A DNA stretch of 64,000 bases from an uncultured virus (IMG/VR IMGVR_UViG_3300011339_000925) (taxonomy: Duplodnaviria > Heunggongvirae > Uroviricota > Caudoviricetes). Of this stretch, positions 1 through 64,000 are shown piece after piece. Under the pieces are notes generated by a model that made no database searches, was not told where the DNA came from, and was given only the letters and a program-made list of their open reading frames with translations. The stretch lies in IMG/VR virus record IMGVR_UViG_3300011339_000925; one strand, given 5' to 3'. The translations under genes and the position numbers were made by a program. Numbering within the stretch: the first letter of the stretch is position 1; each line of letters begins with the position of its first letter.

Positions 1-574
1 TTTGAATAGGGTCATTAGGATTAACAGCAAGTTTCTTTTCAATTTTACCTATTGCTTTAGCTAATGGTAAATGTTTTTGAGCAAAACCTAAGTTATGAGA
101 GTAAATAAACTTTTCGTTACCATCAGTAGACATAGTTTCTTTACCTTCTACTTCTATACCTTTTAATTTTTTACCATTAACTACTGGTTCAGGTATACCA
201 CCTTGTGCATGTGATTTACCATTAAAAACTACATTATTTTTAGAAAGTTTTTGTACAGTTCCACCTTGTTTATATTCTACCATTCCTCCATATTGATGAT
301 TCCATTTAGAAGCGTTATGAGCAAAATTAGCACGTTTAACTATTGTAGGAGAATAATCTTCTTTATTAGCTAATACTTGAGAAGCCATTCCTTGTACACT
401 TTTACCATGTGATTTAGCGTAAGCTGTAAACTTACCTTTATTTTCAGGTTTAATGTGTATACCACCATACTTATACTTATCTAAATCTTTATTAAAAGAT
501 TCTTTAGTAGGATATTTTTTGTAGAAGTCTGATTCAGTTAAACCAGTAAGTTCTAATATTTCTTTTTTTGTCAT
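1..574 (-). CDS. Virion cargo/ejection-type protein, runs off left edge (not in ORF track)
   Basis: Manual translation from ATG at 574: MTKKEILELTG...YKYGGIHIKPENKGKFT...ANFAHNASKWNHQYGG...GKSHAQGG...EVEGKE; open to base 1; motifs resemble crAss-like cargo proteins. Confidence 0.8.
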   Translation of the reverse strand, partial: MTKKEILELTGLTESDFYKKYPTKESFNKDLDKYKYGGIHIKPENKGKFTAYAKSHGKSVQGMASQVLANKEDYSPTIVKRANFAHNASKWNHQYGGMVEYKQGGTVQKLSKNNVVFNGKSHAQGGIPEPVVNGKKLKGIEVEGKETMSTDGNEKFIYSHNLGFAQKHLPLAKAIGKIEKKLAVNPNDPIQ

Positions 575-584
575 TGCTGTATAT

Positions 585-3164
585 TTATAAACTGTCTAAC
601 CAATTAGATTTTTTACTTTTAAATACTCCACCTTTAGAGTAAGTTTCTTTAAGCATTGGTGGTTCTGTTAGTTTACCACCAAATTTAGCATATTTTTTAG
701 AATCTAAATTACCTTGAGTTTTAAATCCTGAAGCTAATAATTGTTGATATTTATTTTGCTCAATTGCTATATCATTTGCTTGTTTTTGTTTTATAAATTC
801 TTCTTTTCTTTGTTTAGCTTCTTCATTTTGTTTACCTGCCATTATACCACCAAAAACACCACCACCAACAGCACCTATAGCTGTTCCCCAAGGACCAAAC
901 ATTGAACCCATACTTGCACCTTGAGCAGCTCCACTTAATGCTCCACTACCAACTGCAGCAGTATCATTTCTAACACCAAATTCATCACCTGGTCCACTTA
1001 AAGTTTGATTAAGCATATCAGCTACTTGTAACCCACCTTGAGTAGCACTCATAGCACCTGCAAATCCACCACCTGCTAATTTTTTAAGTACTGAATCTCT
1101 TTTATTGTAGAGTTTGATTGTACCTCCCATTTCCATTTTAGCTTTAATCTTTTTTTCTTGCTCTAACATTTCTTTAGTAGGTTCCTTACCACTACCTCTG
1201 TTAGCTCTAATACTATCCCATAATCCTTTTTGTGAATAAGAACCATCAGTTCTTTTAATTAATCCTCCATTTGCTTTAGATTCATTTAATTGTTGTGCTC
1301 CAATTGCTGTTGGTATAATATATGGTGAAGCACTTAACATTTTATTTAATCCTTTAGAAATTAATTTATAGTTATTATCTGAAGCTTTCATTATATTAAA
1401 AAGTCTTAAATATTTTCCACTACTTTCTTCATCAAACATAGCATCTGAAAAAGTATTTTCAACCATTTCAGGAGTAATTTTTGTGTAAGAAGTTTTTGGA
1501 ATTGTTCCTTGATCCATCATATACTGTTGAACCTCTGCTAAAAATGCAGATTTTTCTTTTCCTTGACTTCCTGTTAAAAAGTAATCTGTAGCTCTTTGTT
1601 TATTTGAAAGTACTGATATATCTATAGATTTATCCTTAATAGAAGTATCCCAAACTTTATTAGGTGTACCTTCTTTTCTTAATTCTAATCCTGATAATAA
1701 ATTATCAATTTTTGTTTTATTACCTTTATTCTTTACTGCTTCTTGAACACCATGTTCTATTTCATGTCTTACAACTTTATTTAAAAACGAATTATAAAGC
1801 GAATTATTAGAATTTACTGCAATTTTATTTTTACTTGGTCTATAATACCCAAGTGTATTAGGATCTTCTACTATTTCAAGTTTTTGTAAAAGTTCATCAT
1901 TATTTATTCCTAAATTTTTTAATCGTTTTTTTCCTTCTGGAGTTTTTATTCTTGTTTTAAAATTTTCTAATGTTTCAAGACTTTCTTTATTTTTAGTAAT
2001 AGGAAGATTATTAAATCTAAATTCTTCTTTAAAAAAATCTTCTATTTCTTTTCTTGAATCTTTATTTACATATTCTGTTATATTATAAACATTTTTTAAA
2101 GGTGTTTTAGTAGTAGCTTTACCTACATTTTTTAAAAGTTTACTTGTAGCTTTAGCACCTTTTAAAGCTAAGTTACCTGCTAACATTGCACTACTAATTA
2201 AATCTAAAGGAGAATCTGATATTTCTGCTTCACCTGTACCTGTTTTACCAAAGTCTTTTTTAATACTAGATGCATCTCTTACACCCTGTAAATTAGTTCT
2301 TAACCCTTGAGCATTAAATCTTTGTGGATATTTAATATTTAGATTAACTGAAGTTGCATCAGATTTTGCAACATTAGGAGGTAATCCAAACTCAGCTTTA
2401 ATTAATCCTCCATGTTTATAAGGATTTTTAGGTGCAAGTTTTTTAAATCCTTCTTCAAATTTAAGATTAGTATGATTTAATATATCATTTTGATAATCAA
2501 TAGATTCTTTAGGTAATCCTTTTAACCAATCTAAAGAATTATAAATATCTACACCTTTTGCTTTTTGTGCAGTTAAATGTTTAAATAAATTACCTCTACC
2601 ATAATTATATGCTACTAATGTTTTAGCTAATCTTACTTTTTCACTTTGGTTAGGTTTATTTATAAAATCAGCATTATATAAATTATTCATGTAAAACTTT
2701 TGAATAGCTTTATTTACTTTAGGGTCAAATATATTATCAGTTGGTTTTACTATACCTGCTTTTACAGCATCTTTAAAAGCATCTTTTTTTATTTGAGCTA
2801 TTCCTTTAGCACCAGCTGGTGATACAGCTTTTGAATTAAAAGAAGATTCTTTAAATATTTGTCTATGTAAAATATCTAAAGGTACTTCTTGTGCTTTAGC
2901 AGGTACAACTTTTTTAGTAGCTACTGGTTTAGGTTTAGGTTTAGGTGCAGGTCTAGCTAAAGTTTTAACTGGAGGTTTAACTGCAATTTTAGATAAAGCT
3001 TGATTTATAGATTTTGGAGGTTGAAATTGTTCTTCAGTACCTTCTTGTTCTAAAGGTTCTTCTAACATACCACCTTCAGCATAATTATCTAACCATTTAG
3101 ACGATGTTATTTTACCACCATTACCAAATTTTTTTATTAACTTATTTATACTGATATATTTCAT
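585..3164 (-). CDS. Modular virion cargo protein: lytic transglycosylase (SLT) domain, HExxH domain, Gly-rich hydrophobic hairpin
   Basis: QIFKESSFNSKAVSPAGAKGIAQ...AYNYGRG (SLT motifs); VRHEIEH; C-terminal GAAQGASMGSMFGPWGTAIGAVGGG; follows the muzzle gene. Confidence 0.75.
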   Translation of the reverse strand: MKYISINKLIKKFGNGGKITSSKWLDNYAEGGMLEEPLEQEGTEEQFQPPKSINQALSKIAVKPPVKTLARPAPKPKPKPVATKKVVPAKAQEVPLDILHRQIFKESSFNSKAVSPAGAKGIAQIKKDAFKDAVKAGIVKPTDNIFDPKVNKAIQKFYMNNLYNADFINKPNQSEKVRLAKTLVAYNYGRGNLFKHLTAQKAKGVDIYNSLDWLKGLPKESIDYQNDILNHTNLKFEEGFKKLAPKNPYKHGGLIKAEFGLPPNVAKSDATSVNLNIKYPQRFNAQGLRTNLQGVRDASSIKKDFGKTGTGEAEISDSPLDLISSAMLAGNLALKGAKATSKLLKNVGKATTKTPLKNVYNITEYVNKDSRKEIEDFFKEEFRFNNLPITKNKESLETLENFKTRIKTPEGKKRLKNLGINNDELLQKLEIVEDPNTLGYYRPSKNKIAVNSNNSLYNSFLNKVVRHEIEHGVQEAVKNKGNKTKIDNLLSGLELRKEGTPNKVWDTSIKDKSIDISVLSNKQRATDYFLTGSQGKEKSAFLAEVQQYMMDQGTIPKTSYTKITPEMVENTFSDAMFDEESSGKYLRLFNIMKASDNNYKLISKGLNKMLSASPYIIPTAIGAQQLNESKANGGLIKRTDGSYSQKGLWDSIRANRGSGKEPTKEMLEQEKKIKAKMEMGGTIKLYNKRDSVLKKLAGGGFAGAMSATQGGLQVADMLNQTLSGPGDEFGVRNDTAAVGSGALSGAAQGASMGSMFGPWGTAIGAVGGGVFGGIMAGKQNEEAKQRKEEFIKQKQANDIAIEQNKYQQLLASGFKTQGNLDSKKYAKFGGKLTEPPMLKETYSKGGVFKSKKSNWLDSL

Positions 3165-6100
3165 TATCTGTAAGAATCTGTTTTATTAATATCTACTGAA
3201 TGAAGAACCATTTTATAATCACCTACATTATCATATTCTAATCTAATAATAAACCATCTATTATTTATTAATTCTTTTTCAAACCATGATAAATTAGAAT
3301 TTAAATTACTATTTATTTCTTCAAAGTTATGAAGAATATCTTTAATAAATGGTATGTTAGGGTCATTTACAATATTTCTAAAAGAATTACAATACCATTT
3401 AGTTTCAGCATTTCTTGAATTAGTATCTTTAAATAAATTAGTATCATAATCTAATATTATTTTACCAGAATGTTGATATTGATTTCTAATAGATAATGAA
3501 GTAATAGTTTTATAAAAATCAGTTACATCATTACTTTTAATAAAGTTAGTATTCCAATTAACTGAATCCAATATTAAAGGTGAATCTTTAAATGTTCTTT
3601 TACCATTAACAAATGATGGAATACTATAAGGATTAAATAGTACATCTACATAAGATGATTTTTTATCTGCATAATAAGTACCTTTATTAGTTGCACTATT
3701 ATGTTTATATAATTTACCATCTTTAAATGATATTACATTCTTTCTAGTTGAAAACATATAATCAGCAGGGTAATCATGGAATGATACCCAACCACCTTGA
3801 CCGTTATTCGCAAAAGAAGAATACGATAAAGTAAAGTATTTGTAGTTGTCTGTATTAGTTTGTTGTTTAACAGACATTAATATTCTTTTATATCTTGTAT
3901 CGTATGTTACTGTTATACCATCATGTGTAAATGGATTATCGTAATTTGTAGCTGAAAAATCTTTTAGATTAGTAGCAAAGAAATTAAATAGTCCTTGTGA
4001 ACTAAGCTCTTTAGGAACTTGGTCATTACCAAATAAAAATACTTTACCTTGTTGTACATCTACCCAAAAATAACCATCAGGTAGTAATCCACAAGAAAAC
4101 ATGTGTTGCGTACCTGTATAACCATTAGTTGTAGGTATAATTTCTATTGGTGCAAAATCAAATATTTCACCAGATGATAAACTAATTTGTGCTACATCTG
4201 CTGCTAACCTAGCTTTATCTCTAGTATAAAATAAAGCTCTTTCTGTATGAATTAACAACCTATCTACTGTACCTTGTAAATTATTAATTACACCTTTAGA
4301 TTTTTGTATTTCATAATAATCTAAAGGTAAAAATCTAGTCCATTGTTGGTATTTAGATTCTGATGTTACAGGTAATGATTGTATTATTCTATGTGGAAAA
4401 GAATTAGTAAATTCATTAGAATTTTCAAAAATTACAGCAATAAAATCATTACTAATTTTATTATAGTCTTTATTAATAGTTAAATAATTTCCAGAAGTTA
4501 CTATATCATTATTACCTATATAAGCTGGAAAAGGTTCACCTGAATAAAATTTATCTCCATTATTAGTAGAATTTCTTAAACCTATATTTAAACTACTTTC
4601 TAATAAAAAATTATGTATAGATTTAATAAATATTTGCTGTGTATTTGGAATATTACTTGATGCATTATTTCCTGGTAATCCTGTAAAAGAATTATAACTA
4701 TACATGTCAAAAAATGCATCACCATTTTTTATAACAGTATTATTAATATTATTAACAGATATAGTATGTGCTGTAATTAAATCTTGTGTTGAAAAAGAAT
4801 TGTAAACATCTGTTAAATATTTGTTTATGTTATAATGATAAAAATTATCATAATCTGGATTTTTTGATTTATAAAATCCTAATTTTACAATAGGAAAATT
4901 AATTTCAAGATCATAAGTATAACTTTCTAAATAACAAAGATTTGTAGTATCATCATTACCACCTAATTCCCATACTTTGTTTATATCTGCAACAGCACCA
5001 TTTTCAGAAAATTTTAAATTATTTTCTCCTGCAACAATATTATTAGGAACATAATTAAAGTTTCTTAATTTAACAACTTTTAAAGATTCAGGTGTATTTT
5101 TAGAAGCTCCATTTATACTATTAGTTATTGCTTGTACATCAAGAGGTCTATCATTAGGATCACTTTTAAGAAATAAATTATTATTAATTACAGATCTTCC
5201 TTTAAAATTAACTTTAATGTAGCATCCATTTAAAGATGGATTAATATTTATTACTTCAGGAGAATGAAATTTTATTCTATAAAAATCTGGAGGAGTAGCT
5301 CCATGTTGTGCGTAATCAGGAGTAGGAAACCAATAAGGAGTTACAATTCTGTCATAGTTGTCATTTTGATAACTAAAACTTTTATCATCAAATTTAACAG
5401 ACATTGGTAAAGTAAACCAATTACCATAACCTGTATAAATATATGTATTTCTACCAACTACCTCACCTTCAGATATTTGGTCTACTTTATCCATTATAAA
5501 ACCCATAAAAGAAGTTTTATCTTGACCTACTACTAAAGAATTATCAAAATCTCTTTTAGCATACGATATAATAATTTTATCTACATTAGCTAATATTTCA
5601 GCAGGTAATGAAAAATTTTTTATTTTAACACCTAGTAAATCCCATTTAGACATTCCATAAGCTGTATCTACATGTACATTTTCTCTAATAAAAGCATTAG
5701 AAGGAAATTTATGATGTCTAACAGGAGTACCTTTTAAATTACCCCATTCATCAAAATCTGGATAAGTTTCATTTTCATTTTCCCAATAACCAAAATCACC
5801 TTCTTGTGCTACAGAATCCCATGTACAAGTATCTCTTACTTGAAAGTATTTAACTTTATTTGGGTTTAATGAATCATCATTAGTTAAATAAGTACTATCT
5901 ACTCTAACTACATTAGGTAATGATTCTGTATCAGTAGTTGTTAATCTAGCTTTTTCACTAAATGTTTTACTAATTGCAGTTATAGTTTTAGTAGCTGCTC
6001 TACCTGGAATATGAAATGCTTGTGATGTTTTACCATTTTTATAAAGTAATGTTGCATAAAAAGCATATACTTCATCATGAGCAAAAGTTCTATTATTAGA

Positions 6101-7177
6101 ATATTTAGCTAATTTATCTTTATCATTATATGTTATTAATTCTGTAGTCCATTTTAAAGACCATTGATTAACATATTGTTGTATTGATACATCATTATTA
6201 CCTTGTAAATTCCCTAAATACAATTGAGAATTTAATAAAGTAACAGTTTTAGCTTTTGAATATAAAGGAGCTTTAACTAATACATCACTTGGTGTAAGTG
6301 TTGTTTCTTGTTCTTGACCTGTATAAGATATTGTAATAGATGATCTACCAGCTATTGATTGAGATAAAATTTTAACAAAACTTGTAGTAGTGTCACCTGT
6401 ATTAAATTTTTGAACTGCAATATTAATTGTATCGTATGCAGTATCTATTGTGTTTATTGTTAATTTAATTTTTTTAGATGTAGCAACTTGAGTAGCATTA
6501 CCATGAAAATTAAATGTATCATTTGTTTGAGAATCCGTAACAATATAACAAGGATTACTTGGTAATGAATAATCTGTTTGAATACCATTATTTGTTTCAT
6601 ATTGAACAAATAAATAATAAGTACCTGTTTTTAATGTACCTCCTGATTCTACAACAGCAGTTAATTCAGGTTGTACAAATTCAGGAAATAAATTAGTTTG
6701 TTTTAAATCAGTAACTTGATTAGCATTAGTTATATTAAGTATTTTAGGTGATTGATTATTATCAGTCCATGCTACATATATTTCACCTAAATAATTTTCT
6801 CTCCATACAGCTTTAATAGGGTAATTTAAATTTAAATTTAAAGCTGGTTGTGAATTAGACCTATCATCATATTTTATTTCAAATTCATCTTTATTTTCAT
6901 CATACGCACCTATAATAGAATTAGTATTGTTAGTTAACCATATTACTTCATATTGTGTAGTAGATAAAGCACCAATAGGTTTAAATCCACTATCTAACAA
7001 TTCTTTCCAACCTTTATTTGCTATTGTTTTTGAATTAATAGAACTTTCATCAAATCCAGGTTCATTTTCAACAGCACCTAAAGTAGAAGTCAATAGTATA
7101 TTTTTAGCAAAAGGTATAAATCCTTCTGGTAAATCATTTGCTGAGTAATCTTGGTTAAGTCCTAAAAAACTATTCAT
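3164..7177 (-). CDS. Tail stabilisation / muzzle protein
   Basis: 1337 aa, beta-rich; DEVYAFY, GYWENENETYP, PVRHHKFP, GWVSFHDY motifs; crAss-like synteny. Confidence 0.75.
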   Translation of the reverse strand: MNSFLGLNQDYSANDLPEGFIPFAKNILLTSTLGAVENEPGFDESSINSKTIANKGWKELLDSGFKPIGALSTTQYEVIWLTNNTNSIIGAYDENKDEFEIKYDDRSNSQPALNLNLNYPIKAVWRENYLGEIYVAWTDNNQSPKILNITNANQVTDLKQTNLFPEFVQPELTAVVESGGTLKTGTYYLFVQYETNNGIQTDYSLPSNPCYIVTDSQTNDTFNFHGNATQVATSKKIKLTINTIDTAYDTINIAVQKFNTGDTTTSFVKILSQSIAGRSSITISYTGQEQETTLTPSDVLVKAPLYSKAKTVTLLNSQLYLGNLQGNNDVSIQQYVNQWSLKWTTELITYNDKDKLAKYSNNRTFAHDEVYAFYATLLYKNGKTSQAFHIPGRAATKTITAISKTFSEKARLTTTDTESLPNVVRVDSTYLTNDDSLNPNKVKYFQVRDTCTWDSVAQEGDFGYWENENETYPDFDEWGNLKGTPVRHHKFPSNAFIRENVHVDTAYGMSKWDLLGVKIKNFSLPAEILANVDKIIISYAKRDFDNSLVVGQDKTSFMGFIMDKVDQISEGEVVGRNTYIYTGYGNWFTLPMSVKFDDKSFSYQNDNYDRIVTPYWFPTPDYAQHGATPPDFYRIKFHSPEVININPSLNGCYIKVNFKGRSVINNNLFLKSDPNDRPLDVQAITNSINGASKNTPESLKVVKLRNFNYVPNNIVAGENNLKFSENGAVADINKVWELGGNDDTTNLCYLESYTYDLEINFPIVKLGFYKSKNPDYDNFYHYNINKYLTDVYNSFSTQDLITAHTISVNNINNTVIKNGDAFFDMYSYNSFTGLPGNNASSNIPNTQQIFIKSIHNFLLESSLNIGLRNSTNNGDKFYSGEPFPAYIGNNDIVTSGNYLTINKDYNKISNDFIAVIFENSNEFTNSFPHRIIQSLPVTSESKYQQWTRFLPLDYYEIQKSKGVINNLQGTVDRLLIHTERALFYTRDKARLAADVAQISLSSGEIFDFAPIEIIPTTNGYTGTQHMFSCGLLPDGYFWVDVQQGKVFLFGNDQVPKELSSQGLFNFFATNLKDFSATNYDNPFTHDGITVTYDTRYKRILMSVKQQTNTDNYKYFTLSYSSFANNGQGGWVSFHDYPADYMFSTRKNVISFKDGKLYKHNSATNKGTYYADKKSSYVDVLFNPYSIPSFVNGKRTFKDSPLILDSVNWNTNFIKSNDVTDFYKTITSLSIRNQYQHSGKIILDYDTNLFKDTNSRNAETKWYCNSFRNIVNDPNIPFIKDILHNFEEINSNLNSNLSWFEKELINNRWFIIRLEYDNVGDYKMVLHSVDINKTDSYR

Positions 7178-7983
7178 TATCTACGATTTAATAAGAATGT
7201 GTTATGATAATCTAATCCAGTAGGTATTAATCTTACCCAAGTTCTTGAGAAATCAAATGCTCTATCAGGAGTCCAATTTCTAAGTGAATTAATTGCTCTA
7301 TCTCTGTATTCTTCCCATTTAGATTCACAAAATTTATAGCTAAATTCTTTATTAGGATGTTCAAAACCAGCACCTATCATCATGTGAAGTACATACCAAT
7401 ACAAAGCTGTTTTTAAAGATTCATTATCAGGTATCATAATAACCCCATTTTCATCTTTTTCATACGCTAAGTAATACAAAGTAATTACACCTTCTTTAAA
7501 AGAAACTTGTATTTTATTTGCTACTCTTTTATAAAAATCAGCTTCCCAAAATGGTAATACAGTTAAATCAGCATTATATTTAAACAATGAAGTTTTAGTT
7601 GTAGTTTCTGTTATTTTATCTGTTGTTTCAACAGTAATTTTATTTTCAGTTATTTCAAATAAAGAACCTGAAATAACATTATCTCCTACTGAAAAATCAG
7701 TTAAAATATCAGGTACATGCAAAATAGTATTTGTTTCTCGCATACGATGTTGTTGATACATAACTGCATCAAGAACAACTAAATCACAAGGTAATGCACC
7801 TTCATGATTTTTAATTGTTACATCTAAGGTAGTTGGTTGTAAACTAGTTCTTACTCTAGTTTTTTCCATACCTTCCCACAACCATTCGTAAATATCATTT
7901 TCCCATGAAGAATCTGTTAGTTTTATATTTCTATAAATCCTACCTAAAACTTCATTTATTGATACTGTTTTATAAACTGCCAT
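7177..7983 (-). CDS. Tail tubular/ring protein
   Basis: LPCDL and YLAYEKDENGVIMIPD motifs; directly precedes the muzzle gene. Confidence 0.65.
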   Translation of the reverse strand: MAVYKTVSINEVLGRIYRNIKLTDSSWENDIYEWLWEGMEKTRVRTSLQPTTLDVTIKNHEGALPCDLVVLDAVMYQQHRMRETNTILHVPDILTDFSVGDNVISGSLFEITENKITVETTDKITETTTKTSLFKYNADLTVLPFWEADFYKRVANKIQVSFKEGVITLYYLAYEKDENGVIMIPDNESLKTALYWYVLHMMIGAGFEHPNKEFSYKFCESKWEEYRDRAINSLRNWTPDRAFDFSRTWVRLIPTGLDYHNTFLLNRR

Positions 7984-8755
7984 TTTTTTCTTTTAATAAT
8001 TGTTTATATCTCTCTACCCTTAACTTTGATTTTAAACTCATTTCGTGCATATCTTTTTTACTTATATAACGAAATCTACTTCTAAGAACAGGATTTTTTG
8101 CTAACTGACCATAAATTCTATTTTTAAAACTACTATCTTTATCACCATAAGTAGGTCTTACATAATACACTTGTTTATTTCTAAACTTACATACTTTATT
8201 AAGAATAAGTAAAATATAATCATCATACTCATCTTCATAATTTTTATATTTTAAATATGATGATTTTGATTTTTCTACCCTTATAATTTCTAAATACCCT
8301 AGTCCTGTTATTTTATATTTTTCAGCATTTATTAATTTATCTTGAATTCTAAAATTCAATTCTTTCATAATTTCTTTCCAACCTTTAAAATCAATAATTT
8401 TATGGTAAAGTTTTTTACCTTTACTATAATCTACAATTTTACTGTTGTACTCATCTAGTTTAGCAATTAAATTTTTTCTAGTTCTTGTTGCTTCACCATT
8501 AGTATTAGACCATGAAGTGTTATGAATTAATTTATCAAAAAGAGCTTTTTTCTGTTCTTTTAAATGTTTTAAATCTTCTTTTTGAATTGAAAATACAGTT
8601 CTTGTTTTATCCCAATATCCTACTTTAATTGCAAAATAGTTTTCATTGTCTTGCAATAATTCAGTTACAAAATCTTCGTATATATCAGATGCTACATACG
8701 TTTTTTGTAAGTTTTTATGATTGTATTTTCTTTTTTCTTTAACTTCCTTGTCCAT
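7970..8755 (-). CDS. HU/IHF-like basic protein with N-terminal extension
   Basis: EIMKELNFRIQDKLINAEKYKITGLGYLEI resembles the HU/IHF core; crAss-like position. Confidence 0.5.
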   Translation of the reverse strand: MDKEVKEKRKYNHKNLQKTYVASDIYEDFVTELLQDNENYFAIKVGYWDKTRTVFSIQKEDLKHLKEQKKALFDKLIHNTSWSNTNGEATRTRKNLIAKLDEYNSKIVDYSKGKKLYHKIIDFKGWKEIMKELNFRIQDKLINAEKYKITGLGYLEIIRVEKSKSSYLKYKNYEDEYDDYILLILNKVCKFRNKQVYYVRPTYGDKDSSFKNRIYGQLAKNPVLRSRFRYISKKDMHEMSLKSKLRVERYKQLLKEKNGSL

Positions 8756-9392
8756 TTACTTTTACTTCTGTATCTTCTGTTTTAGTTTGATTTCTTAATT
8801 CTGTACCAAGTATAGATTGAATTACTCTTTGAATTAAATCTTCAGTCAAAGGATATTGATCATCATCTTGATAACAAGGTTTATCATCATTACATTTTTG
8901 AAATTTACTTACTTCTTCTAAATCACTAGGTATACCAGATATTCCTATATATTTTATGTTATCGTCTATATTATAGAAATACCCATATCCATTAAGTATA
9001 GTATAATAACCATCATTTTTTCTTCTATTACGATTATATTTAATTGTACTTAATTGACTTGGATAAATATAAGTGTAAGGAGTTTCTAAATCAGCTGAAC
9101 CAACAAATGAATAAGGAAATTGATTTAACCTTATACCTTGAGGTATTTTATCAACAGTTCTTAATACACAACCATAATTAAAAGGACATTTTATTTTATA
9201 ATCTTTTTGAATAGGCATTGTCCAAGATAATTGAAAATGAGAAGTTTCTCTTGGATTTTCTTTTAATGATTGTCTTAATATGGTGTTTCTCCATGTATTA
9301 ACAATTGTTTTTAGCTCTCTTTTAAAAACTAAATCATATTGTCTACCTACTCGCTCTGCAAGAATTGTTACTATTTGATTTAATGATGTCAT
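8739..9392 (-). CDS. Tail ring/neck protein
   Basis: 217 aa; C-terminal CYQDDDQYPL; synteny in the crAss-like structural block. Confidence 0.55.
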   Translation of the reverse strand: MTSLNQIVTILAERVGRQYDLVFKRELKTIVNTWRNTILRQSLKENPRETSHFQLSWTMPIQKDYKIKCPFNYGCVLRTVDKIPQGIRLNQFPYSFVGSADLETPYTYIYPSQLSTIKYNRNRRKNDGYYTILNGYGYFYNIDDNIKYIGISGIPSDLEEVSKFQKCNDDKPCYQDDDQYPLTEDLIQRVIQSILGTELRNQTKTEDTEVKVNGQGS

Positions 9393-9396
9393 ATAG

Positions 9397-9404
9397 CAAA
9401 TATA
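9397..9404 (-). promoter_or_regulatory. Bacteroidota-type -7 box upstream of ring gene
   Basis: TATATTTG on the minus strand just upstream of ATG 9392; similar boxes near 16005, 18494 and 22138. Confidence 0.45.
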
Positions 9405-9424
9405 ATTTATTTTAATGATATAAT

Positions 9425-9453
9425 AAAAAAGGGATAACTATAAAGCTATCCCT
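9425..9453 (-). terminator. Intrinsic terminator
   Basis: GGGATA/TATCCC stem with T-run on the minus strand. Confidence 0.65.
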
Positions 9454-9477
9454 AATTTATATTAAACTGTAAAACAA

Positions 9478-10896
9478 TTAGTTAATATTAGCAGCACCTA
9501 ATAAAGTAGTTATAGCACTAACTGGACTAACAGAAGCAGCACTTAAACCTAATTGTGGGTTAGAGATTGCAGAAAAACCACCACTTTGAACTACACCACC
9601 AATTTGAAACCCATTACTAGCATAAGGAGCTTTTACAATCAAAGTAGTAGCTTTAGAATACTCATTTACAGGAGCAGCTGTACTTCTTTCAGAAAGAATG
9701 TTTGTTACTTTAACTGTAGCATAAGCTCTATTAAGTTTAGTATACAAAGTAGGTTGACCATAGTCAGCAGCAAATGCAGCGTTAGCTGTGCTTGAACCTG
9801 AATGGAATACAGTACCTTCTAGCTCTTCTTCAATTGTTTCTTCAGGAGTACCTATACCAAGTGACCATGAAGTAGCATAAGTTAAAGTAGCGTTAGAGAA
9901 ACCACCTACACCTAGAGCTACACGGAAAGTAGTAAAATAATCAGAAGTAGTAATTTTTACACCGTATTGAGTAATAGCTGTAACAGTTTTCATACCTTGA
10001 GTTGCATTATCCAATCTTACAGCTGAGAAAGTTTCTCCTGTATAAGGTCTATCTAAAGTAATAGTTAGAATGTTAGAAGCAATAGAAGGAGTAGTAGCTA
10101 CTGAATAAAGCAATCCACCAATTTCAATAAAGTCACCAGCTGCAATTGTAGTAGCAGTTAAAGTAGTAGAAGTAATAGTTACTGTTTTGCTACCTTTAGT
10201 TGCTGAACCAAGTTGAACAGAAGCTGCACCTGTACCAGTAATTTGAGTACCAATTGCAATAGTAACTTTAGTACCATTAGATACTACATCAGCTACATAA
10301 ACAGCAGGATTGTTAGTAAATGGTGAAAAGAAAGTCTTACCTGTATAAGTGTTGTTAATTATTGGAACAATACCTGTTTTAGGATCAGCTAAAATTGAAT
10401 ATACAGTTTCGCTAGATGAAGCAGTTGTTCTACTTGCAAGAAGTGAATTCAAAGGGTTAGCTGCAGGTGGAGTAGTGTCTATCAAGTTAATTTGATAATC
10501 TTGGTCAGCTGCAATAGTAGGGTTATTCAAAGAACCAGTAGTTCCATTATATCCTACATAAACTACAGGTTTAACAGGAGCTGAATAGGGAGAACCTAAT
10601 ATAGTACCTGACAAATTACCTGAAATAGGATAAGAAAAAACTTGTGATTTTTTGATAGAAGCATCTCCTTTAGTTCCTGTAACTTTTTGAGCTACATAAA
10701 ACTTATCTCCTCCAGATAGAGCAGAAGTTTTTAGAGTACCATCTTCACCAAATACACCTATTTCTCCATCAGCTAGAGAATCTAAACTTGCAACAAAAGC
10801 TGCGTAAGTGGACTTTGTAGTATAAGCAGCTTCTGAAGCTACAAATACTTCCATGTTTTGTCCTTTCGTGGTTTTACCAAATCGTGTTTTTACCAT
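9478..10896 (-). CDS. Abundant virion protein (auxiliary capsid-like)
   Basis: T/S/A/G-rich, codon bias similar to the MCP, followed by a terminator. Confidence 0.55.
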   Translation of the reverse strand: MVKTRFGKTTKGQNMEVFVASEAAYTTKSTYAAFVASLDSLADGEIGVFGEDGTLKTSALSGGDKFYVAQKVTGTKGDASIKKSQVFSYPISGNLSGTILGSPYSAPVKPVVYVGYNGTTGSLNNPTIAADQDYQINLIDTTPPAANPLNSLLASRTTASSSETVYSILADPKTGIVPIINNTYTGKTFFSPFTNNPAVYVADVVSNGTKVTIAIGTQITGTGAASVQLGSATKGSKTVTITSTTLTATTIAAGDFIEIGGLLYSVATTPSIASNILTITLDRPYTGETFSAVRLDNATQGMKTVTAITQYGVKITTSDYFTTFRVALGVGGFSNATLTYATSWSLGIGTPEETIEEELEGTVFHSGSSTANAAFAADYGQPTLYTKLNRAYATVKVTNILSERSTAAPVNEYSKATTLIVKAPYASNGFQIGGVVQSGGFSAISNPQLGLSAASVSPVSAITTLLGAANIN

Positions 10897-10897
10897 T

Positions 10898-11968
10898 TTA
10901 TTCGAGATTTAATTTATTATCTTGTTGTTTTGTTGTATAAATTGGATTTTCAGTTACCATCATCAAGTATTGAACCGTGTTTTCTACAATCTCTTGATGT
11001 GTCTGTTCATTCAACTCACACATACGATTCAAACTTAATGATATTTGTCTAGGTTTTCTAATATAATCTATACCTAGTTCACTTATTATAAATGTTGAAT
11101 CAAAAATTCCATACAAATTATCGTATGCTAAATAACTTCTTGCAAAATCTTTATTAGGTTTAGCAAAAGGGTCAGCTAACAATTCAGATAAATTAGAATT
11201 AACACTTAATATATTAGGTATAACTCTATCTGATTTTTGTTGAAATAATTCAAAATCAGTTTTAATTACTGATATAGTATTAGTTGCAGAATCATCTACC
11301 CTAAGCGTTCCTGTAAAAAGAATAGGAGAAACAATAATGAAAGAATCTGGTCTATAATAAGACTTATATCTTTCCCAATACAATTTAACAGGAATTTCGT
11401 TATTAAATCCATAAATATTTACATCTTCTAAAACTAAATTTATTAAATAAAATTTTTCTAAAGGTGAACTATATACTTTAGAATAGTCTGTATTATTAAA
11501 CAATATTAATGTTTTAGGAATAACATTAGTATAATTTAAAGTAATGTTAAAATCGTTATAAAATTGAGAAGTCTTAGTTGAATTAGGAAACTTAACAAAA
11601 CCTACATATTCTGAAGATTGTTCTGTTACAGCAAAATCTTTATTACAATCTGTATAAATTTTACTATAATCTCTAATTAGTTGAAGATAGTCTGATGGTA
11701 AAGGTATGTAACCTGTATTACTATTTAATTTAATAACTCTAGCAGAATAGTTAGGTACAATTAAATCAGATATATCATCTAACATTTTTTGGTCAAGAGC
11801 AAACCCAGTATTTGTTTCTGTACGTTTAATTCTTGATTTTACATATCTTTCTTGATTAACATTTAGTGCCCAATCAATCTCTTCAGGTAAGAAATTCCTA
11901 TTTTGATTAGAATTTACTTTTTGAAGAGATTGACGAACAGCTATATGTAATTCTTTAACAGTTTGCAT
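10898..11968 (-). CDS. Tail ring / head-tail protein
   Basis: FLPEEIDWALN...YIRKP...CELNEQTHQEIV motifs seen in crAss ring proteins. Confidence 0.6.
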   Translation of the reverse strand: MQTVKELHIAVRQSLQKVNSNQNRNFLPEEIDWALNVNQERYVKSRIKRTETNTGFALDQKMLDDISDLIVPNYSARVIKLNSNTGYIPLPSDYLQLIRDYSKIYTDCNKDFAVTEQSSEYVGFVKFPNSTKTSQFYNDFNITLNYTNVIPKTLILFNNTDYSKVYSSPLEKFYLINLVLEDVNIYGFNNEIPVKLYWERYKSYYRPDSFIIVSPILFTGTLRVDDSATNTISVIKTDFELFQQKSDRVIPNILSVNSNLSELLADPFAKPNKDFARSYLAYDNLYGIFDSTFIISELGIDYIRKPRQISLSLNRMCELNEQTHQEIVENTVQYLMMVTENPIYTTKQQDNKLNLE

Positions 11969-12227
11969 CTAAAACTTTTATTTTAATACCGTTATCTAAA
12001 TACACTATTTTAACTAACTCTTTAAAATCAATATCTAATATATGCTCATCTCCACTACAAAATATTACGATAGTATCTTTTGTCATTTCCCCTTCTTCAT
12101 TTAAAAAAGGTCTAATACTTTCAATACTATCTGTATTAATAAATATAGGACATTTTATTTCAGAATGTTCTACACCTAAACTATCTAATTTTTCATTAAT
12201 TAATACGGTATTAGTTCTAATTATCAT
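11955..12227 (-). CDS. Hypothetical protein
   Basis: ORF tightly packed in operon. Confidence 0.6.
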   Translation of the reverse strand: MIIRTNTVLINEKLDSLGVEHSEIKCPIFINTDSIESIRPFLNEEGEMTKDTIVIFCSGDEHILDIDFKELVKIVYLDNGIKIKVLDANC

Positions 12228-12229
12228 AA

Positions 12230-13096
12230 TTAGTCTGTTTCTATAGGTGATTTAAGTGATGCTTTAATTTTATTAAGTTCAGGAGCATTTGCTTTATCTT
12301 TTAAATTAACAAGTACTTCTTCCATAGTAGCACCAAGTGATGTACCAGATTCATTCCATACTATATTAGTACCAATTCGTTTTAATACTCCTTGTGATAT
12401 TGCTTGAGAAAGTAGATACCTTAATTTAATATCTTTATCTTCAATCAATCTAATAAATTCAACTGGTTTACTTTCAGATAGTTTTTTAAACTCTAGTGCT
12501 TTTTTAGCTTCTGTAGTTTTTACGTTAGCTAAATCAAGAACCATATTAACTGTTTTTGCAACATCTTTATTCAACAAATACAATTGAGCTGCTTTGTCTT
12601 TTATTGCAATAATTTGTTTTTCTCTATTTAATTCTGCATCTGGATCTTCAATATACCATTTAATCAATTGATTACCTTCAGCACTACCTTTTGATTTTGC
12701 TACTTGAGGATGTCCTAGTGCATGTCTGTATGCAACATAATGTACAGGATAAAGAGGAAGATTAATTTCAGATAATGGTTTAGTATTATCATGCAATCCT
12801 ATTTCTAATTCAATTCCTTCTTTAGGAACTTTAGTGTTAATTGCATCAAAGTATTCTTCACATTTTGTTCTAAAATCTCTATCTGTTGCTTCACAATTTA
12901 ATATAACAGGCATTAAAATTCTTTGTTCTTCGTAAGTTAAACCAGAACCTGCTTTAACAGTTCCCCTATCCCAATAAGCACCTATTGGTCTTGAAGAATC
13001 TCCCATCATTTCTTCAATGTCTTTTTGTGTGTAATCACCAATTACAATTTTTCTTTTAATGACTACTCTTCTTGAACTTGGATCATTATTAATCAT
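12230..13096 (-). CDS. Conserved crAss-like virion protein downstream of MCP
   Basis: 288 aa; position immediately after MCP. Confidence 0.55.
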   Translation of the reverse strand: MINNDPSSRRVVIKRKIVIGDYTQKDIEEMMGDSSRPIGAYWDRGTVKAGSGLTYEEQRILMPVILNCEATDRDFRTKCEEYFDAINTKVPKEGIELEIGLHDNTKPLSEINLPLYPVHYVAYRHALGHPQVAKSKGSAEGNQLIKWYIEDPDAELNREKQIIAIKDKAAQLYLLNKDVAKTVNMVLDLANVKTTEAKKALEFKKLSESKPVEFIRLIEDKDIKLRYLLSQAISQGVLKRIGTNIVWNESGTSLGATMEEVLVNLKDKANAPELNKIKASLKSPIETD

Positions 13097-13165
13097 AGTA
13101 TATTTTTTGTTATTACTTAATTGTTATTTTACAAATATTTTGCAAAGTAACAAGTTATTATTAAT

Positions 13166-13200
13166 AAAACAAAAATCCCTTCCTAAAAGAAAGGGATTTT
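13166..13200 (-). terminator. Intrinsic terminator after MCP
   Basis: AAAATCCCTT...AAGGGATTTT. Confidence 0.7.
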
Positions 13201-13233
13201 GCATTTTACTACACTATGAAAAACAAAAAACAA

Positions 13234-14754
13234 TTACTGAACCATTTCAAAATGGAAACATTTGTTTGAACGAAGTAGTTGAACACCACCTACTTTCAAA
13301 CGGTGATAAGAAGCAGAGTCTACATCAGAAGATATTATACCATCTGAACCACCAAACATTTGTTGAAGTGATTTAGGAACTGGAGCCATACCTTTGATAA
13401 TACCATGTTGCATTTCATCACGTCCTTCCAAAGTAACATATTGTAGGTTAGGTTGTCCTTGATAAACTGAATCATCAATAAACACCATACGATATGATTC
13501 TAGAGGATAACCTGTTTCAGGATGTACAACACCACCTACACGTTGAGCTTCAGCAATGTAACCCATATCAAATACAGGGTTGTGTTTTACTTTGATAGTA
13601 TAACCATCAATATGAGCAAAACCATTGAAGAAACCACCTAGTTCTAGATCCCAACCTGAACCTTTAATAAACTTCTCATTATTATCAGCGTAATTAGGAA
13701 CAAGACCAGTAGCACCTAGAGCTTTAGATTTAAGCGCACGGTCAATTTCTCTCATACCACCTCTACCTGTATAAAGGGTAATTGACATATTAGAAGTATC
13801 TGACTGACCAAATAGAGCAGTTCCTATTTTAGTAGTAAGAAGGTCATAAGACAAACGAGTGTAAGTAGAATAGTTACCAATTTGCTCCAACAAACCTGAA
13901 CCTGTAGGAATAGGTTTACCAGTAATAGCATCTTTCAATTCTACCAAACCATTATCTTGACGATTGTAATGTGAATACCAATACATGTGCTCACACTCAT
14001 TCAACCAAGCTTTTTCAAACTGATACATGAAATAATCCATCCAAAGATTAGTTTCACCACTATCAGTTTTAAGTTTCATTGACATTGCTCTGTTAGCTGA
14101 GTTACCTGCCCATGACATAGACTTACGAATATGTGTCATTTGGTTTTTCACTTTACCAGGAGCAACCATTTTGTGTTCAGTACCACGAGATTCTGATTCT
14201 GCAACAGCTGCAAAAAGTTCAATCCAAGCAGTACCTCCAGCAAGCTCTGAATCAGGACAAAAATCAGTTACTGAACCTGAAGCTAATTGACAAGTATATT
14301 CATACTGTCCATCTACAAAAATAGGATCACCCAAAACACGAGCTTGCAAACCACGTCCTGATTGGATAATATACTGACGTTTAATCCAGTTATCAGTAAA
14401 GCGAAGTTTAAAAGTAGTAAATCCAATACCAGGAGTAGCACTTGTATTAATAGACCCTGAAGCTAAACAGTCTACTGCTAGACGAGATGCTTTAAAATCT
14501 CTACCCATGATAGGATAAGTGTACTGAATGTCTTTCATTTTAGAAACTTTTCCTCCTGCTTTTCCAAGTATGTCTGAAGCTACAGCCATTGAAATAGGAA
14601 AGTTGTTTCCATAATCACCCAACATATAAATTACCTGTGAGGTTAGCTCATCAGGTTTACCATGACGTTGGTTATAAAAATTATCTTCATCCAACATTGA
14701 CTTTGGATCAAAGATCATTTCTTGCATGGTAAGTTTAATAGGAAATCCTTGCAT
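13234..14754 (-). CDS. Major capsid protein
   Basis: 506 aa, strong codon bias, TerL-portal-scaffold-MCP order, G.GLLEQI and LYTGRGG motifs, terminator downstream. Confidence 0.85.
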   Translation of the reverse strand: MQGFPIKLTMQEMIFDPKSMLDEDNFYNQRHGKPDELTSQVIYMLGDYGNNFPISMAVASDILGKAGGKVSKMKDIQYTYPIMGRDFKASRLAVDCLASGSINTSATPGIGFTTFKLRFTDNWIKRQYIIQSGRGLQARVLGDPIFVDGQYEYTCQLASGSVTDFCPDSELAGGTAWIELFAAVAESESRGTEHKMVAPGKVKNQMTHIRKSMSWAGNSANRAMSMKLKTDSGETNLWMDYFMYQFEKAWLNECEHMYWYSHYNRQDNGLVELKDAITGKPIPTGSGLLEQIGNYSTYTRLSYDLLTTKIGTALFGQSDTSNMSITLYTGRGGMREIDRALKSKALGATGLVPNYADNNEKFIKGSGWDLELGGFFNGFAHIDGYTIKVKHNPVFDMGYIAEAQRVGGVVHPETGYPLESYRMVFIDDSVYQGQPNLQYVTLEGRDEMQHGIIKGMAPVPKSLQQMFGGSDGIISSDVDSASYHRLKVGGVQLLRSNKCFHFEMVQ

Positions 14755-14864
14755 TTTAATAAAGGGGTTTAGGTTTACATTAAATTCTATGCAAATAAAA
14801 AAAGGATTTGATTAATTATCAAACCCTTTTTAAACACTTATATTTATAAATGTTAAAACAATTT

Positions 14865-15980
14865 TTAACTACCTAATTTCAATTTATTTTTTAATTCTTG
14901 ATTCCAAGTAGGTTTAGATGGATGTTCTTTATCTATTCCACCACTAGCAAATGATTCTCTAATATTAGATTTTAGTTTTTTAGCATTTTCAGTAATTGCT
15001 TGTCTAACTACTATATCTTTTAAATTACCATTTTTATACCTAAAGTATTCAGTTTGCAATTGTCTATTTAATTTGTTAATATCTTTTTCAAGAGGAACAA
15101 CAGCATAAAAATTACCATCGCTATATTGAATGTTATTAGCTAGAAACTCATAAAATCCTTTTTTATCTTTTTCATTAATAACAAAATCACCAATTTGTCC
15201 TTTTACTACAACATCTTCTATAACAGAACCAAATTGATTTATTTCTTGTTGTTGATTTTGTTTTTCTTTTTCTATTAATTCAAGTTCTTGTTGAAACTTA
15301 TATTCCTGTTCTTCTTTTAATCTTTTTAAAGATTCTTGAGATTCAGTATACAAATCACCTGAATTATAAATAGTTTTTACTAATGCTTCAATCCTTTTTT
15401 CACTTACTCCTTGTGCGCGCATATCTTCTTTAAGAATTGCTTTTTGCATATCTTCATCTTCCTCATCAATAGAAAGATTAGCATAATCAAAAGAAGTTTC
15501 TTTATACAATATAGAAGGGTCTTTACCTTCTTGACGAAGTATAAGTGCTTGGTATTCTTTAGGATATCTTTGTGCTAATTCAGATTCAAAATCTTCAATT
15601 CCTTTATCTCTAAATGCTTTTGCATAAATCAAAGCACCTTCAGGAGATACAGGGTCTATATTACCAAAATCTACTTCAATAGATTCACCTGCTAATTTTT
15701 CTAAATCTCCCCAAAAAGATTCTTGTTCAGGAGTTTCTGTATCTTCTTCTTCTTTATTAGATAGTAAATCTTGTAAAGAAGTATTTTGTACAGATTCTTC
15801 TTTTTTCCTTGGTTTCTTTTCTTCTACAGGAGGTGTAGTAACAGGATTGACAACTGTCTGCTCTATAGTAGGAGTTTCTTCTACATTTTCTATTATTGGA
15901 GCAGTATCTGTTTGATTTACAGTAGTATCTGTTTCAGACGTACTTGTACTAATTAAATCTTTTAATGATTTTTGTGACAT
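14865..15980 (-). CDS. Putative capsid scaffolding protein
   Basis: Acidic, low-complexity N-terminus, coiled coil; between portal and MCP. Confidence 0.6.
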   Translation of the reverse strand: MSQKSLKDLISTSTSETDTTVNQTDTAPIIENVEETPTIEQTVVNPVTTPPVEEKKPRKKEESVQNTSLQDLLSNKEEEDTETPEQESFWGDLEKLAGESIEVDFGNIDPVSPEGALIYAKAFRDKGIEDFESELAQRYPKEYQALILRQEGKDPSILYKETSFDYANLSIDEEDEDMQKAILKEDMRAQGVSEKRIEALVKTIYNSGDLYTESQESLKRLKEEQEYKFQQELELIEKEKQNQQQEINQFGSVIEDVVVKGQIGDFVINEKDKKGFYEFLANNIQYSDGNFYAVVPLEKDINKLNRQLQTEYFRYKNGNLKDIVVRQAITENAKKLKSNIRESFASGGIDKEHPSKPTWNQELKNKLKLGS

Positions 15981-16013
15981 AGCTTATATTGTTTTGTTTA
16001 ATTGCAAAATTAA

Positions 16014-18476
16014 TTATTTTTTAGAACTTTTATTTCTACTCTTAGCAGCTATTTTACTAACTTCTACTTGTTTATCAGCTCTATATTTTTCAGCAGCTAC
16101 TTTCATTTTAGTCTGCTCATGTCTTAAGTTAATATCTTTTTCTTTTAAGTCAAGCTCTTTTTTATGTAATGTTAGTTTATCTAACTGATCTAACCTAGTA
16201 TTATAAAGTTTTTCTCTATCTATAGCTCGTTTTTGAACTTCGTTAATATCCAAAATACCATTGTTATTTACATCACCATCGTTATCTCCAGTAGCTTTAA
16301 TATTTTCAATTTCCATTTTAATATCCCCTTCAATATACGCTAGTTGTTCTTCTCTATTGTATTTAAGATTTATTTCTCTTTCAGTAAATATAGCTTGAAT
16401 TTCAGCTTGTTGCTGTTGTAACAATAACATTTCTTTTTCATGTTCTTGCTGAGTTATTTTTTCATTTTGAGCTTGTCTTTCTAATTGCTCTTGCTCTTTT
16501 CTTTCAATCTCTCTCAACACATGTTTAATCTTAGCAGTATTTTCAGCTTCTAATACTTCAATAGCAGAAGACATTTTACCACCATTTTGTAAATAAGGTT
16601 GAATTAATTGTTTTAAAGAATCTAATCTTTCTTTTTGTTTAGAGTTGTTCATAACCCTTATGCTCAAATCTAAATAAGAATATACTTCAGGATTAATGTT
16701 AATCAACTCTAATCTTCTATCATTAGAATAAGTCAATGACTTATATCCTTCTCTATATGCTACTCTTGACAAATCTAATAATCCTTGCAATTCTCTTTGC
16801 AAAAACTCTTCATGTTTAATAAACAAATCTTCTGTAATTACAGCTGATGCGTATGCAGCATTAGTAGCGTTAGTTGCTGTTTCTGATGCAGCAATTTCTC
16901 CCAACCTTTGTTGAGAAAACCCAATCGTATCAAAACATTGCTGTCTAATCCAATCCATTAATCTAATCATGCTTTGTATATCTTCATACAATCGCATATC
17001 TAATACTTGGTATTGATTAAATGCTCTATCTGCTTGTCTGTTAGACCTATCAATTAACGCAAACCCAAGAGTATCAGCATAATAGAAAAATTTCTCTTCA
17101 TCCCATTCAGCATCTTGTGGTATAACAGCTTTATCTAACAAAAGAATTTTATCTTTTGATTTAGCTATCATCCTTTCTAACCTATAATTACAAATAATAA
17201 ATAGTTTAACCCATTCTATCATTAGTTCATATATAGATACGTTAGATGCATGGTCATCAGAATAACATCTACCATTAATAGGTAATTTACATCTTGAAAT
17301 ATTATTTAATTCATTTCTTTGGTAAGGTAATGGTCTAATACCTAAAAAATCTTCTCTACCAATTTTATATCCTTCCCAAACTTCATTAACCCATTTCCAT
17401 TCAATCTTCTCATCTCTTTCACGATTTCGTACATAATCTTCAGATACTACATCTTCAAACTTTTGTCCAAACTCATCAATCCATGATACAAAACCTACTT
17501 TCTTTTGTGATTTCCAAGTTACATAATAAACTGGTATTTTATTCAATATCAAACTATCAAAATTCCTTGTACGAATATCAGTTAAAAAGTTAGCAATATA
17601 AGTACCGTTTACATAGTTTTGAGTATCAAGTTTTTCTAATTGTTTTTCTTCTATTTCTTTATAAAATCTATCTACTACTTCTCCAGGTGTTAATAATAAT
17701 CTTCTAATTGCTACTTCACCATCTTCTATATAAGGAGAATAATACGATTTAATATACCATAAATCTAAAGGACTAATTCTTTCATATTCTATTTGGTCAT
17801 CTCGTACATCTTTTTGTGAATACTCTTCTCCTGCTATTACAAAGTCTTTAAACATCCACCTAGTTTTTTCAAAGAAATAAGTAGAGTTAATAATATTTCG
17901 CAATAACTTATCAGCTTCAATTACTTCAGAATCAATATAATTATCGTCAAATTGAGCTTTTAGTTTATCAGGCATTGGTACTTCCTGTTGTTGTGCTTGA
18001 GCATTTTTAAATATTTCAGGATCCAAAGCATTAATAAAATGTTGTTTTAAATTATCATGCATTACTGCAGTTAATTGCTCAAAATATTTATTATATCCTT
18101 CTTCACCAATTTTATCTACAAACCAACTAAAAGGTCTTTTAGTATATTCACCTAACAATTTTTCAATTACAGGTCTAGCTATATTTGTTTTTCTAATAAT
18201 AGCTGGTTGTGTTTTAAATGCTTCATTCTGATTATTAAATGGATTTAATATAGGAGCAAACCATTCATCAGGAATTTGGTTATTATGTATTTTATATAAT
18301 AAAGCTAAATCTTTTTTAGCACCTATTTTAGATGTGTATTCTGAATAAAAATACGCATGCTTCAAATAGTAATTCATGTTATCTTTACCCCATTGATTAT
18401 CGTTTGCTATTTTTTCAGCATAAGTTAATCTTTGTTGAGGTTTTAATTGAAGATTTTTAGCATCAGTTAAATTCAT
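16014..18476 (-). CDS. Portal protein
   Basis: 820 aa after TerL; LLGEYTKRPF, WVNEVWEGYKIG, GFSQQRLGEI, C-terminal coiled coil. Confidence 0.85.
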   Translation of the reverse strand: MNLTDAKNLQLKPQQRLTYAEKIANDNQWGKDNMNYYLKHAYFYSEYTSKIGAKKDLALLYKIHNNQIPDEWFAPILNPFNNQNEAFKTQPAIIRKTNIARPVIEKLLGEYTKRPFSWFVDKIGEEGYNKYFEQLTAVMHDNLKQHFINALDPEIFKNAQAQQQEVPMPDKLKAQFDDNYIDSEVIEADKLLRNIINSTYFFEKTRWMFKDFVIAGEEYSQKDVRDDQIEYERISPLDLWYIKSYYSPYIEDGEVAIRRLLLTPGEVVDRFYKEIEEKQLEKLDTQNYVNGTYIANFLTDIRTRNFDSLILNKIPVYYVTWKSQKKVGFVSWIDEFGQKFEDVVSEDYVRNRERDEKIEWKWVNEVWEGYKIGREDFLGIRPLPYQRNELNNISRCKLPINGRCYSDDHASNVSIYELMIEWVKLFIICNYRLERMIAKSKDKILLLDKAVIPQDAEWDEEKFFYYADTLGFALIDRSNRQADRAFNQYQVLDMRLYEDIQSMIRLMDWIRQQCFDTIGFSQQRLGEIAASETATNATNAAYASAVITEDLFIKHEEFLQRELQGLLDLSRVAYREGYKSLTYSNDRRLELININPEVYSYLDLSIRVMNNSKQKERLDSLKQLIQPYLQNGGKMSSAIEVLEAENTAKIKHVLREIERKEQEQLERQAQNEKITQQEHEKEMLLLQQQQAEIQAIFTEREINLKYNREEQLAYIEGDIKMEIENIKATGDNDGDVNNNGILDINEVQKRAIDREKLYNTRLDQLDKLTLHKKELDLKEKDINLRHEQTKMKVAAEKYRADKQVEVSKIAAKSRNKSSKK

Positions 18477-18511
18477 TTACAATATATTTTACACAAAGTT
18501 AAAATTATTTT

Positions 18512-20632
18512 TTAATTTAATGACCAATCCTTATTTAATATAGCAATCTCATTAGATAAATCTAAGTTACTTGTATTATATGATACTTGTCCAGTAAATA
18601 ATTGTCTTTTAAAAAAGTTAGAAGTTGATTTTCTTTTTACAGTTTCTAACATATAATCTTTTTCTTTAAACATATACATAGCAAGTATCATTGCAGATAC
18701 TCTATCAAAGTTTTTTCTAGGGTCTGGTGAAAACTTTGCTATTTCTTGTAGTAACCCTAAATCGTAAATTAAATGTACATTTAATATCAATCTATTATCT
18801 GCAGTAATTCCTCTTTCTTTTAACAACCATTCTGAAAAATAAAGTAAACCCATTTTTTTAGTATCTTCAGGCATACTCATAAAATAACTTCTGTTTCTTT
18901 GATTCTTATCTAACTCTTTACCATGTAAAATAAAGTTAGGTGAAAACTCACATAAATGTAACTCATTTTTATTTCTAAAATAATCTAGCAAAGATTGACC
19001 TCCACCCATTATCTCAGATTGTATTGTAGCATTATAGTATTTAGCTAAATATCTAATTTGTCTATGAAAGTTAGATAATAAAGAAGGTCTACCTACAAAC
19101 TTTGCAACAATCTTATCCCCTACACCAAAATCAATAGAATTTTGTTTAATAATATAACATACACCTAAAGATGTTTTATCTTCAGCAGTTTCTATTGCAT
19201 ACGGATCGACTACTGCATTGTACAAATAATCAGGTACAGCATTATTTAATCTTTCAGGTTGTTCATAAATAGTAATACACCCTGTTAAATCATCATCGTT
19301 TTTATGTGGGTATTTATCAATAGGATGTACATCATTCTTAATATGAAATTCAATGTCTTTACCATTGTCATATAATGAACCATGCTCTATATTTTTTTGC
19401 ACATCTTTATTGTTTTCTACATTTCGTATTTGTTCATGCACATAATACAATGCATCACCAAACACATTAGAACTCACTCGTTTAAATAATTCAGCAGGAT
19501 TAAAAGGTCTTTCAGCTATTAACCTATCTAATGCTTTAAAGTCTTTAGCTCTTTTTCTTTTTTCTCTTAACTGTTCCCACTCTTTTTTAGATTCTTCAAA
19601 TTTAGGATTTCCATGTTCATCCATAAACTTAGGAGAATAAGCAGTACATGGTACAAAAAATCCAAATTCTTCTAAATCATTTTCATCCCAAACATTTTCA
19701 AATCGCATAAAGTTATAAGGTTCAGGAGAATAAAAAATATCTTCTAATCCTTCTATTCCTTCTCCTTCTTCACCACCTGTACCAAACATAATTATTTGAC
19801 CAGTAGTTAATGTATCATCTTCTACCAAAGGTTTACTAATCTCTATTGCTTTCTTTAAATTCTTAAATGAACCTGCTTCTTCAAACACTAAAAGTTCACC
19901 CCTACCACCCCTAACTTTTTCAGGGTTATCTACTATAATACCACCTATTAAAGATTCATATCCTTTTACTTCTACTCCTTGTGGTGTTTTAATTTTTACA
20001 GATGCTTTTTTAGTTGTTAAATTGTCAAACTCCATTCTATTTTTTCTCCACCAACCATCTGTTTGAGAGTTTAACCATTCTAAATCATCCCATGCTTTTA
20101 ATAAAATACCATCATTACCCCAAAGAAAAGGTTCTTTTGCAGCAAAATAAAAAGACTTGCTTTTTCTAACAAAGTTATAATTGTATACACCATGAGCAGC
20201 AGCTTTATAACTAAAACCACATCCACGAGTTTTTGCACAAATTAAATGTTTACCACCTACAAGTGCATCTTGTAAATTAGGTTTCCAATATAAATCTAAC
20301 GATTTTAATTTATCTTCTGTAATACCCCATCGAGATATTTCTTTTGCCCAAAACCAATTGTAATCCAATAAGTTAAACTTAGGAAATAAAGATTCTTTAC
20401 GAGTTCTATTCCCATCTACAATCGCAATTTTCATTGGAGTGTAGTTTAAAAAGAAATAATGTTCACCAGTAATTTTAGTATTTCCTACTTGATATCCTTC
20501 TTCACATCGTTTTGTTTCTTCTCTCCAAAACTCGTACCATTCTTTAGATTTCTTTGGAGCTTTTGTATAACACTTGTGCTTTAAAAAGAAATCAGCAACT
20601 TTTGTAAACTCTGAAACATTAACTGAAATCAT
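18512..20632 (-). CDS. terL: Terminase large subunit
   Basis: ITGEHYFFLNY, Walker A-like KTRGCGFSY, Walker B VFEEAG, GTGG, nuclease VDPY and NFDRVSA. Confidence 0.92.
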   Translation of the reverse strand: MISVNVSEFTKVADFFLKHKCYTKAPKKSKEWYEFWREETKRCEEGYQVGNTKITGEHYFFLNYTPMKIAIVDGNRTRKESLFPKFNLLDYNWFWAKEISRWGITEDKLKSLDLYWKPNLQDALVGGKHLICAKTRGCGFSYKAAAHGVYNYNFVRKSKSFYFAAKEPFLWGNDGILLKAWDDLEWLNSQTDGWWRKNRMEFDNLTTKKASVKIKTPQGVEVKGYESLIGGIIVDNPEKVRGGRGELLVFEEAGSFKNLKKAIEISKPLVEDDTLTTGQIIMFGTGGEEGEGIEGLEDIFYSPEPYNFMRFENVWDENDLEEFGFFVPCTAYSPKFMDEHGNPKFEESKKEWEQLREKRKRAKDFKALDRLIAERPFNPAELFKRVSSNVFGDALYYVHEQIRNVENNKDVQKNIEHGSLYDNGKDIEFHIKNDVHPIDKYPHKNDDDLTGCITIYEQPERLNNAVPDYLYNAVVDPYAIETAEDKTSLGVCYIIKQNSIDFGVGDKIVAKFVGRPSLLSNFHRQIRYLAKYYNATIQSEIMGGGQSLLDYFRNKNELHLCEFSPNFILHGKELDKNQRNRSYFMSMPEDTKKMGLLYFSEWLLKERGITADNRLILNVHLIYDLGLLQEIAKFSPDPRKNFDRVSAMILAMYMFKEKDYMLETVKRKSTSNFFKRQLFTGQVSYNTSNLDLSNEIAILNKDWSLN

Positions 20633-21189
20633 TATAGTTCGTTTTCACCTATTTCAATTCCACCTCTACTATTACCTTGTTCACTCAATTCTTTTTTCAC
20701 CATATCCTCTGTTTCTTGTAGATTCTTAATTAAAAGCTTAATCTCTTTCATTGCTTTTATATTCTCTGTAATAGTAGCTAAATCTATTTCATCAGATTCA
20801 GAAGAAGCATCTAAACTTTCAATCATTCTATCTATATTTTTCATAGATGCTTTTAACAACCTTAGTGCTCTTGTATCTTGTAAACATTTGTAATGGTCAA
20901 TAGCTTCTTTTACATCTTTATCAGGACTCCAATCATTAGGTAAACCTGCAGCTTTTTTAGATTCTACTATTCTATCTTCTTCAGAGTAGTTAATTAGATT
21001 TGACCTATAATCACATAACAGATAGATATAAGTAAACTCTTTTTGAGCTTGGTACTTATACCTACCTTTATAATGTGGAGAGTTATTTCCTTTATCTCGT
21101 AGATAAAGTTTTTTAAATGGTTCATGTAACTGAATCCATTCTTTATTTAACTCTACTAAAAAATCATCATTCAATTTGAATAACTCCAT
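20632..21189 (-). CDS. Putative terminase small subunit
   Basis: Helical 185 aa abutting terL; C-terminal RGG motif. Confidence 0.5.
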   Translation of the reverse strand: MELFKLNDDFLVELNKEWIQLHEPFKKLYLRDKGNNSPHYKGRYKYQAQKEFTYIYLLCDYRSNLINYSEEDRIVESKKAAGLPNDWSPDKDVKEAIDHYKCLQDTRALRLLKASMKNIDRMIESLDASSESDEIDLATITENIKAMKEIKLLIKNLQETEDMVKKELSEQGNSRGGIEIGENEL

Positions 21190-21190
21190 T

Positions 21191-21577
21191 CTAACTTAAT
21201 GTCAATAAATACAATGTTTTATCTACTAAAGAAAGCATTTCATCTGCTATATTTGCTAAATGCGTATCGTCTGGACTATATGATTTTCTAACTAAACCAT
21301 CTTTTGCAAACAATGGTCTAATAGACTGAATATATTTCATTGCATCTATATCGCTTTCTATGTTAGGTGCAAGTTTACCTTTAATCCTACCATAAGTACC
21401 TTGATATGTTTCTATAAAGCTATCTGTTAAATCTAGTATTCCATCATAAAATTCATTTAACGCTTTATGTGCTGCAAAACTTGTTGTTTGCAAATGAATA
21501 TAATGAACTTGATCTCTTACTTCAAATAGTTTTTGCAGTACTAATCTACCTTTTTCAGAACCTTCTTTTATTAACAT
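21191..21577 (-). CDS. Ferritin/Dps-like four-helix protein
   Basis: HYIHLQTTSFAAHKALNEFYD...DSFIETYQG...YLLTL. Confidence 0.7.
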   Translation of the reverse strand: MLIKEGSEKGRLVLQKLFEVRDQVHYIHLQTTSFAAHKALNEFYDGILDLTDSFIETYQGTYGRIKGKLAPNIESDIDAMKYIQSIRPLFAKDGLVRKSYSPDDTHLANIADEMLSLVDKTLYLLTLS

Positions 21578-21588
21578 TGTAATTTTAT

Positions 21589-21876
21589 TTAATTTATATA
21601 TACTCCAATAATTATACTCTCATGAAATACTAAATATCTTTCTTCATTTAATTCAATAGGAGTTACTTGACCTACCCCAAATCGTGATACTGAAATAAAA
21701 TCTCCTACTTTACAAGATACTACAGCATCACCTACTGCTACTACCTCTAGTTTATTCAAAGTTTCTTTTTCTTCCTTAGTCAAAGACTCTGGTTTAATAA
21801 TACCAGAAGTAGTTTTGTTAGAAATAAAAGGTTCTTTTACTACTACGTTACTAAATGTTGGTTTGTAATTAATCAT
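21589..21876 (-). CDS. groES: Co-chaperonin GroES-like
   Basis: KP...VVV, TTSGII, EVVAVG, KVGD, ESIIIG motifs; 95 aa. Confidence 0.85.
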   Translation of the reverse strand: MINYKPTFSNVVVKEPFISNKTTSGIIKPESLTKEEKETLNKLEVVAVGDAVVSCKVGDFISVSRFGVGQVTPIELNEERYLVFHESIIIGVYIN

Positions 21877-21895
21877 AATTTTATTATTTAATTGT

Positions 21896-22129
21896 TTATT
21901 TGTTTAATTCTTTTTTAGCTTTACAATAATTAATTGCATCCATTTTTCGTTTATTAAATTCTATTTTAACTAAATAAGGTATTAATACATTTTCAAAATT
22001 TCCTGAAGTTACTACAGTATGAGCAAACCTATGCCAATGCTGTTCTATCTTTTTAATTAAAAATTTTGGTGTATCTACTACTTCAGCTACTTCATTAATA
22101 ACGTCTTGATTGCAAAATTTATTTTCCAT
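21896..22129 (-). CDS. Small HU/IHF-like protein
   Basis: VINEVAE...GNFENVLIPYLVKI resembles the HU fold. Confidence 0.45.
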   Translation of the reverse strand: MENKFCNQDVINEVAEVVDTPKFLIKKIEQHWHRFAHTVVTSGNFENVLIPYLVKIEFNKRKMDAINYCKAKKELNK

Positions 22130-22157
22130 ATATTTAGCAAATATAATAGTTTTAAAT

Positions 22158-22436
22158 TTACAATTCTTTATTTATTCTATTTTTATCTAGTGCGTCTACT
22201 CGTATACCATTCCAATACCCTTTAACGCATAACTTATTACTCCTTGTTAACCAAGATAAAAAACAATTGCACCCACCTTTTTCTTTATCACACCTTATTT
22301 TATCAGCAGATATAGTATCACATTCTAAACAAATTTTGTATCTTTCTTCTGCTAATTTTTCTATCATAGGGTCTGCTACACCAAAATCAGCTTTTGTTTT
22401 ATTAATAAACCCTCTTGCTATATTAGTAATATCCAT
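22158..22436 (-). CDS. Cys-rich putative Zn-binding protein
   Basis: ERYKICLEC...C...GCNC...CVKGYW. Confidence 0.6.
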   Translation of the reverse strand: MDITNIARGFINKTKADFGVADPMIEKLAEERYKICLECDTISADKIRCDKEKGGCNCFLSWLTRSNKLCVKGYWNGIRVDALDKNRINKEL

Positions 22437-22804
22437 ATACTTAATATTATACTACATATAATTTTAACTAAAAAAATAACTCCTATATTTTTATTTCTTT
22501 GTACTTTATCTATCCAAGAAGTTTTTCCTACATACAATGTAGGTAATCCTCTTAAGTAATTTAAATATACATCAAATACTATCCAAAATATTAAACTGCT
22601 GTATATAAAAGCTATACACATTTTAAATATACTATCATACAATAATATAGATGGTATTGTAAATATATTAGCTCGTATAAAAAAACGAAAAGTATGATTA
22701 AGACTAGTAATCTTACCCCATTTCTTTTTTATTATATAATAATCAATATATGCATTAACTAATGCAATAACACAACTACTAATAAATAATATACACAATT
22801 TCAT
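22418..22804 (-). CDS. Membrane protein
   Basis: Several hydrophobic segments. Confidence 0.55.
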   Translation of the reverse strand: MKLCILFISSCVIALVNAYIDYYIIKKKWGKITSLNHTFRFFIRANIFTIPSILLYDSIFKMCIAFIYSSLIFWIVFDVYLNYLRGLPTLYVGKTSWIDKVQRNKNIGVIFLVKIICSIILSIWILLI

Positions 22805-22938
22805 TTTATTAATCTATAAAATACATAAGTATAGTAATAAATAAAAGAATAAAAGCAAAGCTAAATAAATTTAAATTATAAGATATTGCTATTGCTAATA
22901 TCATACCTGATAACATATAAAATTTATATTTTTTTACA

Positions 22939-23160
22939 TTACTCATCATTTAATTCTTTTGCTGTTATTAAACTACCTAACAATATTGTAATAGCTATAA
23001 CTAAAATAGTACCTAATGTTATATAAGCATTTTCAATATCATATATAAATTGAAATATCATTCCTATTAATATTAAACTAATAAAAATATTAAACACTAT
23101 ATTGTTTAAGTTTATTTTTAAAGCTTTTAAATATTTTTTTAATGTTATTTTGGTTTGCAT
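22939..23160 (-). CDS. Small two-TM membrane protein
   Basis: Two hydrophobic stretches. Confidence 0.45.
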   Translation of the reverse strand: MQTKITLKKYLKALKINLNNIVFNIFISLILIGMIFQFIYDIENAYITLGTILVIAITILLGSLITAKELNDE

Positions 23161-23279
23161 TTCTTTTTACAGTTTTTACATTTTAAACAACCTTCTTCCA
23201 TTCTATGTTCTGTCAATTCTTTTTTACAGTTACACATTTGGTATACTGTTACATTGCTACCATATTTTATTTCTGACAT
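23145..23279 (-). CDS. Small Cys-rich protein (44 aa, not in ORF track)
   Basis: Manual translation MSEIKYG...MCNCKK...GCLKCKNCKKKCKPK*. Confidence 0.45.
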   Translation of the reverse strand: MSEIKYGSNVTVYQMCNCKKELTEHRMEEGCLKCKNCKKKCKPK

Positions 23280-23375
23280 ATTTTATTATTTATAAAAAAC
23301 AAACCATCTTTTGTTATGTACTTAATTCTAGTGTCTAATGTTTTTCCTATAATTACATTAGTAGCAGGTTGTTTG

Positions 23376-23567
23376 TTATTCCATTCCTTGTTTATTGTTA
23401 CATGTCTCATTTTTAAAATATTTATCTATTAATTTATTATTCTCTTCTATCCTTGCTTGTTTACAAGATTGAAAAAAATCATTTGCTTTATAACTAGTTA
23501 GTACAACAGCTTTTTCAGATAACCTAACTTTATAATAAGGGTTGATTAAATATCTTCTTCTATCCAT
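23376..23567 (-). CDS. Hypothetical protein, first gene of leftward arm
   Basis: Directly downstream of a TACATTTG box. Confidence 0.5.
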   Translation of the reverse strand: MDRRRYLINPYYKVRLSEKAVVLTSYKANDFFQSCKQARIEENNKLIDKYFKNETCNNKQGME

Positions 23568-23571
23568 ACCT

Positions 23572-23579
23572 CAAATGTA
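23572..23579 (-). promoter_or_regulatory. Bacteroidota-type -7 promoter box
   Basis: TACATTTG on the minus strand (TAnnTTTG). Confidence 0.5.
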
Positions 23580-23614
23580 GTAATAAATTAAATTAATAAA
23601 AAAATTTAGAAGAC

Positions 23615-23645
23615 TTGAATATATCGAAAAAAAAACGTACCTTTG
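23615..23645 (+). promoter_or_regulatory. Bacteroidota-type promoter (-33 TTG / -7 TACCTTTG)
   Basis: TTG at 23615, 20-nt spacer, TACCTTTG at 23638; divergent from the minus-strand box. Confidence 0.65.
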
Positions 23646-23760
23646 TGGAGAAAAGATAACAAAGCTACTACGGCATCCTTCAAAAGCTCGTCTTTGTAAG
23701 CAAACACTTTTTGGGGAAAGAGTATTTATAAAAGAGAAAGGTACCTTTTAGATTTTAAAA

Positions 23761-24000
23761 ATGAGTTTTAGTTTTTCAAATACAAAAGAAGAAACTTCTA
23801 AAACTGCTTTAGAACAATGGAAAAAAAATAAATTAGAAGTTGAAAAAGCTTTTTTTAATTACACTTCTAATAAAAAATTATCTCCTGAACAACAAGCACA
23901 CTTAGACTACATACAAAACTTTAAATCAGAATTAAAAGATGTTAAAGGATTTTTAATACAATGTAGTTACCATAAATTATTTAGACCCTACCTACCTTAA
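23761..24000 (+). CDS. Hypothetical protein
   Basis: Downstream of the promoter; N-terminus MSFSFSNTKEE. Confidence 0.55.
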   Translation: MSFSFSNTKEETSKTALEQWKKNKLEVEKAFFNYTSNKKLSPEQQAHLDYIQNFKSELKDVKGFLIQCSYHKLFRPYLP

Positions 24001-24265
24001 TTTTAATTAATACCCCCACCCCTTTATTATTTTTAATAGTGGGTATTAATTGGTGTATATAATGAGGGAGGGGGAGTACCCCCCATACTAGACCCGTTCA
24101 AAATTTTGACGTCGGGGTTCTCCGTGTCAGTCAAATAGCTTAGATGAACAAACGATTCTAGCTATTTAATTATGTGGGTGATGACCAACATCAGTTCAAG
24201 CAGTAGTACTGGAGCAGAAATCTTCGGTCAAAACGCGTTAGACTAACCAATAATGTCTAACAATA

Positions 24266-24374
24266 ACTCCTAAACAAGAGTATGAAACTGTTTAGTGTCC
24301 TAAGCAAGACAAAAAACTGCTTTAATTTTTAACTAACCGTGAGCAAGTTAGTTAGTTTATATTAAACTGTTCGC
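24266..24374 (+). ncRNA. Three tandem H-type pseudoknot repeats
   Basis: Copies at 24266-24295, 24296-24322, 24330-24374 with covarying stems. Confidence 0.7.
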
Positions 24375-24403
24375 TCGGTTTAAAATTTAATTTAAAGTTT
24401 AAA

Positions 24404-24844
24404 ATGGAAAGAGCAGATGCTATCCAAATTATCAAATCACGCCGTTCTGTATTAACAGAAGGTGCTTATGATTTGAAAGTGAATTCTGTCGTTGAATACG
24501 ACGGAAAGTTCATCATTAACTTGTCAGCAATGTCAAGTTATCATGTTGAACAAGCAGTTTCCCTAATCAAAAAGGGAGACTATCAAGGAGCTGTAAACAG
24601 TTCTTTATCATTTTCCGCTCGTCCTTCAGACTTTATTCCTTCAAAGGGAGAGTATGTGAAGGTTCAAGTTGAAAAACTCACCACTAAAAATGGTGTAACA
24701 GGTTTGTTTCCAGTAGCACTTTCTCCAATCAAATCTATCGCTTCTGGTAGAATTGACATTGAAAGTTTGTTGGAAGTTGAGGAAGAAGAAACTCAACAAA
24801 CAGAACAAACCGAAGGACCAAAACTTATTAAGAAAGGTAAGTAG
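24404..24844 (+). CDS. Probably highly expressed early protein (possibly OB-fold, acidic tail)
   Basis: Codon bias like the MCP; structured leader; own terminator. Confidence 0.75.
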   Translation: MERADAIQIIKSRRSVLTEGAYDLKVNSVVEYDGKFIINLSAMSSYHVEQAVSLIKKGDYQGAVNSSLSFSARPSDFIPSKGEYVKVQVEKLTTKNGVTGLFPVALSPIKSIASGRIDIESLLEVEEEETQQTEQTEGPKLIKKGK

Positions 24845-24853
24845 TTGGTAATC

Positions 24854-24897
24854 AGCCAATCCTCTCTCCACGGGAGGATTGGTTTTTTTATTTTTTT
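24854..24897 (+). terminator. Intrinsic terminator
   Basis: GCCAATCCTC...GAGGATTGGT followed by a T-run. Confidence 0.85.
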
Positions 24898-24990
24898 ATA
24901 AAAAGAAACAATACATTATAAATGTATTACACAACTTAACAAATTGTGTTATCATTTATTTTATGTTTTATTGTTTAGTTTTATTATACA

Positions 24991-25195
24991 TTATTAATGC
25001 ACCATAACTCACTTCCCAAGGGTGAGCAGTTGTAATATTAGAGATACTGACAATTTTAATTGTAAGTGACAAAAAGCTCTAATGCAAGCAGCGATGTTAT
25101 ATCAGAAATTATATAGTAATTGCAAGTACTATGTAATGGAGATATTTCACCTGTGTCGATCCTTGCAGATATTACAACTGAGTGCAGAGGGGTAA
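24991..25195 (+). ncRNA. Twister ribozyme (P1 type) with long P5 insertion
   Basis: P1 TTAT/GTAA; UAA cleavage loop; P2 TGCA/TGCA; P4 CTCAC/GTGAG; L4 TTCCCAAGG; 3' GAGGG; P5 12-bp perfect stem. Confidence 0.8.
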
Positions 25196-25240
25196 ATAAA
25201 TATTTATACACCACTTTTTTCAAAAATAAACAAAACAATT

Positions 25241-25546
25241 ATGAACGCAAAACAAGAAATTTCTTATCTTAAATTTGAGAATATCAAATGTGCCACTATC
25301 AAATATGTCACTATTAAAGAGATAGATACCATTTCTATTTCTTTAAAAGTAGGACATACTCAAGAAGAATTTAATGCATTTATGAATGCATTAGATTTTG
25401 ATTATGATAATGGGTATGGTAGTCAAGAACTTCATGGTATAATTTGGTTATCCAATGGTAATTGGATGACTAGATGGGAATATGATGGTAGTGAAGGATG
25501 GGAATATAACTCACTTCCTGAAATACCTGAAGAGTTAAAATCCTAA
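25241..25546 (+). CDS. Hypothetical phage protein
   Basis: YDNGYGSQELHGIIW...RWEYDGSEGW. Confidence 0.75.
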   Translation: MNAKQEISYLKFENIKCATIKYVTIKEIDTISISLKVGHTQEEFNAFMNALDFDYDNGYGSQELHGIIWLSNGNWMTRWEYDGSEGWEYNSLPEIPEELKS

Positions 25547-25598
25547 TAAAAAGGTACGTTAATAGCTGAAAATAACGGTTAAAGCTAATTTTTTTTCA

Positions 25599-25626
25599 AT
25601 ATCCTGAGTAAGATATAAAACTGCTC
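25599..25626 (+). ncRNA. Fourth copy of the pseudoknot motif
   Basis: ATATC-C-TGAGTAA-GATAT-AAAAC-TGCTC. Confidence 0.7.
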
Positions 25627-25905
25627 TTTAATTAAATTAACTATTAGTCCAAAGGATATTATGTTGAAGCATAGATTTGCATTAGACAGCTGACTGATTA
25701 AATTAATAGTTAATTTATTAAAAATAAAAAACTTAACTCTTTCCAAGATGTTGAGGACACCAGTTTCTTTGATGTTAAATTAAAAAGGTTGACCACAGAA
25801 AGATATAAAGTAGTGATTAAAAGCACTCGTCTAATCTGTTAAGAATACCTCATCAAAGTTTTAGGTGTAAAACACATTTATTCACAATTTTAAATTTCTA
25901 AAACA

Positions 25906-26112
25906 ATGAAAAACACAAAAATTATGCTCATTTGCATATCTAGCTTTATATTAAGCTGGATATTTTGTGGTGTTATTGGTTATTTATTAACTGATAATGT
26001 TACACTTAAATATTGTATATCTCACCTAGCTACAATTTATATTATGCTTATTATTGGGTGGATACCTACTTTTATTATAGGATATGATTTAACCAATACA
26101 ATTAAAAATTAA
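25906..26112 (+). CDS. Small membrane protein
   Basis: Two hydrophobic segments. Confidence 0.6.
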   Translation: MKNTKIMLICISSFILSWIFCGVIGYLLTDNVTLKYCISHLATIYIMLIIGWIPTFIIGYDLTNTIKN

Positions 26113-26255
26113 AATCATGAAAAATAAAGAAGAATTAGAAACAATAATAGTTAAAAAAGTTATTACAAATATAACTTTTGCTGTATTACTAATAACATTA
26201 GTAATTACTTTAATAATAACTACAATTAGAATTTTTACAATTTAATTTTATAATA

Positions 26256-26290
26256 AAAAGCTCATTGAATTTTTCTTTGAGCTTTTTTTT
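26256..26290 (+). terminator. Intrinsic terminator
   Basis: AAAAGCTCA...TGAGCTTTTTTTT. Confidence 0.65.
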
Positions 26291-26331
26291 ATTTTTTATT
26301 AAAATAACACACAATTTTAAAAAATAATAAT

Positions 26332-26793
26332 ATGGGATTAGACATGTATTTAAGCAAAAAATCTTTTATTGATAATGATTTTACTAAAAGAAAAATAGAA
26401 GGTCAACTAATAACTGACAATAAAACTATAAACATTAATTTTAATAATGTTAGTTGTATTACAGAAGATGTAGGATATTGGAGAAAAGCAAATCAAATAC
26501 ATAATTGGTTTGTAAAAAATATACAACATAATGTAGATAATTGTGGAGAATATTTTGTTAGCAAAGAACAATTAAAAACATTATTAAAAATTTGTAAACA
26601 AGTTCTAAAAAATAAAGAGCTAGCACCAAAATTATTTCCACATTCTCATGGATTTTTATTTAATGCAAGTTATGATGAAAATTATTTTAAAGATATCAAA
26701 CATACTATCAATATTTTAGAAAGTTTAGATTTAAAAAATAATAAAATAAATAGTACTATAAAAACAAGTTATTATTATTCATCATCTTGGTAA
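26332..26793 (+). CDS. Conserved phage protein (MGLDMYL / YWRKANQIHNWF family)
   Basis: Characteristic N-terminus, internal motif and C-terminal YYSSSW. Confidence 0.75.
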   Translation: MGLDMYLSKKSFIDNDFTKRKIEGQLITDNKTININFNNVSCITEDVGYWRKANQIHNWFVKNIQHNVDNCGEYFVSKEQLKTLLKICKQVLKNKELAPKLFPHSHGFLFNASYDENYFKDIKHTINILESLDLKNNKINSTIKTSYYYSSSW

Positions 26794-27650
26794 TTATGTT
26801 ACAAATTAAAGAAAGAAAATCAATGATGATTAAACCATCAGGTAGGTCTACAGATTTTATATCTCCTTCATTTATAATGGGTTGTGGATTTAATTGTTCT
26901 TATTGCTATTGTAAAAGACACAAAACTGAAGGTGTAGATATAGCAAATAATATTAATCAAATACTAACAGAAATAAATAATCATGCAGTATTTGCTGTAG
27001 TAGATAAACCTAATCAGACACATCCTAAATATATTACTTATGATATAGGTTGTAATTCAGATATGTCATTACATGCTAAACATTATGATTGGAAATATGT
27101 TTTTAATTTATTTAAAAATCATGATAGAGCAATGGGTTCTTTTGCTACTAAATATGTAAATACAGATTTTTTAAAATATAATCCAAACAATAAAATAAGA
27201 ATAAGATTTAGTTTAATGCCACAATCTTATGCTGATCAATTAGAACCAAAAACTAGTAGTATAATAGATAGAATAGAAGCAATAGATACATTTATTGACG
27301 CAGGTTATGATGTGCATATTAATTTTAGTCCTGTTATTATTACACAAGGTTGGTTAATTAAATACAAAGAATTGTTTGAGCTTGTAAATACACATGTTAA
27401 ACATAAAAATATTGTAAAAGCTGAAGTTATTTTCTTAACACATAATGAAAAAAAACATGAATACAATATTGCACATGGATTATTTGGTGAACATTTAATA
27501 TGGAGACCAGAATTACAAGAAAATAAAAAATCTCAATATGGTGGTAATAATATAAGATATAAGCATAATATTAAACATGCTTATATAAATCAATGGATTA
27601 AATTACATGATAGTATTATACCTTGGAATACAATAAGATATATATTTTAA
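26787..27650 (+). CDS. Spore photoproduct lyase-like radical SAM protein
   Basis: CGFNCSYCY (CxxxCxxC), FATK, RIRFSLMP, NFSPVI, YGGNNIRY. Confidence 0.8.
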   Translation: MVIMLQIKERKSMMIKPSGRSTDFISPSFIMGCGFNCSYCYCKRHKTEGVDIANNINQILTEINNHAVFAVVDKPNQTHPKYITYDIGCNSDMSLHAKHYDWKYVFNLFKNHDRAMGSFATKYVNTDFLKYNPNNKIRIRFSLMPQSYADQLEPKTSSIIDRIEAIDTFIDAGYDVHINFSPVIITQGWLIKYKELFELVNTHVKHKNIVKAEVIFLTHNEKKHEYNIAHGLFGEHLIWRPELQENKKSQYGGNNIRYKHNIKHAYINQWIKLHDSIIPWNTIRYIF

Positions 27651-27651
27651 T

Positions 27652-28254
27652 ATGAAACTAATAAAACTAACAAATTACCACTACATTATAGTAGATAATT
27701 CAGAGATTAAAGTAAATGATTGGTTTTTTAATACTGTTCAAGGTAATATTTATTGCAATAATATACCTGATTACAATGTAAATAAAGATTATCTTAAAAA
27801 AATTACCCACTCAACACAACCACTTGAACAGTATGTAAACATAAGAACTCAAGAAGATAGAGACAACGGAATGTTACCAAGTGTATTGATGGTAAAACAA
27901 GATGTCGTTACTCCATTCTCTCTATTAGAAGTAAAAGAACTAATTGGTGAGGTAGATGTGGAGAAAAAGGCGTATGAGTACGCAATCAATGATTTTGATG
28001 ATTATGCTTTCTGTGGTTATGTAAAAGGCTACAATCAAGCCCTTGAAGATAACAAGGACAAGAAGTATACAGAAGAGGATTTGAGAAAAATGTTTGTTCA
28101 CGGTAAACAATTAGGGTTAACAATTGCTGGCGCAATAAGAAATGGTGGGGATAAACCTGACAAAGATGAATGGTTTAATGAATCTATCCAATCCCTCCAA
28201 CCTAAAACAGAGTGGAAAGTAGAATTTATTGATGGTAAACTAAAATTAAAATAG
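27652..28254 (+). CDS. Hypothetical protein
   Basis: ORF in operon. Confidence 0.7.
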   Translation: MKLIKLTNYHYIIVDNSEIKVNDWFFNTVQGNIYCNNIPDYNVNKDYLKKITHSTQPLEQYVNIRTQEDRDNGMLPSVLMVKQDVVTPFSLLEVKELIGEVDVEKKAYEYAINDFDDYAFCGYVKGYNQALEDNKDKKYTEEDLRKMFVHGKQLGLTIAGAIRNGGDKPDKDEWFNESIQSLQPKTEWKVEFIDGKLKLK

Positions 28255-28255
28255 C

Positions 28256-28441
28256 ATGGAAAATAAACAATACACAAGAGATGAAGTACATGCATTAATG
28301 TGTAAAGCATTTATAGCAGGTTGGAAAAAAGCTGATATAGTTAAAGCTGGATTAGAAGCATTAGATACTGAAGTAGAATGTGTTTGGATATTAACAAGAT
28401 ATGATAGTACACCTAAAAATGAGTGTAATACAAAAAATTAA
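28256..28441 (+). CDS. Hypothetical protein
   Basis: ORF in operon. Confidence 0.6.
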   Translation: MENKQYTRDEVHALMCKAFIAGWKKADIVKAGLEALDTEVECVWILTRYDSTPKNECNTKN

Positions 28442-28447
28442 AATAAC

Positions 28448-28825
28448 ATGAACACACCAATAAGTTTTTCAATAGCTAAGTTGCTAAAAGAAAAAGAATT
28501 TGATGAAAAAGTAAAAGGTAGATATTGTATAAAAAAAATTACTCCATTTAAAGTAGGTATATTTTATTTATCTAATTATGAATTACATGAAAATTTTATA
28601 TATGGTCCAACTATTGCAGAAGTAGTGATGTGGTTATATGAAAAACATGGAATTTGGATTAGTGTTATAGATGTAAGTCCATCTCATATTCTTTGGGAAT
28701 ATCAAATTAGTAAAAAAGAAGTTGGTTTAATTTACAGTTCAAGCCAATATCCTGTTAAACATAAATATTCACCAACAGAAGCGTACGAAGCAGCAATAAA
28801 GCATTGTCTAGAAAAAATTATTTAA
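28448..28825 (+). CDS. Hypothetical protein (family shared with 30015-30371)
   Basis: AKLLKEKEF...PTIAEVVMW...EAYEAAI. Confidence 0.7.
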   Translation: MNTPISFSIAKLLKEKEFDEKVKGRYCIKKITPFKVGIFYLSNYELHENFIYGPTIAEVVMWLYEKHGIWISVIDVSPSHILWEYQISKKEVGLIYSSSQYPVKHKYSPTEAYEAAIKHCLEKII

Positions 28826-28826
28826 T

Positions 28827-29102
28827 ATGAAATACATAGATGAATATGCCATTATCAACAAAACTGCTCTTTTAAAAAGAATAGAGAAGTTGGAATTTCA
28901 AAGAGAAGTTGAACCTGATAATTATACACAGTCTTATTTAGATGGTAAAATCAAACAATTAAAAGAAGTTTTATCTCAATCAATTTCTTTTATTTCTGAA
29001 ATTGAAAAAGCTTATGATGCAGGTAAAGTAGATGAAAAATTAAGTAAAATGTTTGATAATCCTAAAGGAAGATATTTAGGTAGTTTAAAACTTGATATAT
29101 AA
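28827..29102 (+). CDS. Hypothetical protein
   Basis: ORF in operon. Confidence 0.6.
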   Translation: MKYIDEYAIINKTALLKRIEKLEFQREVEPDNYTQSYLDGKIKQLKEVLSQSISFISEIEKAYDAGKVDEKLSKMFDNPKGRYLGSLKLDI

Positions 29103-29117
29103 TATAATAAAAAAGTT

Positions 29118-29312
29118 ATGATTTATGAAATTAAACAAATATTGTGGGTTAAAACACCACATGGAGATGGACTAGCTTTATTTATTATGGATTATGGTAT
29201 ACAAAATAATACTATATGGGTAATTGCATTAAAAAAAGATGGTAGTATAAAACATTATGATAGTAATCAAATTAAACTTATTTCAAATAATACAATAAAT
29301 TTTAACGTATGA
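29118..29312 (+). CDS. Hypothetical protein
   Basis: VKTPHGDG.ALFIMDYG motif. Confidence 0.65.
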   Translation: MIYEIKQILWVKTPHGDGLALFIMDYGIQNNTIWVIALKKDGSIKHYDSNQIKLISNNTINFNV

Positions 29313-29536
29313 TAGATTGGATAGAAAATGCAAAAAATCGTAATCGTTCTTTTATAAATTTAGGATTTACAAATGGTTGGAATAAAGATACTTACGATAA
29401 ATTTAATGAATTATTAAAATATAAAATTAGTGATGAAAAAATAAATAAATATAGAGTTGAAACACAATATCAGTTTGATATTGATTATAATGGTGATAAA
29501 TTTACTGTTTATTATTCAACTGATAGTGGTGATTAA
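29309..29536 (+). CDS. Hypothetical protein
   Basis: ATGA overlap with the previous gene. Confidence 0.6.
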   Translation: MIDWIENAKNRNRSFINLGFTNGWNKDTYDKFNELLKYKISDEKINKYRVETQYQFDIDYNGDKFTVYYSTDSGD

Positions 29537-29582
29537 TTAAACGCTAACAATAGATACTCTAAAAAAGTAAAAGATAAAATAT

Positions 29583-29647
29583 AGTCAGGTGGCAAAATTG
29601 GTACGCCATACAAACTCAGAGGGTTACTTACTTTGAGTCCCTGACTC
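29583..29647 (+). ncRNA. tRNA-like element 1 (acceptor stem, D-like arm, one hairpin)
   Basis: AGTCAGG/CCTGACT stem; GGC-AAAATTGGTAC-GCC; ACTCAGAG/CTTTGAGT. Confidence 0.5.
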
Positions 29648-29661
29648 TAAAAATAAAAGTA

Positions 29662-29802
29662 ATGAGAAGTAAGGTTTTTCAAAGAATATTAGATGATATG
29701 GATAAAGACCCTTGGTGGGTTAAACTTAAAAGATGGTTTGTTGTTGAGTATTATGTTATTAAATGTTTAGGTTTAATAAAATATTTTAAAAATAGAAAAT
29801 AG
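29662..29802 (+). CDS. 46-aa ORF between the tRNA-like elements (not in ORF track)
   Basis: MRSKVFQRILDDMDKDPWWVKLKRWF...; its TAG stop overlaps element 2. Confidence 0.55.
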   Translation: MRSKVFQRILDDMDKDPWWVKLKRWFVVEYYVIKCLGLIKYFKNRK

Positions 29803-29933
29803 TCAGGTGGTGGAATTGGTAGACGCAATTAAGCTAGAGATATGATGAATGTTGCAGAAGAGACTTAAGAGACCGAAAGGTGTTATTCTCAAAGGACTCA
29901 ACTCATTTACAGGTTTGAATCCTGTCCTGACTC
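29801..29933 (+). ncRNA. tRNA-Leu-like element 2 with large insert in place of anticodon/variable arms
   Basis: AGTCAGG/CCTGACT acceptor; TGGTGGAATTGGTAGACGC D-arm; ACAGG-TTTGAAT-CCTGT T-arm. Confidence 0.65.
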
Positions 29934-30014
29934 AAAACGGTATAGGCGCACTAACTTCCTTCTTTCGATAGAACGCTGACTGCTGGAAAGACAGCAAATT
30001 TTAAATAAATAACT

Positions 30015-30371
30015 ATGGAAAAAGAATTTGTTTGTTATAAAGAAGCATTAGCACTTAAAGAACTTGGGTTTAATGAACCTTGTTTATGTTCTTGGAATTT
30101 TTACACTAACGAATTAAACTTTAATGGGCAACCTTCAACATTTAGTAGCGAAGATATAATTCAATTACCAACATTCTCTCAATCATTTACATGGTTTAGA
30201 GAGAATGGTAAAGTAGCGGAAGTATTTTCACAAATTATGCCTTCCAACAAATATAAGTGGGGGTATAAAATACAAGGGGTTGAAGGTATTACTGATGGAT
30301 TCTTGACCTACGAAGAAGCGGAACTTGCTTGTCTTATAAAATTAATTGAAATTGTTAAAAACTTAAAATAA
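30015..30371 (+). CDS. Hypothetical protein (family shared with 28448-28825)
   Basis: ALALKELGF...PTFSQSFTWFRE...YEEAELACL. Confidence 0.7.
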   Translation: MEKEFVCYKEALALKELGFNEPCLCSWNFYTNELNFNGQPSTFSSEDIIQLPTFSQSFTWFRENGKVAEVFSQIMPSNKYKWGYKIQGVEGITDGFLTYEEAELACLIKLIEIVKNLK

Positions 30372-30372
30372 A

Positions 30373-30933
30373 ATGGCAACATTAACAGTAACAAATGAAC
30401 AATTAAGTCTTATTCAAAGTGCATTAGATATGTATTCTAGAATAGGTATAGGTCAAATGTGGGTAATTAAAGAACATCCTACATTTTATAATGTATTACG
30501 TGATAAATTAAGACCTAAAAAAGAATTAGAAGTAGGAGATAAAACAGAACGTGGTGAAATAGTAGAAATAACTAAAGATTCTATTAAAACCAAAGGTACG
30601 TGGAATACTAAAGAAGAAATAAAAGAATGGAAAGATGTAGAAAATGTTAAATTATCTATTGATTATTCTTTATTACATGATATACAAAATAAAGGTGAAA
30701 AGATTCTTAATCAAGGAAGAAATATACTGTTACAAGAAGAACTTCATGATAATGCATCATACGGTATCTATAATACAAATGTAGATAATTCTTGTAGAGT
30801 TGCTTTTGATATTATACAAGTAATAAGACATGAATTTTGGAAAGCTGATCCTAATAGAAGTTCTGTTACTGTAGATTCTTCTGTTCATCTTTCCACTACT
30901 AATACAAATCAATTAAAATGTCAAATAGATTAA
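30373..30933 (+). CDS. Hypothetical protein
   Basis: ORF in operon. Confidence 0.7.
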   Translation: MATLTVTNEQLSLIQSALDMYSRIGIGQMWVIKEHPTFYNVLRDKLRPKKELEVGDKTERGEIVEITKDSIKTKGTWNTKEEIKEWKDVENVKLSIDYSLLHDIQNKGEKILNQGRNILLQEELHDNASYGIYNTNVDNSCRVAFDIIQVIRHEFWKADPNRSSVTVDSSVHLSTTNTNQLKCQID

Positions 30934-30942
30934 ATTAAAACT

Positions 30943-31560
30943 ATGAAAAATACTGTTGAGTTATTAGGCTTTTACGGGTCGGACGAAGTAATCGCTTGCA
31001 GTGCTTGGACTAGCACCAGCCGACAAATTACCGATGAAAAGCGAGAGCGAATACCTAAGCTAATAAATATGCTTTGGTCTGAACATCACGAAACGCCGTT
31101 CGAGAAGGGTTCGGTACATTTTCTTGTCAATACTTGCATTTCGGCACATATCCACTTGTTAAAACACCGCATAAGCAGTCTAAATGCAGAATCGGCACGT
31201 TACAAGGAACTGAAAGAAGACAAATTTTACATTCCTGAAGACTGGCCTGAAAAGCAAAAAAATAATTTGATAGCTTTTACCGAAATGTCAAATCAATGGT
31301 ACCACGATACTTTGGAAGAACTAACTCCGATACTTGGTAGAAAGAGGGCAAAAGAATCGGCACGTTATTTCAAAACCTACAATAGCCAAATACAAAGCGA
31401 TGTGCAATTTAACATGCGTTCATTTGCCAACTTCTTAAAGCTGCGAAACTCCGAACATGCTCAAAAAGAAATTAGGGAAATTGCCGCTAATATGTTGGAA
31501 CTGGTAAAAAACATTGAAGGGCAACCTTTTCAGCATACGTTGAAAGCGTGGGGTTATTAG
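30943..31560 (+). CDS. thyX: Flavin-dependent thymidylate synthase
   Basis: HETPFE, KHRISSLNAESARY (RHRx7SxR variant), NMRSFANFLKLR, HAQKEIR. Confidence 0.9.
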   Translation: MKNTVELLGFYGSDEVIACSAWTSTSRQITDEKRERIPKLINMLWSEHHETPFEKGSVHFLVNTCISAHIHLLKHRISSLNAESARYKELKEDKFYIPEDWPEKQKNNLIAFTEMSNQWYHDTLEELTPILGRKRAKESARYFKTYNSQIQSDVQFNMRSFANFLKLRNSEHAQKEIREIAANMLELVKNIEGQPFQHTLKAWGY

Positions 31561-31685
31561 TTACTTGTAAATACACGCAACCATATCGTTAAAAGCAACG
31601 ATATGGTTATAGAAAGCGATAAGTTATTAGTAAGGGATATTTGTAAAAACAGTACTTTTAATTGTCAAATTTAAATTGAAATAAA

Positions 31686-31901
31686 ATGGATATTACAGAA
31701 GAAATGATTGAAGATTGCGTTTCCGATTTGTCAATAAACGGAAAGTACAACAAACTTTATCAAATGTTGATTAACGAAGTTGAAAAACAAATTTCAGACA
31801 AGCGTTTAAATTCAATGGTAGATACATTAAACTATGTCGGATTAAATTGTCGCAAAATGTCAAAACTTGAAATTTTGTTTGAATACTCGAAGCTCATTTA
31901 G
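31686..31901 (+). CDS. Hypothetical protein
   Basis: Ends 5 nt before the attC-like palindrome. Confidence 0.6.
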   Translation: MDITEEMIEDCVSDLSINGKYNKLYQMLINEVEKQISDKRLNSMVDTLNYVGLNCRKMSKLEILFEYSKLI

Positions 31902-31905
31902 CATG

Positions 31906-31963
31906 ACACATAACGTCCAATGATAAACAATCGTTTTAATGTTGTTTATCATTTGTTATGTGT
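31906..31963. repeat. attC-like imperfect palindrome
   Basis: ACACATAAC-gtcc-AATGATAAACAA-loop-TTGTTTATCATT-t-GTTATGTGT. Confidence 0.6.
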
Positions 31964-32073
31964 AGGTGTGGTTAATTAAGGTAGAATGTTTAATCGGAGA
32001 ACTAAACAAAAATTTTAAAAGAAAAAGAAGGGTGGAAATTTTAATTCTTAATATTTATATATAAAATAAAACT

Positions 32074-32613
32074 ATGAGTAAAGAAATGAGGGATTATATT
32101 GATAAGTTCAAAGATTTTATTATAAAGGAGTCTGTTGATAAATCAACTGATTTTGAAACTATTGATAAGGTTATAAGAACGTATATAAAACAAGTTTTAA
32201 AAGCGGATGAGAAAATAAATCAATTTGTCCCTAACACACATATAGCGGAAACTTTCAAAGATGTATTAATTTATTCTGAATTAGAATCAAAAAATGAAGA
32301 AACATTCCATAATGTAAAACACAACCCGTATGATTCAATTGGAACAAATAATCCTGATGATTATGATAGATTAGAAGATGGTAGATATGTGAAAAAAGAA
32401 ACATATAGTGTTGGAATTAACCATTTATTGATTCCAAAATATTTCAATTTAAAAAGATTAAAAACTGATGGTATAGATGAAATACATAAAACCTATCAAA
32501 AACTAAGAGAAAAACAAGATGATGTTAGGAACAATATTATGTTAGGTAGAATAGTATTAACAGATTATACACATCCACAATTATCTAAATCGTATAATTT
32601 AAAAATTAAATAA
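32074..32613 (+). CDS. Hypothetical protein in apparent cassette
   Basis: 179 aa; flanked by imperfect inverted repeats. Confidence 0.7.
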   Translation: MSKEMRDYIDKFKDFIIKESVDKSTDFETIDKVIRTYIKQVLKADEKINQFVPNTHIAETFKDVLIYSELESKNEETFHNVKHNPYDSIGTNNPDDYDRLEDGRYVKKETYSVGINHLLIPKYFNLKRLKTDGIDEIHKTYQKLREKQDDVRNNIMLGRIVLTDYTHPQLSKSYNLKIK

Positions 32614-33021
32614 AGTGTGGGTTGGATTTTTTTTTAAAATTTTCAACCAAAATATTGATTAGAACGATGAACGGAACACTTGCTTATAACTCAAAAATAC
32701 ACGCAACTATTTTAGAATACATTGAAAACAATATTAAATAATATTTAAATAATTTTACACACAATACACTTAATCTTTTTATTTATTAAACAATTTAAAT
32801 TTATTATTATGTCTAAATCATCTTTAAAAAAGAACATGCAATTAAATAGAGTTTTAAATTCTATAGCAATTGGTAAAGTAGAATACCAAATTCAATTAAA
32901 ACAAGAAGCAGATAAAAAGAAAAAAGATGCGCAAATTAATCATTAAATATTGGTTAAAAAAACATTTTTGTTTTTATTTTGGATATTGTTTAGTAGTTTA
33001 AAAAATATTTAAAAATAAAAT

Positions 33022-33222
33022 ATGCTAATAACAATAGAAGAAGTTAAACAAATTTTATTATTACCTGTTGTAAGTGATGTTCATTTATTAAAAGTAATAA
33101 AAAGATATATTTACGACAAAAAAGAAATTGAAATAGAAGATATTGCAAGACCTCAATCTTTAGTGCAAGCTCAATTATTACAAATTGCTATTGAAAACTG
33201 TATTAAATATTATTTTAAATGA
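33022..33222 (+). CDS. Hypothetical protein
   Basis: ORF. Confidence 0.6.
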   Translation: MLITIEEVKQILLLPVVSDVHLLKVIKRYIYDKKEIEIEDIARPQSLVQAQLLQIAIENCIKYYFK

Positions 33223-33443
33223 TGAATAATGAAATCGAAATCGACTTTTCAAACATCGCAAATTTTGACGAATTTGACAAAAAGTTTAAAGAAATCATGG
33301 AAAACTGGAAACCTATTTTACCGTACAATTTTAAATCAACAGAACAAAGAATTAATAGAAATTCAATTAGAAAGAAAAAAACACAAAGCGTTTTTATATT
33401 TCGACAAAATATCTTTAATTATTTCAAAAACTGGTTTAAATAA
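33219..33443 (+). CDS. Hypothetical protein
   Basis: ATGA overlap with the previous gene; overlaps the 33229 ORF. Confidence 0.45.
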   Translation: MMNNEIEIDFSNIANFDEFDKKFKEIMENWKPILPYNFKSTEQRINRNSIRKKKTQSVFIFRQNIFNYFKNWFK

Positions 33444-33588
33444 TCATTTTTATGAACAGCAATTTGAAACTTGTGAAAATTGTATTATTGCTTTTCAAAA
33501 TTCTTTTCCAGAATTTCCATTATTAAAAGATAAATTACAAGAAAGTTTAAATTATCGTAAAAAAAGTGTTATTAAACAATCAATTTAA
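33229..33588 (+). CDS. Hypothetical protein (start uncertain)
   Basis: C-terminal half looks protein-like (QQFETCENCIIAF). Confidence 0.4.
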   Translation: MKSKSTFQTSQILTNLTKSLKKSWKTGNLFYRTILNQQNKELIEIQLERKKHKAFLYFDKISLIISKTGLNNHFYEQQFETCENCIIAFQNSFPEFPLLKDKLQESLNYRKKSVIKQSI

Positions 33589-33607
33589 CCTCTAAATTTT
33601 AAAAATT

Positions 33608-33907
33608 ATGTACCAGTTAGTATTTACTCAAAAAGTAGATGGTTCTTTTATTAATCATCAGTCAATTGAAATTCCTATATCTAATTTTAAAATCAAACAT
33701 GAATTTAAATGCGATAAAAATTATCAAGAATACTTAAAAGTTAGTAAAGAATGTGAAGATAGAGTTATTAAGTTTAAAAAAGAACAAGCTGAGATAGCTA
33801 AATTAAAACTAAATGAACTTAATACTCAATTAAATCAAATAAAAACTGCTAAAAAAGTAGTTAATCTTGCAATAAGTAATTTATTTGAACTTCAATTAAA
33901 TGATTAA
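33608..33907 (+). CDS. Hypothetical coiled-coil protein
   Basis: ORF. Confidence 0.6.
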   Translation: MYQLVFTQKVDGSFINHQSIEIPISNFKIKHEFKCDKNYQEYLKVSKECEDRVIKFKKEQAEIAKLKLNELNTQLNQIKTAKKVVNLAISNLFELQLND

Positions 33908-34078
33908 TATGAACAAATTAATTGGTATTTTTAGTTGTTTAATGTGTGTATTAGCAATTAAAATTATTGTTACAGAAATTTATTACGTAGGATTTGCTAA
34001 TGAAAATGTTATAGAACTTATATTAATTTCTTTAATGTTTATTCTTAGTCTTATTTTTGTAATAAAAAGTTAATTAAT

Positions 34079-34120
34079 AATGGAGCTATAATTGTAAAAA
34101 ATTGTAGCTCCATTTTATTT
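34079..34120 (+). terminator. Hairpin/terminator before polA
   Basis: ATGGAGCTATAATT...AATTGTAGCTCCAT plus T-rich tail. Confidence 0.6.
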
Positions 34121-34128
34121 ATAATATT

Positions 34129-36993
34129 ATGATTTATTATGTAGGTAATGAAAGATTAATAGAAAGCAATTTATATATTCAAAGTACAATAGAAGATTGT
34201 ATTAATTTTTTGACTAATGAATGTACAAGTGTAGCTATAGATACTGAAACACAAGGACTATTTGATCATTATAATAAAATTATAATGCTTCAATTAAGTA
34301 ATGGTGTTGATGCTTTTGTAATTGATGTAAGAGTAGTTAATATATTACCATTAAAAGAAATTTTAGAATCTAAACTATGTATTTTACAAAATGCTAAGTT
34401 TGATTATAAGTTTTTAAAATTACATGGTATTGTATTAAACAATATAGTAGATACATTTCTTAATGAATGTATTTTAACAAATGGTATTGAAAATAGGAGC
34501 TTAGGATTAGAAGCTATTGCATATAAATATTGTAATATTAGATTAGATAAATCAACAAGAGCAGATTTTTCTAAATTAAATGATAGACCATTTACTGATA
34601 AACAAATTATTTATGGTGTTGATGATGTAATGTGTTTACATGAAATTGCTAACAAGCAAAATATAGAATTAGAAAAATGGAATCTATTAAATGTAGCTGA
34701 ACTAGAATATAAAACTTGTTTAGTGCTAGCTGATATAGAATATAATGGTATTAATATTAATATTGCAAAATGGAAAGATTTAGCTAATAAAGCAAAAATT
34801 AATACTGATAAATTTCAAATAGAATTAGATAATATGATATTAAACAATCCTAAATTATCTAAATTTTATAAAAAATATCAGCAGTTAGATTTATTTGGTA
34901 AAGAAAATAGAAAAGTAGATGTTAAATATTCTTCTCCATTACAATGTTTAAAGTTGTTTTTAGCTTTAGGATTAGATATTAAATCTACAAATGCAAAAGA
35001 TTTAATAAAATATCAAAATTCAGAACCATTAGTTAAAAAGTTTCTTGATTATAAAGAAGAAGAAAAACTTTATACAACTTATGGATATGAATTTTTAAAT
35101 TTTATTAATCCTATTACAAATAAAATACATACTGATTTTTTTCAAATATTAAATACTCATCGTATTAGTTCATCAAAACCAAACATGCAACAAATACCTG
35201 CAGATAAAGAGTATTTAGCTTGTTTTGAAGCACCAAAAGGTTATAAAATTGTAGGTTGTGATTTTAGTGCACAAGAATTACGATTAATTACTGAGCTTTC
35301 ACAAGACCCATTGTGGGTAAATACTTTTAATGAAGGTGGTGATATTCATTCTATTATAGCGTCTAAAGTATTTAATATTGAAGAATCTAAAGTTAAAAAC
35401 TATTTTGAATATTTATTTGTAGGTAAAGTTAAAGTATTTTTAAGAGGAAAATCTCCAAGAGATATTGCAAAGACTATCAATTTTATGTTAGCCTTAACTT
35501 AAAAAATTATGTATTATTAATTATGTTATCTACCTTTGCATCAAAGCAAAATTAATGGAAGAAAATATAATTAATCTCTCTAAAAAAGGTTTATTTCCTA
35601 AAGAAATAGCTTTAAAATTGAATTTAAAATATCATTATGTACTTAAAATATTTAAAAAATATAAATTAACTCTTAAAGGATCAGGAGGTTCAAATAAAAT
35701 TGTAATTAATAATCCATTTTTTAAAAAAGATGGAGATTATTGGTTAGGTTTTATTTCTGCTGATGGTAATTTAAGCAAAAAACAATATTCTATATATTTA
35801 GGCATAAAAGATTTAGACCATATTATTAAATATCGAGATTTTATTAATAATAAATTAAAAATTTATTATAAACTTAATCAAGCTAATTCTACAATTGGAG
35901 CAGTAGTTTTTAGAAATAGTGAAGTTTGGAATTACTTAAATAATATAGGTATAACACCAGCTAAATCTAAAACTTTTCTTTATAAAAAAGAGATAAATTG
36001 GGAATTTATAAGAGGATATTTTGATGGTGATGGGTCTATTTCAAAAAATGAACCTAAAATTACTACTGGTAGTGAAAATTTTAAAAATCAATTATTAGAT
36101 TTTTTTAAATTAAATAGTATAACTACTTCAGTAAGTATTAAAGGAAATAATGTTTTTGATATTTATATTAGAGGAAATTCAAGATTTGATTTTTTCTATA
36201 ATATGTACAAAGAAAATTCAATTAAATTAGATAGAAAATATATAAAATACAGGGCAGCTTTAAAGAAATTTAGAGTTAAAAATATTGGGTGAATTGCAAG
36301 AAGACTGAAATGTTAATTTGCAGCCAAGTTAATCAGGGATGATTAAAAGGTTCAACGACTAACAGCATACTACTAGAACAGTAATGAAGCTGACACGAGC
36401 TCCCAACACCTTTAAAATGGTGATAACATAGTCTGGACTATAGAGAATAGTAATCTATAGAATAGTAATTTAAATAATTACTAGGTAACAAAATCGATGG
36501 TGGTAGTAAATTTAAATTATCTTCTGTATTAGGTATTTCTATTGAAGAAGCTGAAACAATTATTGAAGAGTATTTTAATCAAGTACCTAAAGTAAAAAAT
36601 GTATTAAATTCATGTTCTAAATATGCGTTAAAAAATAAATATATAAGGTCATTAAAACCATATTCTATTGTAAGACATTTTATTTATGACCCAAATGATT
36701 TAAAACAAGTTGGTGCTGTAGAGAGAGCAGGTAAAAATACTGTCATACAGGCTTCAGGTGCGTTAATGTGTAAATTAGCATTAGTAAACATTAGTAATAA
36801 AATAAAAACATTAGATTATAAAGTTCAAATGTTTTTACAAATTCATGATGCTATTTATTGTTATGTACAAGAAGATAAAGCTGAAGAATGGTCACAAATA
36901 CAAAAACAAATTATGGAAGAAGCAGGTAAAGAATTTATTAAATCTATACCAGTTAAAAGTGATGTAGTTATATCAGATTATTGGTCTAAATAA
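34129..36993 (+). CDS. polA: DNA polymerase family A, spliced (exon 1 34129-35494, exon 2 36497-36993; 620 aa)
   Basis: 3'-5' exo DTET, motif A DFSAQELR; motif B restored on splicing (KTINFMLAYG); exon 2 carries NTVIQ and motif C QIHD. Confidence 0.92.
35531..35538 (+). promoter_or_regulatory. Intron-internal -7 promoter box for the homing endonuclease
   Basis: TACCTTTG 17 nt upstream of ATG 35555. Confidence 0.55.
35555..36292 (+). CDS. Intron-encoded LAGLIDADG homing endonuclease
   Basis: YWLGFISADG and FIRGYFDGDG motifs; N-terminal HTH-like segment. Confidence 0.9.
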   Translation: MEENIINLSKKGLFPKEIALKLNLKYHYVLKIFKKYKLTLKGSGGSNKIVINNPFFKKDGDYWLGFISADGNLSKKQYSIYLGIKDLDHIIKYRDFINNKLKIYYKLNQANSTIGAVVFRNSEVWNYLNNIGITPAKSKTFLYKKEINWEFIRGYFDGDGSISKNEPKITTGSENFKNQLLDFFKLNSITTSVSIKGNNVFDIYIRGNSRFDFFYNMYKENSIKLDRKYIKYRAALKKFRVKNIG

Positions 36994-37000
36994 TAAAACT

Positions 37001-37384
37001 ATGAAAATTCATTATATAGAAACACCATCTAAAAAGAAATTATTTTCTTTTCATCGACATGATTTTAAAATGGAAGAAGATGTAGGTATAGATGGTGGAT
37101 TGGATTATATAAAAACCGTTGGAAAAGTTGAAGTTCAATTTGCTGAAATACAAGATGTTATAAAAGATATTAGAGAACAGTTTTTATGGGGTAAAAATTA
37201 TGATAAAGACAATAATAGACTACCTAAAACTGAGTTTATTTTATTAAAAGACTTAAATTCTAGTCATATAGTAAATATTATTAAATACTTATTGATTAAA
37301 ACTGACTTAAATGAGTATTATCGTTTTTATATTCAAATATTTCTTGAAGAATTAATTTACAGAATTGAAACCACAACAATATGA
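37001..37384 (+). CDS. Hypothetical protein
   Basis: HRHDF...IDGGLDY motif. Confidence 0.7.
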   Translation: MKIHYIETPSKKKLFSFHRHDFKMEEDVGIDGGLDYIKTVGKVEVQFAEIQDVIKDIREQFLWGKNYDKDNNRLPKTEFILLKDLNSSHIVNIIKYLLIKTDLNEYYRFYIQIFLEELIYRIETTTI

Positions 37385-37602
37385 AACTATTATTATTTTA
37401 TACGCTATTTTCTTTTCATACAAACTATGGAGGTTTTTGTGAAGGATTTAAAGATGGTTGGAAAGCAGGATATTGCTACCAACAATACGGTTGTGTTGCT
37501 CCATACCCACCATATTGTCCTGTAAGAGAATATGGAGAAAAAGATATTTATGTAGATGGGTATAATAGAGGATTTATACTTGGATTATATAGTGGTAGAT
37601 AA
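37381..37602 (+). CDS. Small, possibly exported Cys/Gly/Tyr-rich protein
   Basis: Hydrophobic N-terminus; FCEGFKDGWKAGYC. Confidence 0.6.
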   Translation: MKLLLFYTLFSFHTNYGGFCEGFKDGWKAGYCYQQYGCVAPYPPYCPVREYGEKDIYVDGYNRGFILGLYSGR

Positions 37603-37616
37603 GATTTAGAATTATT

Positions 37617-38852
37617 ATGACAAAACAAGAGCTAAATCATTTTAAACAATATACTAATCCGATAGAATGTAAAAATGAAATACATAAACATGCTTTAAAA
37701 AAACATATTACATTAGATCAAAGATCAAGTTTGTTTATGTCTCCAGGTTCAGGTAAAACCAGAGTAGGTATTATTGCTGCTTGTGAAAATATTAAAAAAT
37801 ATGGAGGAAAATGGTTAGTATCTGTTCCAAAAGAAAATTTAATAGAACAATGGAGTCAAGAAGCTAAAAAATGGAAGTATACAAAAGAATGGAAAAGCGT
37901 TGATTGTATTTGTCATGCTAGTAATGCTAAAATAGATATTAGTAAATATCAAGGTGTTATTATTGATGAAGTACATTTAGCAATTAAAGGTGAGATTCAT
38001 GGTTCATTATTAAATTATGACTATAAAAACAATGATAAGAAATTATTATGTTTGACTGGTACTAAACCTGATAATGAATTATTGGATAAATTAGAAGCAA
38101 TTGCTCCATGTTCTTTTGAATTAACATTAGATGAAGCTGTACAATTAAAACTTGTATCAGAATATATTATTCATGTAATTGATGTTCCATTAACACCTAC
38201 TGAGTTTAGTGATTATAAAAAAGCTCAACAACAGTTTGTATATTATAAATATATACTAGGTGGTAATTCTGCTTTTGATAAAGCAAATATTTATTTAAAA
38301 AGTACTACAGCTAGTAGCGCAGATAAAAAGAATGCTACTATGTTTTATGGTGCAATTAGAAAAAGAAAAGCTGTAGCTCAAAATGCAGAAAATAAATTAA
38401 AAATTGGTAAACAATTAATAGAATTGTGTAAAGATGATAACATTATTACTTTTGCTGAAACAAATGCTTTTACTGAAGCATTATATAAATCATTAGGTGA
38501 TAATGCTTTGATGTTTCATTCAGATATGAAGAAAACAGAAAAAGATAATACATTAAAAAGATTTAAAGACAAGCGAACAAAACAAAATATTATTTGTTCT
38601 ACTAAAGCATTGTCAGAAGGATTTAATGTAGAAAATATTTCTTGTGCAATTATATTAGCTTTTACTTCAAAGTCAAATACTTTAATTCAAAGATTAGCTC
38701 GTTCTATTCGTTATCAGGAAGGTAAACAAGCAAAAATATTTATTTTAGCTGTACCTGATACTCAAGAAGAATTGTGGTTAAAATCTGCTTTAAAAGGTAT
38801 TTCAAATATTAAATACTACGATTCTTTAGAAACTTACATCAAACACACATAA
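37617..38852 (+). CDS. Superfamily 2 helicase
   Basis: PGSGKT, DEVH, LTGT, LSEGFNV, QRLARSIR. Confidence 0.9.
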   Translation: MTKQELNHFKQYTNPIECKNEIHKHALKKHITLDQRSSLFMSPGSGKTRVGIIAACENIKKYGGKWLVSVPKENLIEQWSQEAKKWKYTKEWKSVDCICHASNAKIDISKYQGVIIDEVHLAIKGEIHGSLLNYDYKNNDKKLLCLTGTKPDNELLDKLEAIAPCSFELTLDEAVQLKLVSEYIIHVIDVPLTPTEFSDYKKAQQQFVYYKYILGGNSAFDKANIYLKSTTASSADKKNATMFYGAIRKRKAVAQNAENKLKIGKQLIELCKDDNIITFAETNAFTEALYKSLGDNALMFHSDMKKTEKDNTLKRFKDKRTKQNIICSTKALSEGFNVENISCAIILAFTSKSNTLIQRLARSIRYQEGKQAKIFILAVPDTQEELWLKSALKGISNIKYYDSLETYIKHT

Positions 38853-38930
38853 TTTATGTTTTAGAGTTTAATATACTACAAAAGTATATTTTATTAAATA
38901 TACCTTTGTTCTTTTTAAATTTACACTATT

Positions 38931-39248
38931 ATGAAAATTACTATTTATTCTACTAATATATCTGCTAATAATGCTGTTAGATTAAGAAGTAAAAATTGTA
39001 AAAAGTTTACTAAATCTGTATACAGTTATTCTTCAATAAAACTAGGTAATAATATTAAATCTATTATTAATTTTAATCCTGTTGTAGTAAATTTGCACGA
39101 TATGACTATTAATAGACCTTCTATTTTTAGTAATAATTCAAAAAAAATAACTAATAATAAAATTATTATACCTTATTCACCTGATTTAGAAGGTGAATAT
39201 GAAATTGAAAAAGTTAATGAAGATAGTTTTAAATTATTAAAGTTATGA
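38931..39248 (+). CDS. Hypothetical protein
   Basis: Preceded by TACCTTTG (38901-38908). Confidence 0.6.
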   Translation: MKITIYSTNISANNAVRLRSKNCKKFTKSVYSYSSIKLGNNIKSIINFNPVVVNLHDMTINRPSIFSNNSKKITNNKIIIPYSPDLEGEYEIEKVNEDSFKLLKL

Positions 39249-39317
39249 CTTACATTTGTTTAAAAACTTTTGAATCTACTAAAGGTATAACTTATATTAA
39301 AAATAGAATAATAAATT

Positions 39318-39563
39318 TTGAAGAGTATAACAAACTTAATTGGAACGAAAGACAAAATTTTAAACAATATGAAAATAGAAGATAAAATTGTAGAATCAAT
39401 TGTATTAAAATTTCTGCAAAGATCTGAAATAGGAATTAAAAAATACAATACTACTTTAGATAAAAATAATTTACCTTTAAAAGAATGGTTACAACATTCT
39501 ATAGAAGAAAAAATGGATGATATATTGTATATGCAAAGAGCGTTAAATGAAATAAAAAATTAA
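39318..39563 (+). CDS. Small all-alpha nucleotide pyrophosphatase-like protein (true start probably ATG ~39369)
   Basis: RSEIGIKKYNTTLD...WLQHSIEEKMDDILY. Confidence 0.55.
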   Translation: MKSITNLIGTKDKILNNMKIEDKIVESIVLKFLQRSEIGIKKYNTTLDKNNLPLKEWLQHSIEEKMDDILYMQRALNEIKN

Positions 39564-39570
39564 AAATTAT

Positions 39571-39927
39571 ATGGAACATAAAGTGTTATTATGGGTAGAT
39601 AGTGAATTAAATATTACTAATGACCCAAGTTTTTTAAAATTTTCTCCTATTGATTTTAAAGAGATAGGTGAAATTATTTGGGTTAAAAATTATGATGATT
39701 TTGTAGCTCAAATAGAAAATTACGGTGTACCAGATGCAGTATCTTTTGATGATAAGTTAGAAGATTTTAATAATAAAAATGGTCTTGATTGTGCTAAATT
39801 TTTATGTTCATATTGCGCTATACATGAAACTCCATTACCTTTATGGTCTTGTCATTTTAAAAATAATAAAATAAAAGAAAACATTAATTCATTAATGAAT
39901 AGCTATTTAAAATATCAAAATGCTTAA
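39571..39927 (+). CDS. Cyclic-phosphate-processing receiver-like domain protein (degenerate)
   Basis: LLWVD...WVKNYDDF...PDAVSFDDKL...GLDCAKFL...H. Confidence 0.6.
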   Translation: MEHKVLLWVDSELNITNDPSFLKFSPIDFKEIGEIIWVKNYDDFVAQIENYGVPDAVSFDDKLEDFNNKNGLDCAKFLCSYCAIHETPLPLWSCHFKNNKIKENINSLMNSYLKYQNA

Positions 39928-40468
39928 ATCTATTATAGAATTTCAAAAAGCTGGTGGTCATACTGTAGCTTATAGCACAGATAAAGATTATGTACCATCT
40001 ATAGAAGATAGAAAATTAAGATTAAAATTAATCTTTGAAGAATTATCAGAATTAGCATTTGCTTATGGTTTGTGCGGTACATTTAGTAAATTATGTACAG
40101 ATTATATAGAAGATAGTTTTTTAAATAAAAATGCAGTAGATACTAAAACTTTTAATAAAGAAGAATCTTTAGATGCACTATGTGATTTGTCTGTTGTAGT
40201 AAATGGTGGATATTGTATTTCAGGATTTACCGATATTGCTGAAGAAGCATATGAAGAAACTATGAAATCTAACATGTCTAAGTTTTGTTATTCTTTAGAC
40301 GAAGCGTTAGCAACTGTAGCTAATAAAGAAGATTGGACTTATAAACAAGTTGTGGTAAATAGCAAAATCATTTATGCTATTTTAAGAAAAGAAGATGGTA
40401 AGATAATGAAGAGTCCTGCTTTTTATAAGCCTGATTACAGTAAACTTTTAAATAAAGATGGAAAATAA
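39920..40468 (+). CDS. MazG-like NTP pyrophosphohydrolase
   Basis: LRLKLIFEELSEL, DALCDL, SNMSK, DGKIMK. Confidence 0.8.
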   Translation: MLKSIIEFQKAGGHTVAYSTDKDYVPSIEDRKLRLKLIFEELSELAFAYGLCGTFSKLCTDYIEDSFLNKNAVDTKTFNKEESLDALCDLSVVVNGGYCISGFTDIAEEAYEETMKSNMSKFCYSLDEALATVANKEDWTYKQVVVNSKIIYAILRKEDGKIMKSPAFYKPDYSKLLNKDGK

Positions 40469-40769
40469 AGTACCGTATATAAAAGCTCTTGCTGCTCAAA
40501 CTTGTATACATACAGCTGCTTGTTTAATAGAAGATATATTAGAAGATAAAGGTTATAATGTTTATAAAAATCCTAAAAATCCACCATCTAAATTATTAAA
40601 AGATTTATTAGCAGCAAGAAGTAAAATGAATGATTGTTGTCTTAAAATTATGCCTGATTTTAATGCTCAACAAACAGATTTTATTAATCAAGTTAGTTAC
40701 ATTATAGAAGATGTAATTAAAGATGTTTTTAATAAAAATTATGCAGAAAATACTAATAACAAAAGCTGA
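40458..40769 (+). CDS. Hypothetical protein
   Basis: ORF in operon. Confidence 0.6.
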   Translation: MENKVPYIKALAAQTCIHTAACLIEDILEDKGYNVYKNPKNPPSKLLKDLLAARSKMNDCCLKIMPDFNAQQTDFINQVSYIIEDVIKDVFNKNYAENTNNKS

Positions 40770-41064
40770 AATAATAGATAAATTAAAAGATAAATTAGGT
40801 AAAGATTTTAATAAAGATAGTTTTATACTTATAACAACTCCATTTTTTAAATTTAAAAGTGTAGGTATAAAAAAACATGAATTAGAAAAAGGGATTTATT
40901 TAACATTACTAGATAATAATGGTAATCCTATGTTTGATGGTAATATATTTTATTTTAAATATAGCGGTAACTTTAGTTTTATAGATTATTTATATAATTC
41001 TCAATATGATAAGTACATGTTTCCTTTATGGAAATTAGGTGATTACGGAACAATCATTTATTAA
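40723..41064 (+). CDS. Hypothetical protein
   Basis: ORF in operon (start probably 40741). Confidence 0.6.
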   Translation: MFLIKIMQKILITKAEIIDKLKDKLGKDFNKDSFILITTPFFKFKSVGIKKHELEKGIYLTLLDNNGNPMFDGNIFYFKYSGNFSFIDYLYNSQYDKYMFPLWKLGDYGTIIY

Positions 41065-41084
41065 ATTAATATTACTATGAAAAT

Positions 41085-41678
41085 ATGGAGGGTTCAATAA
41101 TTATTGATGTAGAAGAATTAATAGATACAGGTATAACAATGGAACAATATTTTATATTGTGTACATTGTCATTAAATCGTGTAGATTTAATAGTAAAGTA
41201 TGTTCATAAGTACGGTGAATTTAAAATAAGTGATTTAGAAAGTTTAAAAAATAAAGAACTTATTAATTATAATGAATTTACTAATGACATTACTACTATT
41301 AAATTAACAGATAAAGGAAATAGTTTTATTCATATAATGAAAGTAGAAAATCAAATTGAAAAGATACAATCAAACTCTATGCAATTTGATGAATTACTTG
41401 AATTATATCCTAAAAAAACTCCTAAAGGACGTGCGTTACAAGCAGGTTATAGGTTAAATAGAGAAAAATGGTCAAAAATGTATTTTGCTAATCTTAAAAA
41501 AAGTGGATTTACTCATGAACAAGTTATAGATGCTGTTAAAAATGAGATTAAATCTAGAACAATAAACAATACTTTAGAGTATTTATCTATGTTACCTACA
41601 TATATTAATCAAGGTAAATGGGATAGTTATATTTCTACTGTAGTTAATCCTGTACAATATGGAGACGACTTTAAATAA
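41085..41678 (+). CDS. Putative replication initiator / helicase loader
   Basis: wHTH-like N-terminus, FDELLELYPKK...TYINQGKW; overlaps dnaB. Confidence 0.55.
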   Translation: MEGSIIIDVEELIDTGITMEQYFILCTLSLNRVDLIVKYVHKYGEFKISDLESLKNKELINYNEFTNDITTIKLTDKGNSFIHIMKVENQIEKIQSNSMQFDELLELYPKKTPKGRALQAGYRLNREKWSKMYFANLKKSGFTHEQVIDAVKNEIKSRTINNTLEYLSMLPTYINQGKWDSYISTVVNPVQYGDDFK

Positions 41679-42621
41679 TTTAGGTCTTGTTCATATTAAG
41701 GACGCTACTGAACAAGCATTAAAAGAAATAAAAGATAGAAAGGATAATTTAATTCGTCCTTTAAAAACAAGATGGGAAAAGTTTAATGATTTAATAGGTG
41801 GTGGTATAGAATTTAATAATTTAATTACTATTGCTGGTATTTCAGGTGCAGGTAAATCATCTATTGCAAATGAATTAGAAACTGCTTTATTTGATTATAA
41901 TCCTGGAGAAAATTTTGTCGTATTAAGTTGGAATTACGAAATGACAAATAAAGCTCAAGTTATAAGAAAATTAAGTTATAAAACTAATTTAACAGTTAAT
42001 GAAATTAAATCTGGTAAAGTAAAAATTTCAGATGATCAATATAATTCATTAGCAAAAGAAGCAAAAGATATTGCAAAATATAGAATTTATTATGCTGAAA
42101 AAACTAAAACACCTGAAGAAATGTGTCAAATGGTCAGACTTTTTCATGAAGAATGTAAAAAAGAATATGGAAAAGATTGTGGGTTAATTTGTTTTTTAGA
42201 CCATACAAGATTAACAAAGAAAAAAACAAATGAGTTTGATACTATCAATAGTTTACAAGAAATGTTTATTGAATTAAAAAAAGAAGATAAACGTACATTT
42301 GTACAACTTAGTCAATTAAACAGAAGTATTGAATCTGTTGATAGAGTATCTAATCCATTAATGCATTTTCCTCAAAGATCAGATGTATTTGGTGCTGATT
42401 CAGTATATCAATCTTCTGATTTAGTAGTTTGTGCACATAGACCAGAATTGTTAAATCTACAATATTATAGTTTAAATAATTATGCTGTAAAAAATAAAGT
42501 GTATGTGCATGGTTTAAAAGTTAGAGAAGGTGAACCAGCTCCTATTAGATTTATTAACAATTTAAAGTATAATAGAATAGATGAAGACCCTGTATTACCA
42601 AAAATTAATGAATCTAATTAA
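41659..42621 (+). CDS. dnaB: DnaB-like replicative helicase
   Basis: AGISGAGKS, LDH, LSQLNR, SDVFGADSVYQSSD, KVREG. Confidence 0.9.
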   Translation: METTLNNLGLVHIKDATEQALKEIKDRKDNLIRPLKTRWEKFNDLIGGGIEFNNLITIAGISGAGKSSIANELETALFDYNPGENFVVLSWNYEMTNKAQVIRKLSYKTNLTVNEIKSGKVKISDDQYNSLAKEAKDIAKYRIYYAEKTKTPEEMCQMVRLFHEECKKEYGKDCGLICFLDHTRLTKKKTNEFDTINSLQEMFIELKKEDKRTFVQLSQLNRSIESVDRVSNPLMHFPQRSDVFGADSVYQSSDLVVCAHRPELLNLQYYSLNNYAVKNKVYVHGLKVREGEPAPIRFINNLKYNRIDEDPVLPKINESN

Positions 42622-42632
42622 ATATTTAATTT

Positions 42633-42986
42633 ATGAGCAAAGTAACTTTAACAGAGGATCACCGATTAAAAGTGGTTGAAATGACAAAATTTATTATGTA
42701 TGAGTATGATGTAAGTATTGATAATACTACATCACCATTTATTCATTATCAACACAAAATAGATACAGATAAAAAAGGTAAAATATATTGGTTAGAACAT
42801 TTAGTCTACCATATAGCAAAAAAGATATTAAATAGAGATGATAGTGCATTATTAATGTTTAGAACTTGTTGTTTATCTAACATTATGCCTATAGATTCAC
42901 CACATCATCCTGTATTATATCTTTATGAAAGATATAGAAGAAATAAAGAAGCTAAAGAAAAACAATTACAATTACCGTTAAATTAA
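42633..42986 (+). CDS. Hypothetical protein
   Basis: ORF in operon. Confidence 0.6.
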   Translation: MSKVTLTEDHRLKVVEMTKFIMYEYDVSIDNTTSPFIHYQHKIDTDKKGKIYWLEHLVYHIAKKILNRDDSALLMFRTCCLSNIMPIDSPHHPVLYLYERYRRNKEAKEKQLQLPLN

Positions 42987-42994
42987 AACAAATT

Positions 42995-44779
42995 ATGGGA
43001 AAAACAGTAGGTATTTTTTCAATGAGTGGTGAAGGTAAAACTACATCCACAATCGTAAATCCAGATGGTAAATACGATTTTAGTAAAGAAGGATATAAAG
43101 GTATAAATCCAAAATCTCATTTTATCATTAATTGTGATAAAAAAGAATTACCTTTTCCTGGAAATATGTGGTCTGCTGAAGAAAAAAATTATGCATCTAC
43201 TTCAGATTATGATTCTATCATAAAATGTATAGATTATTGTTCTAAAACACCTGATATTAAATCAGTTGCAATAGATACAATAAATTCGTATCTTACATTT
43301 AAAGAATTCAATGACAGAAAGAAAATGACTTTCGATCAGTTAAACTAACTTATTTACAATAATATTTTGAAAATACGTAAAATTGATTTACATTTACATT
43401 AATGTAATCAATATGAATAATAAATTAAATCATGCTTTAATAGAATCTCTTGTTTTAGAAGGAAAATCTTATTTAGAAGTTTGTGAAATTACTAAATATA
43501 ATAAAAATTCTGTATATGGTTGGTGTTTGAAAAGATTTGGAAAACTTTCAGATAGAAATAAAATTCGTAGACAGGTAATAGAAATTTCACAAAAACAAAA
43601 AGAGATAATATTTGGTACTTTATTAGGAGATGGTAATTTAAGAAAAGTAAAAAACTCTTATTGGGGAAGAACTAATCATTCTTTATCTCAACAAGAATAT
43701 TGCTTATTTAAGCAAAAAGAACTTTTAGAATTAACTTATTCTGTAGCGTACTCAGATAAAAAATTAAAACAGTTTCCAAATAAAACTTATAAACAATGCT
43801 ACTTTTGCTTTAAACCTAATGAAAATTTAAAGTACTTTTATAATGCTTTTTACTATAAAGAAAAAAAAGATATACCATTAGATTTAACTTTACTTACACC
43901 ACTTGCTTTAGCAATTTGGTTTATGGATGATGGTACAGCTTCTAGTAAATGCAGCATTAGTATAGCAACATGTAGTTTTAGTTTAGAAGGATTAATTAGA
44001 TTAAAAGAGTTTTTAAAACTTAAATATGATTTAGATATTATAATTCAAAAAGATTTCAAAATATACTTTACAGCAGATTCTGGAAAAAAGTTTTTTAAAT
44101 TAGTAAAACCATATATTTTAGAATCTATGCTATATAAGTTTAAACATGTAAATACTCTGCTGATCTAAAATCTCGTGAATCTGGGAAAGTCTTGAAGAAG
44201 ATAACCCTTATCCAAGTTATATAGAAATATATAAAAGGAACAACGACTAGTATATACTTTCTTAATGGGTAGTGCCAAAGAAAATGAAATACCAAGAGTG
44301 CGGGACATTTACCTATATATACTAATATTAAGTGGTAAATGAAGAGATAGTCTGAACTGTATATAACAAAATAAAATACAGAACTAAAGAATAAAGAGTC
44401 TTTAGGATAACAATTTCTTGGGAGAGATTTAGCTCTTGACATTGTAGAATTAATTAATTTATGTAATACTAAACTTCGTAAAGACCAAATTGCATATTTA
44501 TTTGGTCATGTTGAATTAATTACAGATGTAAATGGTGAAGAGAAAAAAGTATTAGCAACTACAGGTAAAAAATTAAAAAAGATATTTCCTGAATCTTTGC
44601 TTCCTATTGTATTATTTGGTAGAGTAGAAGGTGGATTAGATGGTGATAATACTCATTATTTTGAAACCAAAGCATCAAAATCAACTAGTAAAACTCCAAT
44701 AGGTATGTTTAATGATTTTCTAATTCCAAATAGTTTGAAATTAGTAGATGATGCTATTCGTAATTATTATAAAATTTAA
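42995..44779 (+). CDS. AAA (Sak4-like) ATPase, spliced (exon 1 42995-43340, exon 2 44421-44779; 234 aa)
   Basis: Walker A SGEGKTT, Walker B VAIDT; splicing gives MTFDQWRDLA...LFGH...GKK, in frame with the 44597 ORF; SKTPIGMF. Confidence 0.85.
43341..44420 (+). mobile_element. Group I intron in the AAA ATPase gene (1080 nt)
   Basis: Exon ends in U, intron ends in G; core GTGAATCTGGGAA, AACCCTTATCCAAG, CAACGACTA, GATAGTCTGAAC. Confidence 0.88.
43383..44168 (+). CDS. Intron-encoded LAGLIDADG homing endonuclease (I-SceI-like; start probably ~43413)
   Basis: IIFGTLLGDG and LAIWFMDDG; SMLYK near the C-terminus. Confidence 0.88.
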   Translation: MIYIYINVINMNNKLNHALIESLVLEGKSYLEVCEITKYNKNSVYGWCLKRFGKLSDRNKIRRQVIEISQKQKEIIFGTLLGDGNLRKVKNSYWGRTNHSLSQQEYCLFKQKELLELTYSVAYSDKKLKQFPNKTYKQCYFCFKPNENLKYFYNAFYYKEKKDIPLDLTLLTPLALAIWFMDDGTASSKCSISIATCSFSLEGLIRLKEFLKLKYDLDIIIQKDFKIYFTADSGKKFFKLVKPYILESMLYKFKHVNTLLI

Positions 44780-44809
44780 ATCAATTTTTAACCTTAAACA
44801 ATTTATATT

Positions 44810-45085
44810 ATGTCAAATGTAAGAACAATTTTAAAACAAACATTGCAAAATCTTGTAGACGAGAAAAAATCAGTAGAAGAAATTGCTGAAATCTTAGGAG
44901 CTCCTAAATCTAAAATTAAAGAAGGTTTGAAATTCTTTGATATTAAATTACCAAGAGCTTCAAGAGGTGGTATCATTTGGAACTTCTTAGATGAAGAAGC
45001 TGAATTTGATGTTCCTGTAGCTATAGAAGCTCCTGTAATTGTAACAGAAGATACTACTAATAACAACGTACCATTAACATTTTAA
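44810..45085 (+). CDS. Small HTH-like protein
   Basis: SVEEIAEILGAPKSKIKE. Confidence 0.6.
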   Translation: MSNVRTILKQTLQNLVDEKKSVEEIAEILGAPKSKIKEGLKFFDIKLPRASRGGIIWNFLDEEAEFDVPVAIEAPVIVTEDTTNNNVPLTF

Positions 45086-45163
45086 TTATTTACTTAATAG
45101 GGTTTGCATTTAGTTGTAAACCCTATTTTTATTTTATTTGTAACCTTTAAATTAAATTATATT

Positions 45164-45757
45164 ATGTCAAATTTCTCATTTAGCAAAACCGAAGAAGTAA
45201 AACAAACCGTAGGTGTTAAAGCATCAACTGGTATTCATGAATTTAAAATTGTTTCTGTAGATATTATAGAAATAAAAGGTAAAGATGGTAACCCAGATTG
45301 GGAAAAAGGTCAATTAAATTTAGTATGTACTAAAACAATTGAAGGTAAAGATTCAGTTGGTAAAACAATGAATTATGATATTCTTTATCCTAAAGATGAA
45401 GAAGGAGCTGAAAAACTAGGTAAAAGATTAATGCATATATTATCTAAAGTTTCTACTAAAGATAAAATAGAAACTGTAAAAGATTCTATTAAAAAATTAG
45501 ATTTGACTTCTATCAAAACTTTGATGAATGGTATTAAAAAGATAGTTGAAAACAGGTCTTTACGTCTAAAAATTGTAGCTAATAGAGAAGGTAAATATCC
45601 TACTATTCCTTTGTATTATTCTGGTTATGCTGAAACTATAGATACTAATCCTTCTGAACTACGCTATGATGCTGATAAAGAAGGTATTAAAACAGCTCCT
45701 ACTAATACAGAAAGTGTTGTAGAAGATTTTGAAATGGTAGATGATCTTCCATTTTAA
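45164..45757 (+). CDS. ssb: Single-stranded DNA-binding protein
   Basis: Acidic tail ending DDLPF; between the Sak4-like ATPase and primase; ATG 45164 lies downstream of the 45098-45130 hairpin. Confidence 0.7.
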   Translation: MSNFSFSKTEEVKQTVGVKASTGIHEFKIVSVDIIEIKGKDGNPDWEKGQLNLVCTKTIEGKDSVGKTMNYDILYPKDEEGAEKLGKRLMHILSKVSTKDKIETVKDSIKKLDLTSIKTLMNGIKKIVENRSLRLKIVANREGKYPTIPLYYSGYAETIDTNPSELRYDADKEGIKTAPTNTESVVEDFEMVDDLPF

Positions 45758-45824
45758 TTAAATTTTTAATTTGTAAATAATAAGTAGGGATTGTAAATTT
45801 GCTTTCCCTACTTTTTACTCCACT

Positions 45825-46790
45825 ATGTTTTCATTTAATAATGTTAAAGAACAAGAAACATTGTCTCCAAGAGAGACTATAGAACAAATAGGGGAAGAAA
45901 ATATTTATTTTAAATATTTAGGATATTATCCAGAACCAAATAAAAAATATAAATCACCGTTTTCAAAAGATAAAACACCTTCATTTTCATTTAAACAATA
46001 CGATAATTTAATTTTTAAATGTTTTAGTACTAATAAAGGTGGAGATTGTATTAAATTAGTGTCTGAATTATATAATGAATCTTACAAAAATGCAGTCAAA
46101 AGAATATTGTTCGACTTTAAAACAGGAAATACGATACAAGATAAACCTGAAATATTGGGTGCAAGTAAATTTATTAGATATAATACTGAAATACAAGTGG
46201 TTTTACAACCTTATAGTAAAAGTGATTTAATTTATTGGGAACAAGGAAATATAGATATAAATACTCTTAATTTTTTTAATGTTAAAGTTGCAAAAGAAGT
46301 ATGGTTAAATAAAGGAGAAGGATATAAATATGTGTGGAATTATGTATCAAAAAATCCTATATTCAGATATTTAATAAATGGTAAATACAAATGTTACAGA
46401 CCTTTAGAACCAGATAAATCTTTTAAATGGTTAAGTAATATGACTAGTAAAGAATGGCAAGGTTTTAATCAATTACCTGATAAAAATAATATATTAATTA
46501 TCACCAAATCTATGAAAGATATTATGGTTTGGTATAAATTAGGTTATCCTGCTGTTTCACCATCATCTGAATCTCAAATAATTAAACCTGAAATTTTTGA
46601 TTATTTTTATAGTAGATTTAATAAAATCTATCTTAATTATGATTTTGATAAAACTGGTATATCTCAGGCTTCACAATATGATGTACCTAAAATCTTTACG
46701 TTTGACGATAACTGCAAAGATGTTTTTGAGTTAGTTAAAACAAGAGGTTTTACAGAAGCAAAACAAAAATTAGTAACACAAATTAATTAA
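45825..46790 (+). CDS. DNA primase (Toprim)
   Basis: SPFSKDKTPSF...FKCF...GGD; ITKSMKD; YDFDKTG; KD. Confidence 0.85.
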   Translation: MFSFNNVKEQETLSPRETIEQIGEENIYFKYLGYYPEPNKKYKSPFSKDKTPSFSFKQYDNLIFKCFSTNKGGDCIKLVSELYNESYKNAVKRILFDFKTGNTIQDKPEILGASKFIRYNTEIQVVLQPYSKSDLIYWEQGNIDINTLNFFNVKVAKEVWLNKGEGYKYVWNYVSKNPIFRYLINGKYKCYRPLEPDKSFKWLSNMTSKEWQGFNQLPDKNNILIITKSMKDIMVWYKLGYPAVSPSSESQIIKPEIFDYFYSRFNKIYLNYDFDKTGISQASQYDVPKIFTFDDNCKDVFELVKTRGFTEAKQKLVTQIN

Positions 46791-46798
46791 ATTTTATT

Positions 46799-47302
46799 AT
46801 GAAAGCTGCATTTATTATTAAAAACAAAAATCTTTCAAACGCTGTTTGTATGTTTGCTGAAAAATTAGGATTATCTGTTGATTCAGATAATTTTGAAAGA
46901 AAATCTGGAGAAGCAATTTCTATTGGTACTTCTAAAAAATATGTAGTAGCAGGTAATTCAAAACCTAGCTTTTATGAAGACAAATATGATTTAAATGTTG
47001 AAGAACTTACTACTGATAATGTATTGGATTGTATTGAAGCTATTATAACACATTATAATAGTTCTGCAGATGAAAATCTTGATACAACATTTGATGGAGT
47101 ATCTGATGAAATAGATGATTCAGGTTATAACCATGAAATTATTAATCTTCTTGTTGCTAAAGTTAAAAAGCAAAAAAAATCTATTAAAAACTATTGGGTT
47201 GTAGCAAATGATTTTAATGATTATTCATTAACAACTAATGCTGATGCTGATGGTGTGGTAGGTAATTTATTCCACATATTTAATGAAATTAATGCTGACT
47301 AA
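46799..47302 (+). CDS. Hypothetical acidic protein
   Basis: ORF followed by a terminator. Confidence 0.7.
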   Translation: MKAAFIIKNKNLSNAVCMFAEKLGLSVDSDNFERKSGEAISIGTSKKYVVAGNSKPSFYEDKYDLNVEELTTDNVLDCIEAIITHYNSSADENLDTTFDGVSDEIDDSGYNHEIINLLVAKVKKQKKSIKNYWVVANDFNDYSLTTNADADGVVGNLFHIFNEINAD

Positions 47303-47315
47303 GCATTAATTTTAC

Positions 47316-47350
47316 AAAGCAAGTAATCTTTATGGTTACTTGCTTTTTTT
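47316..47350 (+). terminator. Intrinsic terminator
   Basis: AAAGCAAGTAA...TTACTTGCTTTTTTT. Confidence 0.75.
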
Positions 47351-47375
47351 AATTTAAATTTAAATATTAATAACT

Positions 47376-49229
47376 ATGTCTTACGCTATTAAAATTGATG
47401 TAGATAATGGTGAAATAAGTTTATCTAAAAGTATTTTAGAAGAAACTAAACGATTAACAATTTTAAATTTTGCTTTTTTTGAAGGTGGTTTTAGTTTTTA
47501 TTTTTCTAAGAAAGGTAGAGATTTAGGACATCATAGACTTGCAATTGATAAAGAAACTAAAATAATAAAAAATTCTCATTATTCTCAGTTATTATGTGAA
47601 GCAATAGGGTTTCAAAACGATTGGAAAATTAGATTACATAAAGATAATTTAATAATAGAAGATAAATATCAAAAAAAACGAATTTATGTTGTTTATTTAG
47701 AAAAAATAACTGATGGATGTTTTAGAACATTGACTAATTCTTCTAATTTAATACAAACTAATAATTTAAGATATTCATTATCATCATCTAAGAAAAAAAT
47801 ATTAGTATTTGATGAAGAAGTTGATAATATAAAAAATGTATTTACTAAACAGTATTATAATGAAAGTTATAATCTAGATAATAAACTGTTTCATTATTTT
47901 TATCAAAAATATTCACCTACAGATTTAAAAATATGTAATAAAAATAATTTTATTGGTTATAAAGTTTTAACTACTATAATGGGTAAAAAGTTTATTGTTC
48001 TTAACACAATAAAAGCTATTAATTCTAGTATTTTTTCTTCTGAAAATTTTACTTCAATTGTTTTATCTAAATTTGGTAGACACATTAAATATCTTTATCC
48101 TAAAATAGAAATAATAAAAGTAGAAGATAAAGAAGAATTATATGTATCTTTTTTAAGTTACAATAGATTATTAGACTTTTATTATAATCATAATGTTTCT
48201 CTTACAGATTTTTCTATATTATTTAAAAATAGTAAAAGACAAAATATAAAACTAACAAAGTACATACAAGCATTAGATTCATCTTTAACTGCTGAACAAG
48301 TAAAAGAAGAATATGATAAAATCATGTTTTTTATTAAACCTTTTAAACCTGATATAAAAGAAGTTAAAGGAGAAGAAATAGTATATTGGTACGATGAAAA
48401 AAACTATATGGATTTTGATAAAGCTTCTGTATTATTTTCTTGTATGCGATACGCTAAATATGCTGAATGTATACGCTTTTACGCTAAAAATAAAAATGCT
48501 TCATTATTAATATTAACAGTAGGTGATAAATTAGTAGGTAGAGCTATTATATGGGATTGTGTAGATGGTACAAGAGTAATGGATAGACCTTATGTTTTAA
48601 AAGAATCAGATTATATAATATTTGAAAACTATAGAAAAGATAATAATATATTGTTTGCGTATGATTATAGAAAAAGAGTAAATTTTAATTCTAAAGGTTA
48701 TGGTGTTGGTCAATTTAGTAATGAATATAGTAGAAATTTTGAAATAAAATTAGATTATATACCTAAAAAAACTTTAGATCATTTTACATATATAGATGAA
48801 TTTGTCATGCAAATTGTAAATCATACAGGTACATATGATCTTCCTTATTTTGATAATTTTTCGTTTATAGATATTGAAAATAATTTATTGTTTAATCCAA
48901 GAGATATAAATGCTTATAAATTAAGTTTAAAAAATTATTTTAAATGCGAAGTATCTGGAAATATTTTACCTATTAAATATAAAGAAACACTATTAGATGG
49001 TAGAAATGTATCAAAAAAACTTACTGTTTATTCTAAATATTATAACGGAATAATTCTTGTTGAAGAAACAGTAATTATAGATAATGATTATATATTATTA
49101 AATGATTGTGAATATATTAATAAAAAATGGGTAATAAAAAACAATAAAAAAGAAAAAGAAAAAGAAGAAATTAAATTTTTAATCAATAACGAAGAATTAG
49201 AATATGTTGACGAGATTACAATTGCTTAA
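47376..49229 (+). CDS. Hypothetical protein (SCM...GRAIIW...MDR.Y family)
   Basis: SCMRY, LVGRAIIW, MDRPY, PYFD motifs; precedes a peptidase. Confidence 0.7.
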   Translation: MSYAIKIDVDNGEISLSKSILEETKRLTILNFAFFEGGFSFYFSKKGRDLGHHRLAIDKETKIIKNSHYSQLLCEAIGFQNDWKIRLHKDNLIIEDKYQKKRIYVVYLEKITDGCFRTLTNSSNLIQTNNLRYSLSSSKKKILVFDEEVDNIKNVFTKQYYNESYNLDNKLFHYFYQKYSPTDLKICNKNNFIGYKVLTTIMGKKFIVLNTIKAINSSIFSSENFTSIVLSKFGRHIKYLYPKIEIIKVEDKEELYVSFLSYNRLLDFYYNHNVSLTDFSILFKNSKRQNIKLTKYIQALDSSLTAEQVKEEYDKIMFFIKPFKPDIKEVKGEEIVYWYDEKNYMDFDKASVLFSCMRYAKYAECIRFYAKNKNASLLILTVGDKLVGRAIIWDCVDGTRVMDRPYVLKESDYIIFENYRKDNNILFAYDYRKRVNFNSKGYGVGQFSNEYSRNFEIKLDYIPKKTLDHFTYIDEFVMQIVNHTGTYDLPYFDNFSFIDIENNLLFNPRDINAYKLSLKNYFKCEVSGNILPIKYKETLLDGRNVSKKLTVYSKYYNGIILVEETVIIDNDYILLNDCEYINKKWVIKNNKKEKEKEEIKFLINNEELEYVDEITIA

Positions 49230-50400
49230 ACAATGTCTTTCTTTACAAGCTGAAAGTGGTAAAGAAAAAGAACAGATAAATTCAAATCTATATTTAATAC
49301 TAGATAATATAAAATTTCAATACAATATTAAATTACAAATAGAAGAACAAGATAATGGTACTATTTACATTACTAAAGGTACAACAGATTATTATCCTTG
49401 TTTTGTAGCGCATTCTGACGATGTTGCTAAATACAATCCTAATAAAACATTAATTACTTTTGATAATGCTGATTGGATTAGAGCTTGTGATAAAATAACA
49501 GGTGTACCACATGATGTAGCTGGTGATGATAAATGTGGTATTTGGGCAGCATTTCAAGCATTAATTGATTTACCTGCTGTTAAAGTAGCTATATTTGTTA
49601 GTGAAGAAAATGGTTGCAATGGTAGCAAAAATGCAAAAATGGAATTCTTTAAAGACTGTCAATTTGTAGCACAATTTGATAGAAAACATAATGAGAATGA
49701 TTTCATTAATTTTACTAATGGTGTAAAAGTTTGTTCTTCTGAATTTGAAACTTTTATTGCTCCTTATTTAAATAAGTATGAGTATAAATTAACGAGTGGT
49801 ACTTGTACTGATGTAGGTCAATTAAGAAAGAATGGTTTAGAAATAAGTTCTTTTAATATTTCAGCAGGTTATGGTAAAGCACATACTAATGATAGTTTTG
49901 TTGTACCATCTAAACTATTTAAATCTTATGATTTAGTTATTGAATTGTTTAAAAACTTTAAAGGACAGTCTGTATTTAAACAAGAAATTAAATCTGAAAC
50001 AACTTTTACTTCATCAAATGAAATAGTATCAGATGTTTCTAAATTACTTTCTAAAAAGTTTTATGAAATTCCTAGTAAAGATCGTAATAATACTCCAAGC
50101 AAAATAATTAATTGGGTTTTAAACGAGCTTAATTCTATGGATGAAAAACTTGAATTTTTATACCCTGATTACACTTGTGTAATTGATATTTTGTGGGATT
50201 ATCTTTTAACAGAAGAAGAAGAAAAAAGATTAGCATTAAATGATGTTGATAAAAGAAAGAGTAAGTATATTTGCAAAAATCAATTTTGTCAAGAACCTAG
50301 ACAGGTAGATTATTGGGCGATGGGAGGACCAGAAGAGGTATGTACTAAATGTAATAAAGTATTTCCTCATTACACAAATAATCAATTAGATGTTTTTTAA
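49204..50400 (+). CDS. M20/M28-family zinc peptidase-like protein with C-terminal Cys cluster
   Basis: AHSD, GDDKCG, EENG, DRK, TDV, AHT; C-terminal CxxxxC...CxxC. Confidence 0.8.
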   Translation: MLTRLQLLKQCLSLQAESGKEKEQINSNLYLILDNIKFQYNIKLQIEEQDNGTIYITKGTTDYYPCFVAHSDDVAKYNPNKTLITFDNADWIRACDKITGVPHDVAGDDKCGIWAAFQALIDLPAVKVAIFVSEENGCNGSKNAKMEFFKDCQFVAQFDRKHNENDFINFTNGVKVCSSEFETFIAPYLNKYEYKLTSGTCTDVGQLRKNGLEISSFNISAGYGKAHTNDSFVVPSKLFKSYDLVIELFKNFKGQSVFKQEIKSETTFTSSNEIVSDVSKLLSKKFYEIPSKDRNNTPSKIINWVLNELNSMDEKLEFLYPDYTCVIDILWDYLLTEEEEKRLALNDVDKRKSKYICKNQFCQEPRQVDYWAMGGPEEVCTKCNKVFPHYTNNQLDVF

Positions 50401-50800
50401 AAAATCAAAAAAAGTTGGAGAGAATCAAAAAATAAAAAACGCTACAAAAGTAGTGTATAATGATATTAAATTTGATTCAAAACTAGAGTTTTATTTCTAT
50501 AAACTATGTATAGACAATAACATAGAAGTAGAATTAAAACCAAAGTTTATTCTCCAACCTAAATTTGAATATCAAGGTGAAAAGTTTAGGGAAATAGCAA
50601 TGTTTCCCGACTTTCATTTACCATCTTTTAAGTTTATTGTAGAAACTAAAGGTTATGAAAACGATGGATTTAGAAATAAGTACAAAATGTTAATGTACAA
50701 TTTCTTTATTAACAATCAAAATTTAAAATATGTTTTAATTAAAACTAAAAAAGAATGTGATGAATTCATAGATAATTTAAAAAATACTAATCATGACTGA
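50390..50800 (+). CDS. PD-(D/E)xK endonuclease (DUF1064-like)
   Basis: FDSKLE...PDF...VETKG. Confidence 0.8.
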   Translation: MFFKKSKKVGENQKIKNATKVVYNDIKFDSKLEFYFYKLCIDNNIEVELKPKFILQPKFEYQGEKFREIAMFPDFHLPSFKFIVETKGYENDGFRNKYKMLMYNFFINNQNLKYVLIKTKKECDEFIDNLKNTNHD

Positions 50801-51998
50801 AAAAAAATTAAAGGATATTGCACTTTATTGTCTTAAAAAACTTGAAGAAAATCCTGATTTAACTATTAAAGGAATTGCTAAAGAAGTTTGTAAAGATACT
50901 AAATATAGTTTAGAAACTTTAAGAAGAGCTATCTACAAAAGAGCAAAAAGCAATTCTCATGAAGAGTTAAGTAAAAAGTCAGAAGAAATGGGTTTTCCAA
51001 TAGAAAATGTATCTTCTTATTGGTTAAAAAATAAACACATTTCTGTACATGTTAAAGGAGATAGTACAAATTCAATAGATTATTTAAAAGCTATTAAAGA
51101 AATAGTAAATGAATACTGTACAGTTCCTTTAAAAGTAATTAAAAAAAGTAATTCAAATTCTACAAAAGCAATTAAAGCTACTTTAAGTGATATGCATGTA
51201 GGATTAGAACCAAATCCTAACAATAAAGCTATTTTTGCTTATGAGTATAATGAAGAAATTTTTAAAAATAACTTAAATAAAGTATTTAATTCTATTATTA
51301 AAGAATATGATGCTAATGGTAAATTTGATATTTTAATTATTGATGATTTAGGTGATGGATTAGATGGTTGGGATGGTATGACTACTAGAGGTGGTCATAA
51401 ATTAGACCAAAACATGTCTAATGAACAAATGTTTAAAGTATTTGTTGAAGGTAAATTATCTTTAATTGAAAATTGTATTAATGCAAATATAGCTGATAAA
51501 GTTATTGTAAGAAATGTTGCATCTGATAATCATTCTGGTTCATTTGCTTCTATAGCAAACATGACTATTGAAATGATTTTAAATAAAGTGTACAGTAAAA
51601 ACGATGTTAGTTTTTATATTCTTACAAAATTTATGGAGCATTTTGTATATGGTGACCATACTTTTATATTAACACATGGTAAAGACCCTAAATATATGTT
51701 TAGAGGATTACCGTATGAGTTAAATGATAAATCAATTTCTTTTATAAATGATTACATAGACCATTTTAATATTAATACGAGGTTTATACATTTAGAAAAA
51801 GGTGATTTACATAGAATAGGTTATTCAAGAACTAAAAAGTTTGATTACAGAAATTTTATGTCGTTTGCTCCTCCTTCTTCATGGGTGCAACACAATTTTG
51901 GTGATTGTTATTCAGGGTATTCTATTCAAATAATTAATAAATACTCTGGAGAAATATCCCATACAGATTATTATTTTGATTTAAAAAAATTATCTTAA
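50793..51998 (+). CDS. Calcineurin-like metallophosphoesterase
   Basis: SDMHVG, LGDGLDG, DNH, THG, GDLH. Confidence 0.8.
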   Translation: MTEKKLKDIALYCLKKLEENPDLTIKGIAKEVCKDTKYSLETLRRAIYKRAKSNSHEELSKKSEEMGFPIENVSSYWLKNKHISVHVKGDSTNSIDYLKAIKEIVNEYCTVPLKVIKKSNSNSTKAIKATLSDMHVGLEPNPNNKAIFAYEYNEEIFKNNLNKVFNSIIKEYDANGKFDILIIDDLGDGLDGWDGMTTRGGHKLDQNMSNEQMFKVFVEGKLSLIENCINANIADKVIVRNVASDNHSGSFASIANMTIEMILNKVYSKNDVSFYILTKFMEHFVYGDHTFILTHGKDPKYMFRGLPYELNDKSISFINDYIDHFNINTRFIHLEKGDLHRIGYSRTKKFDYRNFMSFAPPSSWVQHNFGDCYSGYSIQIINKYSGEISHTDYYFDLKKLS

Positions 51999-52001
51999 AC
52001 T

Positions 52002-52838
52002 ATGGAAAAATTAACAATAATAGATTGTGATTCAATTTGTTATACTGCTTGTTTTGGTATTAAATTGTTAGATGAACAAGGTAATCCAATTAAAGTAGAT
52101 AATAAATTTACTTACAGAGATAAAACAGATTTAGAAGTGTATGATTCTGTAAATACAATTATGGAAGATATACTTAGAACTACAGAATCTAAATCTTATA
52201 TTGGTTTTATAAAAGGTAAAAACACTATTACTTCTAGAAAAGAAGTTAATCCTACTTATAAAGCAAATAGAACTTCAGAATTACCACAACACTATGCAAT
52301 AGCTAAAAAGCATTTAATAGAATATTGGAATTGTGTAGAAGTAAATAATTATGAAGTAGATGATATAGTTAATGCAGCTTACAATCATTTTAAAAATGAG
52401 TATTATACTATTAGAGTTAGTATCGATAAAGATTTAATGTCTTTAGCAGGTAATAACTATAATTGGAGAAAAAAAGAAATAATAACTAATACATTAGAAG
52501 ATGAAGCGTATTTCTTTTGGAAATCTATGATTACAGGTGATTCTGCTGATGGATGTAAAGGTTTACCTAATAAAGGACCAAAATTTGCAGAAAAAATATT
52601 ATTAGGTGAGGGTTCATTTCAAAAAAATACTAACATATTTCCAAAAATTGTATTAGGTCAATATGTAATAGCGTATGGTGAAGATACTGGTATAAGAGAA
52701 TACTATAAATCATACAATAGTTTAAAGATTTTAAATACTGTAAATGATTATGAGTATCCTGAAATTAATGTTGTGAATTTACCTGTACTAGAAGAGGTAG
52801 ATGTGTTGGAAGAAATACCTAATTTTAATGAAAATTAA
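52002..52838 (+). CDS. 5'-3' exonuclease (FEN/T7 gp6-like)
   Basis: IIDCDS, YKANR, EVDD, DKDL, GDSADGCKGLP..GPK. Confidence 0.9.
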   Translation: MEKLTIIDCDSICYTACFGIKLLDEQGNPIKVDNKFTYRDKTDLEVYDSVNTIMEDILRTTESKSYIGFIKGKNTITSRKEVNPTYKANRTSELPQHYAIAKKHLIEYWNCVEVNNYEVDDIVNAAYNHFKNEYYTIRVSIDKDLMSLAGNNYNWRKKEIITNTLEDEAYFFWKSMITGDSADGCKGLPNKGPKFAEKILLGEGSFQKNTNIFPKIVLGQYVIAYGEDTGIREYYKSYNSLKILNTVNDYEYPEINVVNLPVLEEVDVLEEIPNFNEN

Positions 52839-53388
52839 CCAATTACAAATTGAAAAGAATAAGTCATTATATTTTTTATTACCATTGACGTTTATACCGA
52901 AATCCTATTTTGATAAAGCAATAAATTTCTTTGCTTTAAATGCACATAAACCTGAATTAGATAATCACATTTTTGTCTTATTTGAAAAAGACTTAATGGA
53001 AGATCGAGAAATAAATAGATTTCAAAACTTTAACACATTTGAAAATGTTGAAGATTTTGGAGAACTATTATTAGTAACTTTTAAATTACCACCTTATTTT
53101 AAAGCTGATAGAGATTTATTTATCAACGGTTTGTATTCTAAATATTCTGATAAAGCAAAACAAGCTATTAATGAACATTTACCACAAAAAGTAAAAGTAA
53201 ACAATAAATGGGTAGTAAGTAATGCTTTTAAAATATTATATCCTACAAAAGCTGATAGAGATTATTTAGGTGATGTATTAGGAGTAAAATTAGAACCAGA
53301 TGCTGAAATTTATTCAATACCAGATACTGAACTTGAAACTTTTAATATTAATAAATTTTATCAATTATTTTTAGATATTAATAATTAA
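52801..53388 (+). CDS. Hypothetical protein (start probably 52828)
   Basis: Last gene of the rightward arm. Confidence 0.65.
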   Translation: MCWKKYLILMKINQLQIEKNKSLYFLLPLTFIPKSYFDKAINFFALNAHKPELDNHIFVLFEKDLMEDREINRFQNFNTFENVEDFGELLLVTFKLPPYFKADRDLFINGLYSKYSDKAKQAINEHLPQKVKVNNKWVVSNAFKILYPTKADRDYLGDVLGVKLEPDAEIYSIPDTELETFNINKFYQLFLDINN

Positions 53389-53392
53389 TTCT

Positions 53393-53445
53393 AATGTGTC
53401 ATATAGATTGCAAGAATAAAAATCTTGTAATTTGTATGACACATT
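53393..53445. terminator. Long hairpin between the convergent arms
   Basis: 23-bp stem AATGTGTCATATAGATTGCAAGA / TCTTGTAATTTGTATGACACATT; G-U pairs in the plus sense. Confidence 0.7.
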
Positions 53446-53469
53446 GCTTTAAAAAAAATTTTCGCCCTA

Positions 53470-53700
53470 CTATTTTTCTATCTTAATAATTATTTCTACT
53501 GGTTCTCCTAGTACAATATTCATACTATCATCCCATACAATGTACCAATATTCATTGTTATATCCATAATCGCACCAACTTTGTGTTGTTGCATCTGGAG
53601 ATACTGGTATTCCATAGTACACATTAAGTGCATGAATAGCATCTTTAGCTTCTTGTTCCGTATTAAATCGGTAACCCAATTGAGTAATATTTTCCAACAT
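53470..53700 (-). CDS. Small tail-associated protein
   Basis: End of the tail operon. Confidence 0.55.
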   Translation of the reverse strand: MLENITQLGYRFNTEQEAKDAIHALNVYYGIPVSPDATTQSWCDYGYNNEYWYIVWDDSMNIVLGEPVEIIIKIEK

Positions 53701-54583
53701 TTTTAATTATATTTATATATGTTTCAGGTTGTATATGAATTTGACCATCAAATATGATTAATTCAGAAGTAAATCCTAAACCAAAAATATTACTAGATAT
53801 ACTTAAAGAACTTGATGGAAATGCAGGTATAGAACCACTTCCTAAATCAATACCATTTCCTAACCCATTAATAAAAGCACTATTATTTTGCCCTGCCCAA
53901 TAAAACATGTAAAGAAGTGGATTACTTCTTAATAAAAATGCTTGGACATCTGCAACTGCACCTCCATTAACTGTATAACGTGAACGAAAAGAAGGTGATG
54001 TTGTAGGAATATTACCAGTAGGGGATATAAAATTTTGTGTAAATATACTTAAGTTATTTGACCCTGCTAAACTTGTAAAAAATTGACAAACATATTTTGT
54101 TCCACTTTGATTTTGATAATTTACAGTAACTAATGACATAGCCATACTCCAATCAAATGCAGTAGTTGTATGTGTCAAAAATCTGTTACTATTCATGTTT
54201 AATGAAGGTACGCCATTTATTGTGTAAAGAACCCCATTTAATATAATTATAGGTTGTGAGTTTGCTGTACCTTGAATTGCATTTCTTGCAAAACCACTTT
54301 GGTCATACCAACGAGTTACAAAAGCATTACCAGTTGGACAAAAATCTTGCAATGTTTTTATATCTAATTTACCAAATTGGTCAGCATAAATATCTAATTC
54401 AGCATTATCTCTACTTCTTCTTACTCGAATTAATGCACCGTTATAATTTGCATTTACTAACCTTAAAGAATACGCAAACATTACTTTATCTGTAATATTG
54501 CAAATAGGACTATTATTTGCAGGTATTCTAAATACCGCATCATCTGTATTTTTTTGCCAAGTGCTATTTGGTATTCCGTTCAT
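53663..54583 (-). CDS. Tail/receptor-binding protein with concanavalin/arabinofuranosidase-B-like domain
   Basis: AYSLRL...LIRVRRSRDNAELDI...VTRWYDQSG. Confidence 0.65.
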   Translation of the reverse strand: MNGIPNSTWQKNTDDAVFRIPANNSPICNITDKVMFAYSLRLVNANYNGALIRVRRSRDNAELDIYADQFGKLDIKTLQDFCPTGNAFVTRWYDQSGFARNAIQGTANSQPIIILNGVLYTINGVPSLNMNSNRFLTHTTTAFDWSMAMSLVTVNYQNQSGTKYVCQFFTSLAGSNNLSIFTQNFISPTGNIPTTSPSFRSRYTVNGGAVADVQAFLLRSNPLLYMFYWAGQNNSAFINGLGNGIDLGSGSIPAFPSSSLSISSNIFGLGFTSELIIFDGQIHIQPETYINIIKNVGKYYSIGLPI

Positions 54584-55017
54584 TAATAATTACCTCCTCT
54601 AGCTATTACATTATACGCAGCACCTGTACCTGTTTGTGTTGCAGAAATTGCACACCACAAAAACTGTCCACTTGCTAAAAATAAACCATTTGCAAATGTA
54701 ATCGTTTGTGAACCACCTATTGCTGATGGTGATGGAGTTGCAACAGGTAATGCTATTTCTGACAGCAATCTAGGGTTTGCACCTGCTGCTGATGTAGTTA
54801 TCCATATACGACCAACTGCTGCTACGCTTGCTTGTGTATGAGATGTTGCTACATGGGTAAATGTAATAGTATCTATTCTACTACCATCAGTTCCAGCTGT
54901 AAATAATAAAGAAGCATTTGTTGTATCAGATAAATCTCTAGTTGTGTTTGCTGTTGTTACTGTTGCTGTACCTACATTAGAAGTAAGTACAAAAATTGGG
55001 TTTATATTTGCTGCCAT
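54583..55017 (-). CDS. Tail fibre-associated protein
   Basis: T/A-rich beta protein. Confidence 0.6.
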   Translation of the reverse strand: MAANINPIFVLTSNVGTATVTTANTTRDLSDTTNASLLFTAGTDGSRIDTITFTHVATSHTQASVAAVGRIWITTSAAGANPRLLSEIALPVATPSPSAIGGSQTITFANGLFLASGQFLWCAISATQTGTGAAYNVIARGGNY

Positions 55018-55022
55018 AAAAT

Positions 55023-56588
55023 TTACATTAAAGTATTATATGAATATAATTTAGAACCTACTGATTGTGCATTTATATTATTTAATTGCGTTTGAATACT
55101 TGAAGTAGCATCATTAAATAATTGTTGATTATCAGTTTGATATCTTTTATTTGTTGAATCTGCTATATCTGCTGTTGTAGCATCCGCTCCTGTTGTTACA
55201 AGACCATTTTCATCGTAGGTTATTTTAGTTTTTGTCGCCCCTGTTATTGCTACATTTTTTTGTAAAAACAAGTCAACCGCCCAATCATAAATAGCTTTAG
55301 CAGTTAAATACAAAGTATTTGAATTTGTATTTCCTGTCATGGTAGTAGCTTTATTAACTACATTTTCAGGTGTATAACCAAGTACTGTAGATATTGATGC
55401 AGTTTTCCATTGAGCAGGAGAAATAGAATTGTCATACCACAATATATCTTTTAATGAAGGATTTTGTGCTTGTACATTATGTAGTTCATCAAGTTCATAC
55501 CCATTTTGTACTTTAACATACATTCTACCTGCTGAACCATTACTTGCTGTAGTAACAACTCCTAAATATACTAAATGATTTGGAGCGTGTGGTTTAATAT
55601 TTGTAATAGTTCCTGCTGTTGCTCCAAGATATACAGGATCTCCATCTGACCAAGTTGAAGTTGGAAGAATATTTAATCCATCTAACAACCCTTGCATCAT
55701 TATAATACCTTTTTGATTTACTCCAATAGATGTTGAAAGTACAAAACCTACTGTTCTTGCTGATGTAGCATCTGTTAAATTTGATGCTCTTTTTACAGTC
55801 ATTCTATCTCCTGTACCACTAAAAGCATATACAGGCATACCTTTTGTTAATGTTACACTATCTTCATTTGTTACATAAGCAAATAAACTATTTGGAGCTG
55901 TTCCAATAACTTGAAATATGTTAAGTGCTGAGTTATATACACATAACATTTCACCTCCATTTAATATATCTCCACCTAATAACGGACCATCATTATTTCT
56001 ATAAAGAGCTACTGCTCCTAATGAATTTATATTTAAAGTGCATCCTGTAGTGTTTCCATTAGTAAATCTAATAAAATAAACATCCCCATCAGCGTAAGCA
56101 GTTACTCCTGTAATTGTAGCAGTATATGTATCTATTCCTGACGCTATTGCATGCTGTATTCCAGTAGATTGTGCGCTACTACCACCTATTAATAACCAAT
56201 AACTAGTTTTATTTAAAAGCACATAAGTATTTACAGCTTTTAAATCTGTTTTATCAATTAAATTTGTACCATCAAATTCTTTAATAGGTAATCCACCTAA
56301 CTCATTTACATTTAATGTACTAATATTTGTACTATCTATATTAGGTTGAAATATATAAACTGCTTCTGTATAATATTCAGTAATTGGTTTATCTGATACA
56401 TATGTATTAGCACTACCTGTAATAGTACCTAAATCAAATACTTGTTGGTTATTTAATTCTACTAAACTAATTAAATTTTCTAATGTAGTAGCTTGGTCTT
56501 TATTAGCTATAGCATTATAGAATGGAAACCTAGCACTTCCAGGTACATTACTTTTTAACGGTAGTTGTTTAAAAAATATTCCACTCAT
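55023..56588 (-). CDS. Tail fibre protein
   Basis: Two TLNVN.LG repeats, GYELDELHNV, TKITYDENGLVT. Confidence 0.7.
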   Translation of the reverse strand: MSGIFFKQLPLKSNVPGSARFPFYNAIANKDQATTLENLISLVELNNQQVFDLGTITGSANTYVSDKPITEYYTEAVYIFQPNIDSTNISTLNVNELGGLPIKEFDGTNLIDKTDLKAVNTYVLLNKTSYWLLIGGSSAQSTGIQHAIASGIDTYTATITGVTAYADGDVYFIRFTNGNTTGCTLNINSLGAVALYRNNDGPLLGGDILNGGEMLCVYNSALNIFQVIGTAPNSLFAYVTNEDSVTLTKGMPVYAFSGTGDRMTVKRASNLTDATSARTVGFVLSTSIGVNQKGIIMMQGLLDGLNILPTSTWSDGDPVYLGATAGTITNIKPHAPNHLVYLGVVTTASNGSAGRMYVKVQNGYELDELHNVQAQNPSLKDILWYDNSISPAQWKTASISTVLGYTPENVVNKATTMTGNTNSNTLYLTAKAIYDWAVDLFLQKNVAITGATKTKITYDENGLVTTGADATTADIADSTNKRYQTDNQQLFNDATSSIQTQLNNINAQSVGSKLYSYNTLM

Positions 56589-57130
56589 TATAAACTAGCT
56601 ATGTAATAAATTGGGTCTAAATCTAATTCTTTATCTAATTGATACACATTTTCAGGTAGTTCTATTAAAGTAGCTATTTCTAGTAACTTTAACATTGGTC
56701 TTATCCAAGATTTATTAAAAAATCCTCTAAAATGTTTATCAACACAATCAATTTTATATTTAGTAAACAAAGATACATAATTTTCAATAGTAGGATTTCT
56801 TTTTAATTCTTCTTTAAACAATAATAAAAACGCTATTAAATAATTAGCTTGTCTACCAAAATCTAATTCATAGAAACTTTCTTTACCTATCTGGTCTTTA
56901 TTTTGTACATTAGTTAATGTTGTAAATAAATCTTTTTTAATAAAATTAAATAAAGTAACATAATCCATTTCCCATTGACTTTGTTCAAATGGTTTAGCGT
57001 ATATAAATTGTTTTGTACAATCTAATCCTGTAGTGGGTATAGAACAATCTTTGTAACCAATAAAGAATTCATCTTCAGAATGTTCTGAAGGTTCCCATTC
57101 TCCTAATTTATATACGCAATTATCTTCCAC
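56588..57130 (-). CDS. Tail-associated hypothetical protein
   Basis: GTG start; ORF in operon. Confidence 0.55.
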   Translation of the reverse strand: MEDNCVYKLGEWEPSEHSEDEFFIGYKDCSIPTTGLDCTKQFIYAKPFEQSQWEMDYVTLFNFIKKDLFTTLTNVQNKDQIGKESFYELDFGRQANYLIAFLLLFKEELKRNPTIENYVSLFTKYKIDCVDKHFRGFFNKSWIRPMLKLLEIATLIELPENVYQLDKELDLDPIYYIASL

Positions 57131-57134
57131 TTTA

Positions 57135-58226
57135 TTAATATTTTATTATTGCTGTATCTATTATTGTTGGTTGGAAATGTTTTTGACCTCCACCTGTATT
57201 TTGTGACATTGTAATGTTTGCCGTGCCGCTATTTGTAGCTAAAGAAAATCCATTGTCTTGTGAACCTTTAAGGAAATAATCACCACCACCTGCACTATTT
57301 TCGCCATCATTTGACAAGCTATGGCTATGTCCACTATCACTAGCAGTCCAAGGACTAACAACAGGCAAAGCACTTACAGGTATTATTTCAGCACCAAAAC
57401 TATTACCTAATGTACCAAAATTAGTATCAAATGGTATAACTGATTTATATGTACCTGATACTTTACCTCTATAATCAGGTAAAGTTATTTGTTTATTAGC
57501 TAACCAATCAGATAAAGCACTAGTTCCTCTACCTCCAGGTACAGCACATTGTGTATTAGCATAATTACTCCAAATATGTATAAATAAATTTTTGTATTTA
57601 TTATTTGCATCTGTAGCTCCACTACTTGCATTACCTATTGTAGTACCATTTAAAAGTAAAAATCCATCAGGAGCTGTTATTGAAGAATATCTCCATATAA
57701 CACCTACAGGAATTAATCCTTGACCTGTTTCAGGATTAGATACAATACTTGTAACAGTATTAGTTATAATAGAAACTAATTCAGTAAGTGTGTAAGTTCT
57801 AGCTTTTAACCAAGCTACTAAATCATTATGTAATTTTAAAATGTAAATTTTATTTTTACCAAAACTGTCTATTGTAAAATCAAGTACATTTTGTGAAGCT
57901 GACAAAGCTCCTGAATTTGCAGAAACAGATACAAAATCATTAGTTGTTTTATATACTTCAGGTAATTGTTGAGGAGTTACATAAACACTATCTGTTGGGT
58001 CAATAGAAGTACCTACATTATCTTTAGTAGCTCTATTTTCTGTTTTATGAACAAAAGAGTCTAATATGCTATAAAGCATAGTTCTAATCCAAGAACTTCT
58101 ATTTTTAGTAACATCTGTACTACTAGTTATTACTAAACTTTTTAATGTACCATTAATATTATTATTTTTAACATCACTAGCTTCTGCAGTAAAATCTCCA
58201 CCATATATTTCATTTCTACTTTTCAT
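57135..58226 (-). CDS. Tail collar-domain protein
   Basis: IPVGVI...APDGFLLLNG...LPDYRG...IIKY. Confidence 0.75.
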   Translation of the reverse strand: MKSRNEIYGGDFTAEASDVKNNNINGTLKSLVITSSTDVTKNRSSWIRTMLYSILDSFVHKTENRATKDNVGTSIDPTDSVYVTPQQLPEVYKTTNDFVSVSANSGALSASQNVLDFTIDSFGKNKIYILKLHNDLVAWLKARTYTLTELVSIITNTVTSIVSNPETGQGLIPVGVIWRYSSITAPDGFLLLNGTTIGNASSGATDANNKYKNLFIHIWSNYANTQCAVPGGRGTSALSDWLANKQITLPDYRGKVSGTYKSVIPFDTNFGTLGNSFGAEIIPVSALPVVSPWTASDSGHSHSLSNDGENSAGGGDYFLKGSQDNGFSLATNSGTANITMSQNTGGGQKHFQPTIIDTAIIKY

Positions 58227-58237
58227 TTTATTATTTT

Positions 58238-59992
58238 TTAAGAATTACATCCACAATCGCTATTACTACTACTTACAACATTACCACTAAAAGAACTATC
58301 TGTACAATTTTCACACAATTTATTCATTTCTGAAAATGTTTGAGAATATGTCATTAATTCTTGTAAATGGTCTTCTATATCCCAAGTTTCAGGTACAGAT
58401 TGTTGCATTTTAATATCATTCCAATAAGAGTAAATTACACTTTTATAAATTTCAAACTTAGAATTTGCTATTTTAAGGTCATCGTATTCTTTTTGTTGTG
58501 CTTTTTTCTCATCACAATCAGCACACCAATTAAATCCTAATAATTTTCTTCTAAGTTCTACTTCACAAGATTTAATGTTACAATCATAAAATAGTACTTG
58601 TGTAGAAGTATTACCTACTTTAACACCATATTCATCAAATACTTCAAATATTATTTGATAAAATCCATCATTTAATTTAGGTATTTCATATTCAAATAAA
58701 GGAGATACTAAAACATCTTTAAGTATTATTTGTTGAGATATACTATCTACAATGTTAGAAGAATTGTACGTTTTAATTGTAAACTTAACATAATAATTTG
58801 CTGATATATTGTTAATCTTAGGATTGTTACAATCACCAGTAGTTAATACATAAGAATCACATATATTAATACTCCATTCTTTAGTTATACATGTACAACA
58901 ATTACATAATTCAGCAGTTAATTTATACGAACCTTTTTGTAATTGTTCTATGTAATCATATCCATTAGCTGTAGTAGGATTTGAATAAGATGTTGGACCA
59001 TCTATTAATTCTAATTCACCATCAACATATTGATAAAGATTATATGTTAATGTAGATGCTTCTATACACCTAATAGATGTTGGAAGTGATGGTACAGGTT
59101 TAGGAGCTATACTTAATATATCAACATGAATTTCATCATTTACAGAAACACAACATTTAAACGGTTCTTCAAAAACTACTTCAGGTTTGTAAGGGTATAA
59201 GTTAATAGTTGTTCCTAAAGTACCTGCAGTAATAAAATAAAATTGAGTAGAAATAGATTGATAAATAACTTCATTGTTACAATTAGTAGGGTCTTTTACA
59301 GTTCTTATAGCTCTTAATTGTAAATTTTGTATTACATCACAAAAACAATATTGTAATCTAGCAGTACCATAAGCATAAAAAGGGTAATAAACCATTGATG
59401 AACTGTTAGACATTTCACTAACACCCATTGTAACCCAATCATTATTATCTATTTTATATTGGTAAGTTACATCACCTAGTAAACTAAATCCAGAATTATC
59501 TAATGGATTGTAAATATCATAATCTTCATCTATATAAGTTAAATTAATACAAGAACTACATTTTTTTTGCTCTACTGAAAAAAATGATTGATTTATAGTT
59601 AATCCTAAATAATAAATTTCTTCACTTTCATCAGTATAAATAACACTTAATGCACTTATTAAACTACCAAAATTATCAGAATACCCATATTGAAAAGAAA
59701 GATTTGAAATATTACCAGTAATTTCAAATCTATTTGTTGTATTATTAAAAGTAGTACTTAATCCAGTTGAACTATATATATATCCATATACACTACTATT
59801 AGCAATATTAGTAGCTGCTGAATCTACAACTTTATTACTTTCTGGACTAATATATATTGCAACATTTGTAGCATCAAGTTCACATATAATAAAATTATTA
59901 AAAAGTGAACTTACATTAGTATCTGGATTAGAGTTACTACCAAATATAACTGGATTACCAAATTGATTTAAATTAGCAGATACTTGTAACAT
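58238..59992 (-). CDS. Cys-rich tail hub-like protein
   Basis: Many Cys; LNDGFY; C-terminal DCGCNS. Confidence 0.55.
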   Translation of the reverse strand: MLQVSANLNQFGNPVIFGSNSNPDTNVSSLFNNFIICELDATNVAIYISPESNKVVDSAATNIANSSVYGYIYSSTGLSTTFNNTTNRFEITGNISNLSFQYGYSDNFGSLISALSVIYTDESEEIYYLGLTINQSFFSVEQKKCSSCINLTYIDEDYDIYNPLDNSGFSLLGDVTYQYKIDNNDWVTMGVSEMSNSSSMVYYPFYAYGTARLQYCFCDVIQNLQLRAIRTVKDPTNCNNEVIYQSISTQFYFITAGTLGTTINLYPYKPEVVFEEPFKCCVSVNDEIHVDILSIAPKPVPSLPTSIRCIEASTLTYNLYQYVDGELELIDGPTSYSNPTTANGYDYIEQLQKGSYKLTAELCNCCTCITKEWSINICDSYVLTTGDCNNPKINNISANYYVKFTIKTYNSSNIVDSISQQIILKDVLVSPLFEYEIPKLNDGFYQIIFEVFDEYGVKVGNTSTQVLFYDCNIKSCEVELRRKLLGFNWCADCDEKKAQQKEYDDLKIANSKFEIYKSVIYSYWNDIKMQQSVPETWDIEDHLQELMTYSQTFSEMNKLCENCTDSSFSGNVVSSSNSDCGCNS

Positions 59993-60726
59993 TATATTGT
60001 ATAGTTATTTAATAAACTTTTTCTTACGATTGAATTATCGTTTTTAAATAATTCCATTTGTTCTCCAATATCTAATGATTTTGAAGGTGCATTTTCATGA
60101 TATAAATGAAAACATTTATAAGGTAATAATTTAGGAGTAACACCTTTTAAAACTAAACGCTTACCTATATCTTGATCTTCACCTCCCCAATTTACATATC
60201 TTTCATCAAATCCTCCAATTTCATAAATAGTATTAAAATCAGCAAACCACATTCCACCTAGAGCTTGCTGTAATCCTCCCATATATTTAAAAGAATAAAA
60301 CTTTTTATCAAACTCTAAAGTTTCTTTGTTTATTCCAATGTTAGGAGCAAGTTTAATAAAGTTGTTACAATAAAAATATTTTTTATCAAACTCTTTTATT
60401 AACTTTTCTACTTTATCATAATCAGGTTTATTTACAAAACAGTCAGAATCATTAAAAGAAACAATGTCTGGTTTATTATTTTCTTTTAAATACTTTAATG
60501 CAGTATTTAATTTTAAAGATTTATTAAATTCTCCTTCAACAGGTAAATAAATAGATTTTGTAAAATATTGTTTATCAAAACTAAATTCAAATACATTAAC
60601 AGATATATCTATACCTTTAAACAATAAAAAACTTTCTAAGTCTTTTAACATTAAATAAGTAGATTCTAAATTGTCTAATCTATCTTGTTTAGTATACCAA
60701 AAAGGTAAATTAATTGATACTTTCAT
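59992..60726 (-). CDS. Glycosyltransferase (GT2/GT7-like)
   Basis: FNKS...N, DSD motif, GGFDERYVNWGGEDQD, HLYH. Confidence 0.85.
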   Translation of the reverse strand: MKVSINLPFWYTKQDRLDNLESTYLMLKDLESFLLFKGIDISVNVFEFSFDKQYFTKSIYLPVEGEFNKSLKLNTALKYLKENNKPDIVSFNDSDCFVNKPDYDKVEKLIKEFDKKYFYCNNFIKLAPNIGINKETLEFDKKFYSFKYMGGLQQALGGMWFADFNTIYEIGGFDERYVNWGGEDQDIGKRLVLKGVTPKLLPYKCFHLYHENAPSKSLDIGEQMELFKNDNSIVRKSLLNNYTI

Positions 60727-61280
60727 TATTTTTTAATTACTATTATTAAAATTAATAATCCTATTATTAAAATATAAAACCAATTATTTAGTATATATTT
60801 TGTAAACCATGATTCTTCTTTTTGTTTTTTAATAACTGTATTTTTATAGTTAATTCTAAAACGAAAATTACCATCATCTTCTTGCTGCAAAGATATAAAT
60901 ATATTACTATCTTTATATATTAATGGAGATTGTAAACATTTTTTAAAATATACTAAATCATTATACACTAATATTTTTGACATTTTATTTTGAAATAAAT
61001 TAGTGTCAATTAATCTACCTATTTTTTTACCTTTTTTATTGTAGCAAGTATCAATGTAAATTAATGAATCTTTTAATACTACTTTAACAATTGAATCGTA
61101 TTTTGCTTTTAAAGAAATTGTATCTATTGGAGTATTAATTATAACAGTATCTAATGATTTTGTAGTAGTATCTATCCATTTATTTTCAATACCTTTAGAT
61201 ATAACTTTATTAAATCTTCGTTTTGTTAAACAAGATGATAATGTAAAAACAATTAGTAATATCGTTAATAAGTATTTCAT
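60726..61280 (-). CDS. Lipoprotein with C-terminal TM helix (unimolecular spanin-like)
   Basis: Signal peptide with LSSC lipobox; C-terminal hydrophobic helix followed by KK; in the lysis cassette. Confidence 0.65.
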   Translation of the reverse strand: MKYLLTILLIVFTLSSCLTKRRFNKVISKGIENKWIDTTTKSLDTVIINTPIDTISLKAKYDSIVKVVLKDSLIYIDTCYNKKGKKIGRLIDTNLFQNKMSKILVYNDLVYFKKCLQSPLIYKDSNIFISLQQEDDGNFRFRINYKNTVIKKQKEESWFTKYILNNWFYILIIGLLILIIVIKK

Positions 61281-61495
61281 TTGTTATCGTTCTCTACAAA
61301 TAATTCTAACAATAAATGATTAATAAATCCAGCTCCTATAAAAGCAAAAGGTACAAAATTTGGTAATTCTGTAGAAGGAAATAACATTGCAATAGTAGAT
61401 ACAACAGTTGCACTACCTGTTATAGCTGATACAATTCTTTGTAATTTTTTAATTACTTTAGGAGTTGGTGAATTTAATCTATCTATTATTTTCAT
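61277..61495 (-). CDS. Putative holin
   Basis: 72 aa, two TM segments, adjacent to the endolysin. Confidence 0.6.
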   Translation of the reverse strand: MKIIDRLNSPTPKVIKKLQRIVSAITGSATVVSTIAMLFPSTELPNFVPFAFIGAGFINHLLLELFVENDNK

Positions 61496-62037
61496 TACAC
61501 AAAGTTAGCAATTTTTTTGACTATAGATTTTAATGTAGATGCGTAATTAGGGTCAGTAGCATAACCTGCTAAAGCTATTTCATCTATAAATTTGTAAGGA
61601 TTATTTTTAACTAATAGAGCTTTAGCGTATCTTTTATTTTTAATAAAGAAATTAGCATGGTCTACAAAACAATCTTTAGGAGTATCGTATTTTCTAAAGT
61701 AATCTTGACCTGTATATTTAAAAAACTTTTGACCTTTAATTAATACAGGTTCTATTCTTGCTATATTAACTAACCCTATTTGCTTAGGAGTTAAATTATT
61801 TTTTCTACTATACTCAGTAGTAGTAATTAATTGCTCATTACCATTAACTCCATCAGTATCTTTTATACCAAAAAACATCCACCCAGGTGATTTACTATTC
61901 CAACCAGATTCTAAAGCTGCTTGAGCAAGTATTGCTAATGAAGAAATACCTGTTTCTTTTTCACATCCTAAAGCAAAAGGATATAATTGTTTAGTAAATG
62001 CTTCAGCAGTTAATTTTGTAGATTGTTTTAAGCTCAT
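61495..62037 (-). CDS. Endolysin, GH73 glucosaminidase/FlgJ-like
   Basis: LAQAALESGW, FFGIK, FRKY, GYATDPNY. Confidence 0.9.
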   Translation of the reverse strand: MSLKQSTKLTAEAFTKQLYPFALGCEKETGISSLAILAQAALESGWNSKSPGWMFFGIKDTDGVNGNEQLITTTEYSRKNNLTPKQIGLVNIARIEPVLIKGQKFFKYTGQDYFRKYDTPKDCFVDHANFFIKNKRYAKALLVKNNPYKFIDEIALAGYATDPNYASTLKSIVKKIANFV

Positions 62038-62375
62038 TATTTTTTATGTGTTATAGTATCTTCACCATCTGTATTTAATATAAACTGCGCCATATCTGTA
62101 TCTATACCTTGTTTATGACAAACTTGAAATAATAACATTAATACAATAGATGTTTTAGCATCATAAGCAGATTTAAAAGTACCAAAAGATGTTTTTAAAC
62201 TATGAACATTATCTTCTACACTTTTAATTTTTAAAGACAAGTCTTTAATTTCTTTTTCGTGATCGTCCACTTTAGTATTTTTATTTTTATTAGCTTGAAT
62301 ATACATTCCTGTCATAAAAACAATTTGCAGTAATCCAAACATTATAACAACCCATTCTGCTACATTTCCAAACAT
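62037..62375 (-). CDS. Membrane protein with coiled coil (holin/antiholin-like)
   Basis: N-terminal TM segment, upstream of the endolysin. Confidence 0.5.
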   Translation of the reverse strand: MFGNVAEWVVIMFGLLQIVFMTGMYIQANKNKNTKVDDHEKEIKDLSLKIKSVEDNVHSLKTSFGTFKSAYDAKTSIVLMLLFQVCHKQGIDTDMAQFILNTDGEDTITHKK

Positions 62376-62482
62376 TATATATATTTTTTAAGTAAGTTTT
62401 AGTATTATTTAGTAAAAATACAAAACTATTCATGAACTTAAAATTGTAGTTTATTCTTTATATATTATATATGTTTAGTAAA

Positions 62483-64000
62483 TTAATCTAGTTCAGTAAA
62501 TTTTGTTAATGTTTTTTTCACACCAGAATAGAACGGAATTAATGGTTCTATTTTAGCACCTATTTTTAATCTTTCTCTTTTAGTATCTTCATACAAATAT
62601 GGATTTCCTATTGCTGTTTCACCTGCAGCTTTTATTAATTCTAATCCTTGTTTAATAGTAGATATAGAAGCCATAGGAGATGAACCTAATAAATCAATAG
62701 TTGATTCAGGATTTACAAAGTAAGTTAAATCTCGATTAAACCTCCATGCAGAGTTAATAATAAAATCTGAACCTATTATATCATCCCATTCATCTTCATC
62801 ATCATCATATCCTGCTAATGCTTTTGCTAAAAAGTAAGTTAGTGTTAATGATGCAATTATTTTAAATTCTCTTAATGTTTTTCTAACATTCTCTTCATCT
62901 AATCCTTCTATATTAAATTCTTTTAATTTATCAGGATTAAAATGTGCTGTCCATAGTATTTGCAATCCTTTTTTAATTGAACTAGAATTTAAACTACCAT
63001 CAGACATAAATACACTACGAAAATATCCTTTATTAACTCCTAACTCTGATGTGTATTCTTTTGAAAATCTTCTTGTAATACCTTCAAATAACCATGATGC
63101 TTTAAATTGACCTAATAATCTACCATAAAAATTTTTATTTAAAGCTATTGGATCTCTTTTATTATCTCTAGCTAATAAAGTTCTAGATAAAGCATGTATT
63201 TCATTTATTACTTTATTACGAAATTCAGAACCAATTTCAAAAGATTCAGTAAAATCACCATCTAAATATGCTGCTCCATTTTCATCAAATTTAATTGCAT
63301 CAAGTAAAGAATAAAGATTACCAGAAGAATCTGGTATTTTAATAGCATTTAATCTTGCAAATAATAAAGAACCTTTTGATATTTTTTCAGATTGCTTAAA
63401 AAACCAAAAAGCTGTATCAGTCCATTTTCCTTTAGGAGTATCATAACCAAAATTACTTAACAATGGAAAATTATTATACCATTTTTCTAATTCGTCAGGA
63501 TTTTTTAATAACTGATATGTTTTTAAAAACCCTAATTTTAAATCACTATCTGTAAAAAATTTACCACCTGCAGCTTCTACATACATAGAAGAAAAAGATT
63601 GAAATAATTCTGCTACTCCTGAAAAAAAATTAAACCCTAATGATTTAATTGCTGTGTAGTTTATTAAATTATTAGTTAATTTTTTACCAGTAACTACTCT
63701 ACCAGAATCATTTCTTTGTTTTTCTATTGCTTTAAATTCTTCTTCTGTAATTAAGTTTTTTTCTAAATTTTCTTTTGCTTGTTGATAATTTTTTTCTAAT
63801 TCAGGGTCATATAACATTTTTGAAAAAACACCATCTTTATCCTGTCTTTTATCATACATGTGTGCTTCAACAAAATACTTTAATTGTTCAAAAGAATTAT
63901 TTTGTAAAGGAGTTGCTAATTGAGGTTTACCATCTTTAAACTGTATGTTTCCATTAACTACTCTATACTCAGGTTGAGCTTTTACAACATTCATTAATAT
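62483..64000 (-). CDS. C-terminal part of a very large virion (cargo) protein, extends beyond the window
   Basis: Frame open to the right edge; helical, GRLLGQFKASW...RRF, GYFRS, DDDEDE motifs. Confidence 0.65.
   Translation of the reverse strand: MLMNVVKAQPEYRVVNGNIQFKDGKPQLATPLQNNSFEQLKYFVEAHMYDKRQDKDGVFSKMLYDPELEKNYQQAKENLEKNLITEEEFKAIEKQRNDSGRVVTGKKLTNNLINYTAIKSLGFNFFSGVAELFQSFSSMYVEAAGGKFFTDSDLKLGFLKTYQLLKNPDELEKWYNNFPLLSNFGYDTPKGKWTDTAFWFFKQSEKISKGSLLFARLNAIKIPDSSGNLYSLLDAIKFDENGAAYLDGDFTESFEIGSEFRNKVINEIHALSRTLLARDNKRDPIALNKNFYGRLLGQFKASWLFEGITRRFSKEYTSELGVNKGYFRSVFMSDGSLNSSSIKKGLQILWTAHFNPDKLKEFNIEGLDEENVRKTLREFKIIASLTLTYFLAKALAGYDDDEDEWDDIIGSDFIINSAWRFNRDLTYFVNPESTIDLLGSSPMASISTIKQGLELIKAAGETAIGNPYLYEDTKRERLKIGAKIEPLIPFYSGVKKTLTKFTELD

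Follow-up and report, generated by a model that had tools for sequence, protein, structure and literature searches.

A compact H-type pseudoknot family of phages, arrayed in tandem before a crAss-like phage gene and found mostly behind stop codons, as a candidate mRNA boundary element

We analysed a stretch of DNA of 64,000 nt (the window, to which all positions refer) and found, on the basis of sequence and covariation, that the three adjacent units at 24266–24374 are copies of a self-contained H-type pseudoknot family of about 28 nt, which is present in phages of many phyla. A first-pass annotation of the same DNA had described these units as sharing one architecture, and this was confirmed by reading them from the sequence, with a fourth unit added at 25600–25627. 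Elsewhere in the family the knot usually lies a few nucleotides behind a stop codon, and we tentatively read it as a boundary element of mRNA.

The window belongs to a crAss-like phage. PHROG assignments place the major head protein, portal and large terminase genes on the minus strand, and the plus strand, from 24404 onward, carries those for polymerase, helicase and primase; the array is located in the 837-nt divergent gap that separates the two gene blocks. The array had been placed in the leader of gene 24404, approximately 30 nt before its ATG, and the distance from the end of the array to this start codon was measured as 29 nt. The features of the locus are listed here, with units U1 to U3 read directly from the sequence and U2 and U4 taken from both the sequence and a family model:

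24237..24261, plus strand: 7-bp hairpin from folding, directly 5′ of U1
24266..24295, plus strand: U1 pseudoknot, with a 4-bp stem 1 (24266–24269 with 24278–24281), unpaired C (24270), stem 2 of 6–7 bp (24271–24276 with 24289–24294), unpaired A (24277) and a 7-nt linker ending in AAAC (24282–24288)
24296..24323, plus strand: U2 pseudoknot, a canonical family member, with stem 1 (24296–24299 with 24308–24311), stem 2 (24302–24306 with 24318–24322), unpaired C (24300) and unpaired A (24307)
24321..24330, plus strand: U-rich run directly after U2
24329..24374, plus strand: U3 pseudoknot, a long-stem variant, with an 8–9-bp stem 1 (24330–24337 with 24347–24354), a 13-nt linker, a 7-bp stem 2 including two G-U pairs (24339–24345 with 24368–24374), unpaired C (24338) and unpaired A (24346)
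24375..24403, plus strand: A/U-rich spacer leading from the array to the start codon, with no pairing in the centroid fold and weak pairing of a part of it in the minimum-energy fold
24404..24844, plus strand: downstream gene, an ORF of 146 aa with an acidic C-terminal tail
24854..24893, plus strand: intrinsic-terminator-like hairpin with a 13-pair stem (6 G-C pairs) and a T-run, closing the 24404 transcription unit
25600..25627, plus strand: U4, the fourth unit, in the next long intergenic region

When the whole window was searched with the family model R1, which was built from relatives, U2 scored 46.1 bits (E 3.4e-10) and U4 was found at 25594–25631 with 26.1 bits (E 6.7e-5). U1, which has one extra linker base, was matched in part (24266–24283, 15 bits), and U3 was missed because its stem and linker are longer than those of the family. 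U3 retains the family core, namely the C-G closing pair, the C, GCA-A-G and AAAC-UG, and its stem 2 is a variant in which GUGAGCA pairs with UGUUCGC. Stem 2 of U2 has 5 bp because the sixth pair would be U-U, and stem 2 of U4 reads UGAGUA/UGCUC compared with the canonical UAAGCA/UGCUU, which amounts to one compensated change from A-U to G-C and one U-G wobble. The units of the array differ in length (30, 28 and 46 nt for U1, U2 and U3) and their sequences have diverged from each other; a repeat search of the array gave nothing beyond shared cores of 12 nt. The core CAAG-N(5–17)-AAACTG occurs six times in the 64 kb compared with 2.1 expected, and three of the six lie inside a 95-nt stretch of the array. 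Nested folding energies of single units were insignificant (z −0.6 to −2.2), folding programs being unable to model pseudoknots, and a window-wide structure scan for knot-like pairings was swamped by A/T-rich chance matches. The individual stems are thermodynamically weak, and the support for the knot is drawn from covariation and not from folding energy.

The anatomy of the family is numbered from the stem-closing C as position 0. From 5′ to 3′, the motif runs through the first strand of stem 1, which is closed by a C-G pair, and then a C, UAAGCA and a lone unpaired base; the second strand of stem 1 follows, and a linker with AAAC at its end leads to UGCUUA. Stem 1 has 3–6 bp of free sequence with C0-G9 as its closing pair, and of 191 copies all but 1% have A-U or U-A as the second pair of this stem. 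Stem 2 has 5–6 bp and is near-fixed, with UAAGCA (U2–A7) pairing with UGCUUA (U19–A24); five of its pairs are robust, and the sixth is paired in 35 of 59 copies (UA 27, UG 8). C1 is a single unpaired loop base that crosses stem 2. The first-pass annotation had taken this C, the AAAC linker and the A before the return strand of stem 1 as constant, and the first two proved to be so in the family: the C recurred in 84 of 86 copies and AAAC in 83 of 84 when these positions were left free. The A was a feature of the window rather than of the family, because it is present in all four window copies but this unpaired position 8 is U in 56, A in 46, C in 8 and G in none of 110 family copies. Moreover, the distance from G9 to AAAC is exactly five bases in 191 of 194 copies, and AAAC abuts stem 2. 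By analogy with other compact pseudoknots we infer that the groove of stem 1 would hold the A-rich linker and that tertiary contacts may be made by the fixed bases.

Both stems had been said to covary, and the alignment of 59 sequences bears this out. The covariation score was 0.259 compared with 0.093 in shuffled alignments, and none of 500 shuffles reached it, relatives being included and kinship uncorrected. In the same sequences the two-stem structure paired 90.3% of cells compared with 81.8% in shuffles, and controls in which the strands were slid gave 27–41%. The stem-1 pair 8–22 was GC in 29 sequences, AU in 13, UA in 12, CG in 3, GU in 1 and unpaired in 1, and the stem-2 pair G5:C21 was GC in 47, AU in 10 and GU in 2 and was never unpaired. 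Covarying columns were those that the search patterns left free. Among 131 copies with a fixed G at position 3, the unconstrained position 23 opposite it held C in 117, U in 12 and A in 2, and 48 of 59 copies with A at position 3 had U opposite.

A first scan of IMG/VR with a pattern from U1 and U2 gave at least 117 loci, and further scans, each of which freed another part of the motif, gave at least 109, 132, 120, 120 and 116 loci. Since every one of these scans gave only a lower bound, the family comprises at least several hundred copies. Among 78 distinct matches listed from the first scan, 63 had a stem 1 of at least 3 bp and a stem 2 of at least 4 bp; the remaining 15 appeared to be chance matches in coding sequence, among them one that occurred 25 times. 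Every family sample was obtained with patterns in which part of the motif was fixed and includes related phages; the counts are of copies and not of independent events. A scan of contigs from one genome per species gave 53 places, and the named carriers include Bacteroidota (Capnocytophaga, Chryseobacterium, Alistipes), Firmicutes (Clostridium, Lactobacillus, Ligilactobacillus), Patescibacteria, Alpha- and Gammaproteobacteria, Campylobacterota and three archaeal bins. In the cultured Roseobacter phages CRP-6 and CRP-13 the knot lies between ribonucleotide reductase and glutaredoxin genes, and on a 312-kb Saccharibacteria contig (Patescibacteria) one copy follows an ABC-2 transporter gene of cellular type. 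Crassvirales had been proposed as the place to look for relatives, but this was too narrow, with relatives in Roseobacter podophages, Lactobacillus prophages and Patescibacteria contigs, and with no match better than E 0.36 in phi14:2, a different crAss-like phage. There is no sequence conservation beyond the 28 nt.

The family appears to be new to the catalogues that we searched. Rfam 15 gave no match on the whole window at gathering thresholds, and on the array region (131 nt) at E values up to 10 it gave only chance matches to snoRNAs and none to a characterised family; at the loci of 12 relatives it identified tRNA, tmRNA, hammerhead and DUF2800 RNA beside the knot and nothing on the knot itself. 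Literature searches with the exact motif strings returned only primer matches, and searches by words found no paper that describes such a motif. A catalogue of 2023 (PMC10690425) holds 10,006 unnamed viral RNA candidates, and the motif may be among them as an unnamed entry.

The copy number of the array differs between strains of this phage. In a relative from run X9 the contig joins 24164 to 24291, so that the hairpin 24237–24261 and U1 are both absent, and in another relative 24109–24861 is replaced entirely. The end of one relative's contig carries a fully compensated stem 2, UGAGCA with UGCUCA. The nearest record (G001) lacks the array region and has no good match to the model, and a search for relatives through the 24404 protein returned only one identical contig (L001). 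ARAGORN found no tRNA in the window, and a scan for sigma-70 promoters was at background (12 found compared with 12.8 expected). Contigs from the one RNA run, X20, gave no coverage of 23904–24827, in which the array lies. For phi14:2, two long early intergenic regions are reported to be transcribed above most genes, with their function given as unknown (10.1101/2020.03.07.982082), which makes transcription of the intergenic region of the window plausible.

The context of the knot was studied in 307 distinct copies among the matches listed, all with a stem 1 of at least 3 bp and paired test columns. A same-strand ORF of at least 50 codons ends within 60 nt upstream of 242 copies, and in 193 the stop codon ends 0–16 nt before C0 with a peak at 8–9 nt. 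The distribution of this gap has a sharp onset, with 5 copies at 5 nt or less, 5 at 7 nt, 48 at 8 nt, 52 at 9 nt, 22 at 10 nt, 23 at 11 nt and 16 at 12 nt, followed by a thin tail. When the gap is measured up to stem 1 instead, the mode is 5–6 nt and most copies fall between 4 and 8 nt (18 at 4 nt, 43 at 5 nt and 42 at 6 nt). The spacer between stop codon and knot is A-rich and G-poor. Eighty-three copies hug a stop codon without any ORF start within 60 nt downstream, and because of these copies the closeness to the stop codon is not explained by genome compaction alone. Approximately one-fifth of the 307 copies have no ORF end within 60 nt upstream, and all four window copies are among such cases; no ORF ends just 5′ of U1. 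Hence, because none of its four copies stands behind an ORF stop, the window represents a minority context for the family, and its array is atypical in having three tandem copies in a 5′ leader with no upstream ORF.

Downstream of the knot the neighbours are varied. A tRNA begins 1–11 nt after it in 32 of the 307 copies, and 23 of these are tRNA-Asp with a common homologous cysteine-rich ORF upstream; since the 23 cases represent one phage lineage, the tRNA-Asp link was not read as a queuosine connection. A text pattern placed a hammerhead core within 45 nt after the knot in 7 of 307 copies, of which one (L216) is unlike a hammerhead, leaving about six; at L071 Rfam Hammerhead_3 scored 34 bits, below its gathering score of 48.5. 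U-runs lie at the 3′ edge of the knot in 48 of 307 copies (15.6%) compared with 1.9% of random windows from the same loci. The next ORF starts within 60 nt downstream, without a known cut site, in 125 copies, and nothing recognisable follows in 139. At L667 the order is knot, ORF, knot, ORF, knot, and at L067 a tmRNA gene is followed by four knots, three of which are exact 38-nt repeats. Tight arrays were seen only at this locus and in the window, and the other family copies are almost always single. At L059 the knot abuts a DUF2800 RNA.

No family or function is common to the proteins encoded beside the knot. Upstream genes include ribonucleotide reductase (6 of 132), Hsp20, helicase, minor head protein, integrase and antirepressor, and among 78 downstream genes there were 4 for scaffold, 3 for the major head protein and 3 for single-strand-binding protein (SSB), as well as primase-helicase, thioredoxin and tape measure genes. 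Genes for abundant proteins downstream of the knot are notable, and they are few.

We favour, tentatively and at somewhat less than an even chance, the explanation that the knot is a compact boundary structure which protects or insulates segments of transcripts, a reading close to the exonuclease-blocking element that the first-pass annotation had offered as one option. According to Takyar, Hickerson and Noller in 2005, the ribosome reportedly unwinds mRNA from approximately +11 of the P-site codon; this is 5 nt past the A-site codon, and thus the knot would start where a terminating ribosome stops unwinding. The knot would then be a boundary element placed behind the stop codon at the shortest distance that leaves it folded beside the terminating ribosome, and ahead of the next feature, whether a tRNA, a hammerhead cut site, a U-run or a ribosome-binding site. 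It may act as a compact roadblock that halts exonucleases coming from a nearby processed or terminated end, and as an insulator that allows neighbouring RNA elements to fold independently. The adjoining cistron would be stabilised by the knot, and where a ribosome-binding site follows, the knot would let the next cistron start from a constant context that is neutral in structure. Three kinds of neighbour would each produce an RNA 3′ end within approximately 10 nt of the knot, namely a tRNA whose 5′ end is cleaved by RNase P, a hammerhead cleavage site and a U-run. A 3′ tail of approximately 10 nt would be too short for 3′ exonucleases to grip. Such an end near the knot, together with a stop codon as close as the ribosome allows, fits a protective cap or insulator for the upstream cistron. 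In the window, the boundary reading would apply to three tandem copies placed 29 nt before a monocistronic SSB-like gene with its own terminator, and the array probably reinforces a barrier at the 5′ side of the 24404 message or serves to terminate a leader RNA from upstream at the U-run behind U2.

Several observations weigh against a boundary knot. A plain hairpin would suffice as a block to exonucleases, and the near-fixed sequence of stem 2 and the loop across phyla, which a simple block does not need, is left unexplained and is the main reason why the other explanations stay alive. Moreover, most copies precede either an ORF start without a known cut site or nothing nameable, the four window copies do not follow an ORF stop, the samples were drawn by patterns and include related phages, and the individual stems are weak. 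The fixed sequence may instead point to a specific partner or to catalysis. The knot could belong to a new functional class of RNA, a universal, sequence-fixed, triple-stranded knot of 28 nt at the leading edge of the terminating ribosome that works through a conserved partner or chemistry, which we regard as less likely than not. As candidates within such a class, it might be a prokaryotic counterpart of the exonuclease-resistant viral RNAs, blocking a universal nuclease or the ribosome, or else the smallest natural ribozyme or aptamer, and in any of these roles it would be more than one extra stabilising stem. Its carriers would be phages of most bacterial phyla and some ultra-small bacteria.

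The same spacing that suggests a boundary also raises the less likely alternative, to which we would give a small chance, that the knot acts on the terminating ribosome itself by tuning termination, recycling or re-initiation, or by blocking sliding. With the stop codon in the A site the knot would be at the mRNA entry site, and the sharp mode of 5–6 nt between stop codon and stem 1 is the geometry of frameshift and readthrough stimulators. The 1-nt loop 1 and the A-rich linker resemble the luteovirus frameshift knots, and 75 of the 307 copies combine a hugging stop codon with an ORF start within 60 nt downstream. However, although the spacer falls in the range of 5–9 nt expected for a frameshift or readthrough signal, neither a slippery heptamer nor an overlapping or extended frame was found. 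The last two codons before the stop showed no recurrent slippery pattern (the most frequent hexamer occurred in 5 copies), the stop-to-knot distances showed no 3-nt periodicity, and all three stop codons are used (TAA 153, TAG 28, TGA 12). The UAA of the motif closes one alternative frame, and approximately one-fifth of copies, those of the window included, lack an upstream ORF end within 60 nt.

A comparably small chance attaches to the knot being a binding site, either a small-ligand aptamer or a protein operator, and in the window an autoregulatory leader for the 24404 product in the manner of T4 gene 32. A near-invariant loop and stem 2 beside a free stem 1 is the pattern typical of aptamers and protein sites, and in its overall fold the knot falls into the class of the preQ1-I aptamer. 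The 24404 protein matched no family in PHROGs, Pfam or PADLOC, and its structural neighbours in the Atlas were DUF669 and OB-fold clusters at TM 0.42–0.46, a weak lead that the product may be a single-strand-binding protein of the OB-fold or DUF669 type. This lead, the acidic tail, the 29-nt A/U-rich spacer and the SSB genes at other loci would suit an operator. Against this, Rfam gave no riboswitch match in the 131-nt region at E 10, a single-base junction loop can hardly accommodate a pocket, the neighbouring genes have no function in common, the knot is found mainly behind stop codons and not in a 5′ UTR with an expression platform, and no protein was found that is common to phages of so many phyla. 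An operator specific for the 24404 protein, as the first-pass annotation had considered, is unlikely, for the motif lies beside hundreds of unrelated genes in many phyla. From this distribution the knot would not have been made for the 24404 protein, and an autoregulatory use specific to this locus is conceivable.

The neighbouring tRNAs and hammerheads could also be taken to indicate that the knot is an RNA-processing signal, that is, a very small self-cleaving ribozyme or a substrate of a universal enzyme such as RNase P, which we consider improbable. Its intergenic niche and its spread across phyla are those of phage hammerheads, its core is conserved with stem 1 free, and at L667 it stands between each pair of small genes. 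No natural self-cleaving class is known to be as small as this structure, with its 28 nt and two short stems, and this size counts against the knot being one. Moreover, a further cut at the knot would serve no purpose where it lies 1–11 nt from the 5′ end of a tRNA or directly before a hammerhead cut site, a CCA-like tail is absent, and no Rfam match to the hammerhead, pistol, twister, hatchet or HDV-like self-cleaving classes was obtained on the knot itself.

It is also rather doubtful that the knot supplies the structure in an intrinsic terminator or attenuator of an unusual type. The excess of U-runs at its 3′ edge, the U-rich run after U2 and the position right behind ORFs agree with such a role, but 84% of copies have no U-run, many precede a tRNA or the next gene by 1–40 nt and are necessarily co-transcribed with it, and the helix adjoining the U-run ends in A-U pairs.

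The proposal that the array is a decoy against host defence, imitating a type III antitoxin (ToxI-like) or some other RNA of the host, draws on the tandem arrangement in the window and at L067 and on pseudoknots with an A-rich segment, but it is very unlikely, as known antitoxin RNAs are system-specific and the same knot sequence occurs across phyla, the window units are diverged and of unequal length, and nearly all family members are single copies in operons. The ToxI mimic that the first-pass annotation had suggested was rejected: near-identical direct repeats of 34–45 nt, as expected for ToxI, CptI or TenpI, are absent from the array, no ToxN/AbiQ-type gene is adjacent, no toxin-like or other defence gene was found nearby (PADLOC, 0 of 9 neighbour proteins), and there was no ToxI-type or other match to a curated model in Rfam.

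If this picture of the family is right, phages of very different hosts share a portable part of 28 nt that marks the ends of coding regions and whose small size could have let it slip past the motif catalogues searched, and the fixed distance from the stop codon gives the testable idea that the footprint of the ribosome may set where RNA structure behind a gene begins. A compact stabiliser or insulator that is independent of the host would be useful for synthetic operons, and the knot family would help to annotate intergenic regions of phages that are now blank. Should the knot instead prove to bind a ligand or to cut itself, no natural RNA of that type would be smaller.

Among known systems, the preQ1-I aptamer (RF00522) is likewise an H-type knot of the smallest class with an A-rich 3′ linker, and tandem copies of it are known. 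It differs in having a multi-base C-containing junction loop, whereas the family has one base there (U 56, A 46, C 8 of 110) and a stem 2 of 6 bp, and in lying in 5′ UTRs, whereas a stop codon stands no more than 16 nt upstream in 193 of the 307 copies here. RF00522 gave no match at E 10, and genes of the queuosine/preQ1 pathway were found at none of the 78 downstream positions. The leader of T4 gene 32, both a translational operator and an mRNA stabiliser, has the layout that is present in the window, with a pseudoknot 5′ of an A/U-rich leader and a gene of the single-strand-binding type, where for gene 24404 this type is indicated by the neighbours at TM 0.42–0.46 only. That element is specific to T-even phages, whereas the present family is not tied to SSB genes (3 of 78).

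Phage hammerheads and mini tRNA-like elements occupy the same intergenic niche in co-directional operons and adjoin the knot at several loci, although the knot matches no ribozyme or tRNA model. The pistol ribozyme was rejected as an identity for the knot: according to its description (PMC4604425), its architecture requires P2, P3 and a GU cut site beyond a hairpin-loop pseudoknot, and in the family P2 and P3 are absent and conservation ends with the 28 nt.

The tobamovirus upstream pseudoknot domain and the flavivirus xrRNA are tandem 3′ knots of viruses that are likewise located behind coding regions, where they halt exonucleases. The xrRNA, which stops a 5′-to-3′ exonuclease, is a three-way junction that forms a ring together with a pseudoknot, whereas the present family is a simple two-stem knot without a junction and with the same sequence across phyla. 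The RNase III-site hairpins of T7 and the hairpins of the puf operon and of REP elements likewise halt exonucleases directly behind coding regions, but they are plain hairpins without conserved sequence.

The luteovirus frameshift knots, for example that of beet western yellows virus, resemble the family in form. These differ in acting with a slippery heptamer, where the family has a stop codon without an overlapping frame, in their stem lengths, which are inverted relative to the short stem 1 and 6-bp stem 2 found here, and in their hosts, which are phages and bacteria for the present family. Like the family, however, they are compact H-type knots of approximately 28 nt with a very short C-containing loop 1 and an A-rich loop 2 whose end adjoins the second stem; a large number of their bases are conserved for tertiary reasons, and they begin 5–8 nt downstream of the ribosomal A-site codon.

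Tandem or gene-flanking arrangements of the pseudoknot (here knot) were found on two other IMG/VR contigs. L667, a 6.3-kb contig, carries three knots, ∼316 nt apart, that bracket a pair of small ORFs of 83 and 86 aa, and this is a clear case of gene-by-gene punctuation. The second, the 91.7-kb contig L067, has the following feature:

1310–1979, minus strand: tmRNA gene (by Rfam, 99.9 bits) and four knots

Here the phage-borne tmRNA gene is followed by the knots, three of the four being exact 38-nt tandem repeats, and among the matches listed this is the only tight knot array besides that of the window.

Knots also lie beside other RNAs. At locus L059 (minus strand, 1339–1530), a DUF2800 RNA (RF02960, 145 bits) has a knot directly against its 5′ end, and at 23 loci, a subset of L296–L420, a tRNA-Asp lies 2–11 nt 3′ of the knot and a cysteine-rich ORF lies 5′ of it, an order that is conserved synteny of one phage lineage. 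In a further subgroup (L012, L051, L068, L086, L128, L132, L146, L156, L163, L171, L190 and L192), the knot lies downstream of a ∼60-aa ORF and upstream of a short U-run and a cluster of DnaA-box-like TTATCCACA/TTTTCCACA sites; these loci may be replication-origin regions of small-genome bacteria or their plasmids that were classed as viral.

Around the array itself, the window holds these features:

24005–24015 with 24041–24051, plus strand: 11-bp inverted repeat, immediately 3′ of ORF 23761–24000
∼24071–24084, plus strand: G5/C5 hairpin, 3′ of the inverted repeat
24994–25192, plus strand: structured element, in the intergenic region next after that of the array
25241–25546, plus strand: 101-aa ORF matching phrog_3972
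27556–27582, plus strand: knot-like pairing (AAAC linker, 5-bp stem 1, 6-bp stem 2), within ORF 26787–27650

The pairing at 27556–27582 is probably due to chance; it is without the family core and scores only 8 bits (E 4.4) with model R1, the search model built from knot relatives. The inverted repeat and G5/C5 hairpin (24005–24090) may be terminator or leader structures 5′ of the array. Besides its closing stem, the structured element has a long stem and a conserved hairpin; its fold z-score is −3.1, and it had no Rfam match. In many metagenome contigs the ∼130-nt interior of the long stem is swapped for different sequence, and summed contig depth is 130–295 at both conserved flanks, compared with ∼10 for the phage; the 5′ part of the element recurs at L214, downstream of a knot there. 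The 101-aa ORF is the sole part of 23000–26000 with DNA similarity to cultured phages; the matches are hypothetical genes from T5-like phages of Escherichia and Salmonella, at 69–75% identity over ∼120–160 nt.

Follow-up and report, generated by a model that had tools for sequence, protein, structure and literature searches.

Twister ribozymes are built on three essential helices, P1, P2 and P4, with P0, P3 and P5 as optional additions and P5 present in about 1% of cases, according to the accessible parts of three accounts of the class (PMC5408937, PMC6154101, PMC11662667). The canonical form set out in two of them (PMC5408937, PMC6154101) cleaves at an N|A step, conserves the A at the cut and the G that follows P2, has a four-pair P2, and forms a contact T1 of three Watson-Crick pairs plus A.A between L4 and L1. 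The contact T2 joins an L2 dinucleotide 'GC' to two bulged L4 bases in one account, which also caps P4 with a U.A pair and an invariant G-C pair (PMC5408937); elsewhere its 5′ strand is given as 'NC' (PMC11662667). A 2024 survey (CHiTA) reports, in its accessible text, that L2 tolerates insertions and that P3 and P5 affect cleavage little, and it states that no consensus could be obtained for the P3 and P5 stem-loops, whose role it calls unclear (PMC11662667). Both the twister class and its rare P5-bearing members are known already.

HDV-like 'theta' ribozymes sit beside phage tRNAs. Ribozymes adjoining phage genes and tRNAs have been proposed to process polycistronic transcripts, in a source whose accessible part treats the role of small ribozymes in bacteria and phages as an open question (PMC6765202). 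The putative element analysed here shares with these the small self-cleaving kind and the intergenic position, and some of its relatives also lie just upstream of a tRNA; it differs in its class and in being predicted to cut at its own 5′ end, so that it would stay on the downstream RNA. Judging from its likeness to the described class, we consider it likely that the element is a type-P1 twister belonging to a large phage subfamily that Rfam misses, with a predicted cut between U24995 and A24996. A literature search found nothing on this phage twister subfamily, which is weak evidence of absence given that most subscription journals were outside its coverage.

The element and its surroundings in the window

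The window, by which we mean the whole stretch of 64,000 nucleotides from the uncultured virus record IMGVR_UViG_3300011339_000925, holds a single copy of a 205-base putative twister element in gene-free DNA at 24991-25195 (+); CAGTTGTAAT and TTCCCAAGG occur at the element only. Its motif string can be read directly from the sequence and agrees, letter for letter, with the one given in a preliminary description of this DNA. From the 5′ end, P1 strand UUAU (24991-24994) pairs with GUAA (25192-25195), both strands covarying in the family, and encloses the 5′ strand of L1, U|AA (24995-24997), with the predicted scissile bond U24995/A24996 and A24996 as the predicted general acid. P2 begins with UGCA and C25002 (24998-25002), the latter available either for a fifth pair with G25182 or for an outer T2 pair with G25021, and is followed by C25003, the T2 partner of G25020, and by the L2 linker AUAA (25004-25007), which in relatives reads AUU, ACAA or AAU. 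The P4 hairpin CUCAC/GUGAG (25008-25026; strands 25008-25012 and 25022-25026) is closed by loop L4, UUCCCAAGG (25013-25021; TTCCCAAGG in the DNA letters), in which CCC 25015-17 is the T1 strand, A25018 the A.A partner and G25020 the T2 base.

Directly after P4, the P5 insert opens with CAGTTGTAATAT (25027-25038) and ends with ATATTACAACTG (25169-25180). Its base is a stem whose 5′ strand (CAGUUGUAAUAUU, 25027-25039) is conserved in sequence across the family and whose 3′ strand (GAUAUUACAACUG, 25168-25180) is placed by the fold and by family covariation. The variable arm between them (25040-25167) folds as a three-way junction with P5a at 25040-25080 and P5b at 25083-25167, the latter ending in an apical hairpin at 25108-25137. 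Junction base A25181 and the 3′ strand of P2, G25182-UGCA25186 (together 25181-25186 and placed by family covariation), lead to the L1 3′ strand GAGGG (25187-25191), with G25187 as the predicted general base, A25188 as the A.A partner and G25189-91 as the T1 strand. The three stems that the preliminary description had proposed within the insert all reappear in the minimum-free-energy fold: TTAGAG/CTCTAA at 25038-43/25077-82, TGCAAG/CTTGCA at 25083-88/25162-67 and ATTATATAGTA/TACTATGTAAT at 25108-18/25127-37. The whole element folds with z -3.26, a value equalled by 1 of 200 shuffles, and the P5 arm alone with a minimum free energy of -40.5 and z -4.49, equalled by none of 200. Words resembling TAATGCACC are in excess in the window (25 against 11 expected) and were considered as marks of further copies; the nine inspected besides the element's own lie in coding sequence and have no core behind them.

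The element lies in a gap of 396 bases bounded by the ORFs 24404-24844 and 25241-25546, a region that is intergenic on both strands except for two short, unconserved overlapping ORFs. A hairpin resembling an intrinsic terminator, with a 13-pair stem (6 GC pairs) and a T run (24854-24884, +), ends gene 24404-24844; it is outside the ribozyme and precedes the element by 107 bases. Between terminator and ribozyme, at the expected promoter position, are two small AT-rich hairpins (ACATTATAAATGT; ACACAActtaacaaaTTGTGT) at 24913-24950 (+), and a sigma-70 promoter scan of the element's surroundings gave scores not above those of shuffles. The first downstream gene (25241-25546, +; 101 aa, PHROG 3972) has DNA similarity to genes of T5-like phages, and in annotated phage records this ORF alone found matches (T5-like phages, 68-75% identity), the element none.

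Head, portal and terminase genes occupy the minus strand up to ~23.5 kb, and a replication module with thymidylate synthase, DNA polymerase, helicases, primase and exonucleases runs on the plus strand from ~23.7 to 53.4 kb; from its position relative to these modules, the element stands near the head of the replication-module block. A search of the 64-kb window for tRNAs found none, and its RNA-repair genes amount to a lone cREC_REC domain 14 kb from the element. It is a cyclic-phosphate-processing receiver domain (PF20274, E 4e-10) in a small ORF (39571-39927, +) that adjoins a MazG-like pyrophosphatase ORF (39920-40468, +). Elsewhere in the window we noted a LAGLIDADG homing-endonuclease ORF within the replication module, flanked by a Sak4-like gene and the primase (43383-44168, +; PF03161, E 1e-29), a radical-SAM ORF resembling spore photoproduct lyase (26787-27650, +; PF20903, E 4e-20) and a Cpn10/GroES homologue (21589-21876, -; PF00166, E 3e-8).

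Related elements and their covariation

The element is more than a chance recurrence of letters. Its exact P4/L4 core, the 19-mer at 25008-26 (CTCACTTCCCAAGGGTGAG), occurs at at least 120 loci in IMG/VR phage contigs, around which the upstream TAATGCACCAYWW and the downstream CAGTTGTAAT are kept and everything farther out differs. Among the matches listed, a 3′ core like TGCAGAGGG follows 28-196 nt downstream in 112 of 120 loci, a range whose lower end includes a few false ends; five of the eight loci that lack it have just 0 to 300 bases after the P4/L4 core. A sample independent of the core was drawn by scanning IMG/VR with the two P5 strands only, which gave at least 122 loci, 107 of them distinct after 15 duplicates were dropped. 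Among the matches listed, the core is of the standard twister type in 55 of these 107; another 26 have it interrupted by a large insertion between the 5′ strand of P4 and UCCCAAG, and the remaining 26 take other forms. In the insertion-bearing variant (loci including L179, L196, L150, L160, L138, L177, L121/L143, L173 and L187) TCCCAAG comes ~170-190 nt after the 5′ strand (TAATGCACCAYAACTCAY), and the insertion is itself conserved (GTAGATATAAAGACTTCTTA ... TAAGATGTGAAACYACCTGATTAA ... TTAATCAG); Rfam gave no match to it.

A structural parser that demanded the L4 motif, an AA immediately 3′ of the cut, and at least four of five pairs in both P2 and P4 recovered 134 distinct full elements among the loci listed. 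The base before the predicted cut is U in 126 of them, C in 6 and A in 2, and the AA of L1 is also found among the P5-anchored loci as listed before any parsing. Departures at key positions are the general-base G replaced by A in L021 and L067 (the exceptions to the 3′ G among the 112 listed loci with a 3′ core), GAAGG in L034 and GAGGA in L015. One IMG/VR contig (G002, locus L074) is 100% identical to the window over the region, and another (G001) is without the region. Each of five records checked, three of them at least 95% complete, carries one or two copies.

The family is conserved, and its helices covary, as a folded RNA of the + strand. Alignment A1 comprises 54 sequences, namely the window's copy and 53 chosen members (39 non-majority sequences kept after filtering and 14 of the majority); it leaves out parsed elements whose 3′ end mismatched their L4, mostly false ends inside inserts, though L015 (GAGGA) is a real mismatch. 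In A1 92.9% of cells in the structure are paired as against 81.8% when shuffled, with none of 500 shuffles as high, and slid partners reach at most 47.8%; these percentages lean toward the structure, and those for P2 and P4 are upper bounds, since row selection favoured pairing there. The variety of pair types and the compensations in T1 are independent of that selection. Both-sided changes occur at 23 of the 30 pairs, distributed as 5/5 in P4, 4/4 in P1, 3/5 in P2, 2/3 in T1 and 9/12 in P5.

P4, fully paired in A1 (100%, as an upper bound), comes in 15 sequence types, twelve of them entirely Watson-Crick, two with a G.U pair (CTCAT/GTGAG and CCTGG/CTAGG) and one with a mismatch (TCAGC/GCTGA). 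P2 appears as UGCAC/GUGCA, UGUAC/GUACA, UGCAU/AUGCA, UGCGU/ACGCA and UGUAU/AUACA; its four-pair form, UGCA/UGCA in the window, has double changes at two of four pairs and is likewise 100% paired, again as an upper bound. P1 counts in the class as a flanking helix that is conserved but dispensable; all four of its pairs form in 56 of the 134 elements, as against 8.3% with random partners. G.U pairs such as the 15 UG at column 6-214 in P1 fit the + strand only, which places the constraint on the RNA of that strand. The cleavage-site AA (A8 and A9), the 3′ G and the A after it are invariant in A1, the AA having been required by the parser itself.

T1 (CCC 25015-17 with GGG 25189-91) is 100% paired in A1, with A-U in four sequences at each of two pairs. 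Eight distinct elements are compensated there in one of two ways, CCA with UGG (UUCCAAAGG with GAUGG in L222, L230, L246 and L259) or CAC with GUG (UUCACAAGG with GAGUG in L253, L275, L308 and L100), and where T1 seems mismatched the cause is a false 3′ end lying within an insert, except in L015 (GAGGA) and in L007, which is degenerate. For T2, where CC/GG had been proposed, the two pairs fared differently. C25002 of the outer pair covaries with G25182 (CG 42, UA 10, UG 2 in A1), its combinations with G25021 being CG 42, UG 11 and UA 1, so that covariation does not back the outer pair; the inner pair, C25003-G25020, is CG in 54 of 54 sequences, an invariance by which covariation neither supports nor contradicts it. 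On these sequence patterns P2 probably has five pairs and T2 one firm pair, C25003-G25020. Alternatively, the pairings of C25002 with G25182 and with G25021 alternate; the coaxial stack has the same length whether C25002 joins P2 or T2.

Placement in the twister class and predicted cleavage

With twister type P1 (Roth et al. 2014, as presented in the accessible parts of PMC5408937 and PMC6154101) the phage family shares the order P1-U|AA-P2-T2-P4/L4-P5-P2′-GAGGG-P1′, the U, CCCA and A of L4, a T1 made up of three Watson-Crick pairs and A.A, a G immediately 3′ of P2, a variable P1 and a P5 inserted in the 3′ strand of L2. In the window the N|A step is U24995|A24996-A24997, directly before P2, and G25187-A25188 supplies the conserved G, then A, directly 3′ of P2. 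At the level of sequence, the earlier assignment to twister finds its U|AA, its covarying P2 and P4, its L4 UUCCCAAGG and its GAGGG for T1 all present. The top of P4 has U25014 and A25019 in place and lacks the canonical invariant G-C closing pair; L4 carries an extra invariant U25013 able to pair with G25021 (U-A in L155), and the top P4 pair varies. The phage family thus departs from type P1 by one extra invariant L4 U and by the absence of invariant G-C closure, as well as by an outer T2 pair rivalled by a fifth P2 pair and by having no P3. It departs further in its P5, whose base is conserved in sequence, unlike the published P5 stems, for which the accessible text of the survey gives no consensus (PMC11662667), and which bears hypervariable arms of 40-200 nt; some relatives also have a 120-170-nt insertion in L4.

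Comparison with Rfam twister-P1 was negative, for the window and for natural relatives with a short P5 alike. Model RF03160, meant for the same permutation (68 positions, gathering score 67.2 bits), has no match to the family: the full Rfam, including RF03160, RF03154 and RF02684, gave 0 twister matches at gathering score over the whole window. At E<=10 there was no twister match on 24850-25300 or on the 5′ half alone, and no match on a 131-nt stretch whose insert is 43 nt long or on the natural member L026, whose P5 is a 24-nt hairpin and whose core is 66 nt; at E<=1, the twenty shortest-insert relatives gave no twister match. In five element-bearing phage records RF03160 reached no more than 11.9 bits, at a site unrelated to the element. 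The altered T2 and P4 top, the missing P3 and the long P5 insert would be enough to explain this failure of the model. The standard RNA catalogue misses what is probably a common phage ribozyme form.

If the element acts as its class does, the + strand RNA would fold co-transcriptionally, with P2, P4 and the P5 base forming, CCCA of L4 docking on GGGA of the 3′ strand (T1) and G25020 docking on C25003 (T2). Docking would bring A24996 and G25187 to the scissile bond, in the acid and base roles that the accessible parts of PMC5408937 and PMC6154101 describe. The RNA would then, with good probability, cut itself between U24995 and A24996, leaving an upstream piece that ends in a 2′,3′-cyclic phosphate and a downstream piece that begins with a 5′-OH; the folded body of 200 nt, 154 nt of it in the P5 arm, would remain on this downstream piece as the leader of the gene 25241 mRNA. 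Such a cut would uncouple the early/replication-module transcript from upstream RNA, including terminator read-through, and give it a structured, 5′-OH-capped end. We infer the cleavage chemistry, its site and the resulting end groups from class membership, and the uncoupling effect from genomic context, in line with the accessible part of PMC6765202.

In the relatives, too, the element is intergenic and co-oriented with its neighbours. Measured in 46 loci whose flanks were long enough, the nearest same-strand ORFs lie at medians of 119 nt after the element and 134 nt before it; three loci fall inside a same-strand ORF and eight inside an opposite-strand ORF (counting ORFs of at least 40 aa). 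In 41 of 133 elements, a hairpin with a U-rich tail and a stability of at least -6 kcal/mol terminates 12 bases or fewer from the predicted cut site, and in these 41 P1 overlaps the tail of the terminator-like hairpin. A search for a linked gene found unrelated flanks, 88 downstream ORFs falling into 68 clusters and 66 upstream ORFs into 55. In several phages tRNA genes, or tRNA-like sequences that start with AGTCAGGTGGCG and have a long variable region, begin a few bases past the GAGGG/P1 end of the element (L177:577-651 and L196:93-198, both with a tRNA, and the downstream flanks of L036, L096, L115, L250 and L265). Short blocks recur directly after the element in otherwise unrelated loci (GGGAGCATGTGACCATGAAA, CTCTTGTCCAAGCAGGTG and TTGGAGGGTCAGATGCTCCCRAGCAGGTG; L056, L081, L108; L054, L256, L299, L300; L047, L057, L070), and these may be further small RNA modules.

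The P5 arm and its frames

In elements found without using P5, the P5 base reads CAGTTG in 61 of 79 and CAGTTGTAAT in 37 of 79. Past ~11 P5 pairs the helix continues with covarying pairs (for example column 51-191), and P5 attaches to the core at L2 with 0-1 linker bases. The arms beyond this base are diverse: 133 distinct arms, with a median of 67 bases, fall into 118 sequence clusters, and no shared motif was found among them. They are nonetheless structured, with a mean z of -2.9 and 74% below -2 against mononucleotide shuffles, values somewhat inflated by a conserved 4-pair stem extension that was shuffled together with the arm. In 15 closely related arm pairs the differences comprised 39 at unpaired positions and 18 indels; of the changes at paired positions, 9 were single and left the pair intact, 8 were double and compensatory, and 0 disrupted pairing, a zero that is partly built in by a consensus fold fitted to both sequences. 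As for the window's own arm, a 19-mer search of IMG/VR found only the identical contig, and a 22-mer search of metagenome contigs gave no match.

The arms are also found outside the twister core. About a dozen of the 26 P5-anchored loci of other forms (among the matches listed) keep GUGAG-P5-AGUGCAGAGGG and lack both U|AA and L4. Such frames are fully nested, three-way or two-way in their helices, and have in common the P5 handle and often the 3′ strand AGUGCAGAGGG. One of them forms a single unbroken helix from an upstream CCCUUUGCAC and GUGCAGAGGG, next to a small P4-like hairpin, its GAGGG paired with an upstream CCCUU (L225, L226, L260, L268, L280, L326); a second joins CUCUGUA to UGCAGAG or UACAGAG and has no P4 (L228, L323); a third sets a twister-like 5′ strand UUAAUACACCA against a 3′ strand complementary to it throughout (L283, L295). 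Across seven cross-frame pairs, which set arms of these frames against arms in twister-type or L4-insert frames, the arms are 94-100% identical, the 32-nt 5′ cores 53-75% and the far flanks 55-64%, the level of unrelated AT-rich DNA in the same alignment. Near-identical arms amid cores and flanks at background level indicate that arm and handle form a discrete unit moving between frames and genomes, and the presence of the same arms in nested frames without U|AA and L4 indicates that some uses of the module do without cleavage. The P5 arm behaves as an exchangeable module outside the catalytic core, and these near-identical arms in different frames with unrelated flanks lend support to the idea, raised in the preliminary description, of a P5 domain that is an RNA in its own right displayed on the ribozyme.

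We tentatively suggest, as a possibility to which we give clearly less than an even chance, that the arms are a pool of more than 100 unrelated small structured RNAs on one 11-12-bp handle (CAGUUGUAAUA/UAUUACAACUG), swapped as cassettes among three kinds of frame, namely standard twisters, twisters with a large insert in L4 and nested helices without a cleavage site, with the twister as a delivery or processing frame and the arm as its fast-turning payload. If some protein of host or phage reads the handle, for instance, an arm could be its decoy or its partner. Engineered twister aptazymes likewise carry a foreign folded domain on a twister stem with the core intact (accessible part of PMC5408937), whereas the phage arms are natural, diverse and without a known ligand.

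A twister-derived scaffold that no longer needs to cut, and that uses a compact body of three helices to present the P5 arm, for instance to a protein reading the P5 base, would suit the nested frames, which hold arms 94-100% identical to twister-frame arms despite lacking U|AA and L4, and a P5 base whose sequence is conserved far past the needs of pairing. We think it unlikely, however, as the window's copy retains every catalytic and tertiary element, T1 is kept by compensatory change even though a simpler nested helix could replace it, and 81 of 107 distinct loci that were not selected on the core keep the twister core (among the matches listed). That the arm is instead a sensor (an aptamer, a thermometer or a protein-binding site) switching cleavage, as in the engineered aptazymes, strikes us as distinctly improbable: 133 arms in 118 unrelated clusters without a shared motif are unlike a ligand-binding domain, and natural P5 stems have little effect on cleavage in the accessible text of the CHiTA survey (PMC11662667), even if P5 is joined directly to the core at L2 with 0-1 linker bases, engineered aptazymes attach at twister stems (accessible part of PMC5408937) and the arms are structured, with helices kept by compensatory change. 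We give hardly any credence to a third possibility, that the inverted repeat CAGTTGTAATA...TATTACAACTG is the DNA-level boundary of a small mobile or recombining cassette with an incidental RNA fold, since the fall in identity from 94-100% within the repeat-bounded arm to background outside it (seven cross-frame pairs) is set against G.U-tolerant covariation in P1, P5 and the arms that points to selection on the + strand RNA, arm interiors unrelated to one another, unlike copies of one mobile element, and just 1-2 copies per record checked.

The family offers a natural test set of hundreds of near-identical cores in unrelated gene contexts, usually one or two to a phage genome, with arms differing in almost every phage, and comparing the twister-type frames with sister frames that carry the same arms and have no cleavage site could separate the role of cleavage from that of the arm. 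As a ribozyme we find it moderately interesting; should the arms turn out to form a cassette system, it would be more so.

In some phages two elements are near neighbours: in L015 a second copy directly follows the first, one of the two in L026 has the 24-nt P5, and on a further record they lie at G003:C1:31423 and 32140. In one such pair a standard element is 700 nt from one of the L4-insert type; in another, arranged in tandem, the P4 sequences differ. The nested frames of L225 and L226 likewise lie in tandem ~700 nt apart on one contig, and on the contig of L021 a Pistol ribozyme match (L021:160-219, +; 33.9 bits against a gathering score of 34.5) lies ~1.3 kb from the twister-type element.
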